Assembly (NCBI GenBank): GCA_020722645.1 | Contig: DYKL01000004.1 | Coordinates: 1 to 32,856 of the forward strand | DNA length: 32,856 nucleotides | Origin: Acetofilamentum sp. | Lineage (GTDB): Bacteria; Bacteroidota; Bacteroidia; Bacteroidales; JAFGUD01 | Direction of reading: 5' to 3' | Shown here: in pieces, positions 1 to 32,856 of the stretch | How positions within the stretch are numbered: position 1 is the stretch's first letter | Layout of the letters: each line of letters starts with the position of its first letter | Notes under the pieces: model-generated | Seen by the model: the letters and a program-made list of their open reading frames with translations, nothing else | Databases searched by the model: none | What the model was told of the DNA's origin: nothing | Made by a program: the position numbers and the translations under genes

Positions 1-49
1 TTAAAATTTATATCACACTTTTTCTCGTTTTTATTTTTTTTAGTGGCAC

Positions 50-355
50 TTAACGGTCATAAATCAATATTTTGCTGTTTTCAATATTTTGGGCAAGAAT
101 TGGATTTGATATTCTTTGGTCGGTTAATAAATCTACTTTTCTGGAAAAAAGAGACTCCAATTCGTCCCAGATAGCTAAGATATTTTCACCTTTTTGTTCA
201 GGAGACATTTTTTCGAGATGTACAATTAAATCAATATCACTTCCCTTTCGAAAATTTCCTTTTACAACAGAGCCAAAAGCATATAACTTATCGACTTTAT
301 ATTTTTCGCATATAAGTTCTAACTTTACGTAATAATTTCTAAAAAAATCTTTCAT
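50..355 (-). CDS. Minimal nucleotidyltransferase (MNT/MntA-type antitoxin of HEPN-MNT systems)
   Basis: 101 aa with the motif FGSVVKG...SDIDLIV (GSx10DxD) and RKVDLLT, typical of MNT domains. Confidence 0.85.
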   Translation of the reverse strand: MKDFFRNYYVKLELICEKYKVDKLYAFGSVVKGNFRKGSDIDLIVHLEKMSPEQKGENILAIWDELESLFSRKVDLLTDQRISNPILAQNIENSKILIYDR

Positions 356-370
356 TTCTTTTATACAAAT

Positions 371-527
371 GAGTTTAGTCTATAAAGTTCATAAAGTTGA
401 AAATTCATAAAGTTAATGCATTGATTATCAGAAAATTATATTAATTTTTGAAAAATTAATTATACTACTGATAATCAGCTACTTATGATTGATATCCTAT
501 AATGTTTATACTTTTTAGACCTGACTC
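371..527. mobile_element. 157-bp imperfect palindromic MITE/REP-like element
   Basis: Terminal inverted repeats 371-388/510-527 (14/18 match); nested perfect 10-bp inverted repeats 422-431/468-477 and 440-449/451-460; flanking direct repeat ACAAAT at 365-370 and 528-533; related copy at 32207-32355. Confidence 0.6.
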
Positions 528-587
528 ACAAATATTAATTAAAAAAATTAAACTTAAAAACATTATATTGGTTTTCGAATTTATAGT

Positions 588-2027
588 CTAAATTTTGGGG
601 TTAAACTTTAAAACACTAAAAGCCCCTTTAACTGCATACATAAATTCCTGTAATGAACGAATCTCTTTTAGTTTATTTATTACTGTAATTGGTCTTAAAT
701 AAAATCTTTTAAATGATTGTTTTATCGTTTTAAATAAAAATTGTTCAGAAACAATTTCTGTCCAGTATTCTACTTTAAAATTTTCATAAATTTCAATTGG
801 ATTTTCTGCAAATTCAAGCCAATAATCTTTTGAAAATAAACCTTTTTCAAGTCCTTCCAAATAAGCTTCGGTAAAAGGATATGGAACCAAAACACTATAC
901 TGGGCATAATTTAAACCAATTTTTCTTGAAAATCTCAAAGTTTCTAATATATCTTCTTCCGTTTCGTCCGGTAAGCCAATCATAAAATTACCAATAGTTG
1001 TTATTTTAGCTTTTTTGCACCATTTAATAACTTTTTTAATTTGTTCGGTTGTTATACCTTTTTTAATACGTTTCAATGTTTTTTCAACACCTGATTCAAT
1101 ACCGAATTGTATTCTATGAATATTTGCAGCTTTGACTTCTTTTATCAACTCTTCGGTAATGGTATTTATACGACCTCTGAAACTCCAATCGATTTTAATT
1201 TTTTCATCTTGCAAAGCTTTTGCAAAATCTATTACCTTTTTGGGCTGTAGTGCAAATAAATCATCAAAAAAGAATATTTCTTTATAACCTAAATCAAGTA
1301 AATATTTTATTTCTTCAATAATGTTCTTTGTGGAACGACTTCTATATTGTTTACTAGGACAGTAGCAATAAGTACATTTGAAAGGACAACCTCTTGAAGA
1401 CATGACGGTTGCAACCATTTTATTTCTACCAACAATACTTTTATACAAATCCATTGGCAATAGAGTTCTGTCAGGAATTGGTAAAATGTCTAAATTTTGA
1501 ATAAAAGGAATATTAGAATTATAAAAAATTTCATTATTTTTTAAAAAGCCGATACCTTGTATTTTTGATAATTCTTCATCATTTTTATTATTTTGCAATC
1601 CATCAATAAGTTCTAAAAATGTAAATTCAGCTTCACCGTTTAAAATAAAATCGATATTAGGATATTTAATACTTTGTTTAGGATAAAGAAAAGTATGATG
1701 TCCACCAATTATAACATAAATTTCAGTATTCAATTCTTTCACCAATTTTGCGGTATCCAAAACATCAATAATTGATGTAGTAAAAGTTGTTATACCCACG
1801 GCAAAAGGATTAAACAATAAAATTTCAGACTTAATTTCTTCAAAGTCATATTTCATTGGAACACAGTCCAAAATTTTAACTTCGTAAGCATTATTTTTCA
1901 GCACTGTTGCCAAATACATCAAACCAAGCGGAGGATAATATCCTATAATATCAATAAAATCGTCTTCAATTCCGGCAGCAACAACATTTTTCTGTGGAGG
2001 ATTTATAAGTAAAATTTTATTATTCAT
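588..2027 (-). CDS. Cobalamin-binding radical SAM protein (class B / BchE-like)
   Basis: N-terminal B12-binding region (YPPLGLMYLA, IIGGHH, GEAE), SRGCPFKCTYC CxxxCxxC, FFDDLF, GIESG, FMIGLP. Start moved from TTG 2054 to ATG 2027 (MNNKILLINPP). Confidence 0.9.
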   Translation of the reverse strand: MNNKILLINPPQKNVVAAGIEDDFIDIIGYYPPLGLMYLATVLKNNAYEVKILDCVPMKYDFEEIKSEILLFNPFAVGITTFTTSIIDVLDTAKLVKELNTEIYVIIGGHHTFLYPKQSIKYPNIDFILNGEAEFTFLELIDGLQNNKNDEELSKIQGIGFLKNNEIFYNSNIPFIQNLDILPIPDRTLLPMDLYKSIVGRNKMVATVMSSRGCPFKCTYCYCPSKQYRSRSTKNIIEEIKYLLDLGYKEIFFFDDLFALQPKKVIDFAKALQDEKIKIDWSFRGRINTITEELIKEVKAANIHRIQFGIESGVEKTLKRIKKGITTEQIKKVIKWCKKAKITTIGNFMIGLPDETEEDILETLRFSRKIGLNYAQYSVLVPYPFTEAYLEGLEKGLFSKDYWLEFAENPIEIYENFKVEYWTEIVSEQFLFKTIKQSFKRFYLRPITVINKLKEIRSLQEFMYAVKGAFSVLKFNPKI

Positions 2028-2040
2028 AAATATACATATA

Positions 2041-2065
2041 AAAAAAGTCTGCAAAAGCAGACTTT
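2041..2065 (-). terminator. Intrinsic terminator downstream of the 922-aa sensor gene
   Basis: On the minus strand AAAGTCTGC-TTTT-GCAGACTTT forms a 9-bp stem that ends in a U6 run, 3 nt after the stop codon at 2069. Confidence 0.7.
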
Positions 2066-2068
2066 AAT

Positions 2069-4837
2069 TTATCTGATTCCATGTTTTTTAAATAAATCTA
2101 CATATTTTTTATCAGTAACAGTAACGTGTTCAGTAACCCAAGATTTCAAAAGAATAATCAACTGAAATACAGAATTTTTGCTACCACCAACGTATTCAGT
2201 AAACAATTCAATTACCCTGTTAACAAATTTTTGATGATTAATATGATGATTATCAAAATCCTGATAATTAAATTCTTTCATATACTTTTCTTCAAAACCG
2301 AAGTGATAATCTGTATAATCCATTAATTTTTTAAAAATTTCATTTAAAGCGATGTCTTTATCATCACTGTTTAATACTTCATAAAGCTTATTAATAAATT
2401 CAATCCAGCGTTTATGCTGATTATCAATCATTGATATACCTAACTCAAATTTTGGTCCCCATTTAATAAGTTGTTTTTTGTCTATATCTATATTAGTCAG
2501 CGGTATATTATTTTTTTCAAGTAACTCTGTATATTTTTCGATAAGCATAGAGTTTTGAAAATCTTTTTTAGCAAGCTCATTAATAAATTCTTGGCTCATA
2601 TCAACTTTTTTAGCAAATCGTTCAGTGTCTTTTAAGAACAATACCATTCTCATGTCTTCTTCTTTTTCTGCTTCGATAATCATCATTTCAAGATGGACTT
2701 TTTGAGTTTTACCATCTTTTATTGTGATAATAAAATCTTTGCCTTTATCATGTTTAATTTTCTCCATATTTTCGAACAAAAATTCACAAAGTTTAGCATC
2801 TTTTGCTTCAGGTGGTTTCAGTAACAATTTTTCAACATTTAGTCCAAGTATTTCCATTTCGTTATACCCCCATAAATCTTCTGCCGCTATATTAACAAAA
2901 TCAATAATCCCGTCTCTTTTAATTATCAAAACGGCTGTCATCATAAAATTCAATATTTCAAGACTTTGTTTCTGACTTTTAGATATTTGTTTGATTTTTG
3001 TATCGTTTTCCTGTGTAAGTTTCTGAATTTCTAATTTTTGTATTTCGTCTTTGTACTTAATTTGTTTATTAGCTTCTTCAAGGTCTCTAACTAAATTTCG
3101 TAAATTATCTTCATTTTTTCTTCTTTCATCGTGAGCTTTTTTAAGTTCATCAATTGTAGAACGCATCGCCGTTTCCTGTTCTTTCATTTCAGCCGCCTGA
3201 ATCTGGAATTTTTCGAGTAAATCAGTAGTTTGAGCAGAAATACGAACAGATTTAAGAGTAGATCCGATACTTTCAGCAATTTTTTCTACAAGCTCAATTT
3301 CATATTGATCAAATGTTCTGAACGAAGCCAATTCAACCACACCTAAAACTTCAGTATCTACTTTTAAAGGAACAATAAGAATACTTCGTGGATTTGCAGC
3401 ACCTGTTCCTGATTTAATTTCTATATAATCTTCGGGAACATCAGTCATATAAACTGTAAATTTTTCGACGGCAACAGCACCAATTAAACCCTCGCCAAGT
3501 TCAAGTTTCTTTTCAATAAATTTTTCTCTGTTCCACGCGTACGCAGAAAGAATATCCAAATAAATATGTCTTTTATCTTCATCATTTAATAAAAATATAA
3601 CACCTTGATTACAGTTCAAAAATTTAACTAAATTTGAAATAACTTCACTTCCTAATTTTTTCAGATTATGTTGATTTTGTCGAAGAATATCAGAAAATTT
3701 AGCCAAACCGTCAGCAGTTCTGCTTCTTCTGTAGTCTTCCAGTTTTCTGTTTTCTTCTTCTCTTTTAGCAGACAACAAACTTTCGCGAAGTTGAATCAGA
3801 GAATTCCCTAAAACGTCTGTATCACTAGCAGGATAGAATTTATAATCAAAATTACCGCCTGAAATTTCCTTTGCAAATTCAGCCGAATGCTTTAAATTTG
3901 TAACTAAAGACTCTAAAGATTCAACGATAAGTCCAATTTCATCAGTCCTGTCTTTATCTATGTTTTTAGGAAATTTTCCTTTGGATAAGTTAAGAATTAT
4001 TTCATTGGTTTCTGTAAGTGGTTTAATAACATTACCTGAAATAACGAAACTTATAATCAGAATAAGAATTAAAGAAACAGAAAAAATAATAGCAGTTGAT
4101 ATTATTGTATTTCTTCTTGCTCCTGTTATCAATTGTTCATCTTTGTTTGTTTCTTCCTGAATATTATATGATATTTTGTCTAATGAAAAAGTTTGTGATT
4201 TAATTTTATTTGTAATAAAAACAGTAATATCATTTATTGATTTTTCGTAAACACTTACCAATTCTTCAACAACCTCATCTTTATCGGTATATTCTTCGTC
4301 GTAAGACGTAACAATAACGCCAATATGCTGCTGTTCGTTAACTAACCTTTCGTAATCATCTTTAATTTTTTCGGGATGAATAATTAAATATTTGTACTCA
4401 ATTAATTTGTTTACAGATAATTTGATATTATCATTGTATATCCCTTCGTATTTAAACAAAGTATCATTAAAAGAGGAAAGGAAATTTATAGTATTTTGAT
4501 CTTTTAAATTTTTAATGTCAATATTTTCGAGTTCGATAAAAACAGAAGAAATATCAATGTCAAGAGATTTGAACTCGTTGGAATTTTTTACAAAGTCATC
4601 ATTGTTATTAGAATTGGCAATTTTTGCCATTGTTGCATCTAATTTAAAATACAAATTCTGTAATTTTATAAAATTGTTTTTGTATAAAGTCAGAACATAT
4701 CTGTCTTCATAATTTTTCTGAATTTTTACAATTTTATTAAACTCAATTATTCCAATGCCTAACGAGAGAAAAAGAGTAAATAATAGCCCAAAAATAATTT
4801 TATTTTTTATACTGATATTGTCAATAAAAGTTGCCAT
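2069..4837 (-). CDS. Membrane sensor: 2 TM + periplasmic helical domain, HAMP, GAF, coiled coil, PAS, C-terminal bacteriohemerythrin
   Basis: Hydrophobic segments at about aa 13-32 and 245-270; HAMP (VIKPL...DEIGLIVESLESL); GAF (GEGLIGAVA, SILIVPLK, VLGVVELAS); PAS (GIIDFVNIAAEDLWGY); hemerythrin ligands IDNQH, HFGFEE, HHINH, HVTVTD. Confidence 0.85.
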   Translation of the reverse strand: MATFIDNISIKNKIIFGLLFTLFLSLGIGIIEFNKIVKIQKNYEDRYVLTLYKNNFIKLQNLYFKLDATMAKIANSNNNDDFVKNSNEFKSLDIDISSVFIELENIDIKNLKDQNTINFLSSFNDTLFKYEGIYNDNIKLSVNKLIEYKYLIIHPEKIKDDYERLVNEQQHIGVIVTSYDEEYTDKDEVVEELVSVYEKSINDITVFITNKIKSQTFSLDKISYNIQEETNKDEQLITGARRNTIISTAIIFSVSLILILIISFVISGNVIKPLTETNEIILNLSKGKFPKNIDKDRTDEIGLIVESLESLVTNLKHSAEFAKEISGGNFDYKFYPASDTDVLGNSLIQLRESLLSAKREEENRKLEDYRRSRTADGLAKFSDILRQNQHNLKKLGSEVISNLVKFLNCNQGVIFLLNDEDKRHIYLDILSAYAWNREKFIEKKLELGEGLIGAVAVEKFTVYMTDVPEDYIEIKSGTGAANPRSILIVPLKVDTEVLGVVELASFRTFDQYEIELVEKIAESIGSTLKSVRISAQTTDLLEKFQIQAAEMKEQETAMRSTIDELKKAHDERRKNEDNLRNLVRDLEEANKQIKYKDEIQKLEIQKLTQENDTKIKQISKSQKQSLEILNFMMTAVLIIKRDGIIDFVNIAAEDLWGYNEMEILGLNVEKLLLKPPEAKDAKLCEFLFENMEKIKHDKGKDFIITIKDGKTQKVHLEMMIIEAEKEEDMRMVLFLKDTERFAKKVDMSQEFINELAKKDFQNSMLIEKYTELLEKNNIPLTNIDIDKKQLIKWGPKFELGISMIDNQHKRWIEFINKLYEVLNSDDKDIALNEIFKKLMDYTDYHFGFEEKYMKEFNYQDFDNHHINHQKFVNRVIELFTEYVGGSKNSVFQLIILLKSWVTEHVTVTDKKYVDLFKKHGIR

Positions 4838-4857
4838 ATTGATGTTTTTTAACCAAA

Positions 4858-4865
4858 CAAAGTTA
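4858..4865 (-). promoter_or_regulatory. Bacteroidota -7 promoter element for the sensor gene
   Basis: TAACTTTG on the minus strand (TAnnTTTG consensus), 20 nt upstream of ATG 4837. Confidence 0.5.
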
Positions 4866-4899
4866 TTAAATTAAATAAATAATTAAAAATATTTTTTAT

Positions 4900-5877
4900 T
4901 TATTTTTTTCTGAATATAACGAAATCGACCAATAAATCTAATGATTTTTTTGTATCCGAATTACTAAAATTGCTATTTAGAATATTTTTTGCTGTTTTGA
5001 CAAATTGTAATAAAACATTTTCAGAATATTCTATACCGCCTTTTATTTTGACAAAATTATGAACAAATTTAATGTCATCATTAGTTTTTGTTTTTTTAGC
5101 CAATATTTTCCGAATTTTTCTTTGTTCATCTTTCTGTGAATTTTTTAAAGAATATATCAAAGGTAAAGTAATTTTACTTTCCTGAATGTCATTTCCATAA
5201 GGTTTCCCTACCAAATATGTTTGTTGATAATCGAACAAATCGTCCTTAATCTGAAAAGCCATACCTAAATTATAACCAAATTTTCTGATGTCAGCAAGAA
5301 TTTCTTCATTATCTGTAACAGATTTTGCACCGGATAGAGAAGAAGCTATTAAAAGACTTGCCGTTTTCTTAGAAATAATATCAAAATATTCATCTTCTGT
5401 AATATTCAACCTTCTAACCTTTTCTATTTGAATTAATTCGCCTTTTGCCATATCCTGGACAGCATCCGAGACAATTTCAAGAACATCAAATGCTTTATAT
5501 CTTACAGAAATAAGTAAACCCTGAGCTAAAAGATAATCGCCGACCAGTACAGCTAATTTTGATTTCCATAATGCTTTTATAGAAAATGAATTTCTTCTGA
5601 TTTGAGAATTATCAACAACATCATCGTGAACTAAAGTAGCTGTATGCAATAATTCTACCAAAGAAGCAGCAACGTAAGTTTTTTCATTAATTTTACCTAC
5701 TAATTTCGCACATAATAACACCAAAATAGGTCTAAGTTCCTTTCCTTTATTTTTTAAAATATAATTCAATACAAAGGTTAACAACTTCTTGTCTGACTTC
5801 ATTAAATCTTTAAAAAAAGTTTTAAAATATAAATATTCTTGTTCAATTGGAAATTTTATTTCATCTAATACAGACAT
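4900..5877 (-). CDS. ispB: Polyprenyl (octaprenyl-type) diphosphate synthase
   Basis: GKELRP, ELLHTATLVHDDVVD, KKTASL, AFQIKDDLFD (two DDxxD motifs). Confidence 0.9.
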   Translation of the reverse strand: MSVLDEIKFPIEQEYLYFKTFFKDLMKSDKKLLTFVLNYILKNKGKELRPILVLLCAKLVGKINEKTYVAASLVELLHTATLVHDDVVDNSQIRRNSFSIKALWKSKLAVLVGDYLLAQGLLISVRYKAFDVLEIVSDAVQDMAKGELIQIEKVRRLNITEDEYFDIISKKTASLLIASSLSGAKSVTDNEEILADIRKFGYNLGMAFQIKDDLFDYQQTYLVGKPYGNDIQESKITLPLIYSLKNSQKDEQRKIRKILAKKTKTNDDIKFVHNFVKIKGGIEYSENVLLQFVKTAKNILNSNFSNSDTKKSLDLLVDFVIFRKK

Positions 5878-5904
5878 TTAATTTATTTTCATTATTTTTG
5901 AAAC

Positions 5905-5928
5905 CAAAAGTAAAAATTTTTATATTTG
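5905..5928. promoter_or_regulatory. Back-to-back -7 elements for ispB (minus) and the EEP gene (plus)
   Basis: TACTTTTG on minus at 5905-5912 and TATATTTG on plus at 5921-5928, between divergent genes. Confidence 0.55.
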
Positions 5929-5979
5929 TTGCTTTACTTTTTTAAAAATAATATAATAATAAAACTAAATCTATTAAAA

Positions 5980-7236
5980 ATGAAAAAATTAACCGCTCTT
6001 ATATGTCTAATAATCAATGTTTTTACATATTCAATTTCACAAAATCCAAGTATAAAAATTTTGCAATATAATTTATTATATTTCGGTTTATATGATGATG
6101 GTTGCGACCAAACAAACAATAATATAGATGATAAATGTGATTATCTTAAAACTATTATAAATTATGCAGAACCCGATATTTTCGCTGTAAATGAAATTTA
6201 TAAAAATGATAATGTACACGAATATTTATGGACAAAAGTTTTTGCTTTGAATAATTTAAGCTATTATGATTATGGAGAAGTGAAAGGTTCGCATTTAACT
6301 TCGCAGGTTTTTTACAACACAAATACCCTAAGACTAAAAGTAGAAAACACAATTTATACATCTCCAAGAAATATTCACGAATATGTTTTTTACTATAATT
6401 CACCTGATTTATTAACAGGAGATACTGTCTTTTTTTCTTTGTTTGTGGCACATTTAAAAGCCGGTGATGAATATGAAAACGACAGAGCCGAATCTGCCAA
6501 CAGTTTAATGAGTTATATATATTCCAACGATTTAAAAAATTACATTCTTTCAGGCGACTTAAATTTATATGGTTCATCAGAACAAGCCTATCAATATCTG
6601 ACAAATTATGCACAATCATCTTATAGTTTTAAAGACCCATGTTCTTCAGGCGAATGGCACGAAAATTCAAATTATGCAGATTATCACACACAATCTACTT
6701 CATATTCCGGAACAGATTGCATGTCAAGTGGAGGATTAGATGACCGATTTGATTTTATACTTTTTTCCCCTGCAATACAAAACGGCACTTATGATATGGA
6801 ATATGTTACAAGTTCTTTTACAACAATCGGTCAAGATGGTGAACATTTTAATGACGGAGTAACATATAATGGAAACAGTTCAGTTCCTGCAAATGTTTTG
6901 ACAGCATTGGCAAATAATTCAGACCATTTACCTGTTTCAGCTATTTTTTCTTTTAATCAAACATCGGCATTTCAGTATAATGAAAAAATATATCAGGATA
7001 TTAAAATACAAAATCCGGCTAATGATTATTTAAAAATTTTTATATCCGACAATAGACTAATCTCGAACAATTTGAAAGCAGAAATCTACAAAATTGACGG
7101 CACAAAAATAAAATCTTATAGTATAGAAAATTTTGAACATAAAGAAAATATTTCCTTTTTATCAGCCGGAATTTATATTATTTCGATATATGATAATTCA
7201 AAATTTTACGGCACAACAAAACTTATAAAACAATAA
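5980..7236 (+). CDS. Secreted endonuclease/exonuclease/phosphatase (EEP) family protein with T9SS type A C-terminal domain
   Basis: Signal peptide MKKLTALICLII; catalytic motifs QYNL, VNE, AHLKAG, GDLN, RFDFIL, SDHLPV; C-terminus LSAGIYIISI...KLIKQ. Start moved to ATG 5980, downstream of the promoter element. Confidence 0.85.
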   Translation: MKKLTALICLIINVFTYSISQNPSIKILQYNLLYFGLYDDGCDQTNNNIDDKCDYLKTIINYAEPDIFAVNEIYKNDNVHEYLWTKVFALNNLSYYDYGEVKGSHLTSQVFYNTNTLRLKVENTIYTSPRNIHEYVFYYNSPDLLTGDTVFFSLFVAHLKAGDEYENDRAESANSLMSYIYSNDLKNYILSGDLNLYGSSEQAYQYLTNYAQSSYSFKDPCSSGEWHENSNYADYHTQSTSYSGTDCMSSGGLDDRFDFILFSPAIQNGTYDMEYVTSSFTTIGQDGEHFNDGVTYNGNSSVPANVLTALANNSDHLPVSAIFSFNQTSAFQYNEKIYQDIKIQNPANDYLKIFISDNRLISNNLKAEIYKIDGTKIKSYSIENFEHKENISFLSAGIYIISIYDNSKFYGTTKLIKQ

Positions 7237-7238
7237 AA

Positions 7239-8858
7239 TTATTCAAAGAGATTTGTAAAACTAAATTTTTCGACATCAAACAAACCTTTGTCGCTAAGTT
7301 TTAATTTAGGAATTACTAATAAAGACATAAACGAGAGAGTCATAAAAGGAGCTTTTAATTTTGTTCCAAACTCTTTGACTCTCTCGTTTATTTTTTTATA
7401 AATATCAATTACCTGTTCCGGATTTGCAGATGACATCAGACCGGCAATGTCAAGTTTTAAAAAATCAATATCATCTTGATTTGCAACAACAACGCCTCCT
7501 TTTATTTCAATCAATTTATTGATAGCATTAACAATGTCTGAATCATTTGTGCCTACAGCAACAATATTATGACTATCATGGGCAATACTTGTTGCCACCG
7601 GACCTTTCCTAAAGCCAAAACCATTGATAAAAGCAACTACAGGTTTGGTGTTTTTTTCATATCTGTTTAAGATGATCAGTTTTAAAATATCGTCATTAAT
7701 ATTCGAAACAATCTCACCGGTATCAGTTTTTATTTTAAAAGAATCTGTTATTAATTCCCCATCAATTGCTTTTATGACATTCATTTGTTTTCCATCAGAA
7801 AAAACTTTGATATCATCTGTGTTTATTTTCGATACATTAAAAACATTTAATGCATCAATTTTGTTTGAAGAAATTATTTTTCTGTTTGAATCAAAAACAA
7901 TTTTCCCGTTAATAACTGTTTTTAAAACATTAAAATTTTCCATGTTATCAACCATAATAAAGTCAGCCTTATCCCCTACCTTAAGCATTCCAATATCATT
8001 AAGTCCGTAATGTTTGATAGGATTAAAAAAGACGGCTTTATATATATTATTCATAGAAACGCCCTTGTTCAACAATCTTTTTACGATCACATCAATGTAT
8101 CCGTTTATTAAATCGTCAGGGTGAGAGTCGTCAGTACACAACATAACTTTATCCGGAAATTCATTGACAAGGGACCAAAGAGCATCAAAATTTTTAGCAG
8201 CGCTTCCTTCTCTTATTTGAATCATCATTCCCTTTTCTATTTTTTCTTTTGCTTCGGGATAAGAATACGCTTCGTGGTCAGTTGAAATTCCGGAGGCGAT
8301 ATATTTATTTAGAGCTTCACCCGTTAAGCCGGGAGCGTGTCCATCAATTTTTTTATTGTATTTTTTTGCCACAGATATTTTTGCCAACACATCACTATCT
8401 TCGTTCAGGGCACCGGGAAAATTCATCATTTCGCTTAAAGTAACGACCTTTGGATTCCTAATTAATTTTTCAATAATTAGCGGATCGAACACAGCTCCAG
8501 ATGTTTCAAAAGGAGTAGCAGGCACGCAAGAAGGTACTCCGAAATAGATTTTCAAATCAGTGTTTTCGGCATCATTAAGCATAAATTCAAAACCTTTAAC
8601 GCCCAACACATTTGAAATTTCGTGTGGGTCAGTAACTACAGCTATCACTCCTTTTCTGACAGCTAATTCCGCAAAACGACTCGGGATAAGCATCGAACTT
8701 TCGATATGTACATGCGAATCGATAAGCCCTGGCAAAATTAGTTGAACAGCACCCTCTTCTTTTTTTATATTTACGATCTTCCCATTTTCAAAAAAGATTC
8801 TCGACGATTCAAAAAACTCTTTTTCAAAATTGTAAATTTTTCCAAAAACGTTTTCCAT
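7239..8858 (-). CDS. ade: Adenine deaminase
   Basis: PGLIDSHVHIESS, DPHEISNVLG, EMMNFPG, DGHAPG, TDHE, REGSAAKN, CTDDSHP, AHDSHN. Confidence 0.95.
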   Translation of the reverse strand: MENVFGKIYNFEKEFFESSRIFFENGKIVNIKKEEGAVQLILPGLIDSHVHIESSMLIPSRFAELAVRKGVIAVVTDPHEISNVLGVKGFEFMLNDAENTDLKIYFGVPSCVPATPFETSGAVFDPLIIEKLIRNPKVVTLSEMMNFPGALNEDSDVLAKISVAKKYNKKIDGHAPGLTGEALNKYIASGISTDHEAYSYPEAKEKIEKGMMIQIREGSAAKNFDALWSLVNEFPDKVMLCTDDSHPDDLINGYIDVIVKRLLNKGVSMNNIYKAVFFNPIKHYGLNDIGMLKVGDKADFIMVDNMENFNVLKTVINGKIVFDSNRKIISSNKIDALNVFNVSKINTDDIKVFSDGKQMNVIKAIDGELITDSFKIKTDTGEIVSNINDDILKLIILNRYEKNTKPVVAFINGFGFRKGPVATSIAHDSHNIVAVGTNDSDIVNAINKLIEIKGGVVVANQDDIDFLKLDIAGLMSSANPEQVIDIYKKINERVKEFGTKLKAPFMTLSFMSLLVIPKLKLSDKGLFDVEKFSFTNLFE

Positions 8859-8870
8859 ATTTTTGTTTTT

Positions 8871-8886
8871 TGTTCCACGTGGAACA
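8871..8886. promoter_or_regulatory. parS: parS centromere-like site (ParB/Spo0J binding), copy 1
   Basis: Perfect palindrome TGTTCCACGTGGAACA matching the widespread parS consensus TGTTNCACGTGNAACA. Confidence 0.9.
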
Positions 8887-8923
8887 TTTTTAATTGAATT
8901 TTTATTTAAAATAAAACAAAAAA

Positions 8924-8939
8924 TGTTCCACGTGGAACA
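8924..8939. promoter_or_regulatory. parS: parS site, copy 2
   Basis: Identical TGTTCCACGTGGAACA; palindrome extends to 24 bp (8920-8943); 53 bp from copy 1. Confidence 0.9.
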
Positions 8940-8945
8940 TTTTAA

Positions 8946-10817
8946 CTATCTTTTCAAAAAAATCAAAATAGTATTAATGTCAGAAGGAGAAACGCCCGGT
9001 ATCCGTTGAGCTTCTCCAATGGTTCTTGGTTTAATTCTGTTTAATTTCTGTCTTGCTTCGGTTGAAATAGATTGTAGTTGTTGATAATCAAAATCGGGGT
9101 TGAGTTTTATGTTTTCTAATTTTATAATTTTTTCTGCAATTTCTTTTTCTTTGTCTATATAGTTTTGATATTTAATTTTAATTTCAGCAGATTCAATAAT
9201 CTCGTTGTTAATATTATTTTGTTCAATAAAATTCGAAATTTTTGGTAAAATTTCTTTTAAAGTAGAAATAGAAACTTCCGGTCTTAAAAGAAATTTTTCA
9301 GCTTTAAGACTTTGCGATAAAGCTGCTGAATTTATCTGTTTCAAATAATCATTTGCTTCACTTGGGGAAATTCTCAATTTTGCAATAAAATTAATAAACT
9401 TATTTATTAATTCGTATTTGTTTTTGTAAATATCATATCTATTCTTGGGAAGTAATCCTATTTCGTGACCCAAATCGGATAAACGTTCATCTGCATTATC
9501 TTGTCTCAATAAAATTCTATATTCAGCTCTTGATGTAAACATTCTATATGGTTCATCAACTCCTTTTAAGACCAAATCATCAATAAGAACACCAATGTAA
9601 GAGCTATCACGAGATAAAACAACAGGTTCTAAATCGTTTAAGATACGATGAGCATTAATTGCAGCCATCAAACCTTGAGCTGCAGCTTCTTCGTATCCGG
9701 TTGTTCCATTTACTTGACCGGCAAAAAAAAGATTTTTTATAATTTTTGATTCTAAAGAGTGATTTAATTGAGTAGGTGGAAAATAATCGTATTCAATAGC
9801 ATAAGCCGGTCTGAAAATAGTAGCATTTTCAAAACCTTCAATTTTACTTAATGCTTTTTCCTGAATTTCTAAAGGCAAAGAAGAAGAAAAACCATTAAGA
9901 TAATATTCTACGGTGTCAGTACCTTCGGGTTCAAGGAATAAAAGATGTTGATTTTTTTCAGAAAAAGTAACTAATTTATCCTCAATACTTGGGCAATATC
10001 TTGGACCACGACCTTTAATAACGCCTGAAAAAAGAGGAGAAAATTTGAACCCTTTTTTTAATTCATTATGAACATCTAAATTAGTATAAACTAAAAAACA
10101 ACTTTTAGAAGGAAGTATTTGTTTTGATTCCGGGTCATAAGAAAATTTACCGGTTTGCTCATCAGGTTTTTGTTCAATAAGCTTAGAAAAATCTACGGTT
10201 CTGCCGTCAATTCTAGGTGGTGTACCGGTTTTCATTCTGTCAGCTTTAATACCGAGGCTAACAATTTGTTCGGTTAGATGATAAGAAGCTTCCTCTCCTA
10301 CTCTCCCGCCCTGAATTTGATTACTACCAACGTGCATTAAGCCATTTAAAAAAGTACCGGCAGTTAAAATAACAGCTTTAGAATAAAAAGAAACACCCCA
10401 TTTAGTTCTGACACCTTTTAAAATATCTTTTTCAACAATAAGTTGAGTTACGGTATCTTGCCAGAAATATAAATTAGGTATTTTTTCCAATCTGTCACGC
10501 CAAGCAATCGAAAATTTAACTCTGTCAGATTGAGCTCTGGGACTCCACATAGCCGGACCTTTTGATTTATTGAGCATTCTGAATTGAATCATAGTTTCGT
10601 CTGTAACATAACCGGATAGTCCACCTAAAGCATCAATTTCACGAATAATCTGACCTTTTGCTATACCGCCCATTGCAGGATTACAAGACATTTGAGCTAT
10701 TTTAGTCATATCCATAGTTACAAGTAAGACAGAAGAGCCAAGATTAGCAGCGGCAGAAGCAGCTTCAGCACCAGCGTGACCGGCACCAACTACAATAATA
10801 TCAAAATTTGTTTTCAC
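8946..10817 (-). CDS. mnmG: tRNA uridine-5-carboxymethylaminomethyl(34) synthesis enzyme MnmG (GidA)
   Basis: VVGAGHAGAEAA, MSCNPAMGGIAKG, KTGTPPR, GPRYCPSIEDK, AGQVNGTTGYEEAAAQG, YRMFTSRAEYR; GTG start. Confidence 0.98.
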   Translation of the reverse strand: MKTNFDIIVVGAGHAGAEAASAAANLGSSVLLVTMDMTKIAQMSCNPAMGGIAKGQIIREIDALGGLSGYVTDETMIQFRMLNKSKGPAMWSPRAQSDRVKFSIAWRDRLEKIPNLYFWQDTVTQLIVEKDILKGVRTKWGVSFYSKAVILTAGTFLNGLMHVGSNQIQGGRVGEEASYHLTEQIVSLGIKADRMKTGTPPRIDGRTVDFSKLIEQKPDEQTGKFSYDPESKQILPSKSCFLVYTNLDVHNELKKGFKFSPLFSGVIKGRGPRYCPSIEDKLVTFSEKNQHLLFLEPEGTDTVEYYLNGFSSSLPLEIQEKALSKIEGFENATIFRPAYAIEYDYFPPTQLNHSLESKIIKNLFFAGQVNGTTGYEEAAAQGLMAAINAHRILNDLEPVVLSRDSSYIGVLIDDLVLKGVDEPYRMFTSRAEYRILLRQDNADERLSDLGHEIGLLPKNRYDIYKNKYELINKFINFIAKLRISPSEANDYLKQINSAALSQSLKAEKFLLRPEVSISTLKEILPKISNFIEQNNINNEIIESAEIKIKYQNYIDKEKEIAEKIIKLENIKLNPDFDYQQLQSISTEARQKLNRIKPRTIGEAQRIPGVSPSDINTILIFLKR

Positions 10818-10819
10818 AA

Positions 10820-11236
10820 CTAAATATTTAACTTTAATAAATTATTATCTTCTAATTTTCTCATATTAAACCTTTTTTCGTCAGTATCATCAGAAAAACC
10901 CAAAAGATGTAAAACACCGTGAGCGATAACTCTGTGCAACTCATCTTGAAAAGTTTTTTTAAAAAGGGTGGCATTTTCTTCAACACGTTCAATACTTATT
11001 AACAAATCACCTGATATGTAATCATTATGAGAATTGTCAAAAGTTATTATGTCAGTATAATAGTTATGATTCAAATATTTTTGATTTATTTCAAGTAAAT
11101 ATTTATCAGAAACAAAAACAACAGAAATATCACCAAGTTTTTTTTTATAAGATTCAATAATTTCTTTTATCCATTTTTTAATAATTGTTTTATTTTTAAA
11201 AGTAAAAGAAATATCTTCAGTTACAAAATTAATCAT
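10820..11236 (-). CDS. ybeY: rRNA maturation endoribonuclease YbeY
   Basis: TDIITF, GDLLIS, and the metal-binding region HRVIAHGVLHLLGFSD. Confidence 0.93.
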   Translation of the reverse strand: MINFVTEDISFTFKNKTIIKKWIKEIIESYKKKLGDISVVFVSDKYLLEINQKYLNHNYYTDIITFDNSHNDYISGDLLISIERVEENATLFKKTFQDELHRVIAHGVLHLLGFSDDTDEKRFNMRKLEDNNLLKLNI

Positions 11237-11238
11237 AA

Positions 11239-11670
11239 TTATAAATTGAAAATCATTTTAACAATTTGTCCATTATTATAAGAAAATTCGACAATATCGG
11301 CTAAATTAAGAATAATAAATACACCTCTGCCTGTTAATTTTTCTCGATTTATAGTTTCAGTGGGGTCATCAATTAATTTATAATCAAAACCGGCACCTTC
11401 ATCTTTAACAGCAATTTCGAGTTTTTTAGATGAAATTTTGTAATATACAGTAACATTTTTATTTGGATTAAACTTATTACCGTGCACAATAGCATTGTTA
11501 ATAGCCTCAGATAATGATAACAAAACATTACCATATATTTCGTCAGAAATCACAATTTTTGAAGACATCTTTTGAATGACCTGCTCGGCATAAGTAATAT
11601 TTTTAAAATCAGATTGAAATACGATTATTTCATCATAATTATTCTTTTCCAAGTCTGTACATGTAATCAT
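11239..11670 (-). CDS. RsbW-like GHKL ATP-binding protein (HATPase_c_2)
   Basis: N box EAINNAIVHGNK, G1 box DEGAGFD, G2 box GRGVFII; exact start uncertain because it overlaps the upstream gene. Confidence 0.85.
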   Translation of the reverse strand: MITCTDLEKNNYDEIIVFQSDFKNITYAEQVIQKMSSKIVISDEIYGNVLLSLSEAINNAIVHGNKFNPNKNVTVYYKISSKKLEIAVKDEGAGFDYKLIDDPTETINREKLTGRGVFIILNLADIVEFSYNNGQIVKMIFNL

Positions 11671-14600
11671 TATAGTAGGTTTTATAAAAAGGGTTTAACT
11701 GTAGTATTTTTTTTGAAAAAGATTCATTTAAAAGTTTATAATCATTAAAATATTTTTCTATATCTTCGGGTGAATTAGTATTTAGGTTGTTTCCGACTTT
11801 GGATTCTCGTTTATCGTCGTATTTTCTTTTATTATCAGAATTTTCGACTTCCAAAAGTCGCGTTTTAATTTCATTATCTCTTTGTAAAATTTCAGGTGTT
11901 ATATTATTGTTTAGAATATCTTTTTTAATATCATCATTTATTTGGTTAATCTCGTTCAATAATTTGGACATTTCATCAGAAAGCTGACCGGAATTTAGCA
12001 TATCTTCGAGCATTTTTTGAAAAGCTTCTCTTTTAGCGACTTGCTGCCCCATCTGTTCAGAAGTATATTGCCCATTTTTCATTTGGTTAATCATTTCCTG
12101 AAGTTGTTGCTGCATAGATTGTTGCATTTGTTTCATATCACCTACAGACATTTGCTGAGGTTTGCTGGAAGATGGATTTCCTGACCCGGGCATACTCATC
12201 TGATTTTGCATATTTTGCAAAGACTCTTGCAACATTAAAGCTAATTTATTGACAGATTCAATTGTATATCTTTGATTTATTGCTGCTTCATTTCTTTTAT
12301 TGACATTCAAATTTTGGATTGTTTTATCTAAATTATTTCTGATATTTACTAATTCATCTGTAATAGGTTTAGAAATAGTAGGATTTCTTTTGGCTAAAGC
12401 ATATAAAGTATCATTGATTACAGCATATTGATTTTGCAATGCTATTTGATTGATTTTCAATTCTATATATGCTTCAGATTTATACGATAAATTTTTCTGT
12501 GTTAATAAATTTAATTGTTCTTGTGTAAATGAAAAATTAAGCAAATTAGATAATAAAAATTTAATAGCCTGTTCATCTTCGGAATTTTGCATCATAGAAT
12601 TTTGCATCATCATATTAGACATCTGTTCAGAAAGATTCTTCATTTGTTCAGAAGAATTTTTCATATTCTGAGAAGCCTTTTTATTTTTATTTTCAAACAT
12701 ATTTTCTTTTGCTTGTTCAAATTCCTGATTTATCTGTTCAATTTCTTCCTGAAATTCTTCTAAAATGTATGGCTTTTCGAGTGATTGATTATAATTTTGA
12801 AGACTGTCATATTCCTGCATTAAATCTTCAAATTTTTTCTGATTTGTTAAAAGAGAATCTTGAAGTTCTTGATTATTTTTGTCAGATTTTTTAAAAGATT
12901 CAGATAAGTTTTCCTGTTCTTTAGCTAATTCATTGAGTTGATTTGCCACATTTTGCACATCTTGTTCCAACTTCATTCTTTTCAGTAATTCTTGAGTACG
13001 TTCCATTTCTTTAGACATATCTTCATAAGACAATTCTGTTTTTTTCAGAGTATTATCAAATTTTTTATCATCAAATTTACTTTGTAATTCTTTTAATTGC
13101 TCTAATAAATCTTTAATTTCATCGGTCATTAATTCATCTAATAATTTTTGAATTTCTTCGTGTTTCTTTAACAAATCTTCATTTTTTGGGTCGAAAGATT
13201 TTAAATTGTTAAGTTTTTCTTGATTTTCCTTTTTTAAAGAATCTAAAAGTTGTTCCAATTCATTTTGTTTGTTCAAAATATTGTCTAAAAAACTTTGTTT
13301 TTCCCATTTGCTAACCTCTTCATTTAATAATTTCTGATTAAAATTGTCAATATCCTGCTGAATGTCAAAAGATAATTGATAAGCATTGTTTAATTGCTCC
13401 TGCACTTTTTCATCAGAAACATTAAAAGCAGAATCAAGCTCGTTTAAAGAAGGGATATAAAAATTAAATTGTGAAGTAGCAGTTGATTTATAGCCGCTTA
13501 CATAATCGTTGTCAGTAATTTTGAAAAAATACTTAACTATTTGATTATTAGATATTTTTAAATCAGAAAAATCAAAGATATAAAAAAACTCCTGATTAGA
13601 TTGAAATTTGGAAATATCAATATTTACAGATTCATAATTATCAGCCTGTTCAGAATTTTTATCATTTACTGAATAGTTGAAAGATAAAGACTTAAAACCA
13701 TAATCATCTGAAATTAGCCCTCTGAAGAAAAATAAAGAATAATTATTTGAATCCTGAACCTGCTGAACAGCGATATTAGGATATAAATCAGGAATTACAG
13801 ATAAATTATATTCAAACAAAGAATTCTGAACATACTTATTTTTAACAATAATAGAATAGCTTGCTGATATTAAGGCTTGATAAGTAATGCTGAAAGTTTG
13901 TTTTTCGTTTTTTGAATAAATCTTATTAGAATCAACAAGCATTAAAAGAGTGTCGATGTTGTTACCGGAAAAATTAAATTTCAAAACAGAGCCGTAAGGA
14001 ACAATTAAATCGCCTGTATTTTTGAGAGAATACTTTGATTTTCCAGTATATGAAGGAGGTAAAATATCAACGGAAAAATCAGATATTTGAGGTGTTGGAA
14101 GAATAGAGATTTGATATTTAGACGATTTAAAATTATCAGCTTCGAAATAAAAAGAAAAGTTGTTGTTTATTGATTTAAAGTTGTATTCAAAAATACTTTT
14201 TTTAGAGCCGATAATCATAGGAATTTTATTAGAACCATAGACTATATAAACAATAGATGGGACATATTCGCCTGTAATTTGTACAAGTACATTGAAATCA
14301 GCTCCGTTTTGAACTTCCAAATTTTTATTTAACAAATTGAAGTTAAAAGGAGCTTGCTGTTCATATAAAACACCGTAATTTACGAATCTTTCAGTTCCAA
14401 GTTTAAGAATATTATTATTAAAAATAACAAAAAACAAAAGAATGAGTAGCGGAATAAATAAATATTTATAATATTTATTCAAATCTTTTGATGAAAGAGC
14501 ATTAGAAAAATTGAACAATTTGATGTTGCTAATTTTCTGATTTATAGCTGCATTAATAAGGCTGATGTTTTGTTTATCCGATATTTGTTCATTTAATTCC

Positions 14601-14935
14601 AAAATATTGATTAAAATATCTTGAATTTGAGGAATTTTTTCTGAAATATAAGTTGCAGCCTTATAATTTGAAATAGTAGGGAGTAATTTAATAACTTTTA
14701 AAAAAGGAATTATAATTAAATCGGCTAATATAAAGAGTAAAACTACTACGTAAGAAAAAAACAAAACTTTTTTTATACTAACAGGTAAATAATAAAAATA
14801 ATTAATTGCAACAATTAACAAAAAAATAAGAGAAAGAATAGAAACAGAAAAAATTAAACCTTTTAAGAGTTTGAATAAATAAAGCTTCCTAACAAATTTA
14901 TTTATATTTATATTTATGTCATTAATATTGTTCAT
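11639..14935 (-). CDS. DUF4175-like membrane-anchored, long coiled-coil protein
   Basis: Three N-terminal hydrophobic segments, beta-rich middle with PPSYTG and ISDDYGF motifs, long Q/E/M-rich helical tail. Confidence 0.7.
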   Translation of the reverse strand: MNNINDINININKFVRKLYLFKLLKGLIFSVSILSLIFLLIVAINYFYYLPVSIKKVLFFSYVVVLLFILADLIIIPFLKVIKLLPTISNYKAATYISEKIPQIQDILINILELNEQISDKQNISLINAAINQKISNIKLFNFSNALSSKDLNKYYKYLFIPLLILLFFVIFNNNILKLGTERFVNYGVLYEQQAPFNFNLLNKNLEVQNGADFNVLVQITGEYVPSIVYIVYGSNKIPMIIGSKKSIFEYNFKSINNNFSFYFEADNFKSSKYQISILPTPQISDFSVDILPPSYTGKSKYSLKNTGDLIVPYGSVLKFNFSGNNIDTLLMLVDSNKIYSKNEKQTFSITYQALISASYSIIVKNKYVQNSLFEYNLSVIPDLYPNIAVQQVQDSNNYSLFFFRGLISDDYGFKSLSFNYSVNDKNSEQADNYESVNIDISKFQSNQEFFYIFDFSDLKISNNQIVKYFFKITDNDYVSGYKSTATSQFNFYIPSLNELDSAFNVSDEKVQEQLNNAYQLSFDIQQDIDNFNQKLLNEEVSKWEKQSFLDNILNKQNELEQLLDSLKKENQEKLNNLKSFDPKNEDLLKKHEEIQKLLDELMTDEIKDLLEQLKELQSKFDDKKFDNTLKKTELSYEDMSKEMERTQELLKRMKLEQDVQNVANQLNELAKEQENLSESFKKSDKNNQELQDSLLTNQKKFEDLMQEYDSLQNYNQSLEKPYILEEFQEEIEQINQEFEQAKENMFENKNKKASQNMKNSSEQMKNLSEQMSNMMMQNSMMQNSEDEQAIKFLLSNLLNFSFTQEQLNLLTQKNLSYKSEAYIELKINQIALQNQYAVINDTLYALAKRNPTISKPITDELVNIRNNLDKTIQNLNVNKRNEAAINQRYTIESVNKLALMLQESLQNMQNQMSMPGSGNPSSSKPQQMSVGDMKQMQQSMQQQLQEMINQMKNGQYTSEQMGQQVAKREAFQKMLEDMLNSGQLSDEMSKLLNEINQINDDIKKDILNNNITPEILQRDNEIKTRLLEVENSDNKRKYDDKRESKVGNNLNTNSPEDIEKYFNDYKLLNESFSKKILQLNPFYKTYYNDYMYRLGKE

Positions 14936-14940
14936 AAAAA

Positions 14941-16002
14941 CTAATTTAAGTTCAAATATTCAACAGGGTTCAATTTTTCTGTATTATACCAAATCTGTAA
15001 ATTTAAGCAAGGATAAGAATATTTGCTTGTAGATTTTGATACAGAGCCAATAACAAATCCATTTAAAATTTGTTGATTTTGAGATACATATATAAGATTT
15101 AAGTTAGAATAAACAGAATAATAATTATCGTGTTTTAAAATAACCGAATGACCATAATTTGGTAAATTAACAATTGCAATAACTTTAGCATCAGCAATTG
15201 ATTTAACAAGAGTGTCAGTTTTGGAATACAAATCAATTCCATCGTTTACAACAGTAATATTTTTTAGATAAGGGTGATTATGAGTACCAAAAGAACTGAT
15301 AACAACAGAATTGTATAGAGGTGCATTAAATTTTTTCTCAATTTTTTCGGAATTATTTGAATTTAAGCTATATGGCAATTTCAAAAAATAATCGTTCAGC
15401 ATTAAATATGTATTATAATCATTATTTATTATTATACGGATATCATTTGCCTTTTGTTGCAAAATATTTGCAGAATTAAGAGCAATGATAAGATTGTTTT
15501 CAATGTCAACTTTTTGGGTTTGATAATTTTTAATATAAATATCCAATGATTTTACATAATTTTCATAAGAAAGAGATTCATTTATCAATTTTTGTTGAGT
15601 TAATTTAATAAATTGATTTAATTTTTTCAAATAATTTAACAATAACTGCAAATAATTATATCTGTAAAAAGCTTTCGAAAAAGAATCAGCTGAAAAAACA
15701 AATAATTTAGGAGATTTAAGCTGTAGTAGAATTAAATAAATATTTTTTAATAAATCAGCATATAAATCAGAATAAATTTCTAATGTTTTATTATAGACGT
15801 TAATTGAGATTTTGTTTTGATTAATTTGATTTTGATAAAATATAATTTTATTGTTTAATTCAACTAATAATTTTTCGTCATTGTCAATTTTAGATTTTAA
15901 TAAAAGTAAATCGTAAACAGACAAAACAGTATCGTTTAAATTATTAGAAAAAGAAAAAGAAGTTGAAAAAAGTAATATGTTAATAATTAATAGGTTTCGC
16001 AT
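14941..16002 (-). CDS. envC: EnvC-like murein hydrolase activator (coiled coil + degenerate M23/LytM domain)
   Basis: Signal peptide, helical N-region, C-terminal M23 domain with NDGID in place of HxxxD and LNLQI in place of HxH (catalytically inactive pattern). Confidence 0.65.
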   Translation of the reverse strand: MRNLLIINILLFSTSFSFSNNLNDTVLSVYDLLLLKSKIDNDEKLLVELNNKIIFYQNQINQNKISINVYNKTLEIYSDLYADLLKNIYLILLQLKSPKLFVFSADSFSKAFYRYNYLQLLLNYLKKLNQFIKLTQQKLINESLSYENYVKSLDIYIKNYQTQKVDIENNLIIALNSANILQQKANDIRIIINNDYNTYLMLNDYFLKLPYSLNSNNSEKIEKKFNAPLYNSVVISSFGTHNHPYLKNITVVNDGIDLYSKTDTLVKSIADAKVIAIVNLPNYGHSVILKHDNYYSVYSNLNLIYVSQNQQILNGFVIGSVSKSTSKYSYPCLNLQIWYNTEKLNPVEYLNLN

Positions 16003-16753
16003 TATCAGGTAAATTAAATTTTATATTAATTTGTTCATTAAAAATAACTTTTTTGCTAATAATAAATAATGACAAAGTATCTATCGAAACAACTTTTAAT
16101 TCAGTGTGTTCCGGTAAATCATAATTATCGAAAGTTTTAAAATTACTGTAGTTTATATACAAATCTTTATGCAATAAATTATCGTATATTTCGCAGTATT
16201 TAATATTAAAATTGTCTGTTATATAAAATAAATGTGCAATATTAACAATTTTTGAGTTATTTTGATTATATATTAAATTTTTGAAGATATATAAAGAATC
16301 TTTATCAAGCGAATATGAATTCAAGTCTGTGAAATAAGGATAACTGAATAAATCGGCAGTAAAAATGGATTGCAAGGAATAAAAATCGAAAGCAATGCTG
16401 TAATTTTTTAATATAACATCTTTATTACCTGCGATATAGTCTTTTTGAACAGGCATATAAATAATAAAAGTATCGGGAGTTGCAAAGATTTCAGCGATAG
16501 TAATTCCAAATCCCAGAGATATTGAAATGTACATAACCGAATCTTTGATAATTTTAGTTGAACCAAAAAAAGATAATTTTTGTTCATTTGAAGAATAATC
16601 AGCACTGAATTTAAAAGACAACGATTTAAAATCCTTATTGACAGAATCAATAAAAGTAGTGCCTGAAATTTTCATTTTTGAGGTATTTTGTTTAAAAATC
16701 GAGCAAGAAGAAATCAGAAAGATTAAAGATATTATTATAAAAAAATTTTTCAT
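15980..16753 (-). CDS. DUF4292 family lipoprotein
   Basis: Lipobox LISSC; DSVMYISIS and TPDTF motifs; position between a TPR gene and the EnvC-like gene as in other Bacteroidota. Confidence 0.7.
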   Translation of the reverse strand: MKNFFIIISLIFLISSCSIFKQNTSKMKISGTTFIDSVNKDFKSLSFKFSADYSSNEQKLSFFGSTKIIKDSVMYISISLGFGITIAEIFATPDTFIIYMPVQKDYIAGNKDVILKNYSIAFDFYSLQSIFTADLFSYPYFTDLNSYSLDKDSLYIFKNLIYNQNNSKIVNIAHLFYITDNFNIKYCEIYDNLLHKDLYINYSNFKTFDNYDLPEHTELKVVSIDTLSLFIISKKVIFNEQINIKFNLPDNAKPINY

Positions 16754-16767
16754 TAAATTGTTTATAA

Positions 16768-18435
16768 TTACAACTGTTTATTTAAAAAAGTGTTGCCCAG
16801 ATTAACAGATTTTAACCAAGCTTCATTAGCTAAATCATTCTTATTTAATTTATTGTAAACATTACCCAATAATTCATAGTATAAAAAATTAGGTTTTGAT
16901 GAATTTGAAATAGCAATTTGACAATAATTTAAAGAAGAGTTATAATCATCAAATTTGTACATAGCATAAGCATAAATGTATGCAATGTTTGAACTTAAAG
17001 AACTTGTTTCGTTTATAATACATTCACCAAGCAGGTTGAAAGTTTTATTTTTGTATAAGGAATTTTGTGCAAAATAAAAAGAGAAATAGGCATTTAAATC
17101 GCAATTTGAAGTAGCAAAAGAAAGAGCATTGTTGTAGTACAAATTTTCATCTGAAAAATTACCTGTTATTCTGAAATATTGAGAGAGATAAAAGTTAAAA
17201 TAAGCCATTAAATCATTTTGTTCGTAAACTATTGATTTACCAAAAATAAGAGCTTCATAAGCATCATTATTTTTTGATAAATTCAGAGATGAAATTCCTT
17301 TGAATAAATATATAACAGGTTGAGCCGGAAACAAATCTATTGCATAAGCAGCTAAAGAATCTAATTTTGAATAAAAACCAAATCTGTTGTATAAGTTAAA
17401 CAATTTCAAGTAAGTTGAAAAATCCGTTATATCTTTACTTTGTTTGATTTCATAGAAATAGATAGCATCATAGAACTTATTATTTATTTCATAAAATTCG
17501 CTTAAAAAATTCACAAATCTTACATTACTTTGATTTTTAAAATATAAATTATAAAAAATAGTATCTAAATCGAAAGAGAAAGAATTGTAATTGAAAAAAT
17601 CCATATTTTCATACAATATCTGTATAAATGCAGAATTAGAAGATAGACAATCGCCTGATTTTTCTAAATAATATAAAACACTGTCTTTTTTGTCGATTAA
17701 AATGTAATATTTGAGCGAAAGTTCATAAAAATAAACAGTTTCAGGAAATAAAGTTTGAATTTTTTTGATATAAAAAAAAGCAGAATCAAGATTTTTTTCA
17801 GACAGATAAAATTGAGCCAAATTCACTAATGATAAGGAATTTTGAGGAAATTTTTGAACAATAGTTTGTAAAAGATTTACAGCATCATCATTTTTACCTG
17901 TTTTTTGCAATAAATTGACTTTTTGAAGATAAAAATCAATTTCGTAATTGAATTTTGATATAGCTGCATTTAAAGCTATTAATTGATTTTTGTAATCAGA
18001 ATAAAAAGCAAAAAAATCAATTGCATTTTGAAAATCATCGTGAATATCTGATTTTTGTATTATTTGTAGTTGTAAATCAGTTGCTTCGTTAATCGAATTA
18101 ACCTTTTCGTAGAGTAAAGCAAGATTTTTTAAATACCAGATATTTTCAGCGTCAATATTAACAGCATTTTCAGCGTAATTTATGGCAAGAAAATATTGAG
18201 CTTCCTGTTCATATATTTTAGATAATAAATAATTTGCGGCAGAAGATTGATTGTCAATTTCCAAGGCTTTAATTAGTAAATATTTAGCTGTATCGGTATT
18301 TTCAGTTAATAAAAATCGTTGAGCCTCAGAAAAATATTCGATAAATTTTTCCTTTTCGACTGTTTGAGAATTGAGCGATAAAAAAGACAAAAAACAAATA
18401 ATAAAACCAAATATTTTATATTTTATCATAATCAC
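16768..18435 (-). CDS. Exported tetratricopeptide repeat protein
   Basis: Signal peptide; repeated TPR-like units (KALEID.QSSAANYLLS, ELLGNVY...ANEAWLKS). Confidence 0.8.
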   Translation of the reverse strand: MIMIKYKIFGFIICFLSFLSLNSQTVEKEKFIEYFSEAQRFLLTENTDTAKYLLIKALEIDNQSSAANYLLSKIYEQEAQYFLAINYAENAVNIDAENIWYLKNLALLYEKVNSINEATDLQLQIIQKSDIHDDFQNAIDFFAFYSDYKNQLIALNAAISKFNYEIDFYLQKVNLLQKTGKNDDAVNLLQTIVQKFPQNSLSLVNLAQFYLSEKNLDSAFFYIKKIQTLFPETVYFYELSLKYYILIDKKDSVLYYLEKSGDCLSSNSAFIQILYENMDFFNYNSFSFDLDTIFYNLYFKNQSNVRFVNFLSEFYEINNKFYDAIYFYEIKQSKDITDFSTYLKLFNLYNRFGFYSKLDSLAAYAIDLFPAQPVIYLFKGISSLNLSKNNDAYEALIFGKSIVYEQNDLMAYFNFYLSQYFRITGNFSDENLYYNNALSFATSNCDLNAYFSFYFAQNSLYKNKTFNLLGECIINETSSLSSNIAYIYAYAMYKFDDYNSSLNYCQIAISNSSKPNFLYYELLGNVYNKLNKNDLANEAWLKSVNLGNTFLNKQL

Positions 18436-19405
18436 CTAATTCGAGAGATTTGGGGATTTTATTTACAAATACATTATTGCCAATCATTGAATTTTCTATA
18501 ACAATATTTCTAATTATCGAATTACTCAAAATAATGCTATTCTTAACAATAACATTCATCAGAGTAGAATTTGATTCGATTGAGACATTAGGACCGATAA
18601 CAGAATTTATTATTTTTACATTATCAGCAATAAAAACGGGCTTTATAATAACTGTATCAGTCAATACAATTTTATCAGAAGTCTGAAATTGATTAGTATT
18701 CAACAAGTGCGAAGTAGTATTTATCAATAAATCTTTATTACCGCAATCTAACCATTCATCAACATTTTGAGATTTGAATAATAAATTATCATCAAGCAAC
18801 ATTTGAAGAGCATTAGTAAGTTGATATTCATTGTTTTCCCTTAAATTGTTGTTTATAATATTTTCTATTTTGGTATGCAATAAAGCAACATTTTTGAAGT
18901 AATAAATACCAATTATAGCTTCATCAGAAATAAATTGTTTAGGTTTTTCGTAAAAAGAAGTAATAACATCATTTTGTTTTACGACAACTCCATATAATTG
19001 AGGATTAGAAACTTTTTTAGTCCAGATAATAACATCAGCGGAATTATCAATTTCAAAGTCTGCATCAAAGAGAGTGTCAGCAAAAGCAACAATAACTTCA
19101 TCACTTAGCATATCTTTTGCCTGATAAATAGCGTGAGCAGTTCCTAATGCTTCTTGCTGATAAAAAATATTTACTTTAAAATTGTATTTATTTCCGAGAG
19201 AATGAATATCATCAATAATATTTTGCGGAAAATTACCAATAATGAAGCCAACTTCTGTAACAGTGTTTTTAGAAACGGCAATTAGTTTTTCAATTAACCT
19301 TTGCAAAATTGATTTACCTGCTAATTTGATAAAAGGTTTAGGAGTAGTTAAGGTAAATGGACGCAATCTTGTGCCCATTCCAGCCATAGGTATTATTATT
19401 TTCAT
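18416..19405 (-). CDS. Sugar-phosphate nucleotidyltransferase (RmlA/Gcd1-like, with C-terminal hexapeptide repeats)
   Basis: IIPMAGMGTRLRP, PKP, QQEALGTAHA, FYEKP, EYQLT, WLDCG, then NSVIGPNVSI left-handed beta-helix. Confidence 0.88.
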   Translation of the reverse strand: MKIIIPMAGMGTRLRPFTLTTPKPFIKLAGKSILQRLIEKLIAVSKNTVTEVGFIIGNFPQNIIDDIHSLGNKYNFKVNIFYQQEALGTAHAIYQAKDMLSDEVIVAFADTLFDADFEIDNSADVIIWTKKVSNPQLYGVVVKQNDVITSFYEKPKQFISDEAIIGIYYFKNVALLHTKIENIINNNLRENNEYQLTNALQMLLDDNLLFKSQNVDEWLDCGNKDLLINTTSHLLNTNQFQTSDKIVLTDTVIIKPVFIADNVKIINSVIGPNVSIESNSTLMNVIVKNSIILSNSIIRNIVIENSMIGNNVFVNKIPKSLELGDYDKI

Positions 19406-19419
19406 AAAAATGTTGTTTA

Positions 19420-19851
19420 TTAGATTCCTGTATGTCCGAAACCGCCGTCTCCGCGATTAGTTTCGTTCAATTCATTTACTTGCATCCAGCTAACGTGTTC
19501 ATAACTGCTGATAATCATTTGAGCAATTCTTTCGCCGGAGTTTATTGTAAAAGGTTCATTTGATAAATTGACAAGAATAATTTTGATTTCACCGCGATAA
19601 TCAGCATCAATAGTTCCGGGAGTGTTTAAAACAGTTAAACCGTGTTTAGCAGCTAAACCGCTTCTGGGGCGGATTTGTGCTTCATAACCGACAGGCAATT
19701 CAATAAATATTCCTGTTGGTATCATTGCTCTTTGAAGAGGTTGTAAAATAACAGGTTGTTCTAAAAACGAATATAAATCAACACCGGCGGAACTTTCAGT
19801 AGCATAAGCCGGTAGAGAATTATTTGATTTATTAACTATTTTGACATTCAT
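19420..19851 (-). CDS. dut: dUTP diphosphatase
   Basis: [37 protein letters not shown]. Confidence 0.98.
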
Positions 19852-19856
19852 ATAAA

Positions 19857-21359
19857 TTATTTTTTGTTAAATATTGTTTTTAATGACGACAAAGTTATAT
19901 TTTCATTTTTAAAAATGAAAATTATATATAACAAAATTAAAAAGTTATTTATAATTAATTTTAGATATATATTTGAAAGATTTATAAAATCAGTAATAAG
20001 ATACAAACCAAGCGGAATTGCAGTGTATAAAAAGATTTTAAAATAGTCATATTTAATTTTCATATATTTTCTACTCCAAATGAATGAAAAAACAACCATC
20101 ACAAAATAAGCAGCAAAGTTAGTCCAAGCCGCTCCGATATAACCGTATTTTGGAATTAAAAAATAATTTAAACTCAATGTAATAATTGCACCTGTCGAAA
20201 AAATGATAATACCATATTTTGTAACATCATTTAATTTATACCAAAACGAAAGCACAAAAAAGACACCAACCAATAATCTGCTTAAAAACAATGGCAGCAC
20301 AACATTTAAACCTTCAAAATATGTTTTGTTTATAAAATATTTTACAAAGTCCAAATTCATCATAACAGCCAAAAACATAAGAAAAGAAAAAATTATATAA
20401 TACTTCATTACATTTGCAAAAGCATCATACGAATCTTTATTTTTATGATAAGAAAAAAAGAAAGGTTCAGCAGCATATTTGAACGCCTGCACAAATAACA
20501 TCATAATGACAGCTAATTTGGCATTTGCACCATAAATGCCTAACTGATAAAGAACATATTCAGTTGCATTTTCAGTACCTTCCGGCACAACAGTCCAATA
20601 TTTTATTAAAATTCTGTCAGCCATTTCATTTACAGCACCGGTTAAGCCTGTAATTAGAAGCGGAAGTGAGTATATTAAAATTTGTTTCCAGATATGAAAG
20701 TCAAATTTAATTTTAATTTTGAATAAATCAGGAATAAAAATAATTAAAACTAAAATAGTTGCTATTAAATTAGAAATGAAAATATATCCGACACCATAAG
20801 CAGCATTGTATATATATTCGATAAAATTTATACCTTTTTCATATAAATACGGACACAGTATAAGGAAAAAAAGATTAAGAGCTATATTTACAGCAATATT
20901 TATAACTTTTATAATAGCAAATTTGAACGCTTTATTCTGTTGCCTTAAACGAGCAAAAAATATAGATGTAAAAACATCAACTGCTAAAATCAGTGAAAAT
21001 ATTAGAACATAGTCTCTGTTGTTTGGATAACCTATAAATGTTGAAACAGAAGAAGAAAAAATAAAAATAAGAAAGAGAAAAATGCTTGAAGTAGAAAATA
21101 CTGATGTTAAAACTGTTGAAAATACAGTATTTTTATCAATATTTTTTTGAGAAAATCTAAAAAAGCCGGTTTCCATACCATAAGTAAGAATTATTTGCAG
21201 AACTACCACATAAGCATAAAACTCAATAACAACTCCATATTGCTCAGGAGAGAAAGTGTACGTATAAAGAGGTACTAAAAGATAATTCAAAAAACGACCA
21301 ATTATACTACTTAAGCCGTAAACAGCTGTCTGCCCTGCTAATTTTTTTATAACTGACAT
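19857..21359 (-). CDS. Oligosaccharide flippase / polysaccharide biosynthesis protein (MOP superfamily)
   Basis: Many TM segments; [51 protein letters not shown]. Confidence 0.88.
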
Positions 21360-21793
21360 TATTTATTTTTATATATCATTTTAAAATGCTTTTTACCAAA
21401 CTCAACAAAGTCAGTACCTGAAACATAAAAACCGATAAGTTTGAAAAAATCTATGGTTTCTTCAATAGAATGTAAATAAATAATTTTTTTTGATTTTAAA
21501 ACATCATCTAAAATATGTTTAACGAGCAAAAAGCCATATCCTAAATGTCTGTAATTGTTTAAAACAGAAACTCTTTCTATCTTAATGCCATAATCAGTTT
21601 CGCGCCAACGAGCAGTGGCTATAAATTTGCCGTCTATTGACAACAAAAAATGAACTGCATCAAAATCTAAACCGTCATAGTCCAAATTTTTGTCAATTTT
21701 TTGTTCGTTTGTGAATACTTCAAAACGAATTTGAATAGCCTTATTAAAAAGCTCATTATTAGATATTGAAAAAGACAGTAATTCTAAAAACAT
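21359..21793 (-). CDS. GNAT N-acetyltransferase (ElaA/YjcF-like)
   Basis: IRFEVFTNEQ, IATARWR, KIERVSVL..YRHLGYG acetyl-CoA motif. Confidence 0.85.
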   Translation of the reverse strand: MFLELLSFSISNNELFNKAIQIRFEVFTNEQKIDKNLDYDGLDFDAVHFLLSIDGKFIATARWRETDYGIKIERVSVLNNYRHLGYGFLLVKHILDDVLKSKKIIYLHSIEETIDFFKLIGFYVSGTDFVEFGKKHFKMIYKNK

Positions 21794-21887
21794 AAAAATA
21801 ATTTAAAAATTTTATGCAAAATAAACAATTTAAGAGTAAATCGGAAAATAGAAACTAAAAAAAAACGTTTATTTATAAAATATTAAA

Positions 21888-21895
21888 TAAATTTG
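21888..21895 (+). promoter_or_regulatory. Bacteroidota -7 element for the porin-family gene
   Basis: TAAATTTG, 24 nt before ATG 21920. Confidence 0.45.
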
Positions 21896-21919
21896 AAGCG
21901 AATTTGTAAAAGTAACAAA

Positions 21920-22603
21920 ATGAAAAAAATCCTGATATTTTTTAGTTTAATCTTATTTGCTTATATTTCTTTTAGTCAGGCAAATACCGGATTCACAATC
22001 GGAAGTAATTTTTCTACCTATACTGGCGATAGCACAACCCTTCCGTTCAATAATATAAAGCCAGGACTTAACACAGGAATATTTTGGGATATAAACAGCG
22101 GCTATAAAACTTATATTCAGATTGGCGGCTTTTATTCTCAGCAAGGAGCAAGATATAAACAAGAATATTTTACATTTGGTAACAAAGTAACATACCTTAT
22201 ACGACACAATGTTGATTATATAAATATTCCAATTTCGTGGAAGCAAATTTGGGGTGATTGGTTTACAATTTTAGGTTTGTACGGTGAATTTGCTATTGTT
22301 TCTAAATCAAAATGGACTGAAACTGATGAATACGCAGATACAATAATATACAAAGTAGGCGACTATCAAAGTTTTACAAATGAACTTAGAACTTTCGATG
22401 CAGGTATTAAACTTGCAATGGGTATTCAGGTTCCTATTTCCAGCCAAAATGATTTTACTCTTTCTGTAGCATATAATCACGGCTTTCTGTGTGTAAATCC
22501 GAATACAAACAGAGTAGAAAACAAAATGTTTAATCGTTTTTTTACAGTTAATTTGGGTATTATAATTAGCAGAAATAATTACAAGTATAAATCAAGAAGA
22601 TAA
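21920..22603 (+). CDS. Outer-membrane beta-barrel protein (PorT/OMP_b-brl_2-like)
   Basis: Signal peptide MKKILIFFSLILF; YSQQGA, DYINIP, YNHGF motifs; alternating beta-strand pattern. Start moved to ATG 21920. Confidence 0.75.
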   Translation: MKKILIFFSLILFAYISFSQANTGFTIGSNFSTYTGDSTTLPFNNIKPGLNTGIFWDINSGYKTYIQIGGFYSQQGARYKQEYFTFGNKVTYLIRHNVDYINIPISWKQIWGDWFTILGLYGEFAIVSKSKWTETDEYADTIIYKVGDYQSFTNELRTFDAGIKLAMGIQVPISSQNDFTLSVAYNHGFLCVNPNTNRVENKMFNRFFTVNLGIIISRNNYKYKSRR

Positions 22604-22608
22604 ATTTG

Positions 22609-23520
22609 ATGAAGAAATTTCTATTTTCTCTCTTATTTGTATTTTTATCAATGTCTGTATTTCCTCAATACAGACAATTTTCTCACCCTATATGGACTAT
22701 TGGAACAGCAAAAACCATTGGCAAAAAAGAAGTTCATCTTAACACCTTATTTTATTCTCAATACGGCTTAACAAAAAGAGTTGAAATACAATCAAAACCT
22801 TTATGGTGGATTAAATTTCCTAATCTTGGAGCAAAAATTAACTGGATATACAAAAAACCAACTCCAAATGCAGAGTTTATTAAACGAAAAGGAATAATAG
22901 TAAGTACAAAACATTTTGGCTTTTACCCTAACCCTCTTTTAAAATATGTACAAAATAATAATGTACATAATATTGATTTCGGAATCTCTTCATTTGATAA
23001 TTTTTTTGTGATAAAAAATGAACTTCTCATTTCATTAATTAACAGAAAAAACAAAGGTTGTACTTCAAAATTAAGTATTTATACTTTAAAATTCGGAAAT
23101 CAAAAGGCATTAAATAATTCTCAAAATTTAATTTTAACTGATAACTCTATGTTATTCAGACAAACAAGTATGCTTGGCGATTATTCTTTGTGGTATATTG
23201 GTTTTGACCTTGATTCAAAGTTAACATACGGTTTGAATTATTGCATTGATTTTGATGTTTACGCTGTTGGTCTGATAGTTTCTAATTGGGTATTTGAGCA
23301 TAAGAGTATTTTTTATTGGTATATGGGAACAAACAAAAGAATAAGACCATCAATCGGCTATCAGTTGTCTTATGCAAGCCATCCTGATGCCAAAATGTCT
23401 TTTATGCCATTGTTTGATTTAAGCTATTTATTAAAAATCAGCAAAAAAGGTAAGGATAATGATTTATTTGAAAAAGGTGTTTTAGAAGATATGTACGATG
23501 ACAGAAGCGAACTTTATTAA
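22609..23520 (+). CDS. Exported hypothetical protein, probably an outer-membrane beta-barrel
   Basis: Signal peptide; GTAKTI and YGLTKRVEI N-terminal motif; aromatic-rich amphipathic strands. Confidence 0.55.
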   Translation: MKKFLFSLLFVFLSMSVFPQYRQFSHPIWTIGTAKTIGKKEVHLNTLFYSQYGLTKRVEIQSKPLWWIKFPNLGAKINWIYKKPTPNAEFIKRKGIIVSTKHFGFYPNPLLKYVQNNNVHNIDFGISSFDNFFVIKNELLISLINRKNKGCTSKLSIYTLKFGNQKALNNSQNLILTDNSMLFRQTSMLGDYSLWYIGFDLDSKLTYGLNYCIDFDVYAVGLIVSNWVFEHKSIFYWYMGTNKRIRPSIGYQLSYASHPDAKMSFMPLFDLSYLLKISKKGKDNDLFEKGVLEDMYDDRSELY

Positions 23521-23887
23521 AAAAATATTAAAATTCAAATTTACATTTCTTTGGTCATTAATAATTCTCATTCTTTTATTATTACCCTCTGATAATATCC
23601 CTGACAGCAAATTTCAGATTCCTCAACTTGATAAATTTGTTCATTTTACACTGTTTTTTATTCTTTCAATTATTGAATCAATTGAAAAAAAAAATAATTC
23701 TTTTAAACTAAAATTTGTTTATTTACTTTTATTATCATTATTATTTGCAGTTTTTAGTGAACTTTCACAAAAAATATTTACTTCTTCAAGAAATTTTGAT
23801 GTTTTTGATATTATCTCAGATTTAGCAGGTATTATTGCAGGCTTTGGAATATATTTTATAATAATAAAGATACATCAAAAGGCTTAA
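23498..23887 (+). CDS. VanZ family membrane protein
   Basis: LDKFVHFTLF, SELSQ..SR.FDVFDIISDLAG; hydrophobic segments. Confidence 0.8.
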   Translation: MTEANFIKKILKFKFTFLWSLIILILLLLPSDNIPDSKFQIPQLDKFVHFTLFFILSIIESIEKKNNSFKLKFVYLLLLSLLFAVFSELSQKIFTSSRNFDVFDIISDLAGIIAGFGIYFIIIKIHQKA

Positions 23888-24296
23888 GCTTAGTTACTAT
23901 CTCATTTATTGTTAATTCTTTAAATACCTTATAAATTTGTTCAAGTATCGGATCTAACTTCATTCTAAACGGACAAACTTCTTTCATTTTAATGTCTTTT
24001 TTGCAAATTTGCAATCCGATTAAACATTCATTATACATTTCTAAACCATCGAATATTTCTACAATATCCAAAATACTTATTTTTGAAGGATTTTTTTGAA
24101 ATTTAATGCCACCTTGTATTCCTCTTTGCGAATAAAGGATTTTATGCTTTGTTAAATTAGAAATAATTTTGGTTAAAAAGGAATAAGAAATATTCAAATC
24201 TTTGGCTATCTGTTTAATGTTTACCAAAGAATCTTTTTGATTAAAAGCTATATAAATCAAAGCTCTGATAGCATATTTTGTAGTTGCTGAAAGCAT
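23856..24296 (-). CDS. Rrf2 family transcriptional regulator (three C-terminal Cys)
   Basis: KYAIRALIYIA, helix-turn-helix, SQRGIQGG wing, CLIGLQIC...CPF. Confidence 0.9.
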   Translation of the reverse strand: MLSATTKYAIRALIYIAFNQKDSLVNIKQIAKDLNISYSFLTKIISNLTKHKILYSQRGIQGGIKFQKNPSKISILDIVEIFDGLEMYNECLIGLQICKKDIKMKEVCPFRMKLDPILEQIYKVFKELTINEIVTKLKPFDVSLLL

Positions 24297-24305
24297 AATA
24301 ATAAT

Positions 24306-24740
24306 TTACAAAGGTATTTTATCTATTCGTTTTTGATGTCTTCCGCCTTCAAATCCGGTAGATAGAAAATTATCAACAATTTGTACAGCAGTCTCAAAGT
24401 CTATAAATCTTGCAGGTAAGGAACAAACATTAGCATCATTATGCAATCTTGCCAACTTTGCAATTTCGGGTGTCCAGCATAATGCTGAGCGAATAAGCTG
24501 ATGCTTATTTGCGGTCATATTTATTCCGTTACCGGAACCGCATAAAGATATGCCGAAATTGAATTCTTTTTGTTCAACAGCCTTAGCCATAGGATGTGCA
24601 AAATCAGGATAATCTGCACTTTCTTCGGAATAGCATCCGTAATCAAATAAACTGTATCCTTTACTTTTTAAATAATCTATAAGTTGTAATTTTAACTTGT
24701 AGCCAGCGTGGTCAGAGGATAACGCAATTTTAATCTTCAT
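24306..24740 (-). CDS. rpiB: Ribose-5-phosphate isomerase B
   Basis: SDHAG, DYPD, CGSGNG, ANK, HNDAN, FEGGRHQKRI. Confidence 0.97.
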   Translation of the reverse strand: MKIKIALSSDHAGYKLKLQLIDYLKSKGYSLFDYGCYSEESADYPDFAHPMAKAVEQKEFNFGISLCGSGNGINMTANKHQLIRSALCWTPEIAKLARLHNDANVCSLPARFIDFETAVQIVDNFLSTGFEGGRHQKRIDKIPL

Positions 24741-25585
24741 TTTATTATGCTTTTTTAAATAAATTATTTACAAATTTAATTATATTTGCGTTTTTAATTG
24801 AATTTTTTTGTAAAATATTTCTTTAATAATTTGAATTTACTGAAAAATAAATAATCAATAGTTCGGTATATTTTGAAGTAATTCGTTAATATTCAGCAAA
24901 TTGATTTTGTATGTGTAACAAATTAGTAGTTGATTGAAAATCAATAATTTGCTTCCTTCGTTATAACTCTGGATGACGCTAAATGAAAAATTAACGAATT
25001 ATTGAATAATAGTATCTTTTATTTATTATAATTGTTCTTATATGTTTTGTTCTTATTGTGAAAAATGATTGCTAAAAAGTAATGTAAATAACTGAATAAT
25101 AAAATGTTAAATTGCATTATCAACAATTATTTTTTGATGTAATTAAAACAAAAAGCATAGTTTTTGTTTTTAATTGTTTAATAATCAATAAAATACAATC
25201 TAATTTGAAATGTAAAATATTATTAACAATTTTGTTAATAAAAGTTCAAAAACTTAGAATAAGTTTCAAGTATTTTTAAAAAAATCAAAATTTGAATAAA
25301 TTAAAAATATTTTTACAAGTTACTTAACATTAATTTAACAAAAAATTTACATTGCTCATTCAACTATTTTTTCACAATTAAAAAAACAGTCTTAAATATT
25401 TAAAAACATAAATAGTTTATTTTCAGCAAAATAAATGATTACAATTAGTTAATAATATGTGGAAAAAAGTAAAGTTTTTTAATATCCAAGAAAAATTGAT
25501 TTTTTTTTTTCACTATATTAACAATCTATTATTATCATTATTTCTTTTAAATTAATTAATTTTTATTTATATTAATAATATAATT
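24741..25585. other. oriC: Predicted chromosomal replication origin (oriC)
   Basis: Longest intergenic region, extremely AT-rich, at the gene-orientation switch. TTWTNCACA matches at 25057-25065(-), 25368-25376(+), 25458-25466(-). One-mismatch boxes at 24764, 25083, 25117, 25220, 25233, 25506. Trio array 25526-25540; A/T-only run 25545-25585; parS pair and mnmG nearby. Confidence 0.8.
24771..24788. promoter_or_regulatory. Back-to-back -7 elements: one for rpiB (minus), one facing into the origin (plus)
   Basis: TAAATTTG on minus at 24771-24778; TATATTTG (followed by CG) on plus at 24781-24788. Confidence 0.55.
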
Positions 25586-26530
25586 ATGGTTGATAACATA
25601 AAAAATGAAATTTTAAATTTAAAAAATAAAAAAAATGCAATAATATTAGCACACTTTTATGTTGATGACGATATTCAGGATATTGCAGATTTTGTTGGAG
25701 ATAGTCTTGAGCTGTCAAGAAAAGCTTCTTTAACTGATGCCGAAATTATTGTTTTTGCAGGAGTTCATTTTATGGCTGAAACTGCAAAAATTTTATCTCC
25801 TCATAAAAGAGTTCTGATACCTGATATAAATTCAGGATGTCCGTTGGCAGACAGTATGAATATAAATGAGTTCCTAAAATTTAAAGAAAAATATCCCGAT
25901 TATTTTGTTGTTAATTATGTAAATAGTACTGCTGAAATCAAAGCCGTAAGCGATTTAATATGCACATCTTCAAATGCTGTTGCTTTAATAAAATCGTTAC
26001 CCAAAGAAACAAAAATTCTTTTCGGACCTGATAAAAATCTAGGTTCTTATGTAAAATCATTTGTAGAAAATGAAATTGTATTATGGGACGGAAATTGTCC
26101 GGTTCACGAAAATTTTTCTGCTGAAAAACTGAAACTTTTGAAAAAACAATATCCTTCAGTTAAAGTATTAGCACACCCTGAGGCTAACAAAGATGTTCTT
26201 TTAAAATCCGATTTTATTGGCTCTACATCACAAATTTTGAAATTTGTCGAAAATAGCGACAATAAACAATTTATTATTGCAACTGAGCCGGGAGTTATTC
26301 ACAAAATGAAAGAAATTAAACCCGATAATTTATATATACCGCTTCCTCCTATCACAAAACATAGTCAAAGTATTTGCTATAATATGAAAAAGCATACCAT
26401 AGAAAAAGTTTATTATTCTTTAAAAAACGAGCAACACGAAATTATTATGAAAGATGACTTGATTGAAAAAGCTAAAATACCAATAACAAGAATGATTGAT
26501 ATATCTTTAAAGTTAGAATTAATAAAATAA
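25586..26530 (+). CDS. nadA: Quinolinate synthase A
   Basis: ILAHFY, GDSLEL, GVHFMAETAKIL, YVNS, AHPE; three Fe-S cysteines in GCPLAD, NCPVHE, ICYNMK. Confidence 0.96.
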   Translation: MVDNIKNEILNLKNKKNAIILAHFYVDDDIQDIADFVGDSLELSRKASLTDAEIIVFAGVHFMAETAKILSPHKRVLIPDINSGCPLADSMNINEFLKFKEKYPDYFVVNYVNSTAEIKAVSDLICTSSNAVALIKSLPKETKILFGPDKNLGSYVKSFVENEIVLWDGNCPVHENFSAEKLKLLKKQYPSVKVLAHPEANKDVLLKSDFIGSTSQILKFVENSDNKQFIIATEPGVIHKMKEIKPDNLYIPLPPITKHSQSICYNMKKHTIEKVYYSLKNEQHEIIMKDDLIEKAKIPITRMIDISLKLELIK

Positions 26531-26552
26531 CATCTGAACAAAACCTCTAAAT

Positions 26553-28106
26553 ATGCGATATCCATTAAAATATTGTTTCTTAATGTCTTTGTTCTTGATT
26601 ACCAATAATTTATATAGTCAGGAAAAAGAAGTAAATCCAAACGGATACAATGTTTTTTACTATCCAAACGGATTCAAGCTCAGCGAAGGTAATTTCAAAG
26701 ATGGTAAACCTGACGGTTATTGGATAACTTATTACGTAAACGGAAACAAAAAATCGGAGGGTAACAGAAAGAACTTTTTGCTTGACAGTGCCTGGATTTT
26801 TTATTCTGAAAACGGAGATACTACAGAAATAATAAATTATAAAGAAAATCAAAAAAACGGTTTCTATTTTAAATTCGAAAAAAGCGATGATGGGGTAAAT
26901 TATTTAGCTTCAAAAGAACTTTATATTGATGATTTGAAACAAGGTTTTTCTTATTATTACTACCCTTCGCATAAATTACATTATCAGATAAAATATGAGA
27001 ATAACAATAAGCACGGTTCTGCAAATGAATATTCCGAAGACGGGACTTTGATTGCTATAGAAGAATACAGATACAATAATCTTGTAAGCCGTAAAGCAGT
27101 GAACAGAAAGGATAATGAAGGACAAAAAACAGGTACTTGGGTAGAAGTTTTTGACAATGGAAAAATAAAATCTGAAATTAATTTTGTTAGTGGTATGCCT
27201 AATGGCAATTATAAAGAGTATTCGCCGACAGGTAAAGTATTGAAAATTGAACAGTTTGAAAACGGTAAAGTTGTAAATTCATTTGACAAAATAAAATATG
27301 ATACATTGCAAAGTGCTAACATAAAAGTAGATAAAGAGTATTATCCTAACGGAAACATTAAATCAATAAAAAACTATAAAGACAGCATTCCTTTTGGTAA
27401 TCATCTTTTTTATGATAAAGATGGAAAAATCGAAAAAGCAATTTCTTACAACGAATACGGTATAAAATCAGGCGAAGGGCTTTTTGACGACAAAATGAAC
27501 AAACAAGGTAAATGGATTTTCTTTTATGATGATGGCAACATTAAAGCCGAAGGCGAATATGTGGACGATAAAAGAGAAAATCAGTGGATTTTTTATTATC
27601 AAAACGGAGTTATTTATCAGAAAGGTAATTACAAAAACGGTTTACCCGAAGGATTGTGGCAACTTTTTTACGAAAATTCAAATTTATGGCGTTCCGAAAA
27701 ATATTTGTTCGGAATCAGAAATGGAATGATGTATGAACTTTCACCGGCAGGCGATACAATTGTAAAAGGTAAATACGAAGAAGGAGATGAAACAGGCGAA
27801 TGGTATTATAAAATTGGCGATGAATACTCAATCGGTAATTATTTTTTTGGGCAGAAAACTGGTGAGTGGAAGACTTATTATTATCCGCAGATGAGAATTA
27901 AATCTGTTATTGAATATTCTGAAGGTAAAATGAACGGAAAATATGTTTTATATTACCCGAACAAAAAATTACAGACACAGGGAAAATATAAATCTAACGA
28001 AAAAGATTCAAAGTGGACATATTTTTACGAAGACGGCACACTAAATTATACTGTTTTATATAGCTACGGCGAAATTTTAAAAGTTAATGATATACCAATC
28101 AAATAA
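26553..28106 (+). CDS. Exported MORN-variant repeat protein (YwqK-like repeats)
   Basis: Signal peptide; many approximately 23-aa repeats of the form G.W..YY.NG..K.EG.Y. Confidence 0.85.
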   Translation: MRYPLKYCFLMSLFLITNNLYSQEKEVNPNGYNVFYYPNGFKLSEGNFKDGKPDGYWITYYVNGNKKSEGNRKNFLLDSAWIFYSENGDTTEIINYKENQKNGFYFKFEKSDDGVNYLASKELYIDDLKQGFSYYYYPSHKLHYQIKYENNNKHGSANEYSEDGTLIAIEEYRYNNLVSRKAVNRKDNEGQKTGTWVEVFDNGKIKSEINFVSGMPNGNYKEYSPTGKVLKIEQFENGKVVNSFDKIKYDTLQSANIKVDKEYYPNGNIKSIKNYKDSIPFGNHLFYDKDGKIEKAISYNEYGIKSGEGLFDDKMNKQGKWIFFYDDGNIKAEGEYVDDKRENQWIFYYQNGVIYQKGNYKNGLPEGLWQLFYENSNLWRSEKYLFGIRNGMMYELSPAGDTIVKGKYEEGDETGEWYYKIGDEYSIGNYFFGQKTGEWKTYYYPQMRIKSVIEYSEGKMNGKYVLYYPNKKLQTQGKYKSNEKDSKWTYFYEDGTLNYTVLYSYGEILKVNDIPIK

Positions 28107-28112
28107 TTTGCA

Positions 28113-29129
28113 ATGGACATAAGAAAACCGGAAATAAACATCACTGATTTGGATTTTGAGAACAAATTGAGACCTCAGCAGTTCAAAGATTTTCAGGGAC
28201 AGCAGAAAAATGTTGATAATTTGTTAATATTTGTTCAAGCTGCAAAAATGAGAAATGAAGCGCTTGACCACGTTCTTTTACACGGTCCTCCGGGATTAGG
28301 TAAAACTACTTTATCTAATATTATTTCAAATGAACTTGGAGTCAAAATAAAAATCACTTCTGGTCCTGTTCTTGAAAAACCCGCTGATTTAGCAGGGCTT
28401 CTTACAAATTTAGACGAGCGAGATGTTCTTTTTATTGATGAAATTCATCGTCTTTCACCTGTTGTCGAAGAATATTTGTACTCGGCAATGGAAGACTACA
28501 AAATTGACATTATGATTGATAAAGGTCCTAATGCTCGTTCTATTCAGTTGAACTTAAGCCCTTTTACTTTAATAGGTGCGACAACAAGAGCCGGATTATT
28601 GACAAGCCCTCTCAGAGCAAGGTTTGGAATTAAACTGCTTTTGGAATATTACGACTACGAAGTTCTTTCTAATATAATCACACGTTCATCAAAAATTTTA
28701 AATATTGATATTGTAAAAGAAGCCTCCGACGAAATTGCTCGCAGAAGCAGAGGAACGCCACGTATTGCTAATGCTTTGCTCAGAAGAGTAAGAGATTTTG
28801 CACAAGTTAAAGGTGACGGCAGTATTGATTTGAAAATTACTAAATATGCCTTAGATGCTTTAAATATTGATAAAAAAGGTCTTGATGAGATGGACAATAA
28901 AATTTTAACTGCAATTATTGATAAATTCAAAGGCGGACCAGTTGGTCTTACAACTATTGCCACTGCTGTTGGTGAAGAAGCCGGCACTATTGAAGAGGTT
29001 TATGAACCTTTTTTGATTATGGAAGGTTTTATCAAAAGAACTCCAAGAGGTAGGATGACTACTGAATTAGCTCTGAAACATCTTGGTAAAACTTTAACTG
29101 ATTTTGATAATTTTCCTTCTATTTTTTAA
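28113..29129 (+). CDS. ruvB: Holliday junction branch migration DNA helicase RuvB
   Basis: [50 protein letters not shown]. Confidence 0.98.
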
Positions 29130-29193
29130 TTTTTTATAAATTTACAGAATTTTAAAATTATAAAAAGTTTACAAATTCATTTTATTATAAATT

Positions 29194-30039
29194 ATGGGAA
29201 AAAAGGACAATAATATAGGAAACACAAAAAGTAATAGGTTTAAAATGGTCATTTTTGATGAAGTTTCTTTAAAAGAAAGATTCAATTTTTCTTTATCAAA
29301 AATAAATTTATTCACTTATCTTGGAATAGCATTCATTTTATTGAGCTTTCTTGTTGGCTTATTGCTTATTTACACACCTTTGAAATATCTTTTGCCTCCG
29401 GTTGAAAATTACGCATTGGAAAAAAAGATTGTTCAGAATTATATTTTGATTGATTCTCTCGAAAAACAAATAATTCAAAGAGATTATTATTTTGATCAGA
29501 TAAAAAACATCATAACCAAAGATAATTTGCTGCTTTACGGCAATACTGATTCTATTGACGAAAGCGACATTTTGACTCAAAGTCAAAAAGATTCTATTTT
29601 GAATGAACTTATAGAAAGAGACAAAAACAGTCTGAGCATTATAAGAGATGAGCAAGGATTATCGGGCGAAAATTTATATTTTGTAAAACCATTGTCTGGA
29701 GCTATTTCAAACGGTTTTAATCCGAAAAAATCGCATAACGGAATTGATATTGTTGCCCCCGAAGGCACTCCTGTTCTATCTACATTGCAAGGAACAGTTA
29801 TTCTGGCTACTTGGAGCGTTAATTCCGGTTATATAATTCAAATTCAGCATCCAAATAATTTTATTTCTGTCTATAAACATAATGCCGAAATTTTGAAAAA
29901 AGAAGGAGATAAAGTAATAGCAGGAGAACCGATTGCTTTGACAGGTAATACAGGGCAAGAAACAGACAAACCTCATTTGCATTTTGAAATCTGGCAAAAC
30001 GGAGTTCCGGTTGACCCAACCGAATTTATAAATTTTTAA
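29194..30039 (+). CDS. M23 family metallopeptidase, membrane anchored
   Basis: One TM segment; intact HNGID (HxxxD) and HLH zinc motifs. Confidence 0.9.
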   Translation: MGKKDNNIGNTKSNRFKMVIFDEVSLKERFNFSLSKINLFTYLGIAFILLSFLVGLLLIYTPLKYLLPPVENYALEKKIVQNYILIDSLEKQIIQRDYYFDQIKNIITKDNLLLYGNTDSIDESDILTQSQKDSILNELIERDKNSLSIIRDEQGLSGENLYFVKPLSGAISNGFNPKKSHNGIDIVAPEGTPVLSTLQGTVILATWSVNSGYIIQIQHPNNFISVYKHNAEILKKEGDKVIAGEPIALTGNTGQETDKPHLHFEIWQNGVPVDPTEFINF

Positions 30040-30047
30040 AAGTTTTT

Positions 30048-31208
30048 ATGTCCAAAAATATTGCAATTCTGGGCTCTACAGGCTCTATCGGAAAACAAAC
30101 TATTGAAGTTGTAGAACAAAATCCTGATTTGTTTAGAATAGTTGTTTTAACTGCAAATAGAAATTTTAATTTATTAATTGAGCAAGCACAAAAAATTAAA
30201 CCAAAATACGTTGTAATAGCTGACAATAAGCATTACAATGACGTAAAAAAAGCATTAAACTGTTTCGATATTGAAGTTTTATACGGAGATGAAAATGTCG
30301 CTAATGTTACAGTTTTAAATGAAGTTGATTTTGTACTTGTTGCATTAGTAGGATATTCTGCTCTTATTCCAACAATTAAAGCCATTGAAAACAAAAAGAA
30401 TATTGCTTTGGCAAATAAAGAAGCATTAGTTGTTGCAGGTGATATTATCACAAAAATCGCTCAAAAAAACAACATTAAATTACTACCGGTTGATTCAGAA
30501 CATTCAGCTATTTTTCAATGCCTTAGTGGTGAAGATTATTCTCAAATCGAAAAAATTTATTTAACTGCTTCCGGTGGTCCTTTCAGAGGTTATAGTTATA
30601 ATCAGTTAGAAAATGTTACGGTAAAACAAGCTTTGAAGCATCCTAACTGGTCAATGGGATCAAAAATAACTATTGATTCAGCTACAATGATGAACAAAGG
30701 TCTTGAAATGATTGAAGCTAAATGGCTTTTCGACCTCAAACCAGAGCAAATTCAAGTTATTGTTCATAAACAATCAATTATTCATTCTATTGTTCAGTTT
30801 ATTGATGGTTCTATGAAAGCTCAAATGGGATTACCTGATATGAAATTACCCATACAATATGCACTTGCGTACCCTCAGCGTATTTACTCTCCGTTTAAGA
30901 GGTTTTCTTTTTTGGATTATTCACAGTTTGATTTTCAATTGCCTGATTTTGAAGTTTTTAAATGTTTATCTTTGGCAGAATATGCTTTGATTAAAGGTGG
31001 TAATATTCCTTGTATTCTAAATGCTGCTAACGAAGTTGCTGTTGATGCTTTTTTAAATGAAAAAATTAAGTTTTTGCAGATACCTCAGACTATAGAAAAC
31101 ACCATTGAAAAAATAGGTTTTAAAGATAATCTGAATCTCGAAGAATATATTCTGACTGATAAAGAATCAAGAATTGTTGCAAGTGAATTTATTAACACTA
31201 AATTTTAA
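30048..31208 (+). CDS. dxr: 1-deoxy-D-xylulose-5-phosphate reductoisomerase
   Basis: LGSTGSIG, LANKE, PVDSEHSA, TASGGPF, HPNWSMG.KITIDSATMMNKGLE, NAANE. Confidence 0.98.
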   Translation: MSKNIAILGSTGSIGKQTIEVVEQNPDLFRIVVLTANRNFNLLIEQAQKIKPKYVVIADNKHYNDVKKALNCFDIEVLYGDENVANVTVLNEVDFVLVALVGYSALIPTIKAIENKKNIALANKEALVVAGDIITKIAQKNNIKLLPVDSEHSAIFQCLSGEDYSQIEKIYLTASGGPFRGYSYNQLENVTVKQALKHPNWSMGSKITIDSATMMNKGLEMIEAKWLFDLKPEQIQVIVHKQSIIHSIVQFIDGSMKAQMGLPDMKLPIQYALAYPQRIYSPFKRFSFLDYSQFDFQLPDFEVFKCLSLAEYALIKGGNIPCILNAANEVAVDAFLNEKIKFLQIPQTIENTIEKIGFKDNLNLEEYILTDKESRIVASEFINTKF

Positions 31209-31211
31209 TTG

Positions 31212-32222
31212 ATGATTTTGGTTACTGGTGCAACAGGAAATTTAGGCTCTCACCTACTCTATCATTTACTTCAGGAGAATGAAAAAGTTGTTGCATTATA
31301 CCGAAATGAAAAGAAAAAGCAGAATGTTCTTGAAATTTTCGGTTATTATTCAGAAAATCCTGAAAAGATGTTCGAAAAAATTGCGTGGCGTAAAGCAGAT
31401 TTAACTGACGTTTTAAGTCTCGAAAATGCTTTTGAAGGTATCACATCAGTTTTTCACTGCGCTGCAATTGTTGGCTTTAAAAATAGAAAATATGAGCAAT
31501 ACCGCTTGAATAACATCGTTGGGACTACCAATATTGTTAATCTGGCTATTGATTTTAATGTCAAAAAACTTGTATATGTTAGTTCCATCGCTGCATTGGG
31601 TGTTAATAAAGAAGGCTTGACAACCGAAGAACATCACATCAATCCTGATAATGTTACTTCTTTTTATTCAAAATCAAAATATTATGCTGAATTAGAAGTT
31701 TGGAGAGGAATGCAGGAAGGTTTAAATGCCGTTATAATAAATCCGTCAGTTATATTAGCACCATATTCTTTTTCAGGTTTTACCGAAAAAATAATAAAAT
31801 TTGTAATTAGAAAAGGCATAAAATATTATACTTGCGGAAAAAAAGGTTATGTCGATGTTAATGATGTTGCAAAAATAGCAATTGACTTAATGAAAAGCGA
31901 CATATCAGGTGAAAGGTTTATCTTAAATTCGCAAAATTTGAGCTTCAAATCTGTTTTTGATTTAATAAATCGTAAAATTGGTAAACCTTATTCCGAAAAA
32001 AAAATCAAAAAAAGTACATTAATAGCATTAAAACATATACTGAACGTCTTTACATTCGGAAAATCTTTATTGAATAATCAGTTAATTTTTTATGCGGTAA
32101 ATGATGAGCTTTATTCAAGCGAAAAGTTAAAAAATGCTATTGATGTCAATTTTAAAACAGTCAGAGAATCAATAGATTATATTGTAGATATTTATAGGAA
32201 AAAATTGAGTTTAGAGTTATAA
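31212..32222 (+). CDS. NAD-dependent epimerase/dehydratase (extended SDR, DFR-like)
   Basis: ILVTGATGNLG, HCAA, VSSIAALG, YSKSK (YxxxK); ATG at 31212. Confidence 0.88.
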   Translation: MILVTGATGNLGSHLLYHLLQENEKVVALYRNEKKKQNVLEIFGYYSENPEKMFEKIAWRKADLTDVLSLENAFEGITSVFHCAAIVGFKNRKYEQYRLNNIVGTTNIVNLAIDFNVKKLVYVSSIAALGVNKEGLTTEEHHINPDNVTSFYSKSKYYAELEVWRGMQEGLNAVIINPSVILAPYSFSGFTEKIIKFVIRKGIKYYTCGKKGYVDVNDVAKIAIDLMKSDISGERFILNSQNLSFKSVFDLINRKIGKPYSEKKIKKSTLIALKHILNVFTFGKSLLNNQLIFYAVNDELYSSEKLKNAIDVNFKTVRESIDYIVDIYRKKLSLEL

Positions 32223-32355
32223 AGTTAAAAGTTTAAGGTTCATAAAGTTTGTAAAGTTGTGCCGTTTGTAAAGTTAATGTGTTAGACGAGTTCAACTATG
32301 CTCTTTTAACTTTTAGACCCTTTCAGGGCAAGTTTTATAAACTTTCAACTAATTC
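32207..32355. repeat. Second copy of the AAAGTT-rich palindromic repeat family
   Basis: Shares GAGTTTAG start, TTCATAAAGTT, TAAAGTTAATG and ACTTTT(T)AGACC with 371-527; left arm AAAGTT units, right arm AACTTT units. Confidence 0.55.
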
Positions 32356-32357
32356 AT

Positions 32358-32588
32358 TTATTCTTTGGGTTTTTTCATTATAGCGTAAATTTCAAAGCCA
32401 AAGCCGAAGACAACAATAATGGTTGCAAGAACAATTCTGCGGAAGTTGAAAATTTCAGGGTTAAAAACATTAGGGTCTTTGCTGCCGCCACCTGCCATTA
32501 AAATAAAACCGAAAATTATAATAGCAAAGCCTATAGCCAATAAAATGAAGTTTTGTTTACCAAATGGAAAATCAATTTTAGGTGACAT
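32358..32588 (-). CDS. DUF3098 family small membrane protein
   Basis: FGKQNFILLAIG...GFILMAGGGS.DPNVFNPEIF.FRRI...GFGFEIYAI; start moved to ATG 32588, with TATTTTTG -7 element at 32614-32621. Confidence 0.85.
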   Translation of the reverse strand: MSPKIDFPFGKQNFILLAIGFAIIIFGFILMAGGGSKDPNVFNPEIFNFRRIVLATIIVVFGFGFEIYAIMKKPKE

Positions 32589-32831
32589 AATGCAAGATTT
32601 AAAAAATTTGCGACAAAAATACAATATTTTGTTTAAAATCCTAATATTTTTGTTCTTAAAAAATCTTTTTTATCATTCAACAAAAAAATCAACTGCTCCA
32701 CAAGTTTTTTTATCCGATTGTAAATAAACAATATATGTCTCTCCGTTTACAGTTGCTTTAAAATTTGATGGATATTTTCAATTTCAAGGATGTTTTATAT
32801 TGCCTTAAATCCGCAAGTCTTTTCGTAAGTG

Positions 32832-32855
32832 GTTGCAGGTGAAAACACCTGCAAC
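32832..32855. repeat. Perfect GC-rich hairpin, possibly REP-like
   Basis: GTTGCAGGTG-AAAA-CACCTGCAAC, 10-bp stem with no U tract, at the window edge. Confidence 0.45.
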
Positions 32856-32856
32856 A

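Follow-up and report, generated by a model that had tools for sequence, protein, structure and literature searches.

A conserved hemerythrin-tipped receptor without an output domain in an anaerobic Bacteroidales bacterium

The receptor P0001, encoded in a 32,856-nucleotide stretch of DNA (the window) from Acetofilamentum sp., an anaerobic Bacteroidales bacterium, is a conserved hemerythrin sensor without an output, and what is new is the hemerythrin-tipped branch of a transmitter-less receptor family that it represents. Characterised hemerythrin sensors, according to PMC9388753, carry the output in the same chain, as an MCP module, a diguanylate cyclase, an HD-GYP domain or a P-type ATPase. 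The reading that we prefer, tentatively, is that P0001 might be an O2 or redox receptor comparable to DcrH, built on an RsbK-like methylatable scaffold and feeding a partner switch of the SiaABC type. What was observed is how the protein is built, that its metal ligands are intact, how conservation is distributed, and which genes lie side by side or occur in the genomes; that O2 is bound, that methylation takes place, what the receptor touches and what it puts out are inferred. The gene and the segments of its product are the following:

2069..4837, minus strand: receptor gene P0001, ATG start, 922 aa, stop codon at 2069-2071
4736..4804, minus strand: TM1, aa 12-34 (hydropathy windows; model helix 10-74)
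4115..4735, minus strand: periplasmic all-helical bundle, aa 35-241 (predicted model)
4043..4114, minus strand: TM2, aa 242-265 (hydropathy; unbroken model helix 186-285)
3890..4042, minus strand: HAMP, aa 266-316 (Pfam PF00672, 27.7 bits, cut-off 25)
3671..3889, minus strand: second, HAMP-like helix-loop-helix, aa 317-389 (model helix 300-326, loop, helix 342-387; Pfam silent)
3254..3670, minus strand: GAF, aa 390-528 (Pfam GAF_2, 55.7 bits)
3131..3253, minus strand: post-GAF signalling helix, aa 529-569 (family alignment, model)
2945..3130, minus strand: long helix (coiled coil), aa 570-631 (model helix 556-631; weakly conserved)
2624..2944, minus strand: PAS, aa 632-738 (Pfam PAS_9 at 635-738, 31.9 bits, cut-off 27)
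2471..2623, minus strand: helix and linker, aa 739-789 (model helix 738-775; 781-784 of low confidence)
2072..2470, minus strand: bacteriohemerythrin, aa 790-922 (NCBIfam, Pfam, ligand residues, Foldseek)

This order, from TM1 over the periplasmic helical bundle, TM2, HAMP, HAMP-like unit, GAF, signalling helix/coiled coil and PAS to the bacteriohemerythrin, is supported by Pfam, NCBIfam, an AlphaFold2 model and Foldseek and agrees with the initial annotation. In the full-length model (mean pLDDT 80.2) every stretch belongs to the helical bundle, the HAMP, the GAF, the long helix, the PAS or the four-helix hemerythrin. By hydropathy, membrane segments lie near aa 12-34 and aa 242-275. Conservation of the periplasmic bundle is low (the columns of alignment A2 average 30 % identity), and Pfam gives no match of it to a 4HB_MCP-type domain. 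Modelled separately (aa 30-250; pLDDT 88.1, pTM 0.78), it has among its best VIA matches the four-helix-bundle sensors of chemoreceptors and kinases (8bsa, Z 14.5; 4k0d, 13.6; 6s18, 13.1; 2d4u, 13.1), but the Z scores of 13-14.5 to Vc1313, Adeh_2942, PcaY and Tsr are equalled by de novo bundles and can be reached by chance among helical bundles. In the HAMP-like unit D341 and L347 are invariant and L343 and N345 at least 90 % conserved. The post-GAF helix is modelled as one single helix of about 100 aa, with pLDDT below 50 at aa 533-550 of the monomer model. The PAS, in which N649 is the sole invariant residue, has a fold like the PAS domains of FixL and DosP, yet no His is conserved in it across the family and a heme-PAS reading was dropped.

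The hemerythrin is recognised over aa 790-916 by NCBIfam NF033749 (113.8 bits, cut-off 84; window 2072-2470, in accordance with the limits of about 2069-2470 first annotated) and by TIGR02481 (100.2 bits, cut-off 51.75), and over aa 800-914 by Pfam Hemerythrin (44.2 bits, cut-off 25.3). The di-iron ligands had been described as intact, and alignment indeed recovers all seven of them: H808, H845, E849, H864, H868, H904 and D909 (HHEHHHD; five His, one Glu, one Asp). The domain is predicted to fold as a four-helix bundle of the up-down type (model helices 802-822, 828-855, 861-883 and 888-918). Among solved structures DcrH-Hr comes closest to it (2avk, E 9.8e-19, aligned end to end), and Foldseek superimposes the DcrH hemerythrin 3waq on the P0001 model with a TM score of 0.94 and an rmsd of 1.3 Å. 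The domain may bind iron and O2. The ligands are intact in 39/42 aligned sequences; a gut clade has kept the whole protein but lost three of the seven (20/44 rows). Among the hemerythrins checked, the nearest outside the family (40 % identity) forms the C-terminus of a HAMP-MCPsignal-hemerythrin protein in genome G067.

The claim that P0001 has no kinase, cyclase, PP2C or MCP output stands on several searches. At E<=1, Pfam finds no H-box/HATPase, GGDEF/EAL, SpoIIE or MCPsignal (PF00015) domain; among the NCBIfam equivalogs for kinases and MCPs none exceeds 21 bits, the matches being confined to the HAMP region and the cut-offs lying at 450-947. Foldseek of the model against the PDB returns GAF, PAS and hemerythrin structures only, with MCP structures absent, so that neither the model nor the structural search uncovers the cryptic catalytic or MCP domain that had been named beforehand as a possible refutation. 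Between aa 529 and 790 no column of alignment A1 has His in 10 or more of its 42 sequences, which leaves no hidden DHp histidine in P0001. The precomputed Pfam domains of the 120 listed homologues include none of a kinase, a cyclase, a PP2C or an MCP. A search for longer fused forms (1615-4610 aa) gave no scoring match, although this is weak evidence. An assembly chimera, also considered at the outset, is excluded by orthologues across many Bacteroidales that align end to end at 66 %, 63 %, 57 % identity and lower, together with 43 full-length copies in separate genome assemblies. In the openly accessible literature searched, judged by titles and abstracts, no characterised protein of this architecture and no description of the proposed pathway came up.

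P0001 had been singled out for its “input-only” design, but that design turns out to be commonplace: the genome encodes 12 transmitter-less paralogues, P0001 being one, and the family comprises 3,889 representative clusters at E<=1e-30. The best 150 representatives mostly match the query at about aa 240-590 only, and 36/150 extend to the hemerythrin. The conserved part of the family is therefore TM2-HAMP-GAF-helix, with the hemerythrin less conserved than this core. The GAF is the best-conserved block, with many invariant residues from Q411 to I524 and a near-invariant SG.G..P loop. Among 94 distinct cores, T537 and L540 are each found in 91/93, E555 in 85/93 and Q554 in 73/93. The S-helix of Anantharaman, Balaji and Aravind (2006; PMC1592074) is a helix some 40 residues long that links two signalling domains and has an ERT signature at its centre. 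The post-GAF helix has an ERT-like signature, with N-x-R-T as the family consensus and NERT in several paralogues; P0001 has S-A-Q-T, keeping T while Q replaces R. Its helix retains T537, L540, L541, Q547, M551, Q554 and E555 and differs from the family in AQT for xRT and QETA for QEEE. Four sensory modules had initially been counted, but the GAF and its following helix, conserved beyond all other parts of the family, are better taken as a common core for transmission or docking and not as a fourth sensor. In one branch the family members end in SpoIIE. In the best tree a clade of 10 short forms, devoid of the PAS-hemerythrin, is nested within the hemerythrin clade; this topology and a common ileS-dksA-lspA synteny suggest that these forms lost the PAS-hemerythrin secondarily, with the reservation that a tree uniting all hemerythrin forms is not rejected by the AU test (p 0.336).

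The P0001 gene is flanked by two elements of its own:

4858..4865, minus strand: promoter-like box TAACTTTG, 21 nt before the ATG, in a 62-bp AT-rich spacer
2044..2065, minus strand: terminator-like hairpin with a 9-bp stem, 4 GC pairs and a T-run

The box resembles the Bacteroidetes -7 promoter box, TAnnTTTG, and a sigma-70 scan gave no excess of sites (50 against a shuffle mean of 49.1). Among the sequencing runs listed, none of RNA contains the stretch and a single DNA run does, which may be its source. The hairpin lies in the spacer that follows the receptor stop, ahead of the probable start codon (ATG, 2027) of the next gene, a B12/radical-SAM gene. The latter was rejected as a partner: it is a neighbour only in the window, L001 and L004/G069 (the two closest relatives), scores below all NCBIfam cut-offs and is separated from the receptor by the hairpin. 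An RsbW-like HATPase_c_2 gene at 11239-11670 was likewise discarded, its synteny being confined to close relatives and its distance from the receptor being 6.4 kb. Clustering the ORFs of 78 loci in search of a conserved signalling neighbour yielded housekeeping genes only in the hemerythrin clade, where receptors lie beside polyprenyl synthase, ileS-dksA-lspA or MTHFR genes. CheR, CheB or PP2C genes stand beside the receptor in 0/47 hemerythrin-type loci, and CheR is also missing from the operon of P0001; a SiaC gene adjoins a hemerythrin-type receptor in L006 only and lies a few genes off in L013 and L043.

Candidate partners come from gene orders around other members of the family. At L069 and L070 the order is CheR, an output-less HAMP-GAF-PAS-PAS receptor, CheR, CheB (methylesterase only), a GAF-only protein, GAF-PAS-PAS-SpoIIE, DUF6272, SiaC and TerB/ABC, where DUF6272 is a SiaB-family kinase (NF038262, 172.7 bits, cut-off 85). 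The same seven genes adjoin CheA/CheW/CheD/CheB in G029 and stand alone in G119, a genome with no MCP match, and the order CheR-CheR-CheB-GAF-PP2C-SiaB-SiaC was found in four separate lineages. CheR shares an operon with family members other than P0001 at L051, L069, L070, G029 and G111. Such operons include di-iron proteins in two genomes: the CheR of G087 is separated from HATPase-CheD-CheB-SiaB-SiaC by a 135-aa hemerythrin, while G111 has a CheR gene on either side of one for an ODP-like protein of metallo-beta-lactamase fold and, 4 kb away, an MCP with two hemerythrins next to it. To the question of partners raised by the initial annotation, gene order offers as candidates CheR, CheB, SiaB and SiaC, together with a GAF protein of the membrane and a phosphatase of the GAF-PAS-PP2C type, none of them beside P0001 itself.

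The Acetofilamentum genome encodes this set in two pieces outside the window. Contig C387 has CheR-CheR-CheB-GAF-only, with the CheR pair and a receiver-less CheB at 9773-12028 and the small two-TM GAF-only protein at 12021-12764. On C615 a 1375-aa output-less paralogue is followed by GAF-PAS-PAS-SpoIIE, SiaB, SiaC and TerB/ABC; the GAF-PAS-PAS-PP2C phosphatase lies at 20883-23492, and PP2C, SiaB-family kinase and SiaC together occupy 19859-23492. The family-specific GAF is common to the GAF-only and PP2C proteins, and the PP2C protein has the family helix too. Since the GAF-only proteins have two N-terminal hydrophobic helices, they would share the membrane with the receptors. The assembly (96.7 % complete, 684 contigs) contains 0 MCPsignal, 0 CheW, 1 CheB and 3 CheR matches next to 53 SpoIIE, 20 SiaC and 16 SiaB-family matches. 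The same-genus genome G069 has three MCPsignal matches, however, and with so fragmented an assembly the missing MCPs may reflect a gap.

Across the order, 54 of 151 genomes sampled have a strong core match (E<=1e-40). Phylogenetic profiling, which had been suggested as a way to partners, does link the core to CheR and CheB, each present in 54/54 of these genomes as compared to 50/97 and 35/97 of the others. The link is confounded, however, because classical MCPs occur in 44/54 (15/97 of the others) and CheR/CheB may serve them there; the remaining 10/54 have kept CheR and CheB without an MCPsignal match. Among the matches listed, a receptor lies within 5 kb of CheR in at least 12 of the 54 genomes, where chance would give about 5 by a rough estimate; proximity is accordingly a weak argument, and only the repeated gene order is specific.

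The known systems each resemble a part of this picture. DcrH of Desulfovibrio vulgaris (2avk, 2awc, 3waq), from an anaerobe as well, shares with P0001 two TM segments, a periplasmic domain, HAMP and a C-terminal cytoplasmic bacteriohemerythrin, but has an MCP signalling hairpin and works with CheA/CheW, whereas P0001 has GAF, signalling helix and PAS in an assembly without CheW. How the hemerythrin of DcrH is coupled to the remaining protein is described as unsettled in PMC9388753. RsbK of Bacillus cereus (CHASE3-HAMP-GAF-S-helix-HK-REC) is a membrane sensor with HAMP, GAF and signalling helix in the same order; its S-helix is methylated by the CheR-type RsbM and its pathway ends in a PP2C/partner-switch module (PMC4574943). 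Its S-helix leads into a histidine kinase and a receiver, and rsbM lies in its operon; in P0001 PAS-hemerythrin takes that place, the CheR genes are found on another contig, and methylation is a proposal. SiaABCD of Pseudomonas aeruginosa (PMC8457831; bioRxiv 10.1101/674879) co-encodes PP2C, SiaB-family kinase and SiaC as the present genome does, but there the membrane/HAMP input belongs to SiaA itself, and the cyclase SiaD is what the switch targets. In the present genome a soluble GAF-PAS-PAS-SpoIIE protein is the phosphatase, the receptors are separate, proposed inputs, and the neighbour is a TerB-ABC transporter. In Bhr-DGC, Bhr-HD-GYP and the P1B-5-ATPase, a hemerythrin is joined, as the O2/redox-sensing unit, to a protein for signalling or transport (PMC9388753), the enzymatic or transport domain being in the same chain, while P0001 has none. 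The words GAF and PAS are absent from the survey PMC4919030. Classical MCPs (Tsr, Tar, PcaY, Vc1313) share with P0001 the membrane topology, a similar periplasmic helical bundle (an unspecific fold match) and HAMP after TM2; they have the MCP hairpin, and the classical methylation-site consensus could not be fitted to the post-GAF helix of P0001.

In the mechanism that we favour, P0001 would work in the inner membrane as a dimer and take two sorts of signal, through the variable periplasmic helical bundle and through a cytoplasmic PAS-hemerythrin tip reporting O2 or the di-iron redox state, as proposed for the C-terminal hemerythrin of DcrH. The family-wide HAMP-GAF-signalling-helix core would act as transmitter, with no enzyme of its own. 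The C387 CheR pair and the receiver-less CheB might add methyl groups to Glu/Gln in the helix of this core and take them off again, with RsbM acting on the RsbK S-helix as the template. The core would couple to two proteins with the same GAF, the two-TM GAF protein (C387) and the GAF-PAS-PAS-PP2C phosphatase (C615); phosphatase and SiaB-family kinase would set the phosphorylation of SiaC, which would then control an effector; the neighbouring gene encodes a TerB-ABC exporter. Action of P0001 on a SiaABC-type switch is suggested by gene order in relatives. The initial proposal of an output-less sensor that signals by protein-protein contact holds in its first part, and we arrive at contact as well, with gene order pointing to candidate partners. 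A broader version is doubtful: Bacteroidota might possess a second adapting array, in which HAMP-GAF-S-helix receptors take the place of MCPs, the CheR pair and CheB provide methylation, membrane GAF and GAF-PP2C proteins replace CheW/CheA and SiaC phosphorylation replaces that of CheY, with P0001 as the O2 receptor and counterpart of DcrH.

Other explanations account for parts of these data. P0001 could be a real O2/redox receptor with no role for CheR/CheB, signalling by direct contact or in mixed dimers with another partner, such as a PP2C sensor phosphatase (the genome has roughly 50) or a paralogue, while methylation serves MCPs or other proteins. The abundance of SpoIIE and SiaC matches, the fact that CheR never adjoins P0001 orthologues, the MCPs in most receptor-rich genomes and the straying of the P0001 helix from the family motif all fit this idea. 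We nevertheless consider it unlikely in view of the seven-gene order, conserved in separate lineages and standing alone in the MCP-less G119, of the family-specific GAF in the PP2C and GAF-only proteins (the former with the helix as well), and of the retention here of CheR and CheB where MCP and CheW were not found in the assembly. It is improbable that the GAF instead binds a small molecule (cyclic nucleotide or metabolite) and makes P0001 a membrane integrator, sink or oligomer switch with no dedicated pathway: its rank as most conserved block, its near-invariant loop and Foldseek matches that include the cNMP-binding GAFs 1ykd and 1mc0 would suit a ligand, but strict conservation across 12 paralogues with differing sensors means that a common protein partner fits at least as well, and the same GAF recurs in the CheR-operon GAF-only and PP2C proteins.

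That the hemerythrin is itself the output, a membrane-tethered O2/iron buffer or scavenger gated by periplasmic and PAS/GAF inputs, seems very improbable. The intact di-iron site and the downstream B12/radical-SAM gene are compatible with it, and for Campylobacter it has been proposed that single-domain hemerythrins shield Fe-S enzymes (PMC4257069). One hemerythrin per receptor would make a poor buffer, though, the radical-SAM neighbour is limited to the two closest relatives and lies beyond the hairpin, and the core is better conserved than the hemerythrin. The effector role entertained by the initial annotation finds no support either in the gut clade, which dispensed with iron ligands but not with the protein, or in the short forms without PAS-hemerythrin beside or inside the hemerythrin clade, which have the same synteny. 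Hardly credible, finally, is a decaying remnant of a sensor kinase or phosphatase after loss of its output: although SpoIIE does terminate one family branch, the orthologues are full length at 30 %-66 % identity, free of stops and of constant size (about 900-930 aa), their ligands are nearly always intact, and a promoter-like box and a terminator-like hairpin belong to this gene alone.

The transmitter-less family, thousands strong, dominates the sensory repertoire in many anaerobic Bacteroidales. If the wiring that we prefer is true, it would account for CheR and CheB in non-flagellated, MCP-less Bacteroidota and would provide a concrete O2-sensing route for strict anaerobes. Methylation-based adaptation would then reach past chemotaxis proteins, for which B. 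cereus RsbK is the single precedent in the literature searched. Moreover, the intact di-iron site here and its decay in the animal-gut clade constitute a natural experiment on the retention of O2 sensing.

The 922-aa receptor P0001 is encoded by the minus-strand ORF 2069-4837, which the initial annotation had read as a membrane sensor ending in a bacteriohemerythrin and devoid of kinase, cyclase or MCP output. Both the observation, including the hemerythrin coordinates, and the absence of output are borne out. NCBIfam places a bacteriohemerythrin at aa 790-916 (113.8 bits, cut-off 84), and all seven di-iron ligands are kept (HHEHHHD at 808/845/849/864/868/904/909). Kinase, cyclase, phosphodiesterase, PP2C and MCP domains gave no match in Pfam or NCBIfam at E<=1. 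An AlphaFold2 model built with 42 orthologues (mean pLDDT 80.2, pTM 0.37) assigns each stretch to some structural element, and its Foldseek matches in the PDB are GAF, PAS and hemerythrin modules only, among them DcrH-Hr (TM 0.94, rmsd 1.3 Å) and the FixL and DosP PAS domains.

Features of P0001 (amino-acid positions and source)
about 12-34 and 242-275: two membrane segments (hydropathy)
266-316: HAMP (Pfam)
390-528: GAF (Pfam)
about 629-738: PAS (Pfam)
800-914: Hemerythrin (Pfam)
10-285: helices, namely TM1, periplasmic bundle and TM2 (AlphaFold2 model)
286-387: two helix-loop-helix units (AlphaFold2 model)
392-533: GAF fold (AlphaFold2 model)
533-550: low-confidence stretch (AlphaFold2 model)
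556-631: single long helix (AlphaFold2 model)
635-737: PAS fold (AlphaFold2 model)
738-775: helix (AlphaFold2 model)
802-918: four-helix hemerythrin (AlphaFold2 model)

The periplasmic part modelled alone (pLDDT 88.1) resembles the four-helix-bundle sensor domains of chemoreceptors and kinases with Z 13-14.5. Since designed helical bundles score equally, this likeness is consistent with such a sensor domain, not diagnostic of it.

P0001 is not an assembly chimera, a caveat of the annotation: a word-indexed search returned 173 relatives, the best 70 of which (query excluded) measure 827-1305 aa and carry the hemerythrin Pfam domain in 69 cases. Several relatives in Bacteroidales MAGs bear the name 'bacteriohemerythrin', and none of the 120 listed has a transmitter Pfam domain. 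An exhaustive phmmer search with P0001 gave 3,889 representatives at E<=1e-30; in 36 of the best 150 the match extends as far as the hemerythrin, and in the others it covers only aa ~240-590, that is TM2-HAMP-GAF-helix. A dedicated search, in itself weak evidence, found no form longer than 1,614 aa. One locus, L056, comes from a record labelled Thiohalospira sp. Its gene order and its core sequence nearly coincide with those of the Bacteroidales loci L052, L055 and L058; the contig has probably ended up in a gammaproteobacterial MAG by mis-binning. Across the 42 aligned orthologues, invariant residues concentrate in aa 287-551, N649 being the sole one in the PAS domain.

This input-only design is not singular. 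The assembly of the organism itself (G000; 3.93 Mb, 684 contigs, 96.7% complete) contains 14 matches to P0001, which according to Pfam comprise 11 further output-less proteins of 521-1375 aa with the order sensor(dCache/Cache3-Cache2/PDC)-HAMP-GAF(-PAS x n), one GAF-PAS-PAS-SpoIIE protein, one 247-aa GAF-only protein and P0001, the sole hemerythrin bearer.

Directly C-terminal to GAF comes a helix that is common to all paralogues and relatives. Over 94 distinct cores it shows T537 and L540 in 91/93 each, E555 in 85/93 and Q554 in 73/93. In several paralogues it opens with NERT, which corresponds to the 'ERT' signature that Anantharaman et al. described for the signalling helix (PMC1592074). 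P0001 retains T537, L540/L541, Q547, M551 and Q554-E555, and departs from the consensus where Q replaces the Arg and T-A replaces the two Glu that come next. Judged by heptad register, S544, A548 and E555 would put polar residues at core positions, which fits the low AlphaFold2 confidence there.

A hemerythrin match in a frame of at least 800 aa occurs in about 18 of 151 genomes sampled across the order, nearly all of different families, once in each; in 15 of these, one being G000, it shares a frame with a core match among those listed. The best solved relative of the P0001 domain is that of DcrH, a Desulfovibrio MCP with hemerythrin as its last domain (PMC9388753). The Bacteroidales genome G067 encodes a 637-aa DcrH-type HAMP-MCPsignal-hemerythrin protein (contig C9; L122:2122-4035, minus strand) that shares 40% identity with P0001 in the hemerythrin. 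In two other genomes di-iron proteins are encoded by separate genes:

G087: 135-aa hemerythrin gene between CheR and HATPase-CheD-CheB-SiaB-SiaC
G111: ODP-like metallo-beta-lactamase-fold gene between two CheR genes; two hemerythrin genes beside an MCP, 4 kb upstream

The G111 protein (L116:7147-7728, 193 aa, weak ODP-family match) recalls ODP of Treponema denticola, a di-iron chemotaxis sensor. These gene orders suggest that di-iron O2-binding proteins are recurrent, exchangeable inputs of Che/Sia operons; in P0001 the di-iron module is instead fused to the receptor. G000 also holds two paralogous gene pairs (C288:5829-7162, equal to L113:1171-2504, and C617:6630-7929, equal to L114:891-2190). 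In each pair, a protein of 240-248 aa whose C-terminal domain is of the HHE/hemerythrin type is followed by a GerE/LuxR-type HTH protein of 191-194 aa, an arrangement that could represent a separate iron/O2-responsive transcription unit.

On a tree of 96 cores, three changes suffice to account for the hemerythrin label, and shuffles require 32.3 on average; one 'non-hemerythrin' row ends at a contig end, and ten short forms (554-685 aa) make up a clade nested in the hemerythrin clade, whose ileS-dksA-lspA synteny they share. A tree with all hemerythrin forms together is not rejected (AU test, p 0.336), so that a single origin is compatible with the data and later loss in the short forms is suggested, no more. 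Among 44 genome copies the seven ligands are complete in 23 and altered at a single position in one; in the other 20, three of the five His ligands have been lost (808, 864 and 904; xHExHYD). All 20 fall within a single animal-gut MAG clade (L006-L013, L018, L020, L022, L028-L030, L033, L035-L037, L040, L072), and in L033 and L035 the Glu ligand has gone too. This decay fits dispensable O2 sensing in the permanently anoxic gut. The receptor is full length there and thus outlives its metal site, which speaks against an output role for the hemerythrin.

The P0001 gene itself looks monocistronic from its flanks. The 62-bp AT-rich spacer upstream contains TAACTTTG 21 nt before the ATG, resembling the Bacteroidetes -7 box; a hairpin with a 9-bp stem and a T-run (2065-2044) directly follows the stop codon, and the likely start of the downstream gene is ATG 2027 rather than the listed TTG 2054.

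588-2054, minus strand, likely start ATG 2027: B12-binding radical SAM protein (Pfam B12-binding and Radical_SAM)

This protein reaches no NCBIfam cut-off (best HpnJ, 200 vs 577.6, and BchE, 191.6 vs 481), and the only loci where its gene comes after the receptor are the window, L001 and L004 (from the same-genus genome G069). Across 78 loci fetched from genome assemblies, with ORFs called and clustered, hemerythrin-type receptors adjoin housekeeping genes that differ by clade:

window, L001, L004, L014, L019: polyprenyl synthase
other loci: ileS-dksA-lspA or MTHFR

No signalling enzyme gene adjoins a hemerythrin-type receptor among these loci; a SiaC (phosphoprotein) gene is adjacent in L006 and lies a few genes off in L013 and L043. 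The window also encodes a 143-aa HATPase_c_2 protein, weakly RsbW/SpoIIAB-like (11239-11670, minus strand), between the gene for a 1098-aa DUF4175 protein and ybeY-mnmG, a four-gene order found as well in L004, L014 and L019.

Signalling operons do hold other family members:

L069, L070: CheR, HAMP-GAF-PAS-PAS (792 aa), CheR, CheB methylesterase without receiver (186 aa), GAF-only (267 aa), GAF-PAS-PAS-SpoIIE (878 aa), DUF6272, SiaC, TerB/ABC transporter
G029 (complete genome): Hpt-CheA-CheW-CheW-...-HATPase-CheD-CheB(REC)-GAF-PAS-PAS, then the same seven genes as L069/L070
G119: CheR-CheR-CheB-GAF-PP2C-SiaB-SiaC, nothing more
C387 (G000): CheR (9773-10618)-CheR (10621-11448)-CheB (190 aa, 11456-12028)-GAF-only
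C615 (G000): 1375-aa receptor-PP2C-SiaB-SiaC-TerB/ABC

DUF6272 is a SiaB-family kinase (NCBIfam, 172.7 bits vs cut-off 85), and G000 has the seven-gene set split over the two contigs. Upstream of its CheR pair (C387:7326-9731) lies the gene for an 801-aa protein with no Pfam match and weak NCBIfam similarity to TonB-dependent receptors. The GAF-only proteins, in which no Pfam family beyond GAF was found, probably reside in the membrane because two hydrophobic N-terminal helices are present in all five aligned, and they may act as a membrane adaptor:

L098:12021-12764
L120:9404-10156
L118:5195-5965, minus strand
L069:8953-9756
L070:9409-10209

Architecture, ligands, conservation, gene orders and inventories are direct observations; beyond them, a signalling chain can be proposed whose steps are given in order of falling confidence. 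The hemerythrin would bind iron and respond to O2 or redox state; the HAMP-GAF-helix core would be the transmitter; CheR and CheB would methylate and demethylate the post-GAF helix, by analogy with RsbM, which methylates the signalling helix of RsbK (PMC4574943); and the core would couple to the membrane GAF protein and to GAF-PP2C, both of which, with SiaB, would set the state of SiaC. Taken whole, this chain is tentative, with chances slightly below even. The main rival, in which the same receptor signals to another partner without methylation, appears unlikely. The core (aa 340-560) is matched in 73/151 genomes at E<=1e-10 and in 54/151 at E<=1e-40; CheR and CheB are each present in 54/54 of the latter, and in 50/97 and 35/97 of the remaining genomes. 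MCPs are also found in 44/54 of the strong-core genomes vs 15/97 of the others, so a lifestyle that is rich in sensing overall confounds the correlation. Informative in this respect are the ten receptor-rich genomes with CheR and CheB yet without an MCPsignal match (G000, G025, G042, G046, G078, G082, G113, G116, G119, G127). Where frames are listed for them, CheB is short and receiver-less (G000, G042, G113, G116, G119), with the exception of G127, whose sole CheB lies inside an 882-aa frame. Profile searches of G000 found 3 CheR, 1 CheB, no MCPsignal and no CheW, alongside 53 SpoIIE, 20 SiaC and 16 SiaB-family matches. The lack of MCPs may be an artefact of the fragmented state of this assembly, because G069 has three MCPsignal matches.

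No P0001-type protein was found described in the literature searched. The observation is real and conserved: P0001 presents itself as an O2 sensor of the hemerythrin kind whose scaffold is non-MCP, transmitter-less and probably methylatable.

Follow-up and report, generated by a model that had tools for sequence, protein, structure and literature searches.

The question raised by this locus is whether chromosome replication begins in the long and AT-rich DNA that separates rpiB from nadA, in a genome that keeps its dnaA gene elsewhere. An earlier note, made from the sequence alone, had proposed an oriC in the gap, unlinked from dnaA and built on lineage-specific DnaA boxes. Our analysis indicates that the rpiB-nadA gap is very probably where DnaA starts chromosome replication in this member of the Bacteroidota, a reading that is supported chiefly by the comparison with relatives.

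Genes and strand bias around the rpiB-nadA gap

The window, i.e., the whole stretch of DNA that was analysed (32,856 bp), is the entire contig C59 of a 3.93-Mb assembly with 684 contigs, 30.5% G+C, and a completeness of 96.7%. The gap and its surroundings contain the following features:

8871-8886 and 8924-8939, no strand: parS-like palindrome TGTTCCACGTGGAACA in two identical copies, at a distance of 15.8 kb from the gap
8946-10817, minus strand: mnmG (gidA), Pfam GIDA 4.5e-153
24306-24740, minus strand: rpiB, left flank, reading away from the gap, Pfam LacAB_rpiB 2e-55
24741-25585, no strand: intergenic gap between rpiB and nadA, predicted oriC region, 845 bp, 16% G+C
25586-26530, plus strand: nadA, right flank and conserved anchor of the predicted origin, Pfam NadA 8e-118

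The gap limits given in the earlier note are exact. No credible ORF was found in the gap, the longest one (55 aa) being of low complexity, and no terminators were seen there. Sigma-70-like promoter hexamers occur in the gap at chance level (14 vs 12.6 expected), and they therefore decide nothing about a promoter or operator function. An Rfam scan of the gap found no family; a C0719 match inside the rpiB coding sequence was rejected as chance (22.7 bits vs a gathering score of 50).

The gene strand flips at the gap, as had been noted, with 17 of the 21 ORFs to the left (Pfam support for all but one) on the minus strand and 6/6 to the right on the plus strand. The Pfam scan of the window ORFs also identified a type IX secretion sorting domain, which, with the named relatives of the NadA protein, assigns the genome to Bacteroidota; those relatives make Bacteroidales the probable order. 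GC skew changes from -0.051 left of the gap to +0.097 right of it. The cumulative skew minimum of the window falls at 13,441, because a block of low G+C and positive skew extends from 13.4 to 18.4 kb; at 24,124, close to the gap, there is only a local minimum. In this assembly of 684 contigs, skew can be read at the scale of the window, where it is compatible with an origin at the gap and is not decisive.

Both the parS-like pair and mnmG were located within about 16 kb of the gap, at the distance that the earlier note had given. The mnmG/gidA gene is commonly found near replication origins. The two parS-like matches compare with 0.21 expected, and 2 of 100 shuffles reach that count.

A mobile insertion in the gap

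One part of the gap is of mobile character and had been overlooked in the description of the gap as an origin region, which otherwise holds:

24856-25004, plus strand: MITE copy, 149 bp, with ends CAATAGTT...AATTATTG (terminal inverted repeats)

On its two sides, at 24850-24855 and 25005-25010, the element has AATAAT as a duplication. It has 100 BLAST matches in the genome, of which 61 are near full length with sharp common ends, and the copies each have their own 5-6-bp flanking duplication. It folds into a long hairpin (z -2.6) and is non-coding, being overlapped solely by a 29-aa ORF. Short and multi-copy, with inverted repeats and a target-site duplication, the segment is a MITE. A DNA similarity search found no strong match to the MITE part of the gap in the same-genus genome G002.

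DnaA-type boxes in the gap and in relatives

The following boxes were located to the right of the MITE, by motif scan unless stated otherwise:

25057-25065, minus strand: box TTTTTCACA, TTWTNCACA class
25117-25125, plus strand: box TTATCAACA, TTATYAACA class
25220-25241, both strands: convergent pair TTATTAACA + TTATTAACA, at 25220 (plus) and 25233 (minus), 4 bp between boxes
25368-25376, plus strand: box TTTTTCACA, TTWTNCACA class
25447-25455 and 25458-25466, minus strand: tandem boxes TTATTAACT and TTTTCCACA, the latter of the TTWTNCACA class, the pair aligned with relatives

All six sites reported in the earlier note are present, namely, three TTWTNCACA boxes (25057 minus, 25368 plus, and 25458 minus) and three TTATYAACA boxes (25117 plus, 25220 plus, and 25233 minus), the last two being convergent. 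Counting both motif classes, a pair partly picked post hoc after viewing this region, six sites within 600 bp are the single maximum of the 3.93-Mb genome, with a runner-up of four. A comparison of the 327 intergenic gaps that reach 300 bp, in which the background is 0.48 sites per kb, also puts this gap on top with six sites, the next count being three. TTATYAACA by itself places the gap within the top three places of the genome, and TTWTNCACA by itself is unexceptional, as about ten other places in the genome have three in 845 bp.

The usual definitions of the box give little signal. A rule based on the E. coli box (TTATCCACA, at most one mismatch; Ori-Finder-type) detects just two sites in the gap, and over the whole window it yields 14 sites vs 10.8 expected, i.e., no enrichment. 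The motif scan found no strict TTATNCACA box in the gap. The box density is therefore higher here than in other AT-rich gaps, the comparison by which the earlier note proposed to judge its claim, provided that the lineage-specific motif is accepted. Because the density result hinges on that motif, it was re-derived independently from relatives.

A divergent rpiB lies within 1.5 kb of nadA in 19 of 33 same-order loci, and these 19 gaps measure 421-844 bp with 14-29% G+C. They contain 37 copies of TTATTAACA vs about 1.6 expected from dinucleotide shuffles (window excluded), and 17/19 gaps have at least one. TTATYAACA is thus the principal box of the order. The earlier note was right to call it recurrent and lineage specific; it is the dominant conserved box and not a mere variant. 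The convergent pair recurs with 1-3 bp between the boxes in four relatives (L139, L140, L143, and L163). The same-genus genome G002 retains the rpiB-nadA arrangement with a gap of 535 bp. In other relatives the left neighbor differs: G031 has an Rrf2 gene in this place, and G003 has a gene for a SpoU methylase. The placement between rpiB and nadA consequently holds for the window, but the constant neighbor among relatives is nadA and not rpiB.

Could these sites be operators? The gap might be a long divergent rpiB/nadA promoter region lengthened by the MITE, in which TTATYAACA is bound by, for example, a transcription factor regulating NAD synthesis, with the origin on another contig. The gap must hold both promoters, the TTATTAACA-N4-TGTTAATAA pair resembles a dimer operator, the canonical TTATNCACA box is missing, and 149 bp of the gap are a mobile insertion. 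We consider this explanation very unlikely, given that the gaps of relatives have up to 9 sites each, in both orientations and with variable spacing, and given the alignment, skew, and dnaA evidence presented below.

A conserved core upstream of nadA

DNA similarity searches with the whole gap against 40 relatives returned AT-rich noise plus MITE copies and nothing more, and when four full gaps were compared with MAFFT, most of their sequence could not be aligned. Homology surfaced only once the sequences were anchored on nadA. The resulting alignment (A2; 27 rows, coordinates centred by eye) shows that about 200 bp upstream of nadA are alignable in the window and 26 of 32 same-order relatives, and it defines these features:

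25406-25582, plus strand: conserved core of the predicted origin, with homology to the DNA that precedes nadA in same-order genomes
25506-25514 and 25515-25523, plus strand: tandem boxes A (TTTTTCACT) and B (ATATTAACA)
25527-25541, plus strand: trinucleotide run TAT TAT TAT CAT TAT, at the position of DnaA-trios
25545-25585, no strand: pure A+T stretch of 41 bp, candidate unwinding element, stopping at the nadA start codon

The shared order in A2 is a convergent box pair, ATTTTCAA, tandem minus-strand boxes, and tandem plus-strand boxes, followed by a 3-bp spacer, a TAT/CAT run, and A+T-only DNA up to the nadA start. The tandem minus-strand boxes of the window (25447-25466) line up with the relatives' consensus TGTTnATAA-nn-TGTTnnTA. 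Box B has an AACA ending in 24/27 rows. The spacer after it is usually G/C-rich in relatives and reads ATC in the window. The TAT/CAT run 3 bp past box B is conserved in most of the 27 rows, and CATCATCAT occurs in 6/19 relatives' gaps vs about 0.1 expected. At the position of the A+T stretch, relatives have a conserved TTTTAAATTT or ATATATA; the composition of the 41 bp alone does not discriminate, since the whole gap is 84% A+T.

In the columns of boxes A and B, CACA and AACA forms swap between genomes, and the forms that swap with the form carrying A at position 6 (A6) are canonical CCACA or TCACA. Such a swap at orthologous columns argues that one protein reads both forms, and it counts against TTATYAACA being an operator.

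The uniqueness of the core was assessed with a profile built from the 26 relatives (window excluded). An nhmmer search of both strands of the 3.93 Mb gave a sole significant match, C59:25406-25582 (E 7.3e-10; 39.7 bits), spanning positions 22-200 of the 209-position profile, and the next-best match had an E value of 0.074. A strict regular expression of box, spacer, and four NAT triplets was too rigid, with matches in 8/33 relatives and 18 in the genome, and the profile was used instead. Two candidate rival origins were rejected: contig C85, where six TTWTNCACA sites in 2.1 kb lie largely within ORFs, and C307:16008-16433, with three boxes. Neither has a core-profile match; a weak one on C307 lies elsewhere on that contig (E 6.6). 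The operator explanation, which needs the origin to be on another contig, is opposed by this lack of a comparable box cluster or core-profile match elsewhere in the genome. As judged from this homology, the functional core is the last ~180 bp before nadA (25406-25582). The boxes listed in the earlier note are real, but the list had omitted two tandem boxes and the trinucleotide run of the core.

The inspection of nadA upstream regions that the earlier note had called for thus found boxes and core conserved across the order, with 26/32 relatives alignable. No box/trinucleotide module was visible upstream of nadA in 6/32 same-order genomes (L142, L145, L158, L160, L165, and L015, left out of A2 for this reason), so that the linkage to nadA is not universal.

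That the linkage can be lost, together with the MITE inserted in the gap and the in-window skew minimum at 13.4 kb, away from the gap, would fit a scenario in which this genus has shifted its active origin elsewhere, leaving the gap as the relic of an old one or as a secondary DnaA-binding locus of the datA or DARS kind. The core is nevertheless intact, its match to the profile of the relatives covering positions 22-200 of 209, the MITE is outside it, about 400 bp to the left, G002 of the same genus keeps the arrangement, a parS pair is nearby, and no competing locus was found in an assembly that is 96.7% complete. We regard such a relocation as extremely unlikely and retain the gap as the predicted active origin.

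GC skew, dnaA position, and boxes across relatives

Skew was followed in twenty 20-kb samples per chromosome in three same-order relatives with complete, single-contig genomes (G031, G075, and G107). The minus-to-plus switch lies at 2.2-2.7 Mb in G031 (4.87 Mb; nadA at 2.550 Mb), at 0.80-1.18 Mb in G075 (3.93 Mb; nadA at 0.9665 Mb), and at 3.62-3.91 Mb in G107 (4.60 Mb, with a noisier profile; nadA at 3.775 Mb). The origin-type switch hence brackets nadA in 3/3 complete genomes sampled.

Local cumulative minima narrow the position further. In G031 the minimum (2,550,079) is inside the gap, amid three TTATACACA boxes, and in G107 it is likewise in the gap (3,774,997). That of G075 (966,453) is about 70 bp off a gap with four TTATCAACA boxes. 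For G116 (120 kb of local sequence) the minimum is at 663,952, 1.8 kb upstream of nadA, and for G059 (40 kb of local sequence) at 963,997, about 450 bp inside nadA. The local minimum is therefore in the gap in 2/5 relatives and 70 bp to 1.8 kb away in 3/5. That the homologous gap is at, or within 1.8 kb of, the skew minimum in 5/5 relatives is a further point against a plain promoter region.

The single dnaA of the genome is at C95:15491-16915, and none of the 27 window ORFs scanned gave a Pfam match to dnaA or dnaN, which bears out the claim that the origin is unlinked from dnaA. A dnaA-adjacent origin was considered and rejected, as the DNA on either side of dnaA on C95 contains no boxes; the same finding speaks against the operator explanation. 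In four complete relatives, dnaA is separated from the nadA gap by 49% (G031), 40% (G075), 44.5% (G107), and 31% (G116) of the chromosome, and in G031, G075, and G107 it is close to the terminus-type skew switch.

We also surveyed 80 nadA loci, with taxon groups assigned from record titles. In the 45 Bacteroidota loci whose sequence extends 1 kb or more beyond the nadA start, the upstream region has 2.11 boxes per kb vs 0.21 in the rest of the locus, and 27/45 have at least two boxes in the upstream kilobase. The 24 cyanobacterial nadA loci have 0.12 boxes per kb upstream vs 0.10 elsewhere, and 0/24 have at least two. Within Bacteroidota, boxes occur in MAGs labelled Bacteroides and in those labelled Prevotella, which have 4-5 each in the region before nadA; in Pedobacter and Chitinophagaceae genomes the boxes found there are canonical TTATCCACA. 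A minus/plus skew pair over the 8-kb flanks of the nadA start was found in only 17/32 Bacteroidota loci, i.e., those with 8 kb on each side. The earlier suggestion that a nadA-adjacent origin also occurs in Bacteroides agrees with the roughly 10-fold box density upstream of nadA in the 45 loci. Judging from these loci, nadA linkage is widespread in Bacteroidota and not universal.

The position of the gap, its box content, the homology and uniqueness of its core, and the coincidence of the syntenic gap with the skew minimum in relatives are direct observations. The proposal of an oriC with lineage-specific boxes is upheld chiefly by the comparison with relatives, including their skew, the homology of the core, and a box motif that was derived independently.

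Which protein reads the A6 box

The gap could be the origin and TTATYAACA could still be bound by another lineage-specific protein, with DnaA using only a few CACA-type boxes. TTATTAACA departs from TTATCCACA at two positions, one of which, C6, belongs to the 5'-TnCACA-3' that the recognition helix of DnaA reads (helix residues 434-451 of E. coli DnaA, as given in PMC5742627). We find this unlikely. A6 and C6 forms interchange at orthologous positions, the TTATYAACA motif retains 7/9 box positions, canonical TTATCCACA is found upstream of nadA in other Bacteroidota, and DnaA itself differs at the relevant place. According to an alignment by eye, the recognition helix starts with DHTTV in B. 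subtilis DnaA, DHSTV in this genome, and DHATV in four relatives. A T435M substitution in E. coli DnaA is described as defective in box binding (PMC5742627). Ser or Ala in place of Thr at the helix start would fit a shifted box preference, and the preferred reading remains that DnaA recognizes both forms.

Proposed mechanism

We infer that DnaA binds the A6 boxes, that the trinucleotide run has a role in opening the origin, and that unwinding takes place next to nadA. DnaA, encoded on another contig, would bind the spread-out 9-bp boxes, which are mostly TTATYAACA plus TTTTNCACA forms. On the abutting boxes A and B (25506-25523), it would nucleate a filament along one strand of the run at 25527-25541, and distal boxes, the convergent pair at 25220/25233 included, would supply additional DnaA. 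The 41-bp A+T stretch (25545-25585) would then open and the helicase would load, with forks departing both ways, co-oriented with most flanking genes.

A bolder idea, which we put forward as tentative and rather doubt than believe, is that the Bacteroidales-type origin is an ancestral unwinding module re-tuned in four linked features jointly. The initiator may prefer A at box position 6 (TTATYAACA), and this preference may go together with the Ser or Ala that replaces Thr where the recognition helix of DnaA begins. The single-strand element may be (TAT/CAT)n, mirrored relative to the canonical 3'-GAT-5' trios. Finally, the origin may be tied to the start codon of nadA in a large part of the phylum, with dnaA near the terminus. 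If true, a phylum of major importance in the gut and the environment would have a coherent type of origin that has so far gone undescribed.

Significance and comparison with known origins

The locus gives a concrete predicted origin for an uncultured Bacteroidota lineage. It also suggests a rule, to seek the conserved core upstream of nadA, by which origins may be located in fragmented Bacteroidales MAGs that lack drawable skew curves, aiding coverage-based growth-rate estimates and the orientation of genomes. Origins of this type are under-called with default definitions of the box; TTATTAACA has two mismatches to that of E. coli. The module of box, spacer, trinucleotides, and AT-rich DNA is a natural variant for studying how DnaA reads single-stranded origin DNA.

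In the literature searched, we did not find nadA adjacency, the TTATYAACA box, or the box-trinucleotide module, although DoriC or BUS tables may list them, and the motif strings were found as primers and barcodes only.

As in classical dnaA-dnaN origins (B. subtilis) and the gidA-mioC origin of E. coli, the locus combines a box cluster, an AT-rich region, mnmG/gidA, and parS. Classical origins of the B. subtilis type are dnaA-linked, whereas here dnaA is on another contig and the flanks are rpiB and nadA.

The lineage-specific DnaA box of cyanobacteria is TTTTCCACA. It likewise has one or two departures from TTATCCACA, and TTTTCCACA itself occurs here at 25458. In the present lineage, the chief departure from TTATCCACA is the change from C to A at position 6, in the part read by the helix.

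The core has the same order as the basal unwinding system (BUS) of B. subtilis and H. pylori, that is, boxes, a short spacer, triplets, and an AT-rich stretch. The strand and orientation of the trinucleotide run were judged by the rule for E. coli oriC, which we take to apply here. The published DnaA-trio consensus is 3'-GAT-5', whereas the run here and in relatives is 5'-TAT/CAT-3' on the box strand, and no 3'-GAT-5' repeats occur in the run in any frame on either strand; we therefore do not assign it to the canonical trios. Its triplets share a central A, as in the NAN pattern. The operational BUS rule of PMC8287927 allows up to two mismatches in the box and up to 16 bp of spacer, and it asks for three or more (NAN) repeats; ATATTAACA at 25515-25523, ATC, and the run at 25527-25541 correspond to it, under a rule that is permissive in DNA of 16% G+C.

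Bacteroidetes origins are described as commonly far from dnaA (PMC4755523), and some papers, among them PMC5771137 and PMC5219744, place oriC at dnaA by convention. The origin predicted by DoriC/Ori-Finder for chromosome 1 of Prevotella intermedia OMA14, as reported in PMC4755523, likewise has its boxes clustered where the GC skew changes, and dnaA lies elsewhere. Origins distant from dnaA are thus already known in Bacteroidetes, and the rpiB-nadA gap adds a well-supported prediction with a lineage-specific architecture.

Structure of the predicted origin gap

The predicted origin gap between rpiB and nadA carries a MITE copy, and two further conserved elements of the origin core were identified in an alignment of the window with the nadA-upstream DNA (about 200 bp) of 26 same-order relatives:

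24856–25004: MITE copy, 149 bp, with ends CAATAGTT/AATTATTG
about 25424–25431 (alignment columns about 52–60): conserved element ATTTTCAA
about 25566–25582 (alignment columns about 215–235): conserved ATATATATAATAT stretch directly before the nadA start

The ATATATATAATAT stretch may serve as promoter of nadA, or it may belong to the unwinding region. The MITE family has about 100 other copies (for example, at C115:1729–1900 and C223:18094–18256) with target duplications of 5–6 bp, and many copies are 90–97% identical, so the family has been active in recent times.

Skew and parS-like sites in the window

8871–8886 and 8924–8939: two identical parS-like palindromes TGTTCCACGTGGAACA
13401–18400: low-G+C block with minus-strand genes for a DUF4175 protein (end), an M23 peptidase, a DUF4292 protein, and a TPR protein

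The starts of the parS-like palindromes are 53 bp apart, and the pair lies within the 87-bp gap between an adenine deaminase gene and mnmG. The block at 13401–18400 has 24% G+C and a GC skew of +0.126, opposite in sign to that of the neighbouring DNA, and because of this positive-skew block the cumulative skew minimum of the window is moved to 13,441. Protein composition, inversion, or acquisition could account for the positive skew.

Other box-rich places in the genome

In the genome under study, C85:1959–4069 contains six TTWTNCACA sites in 2.1 kb, mostly within ORFs, and a 426-bp gap with three boxes at C307:16008–16433 is the second-best gap of the genome. The origin-core profile built from the relatives has no match at either place. 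These box groups could be DnaA-titrating sites, regulatory sites, or chance occurrences.

nadA and dnaA in same-order relatives

No origin module was seen upstream of nadA in 6 of the 32 same-order genomes (loci L142, L145, L158, L160, L165, and L015 of genomes G048, G112, G062, G088, G086, and G028); the upstream DNA in L142 looks coding-like. In these families, either nadA or the origin has been relocated. The position of dnaA was recorded in four complete same-order genomes:

G031, contig 1, about 146 kb
G075, contig 1, about 2.55 Mb
G107, contig 1, about 1.22 Mb
G116, contig 1, about 3.49 Mb

The nadA origin and dnaA are separated by 31–49% of the chromosome in all four, and a terminus-type skew switch lies near dnaA in three of them, an unusual location for the initiator gene.

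In DnaA domain IV of the genome under study (L001:2224–2511), the recognition helix starts with DHSTV, and four relatives (L187–L190) have DHATV at this point. These variants may be linked to a preference for the TTATYAACA box, with A at position 6; B. subtilis DnaA has DHTTV there.
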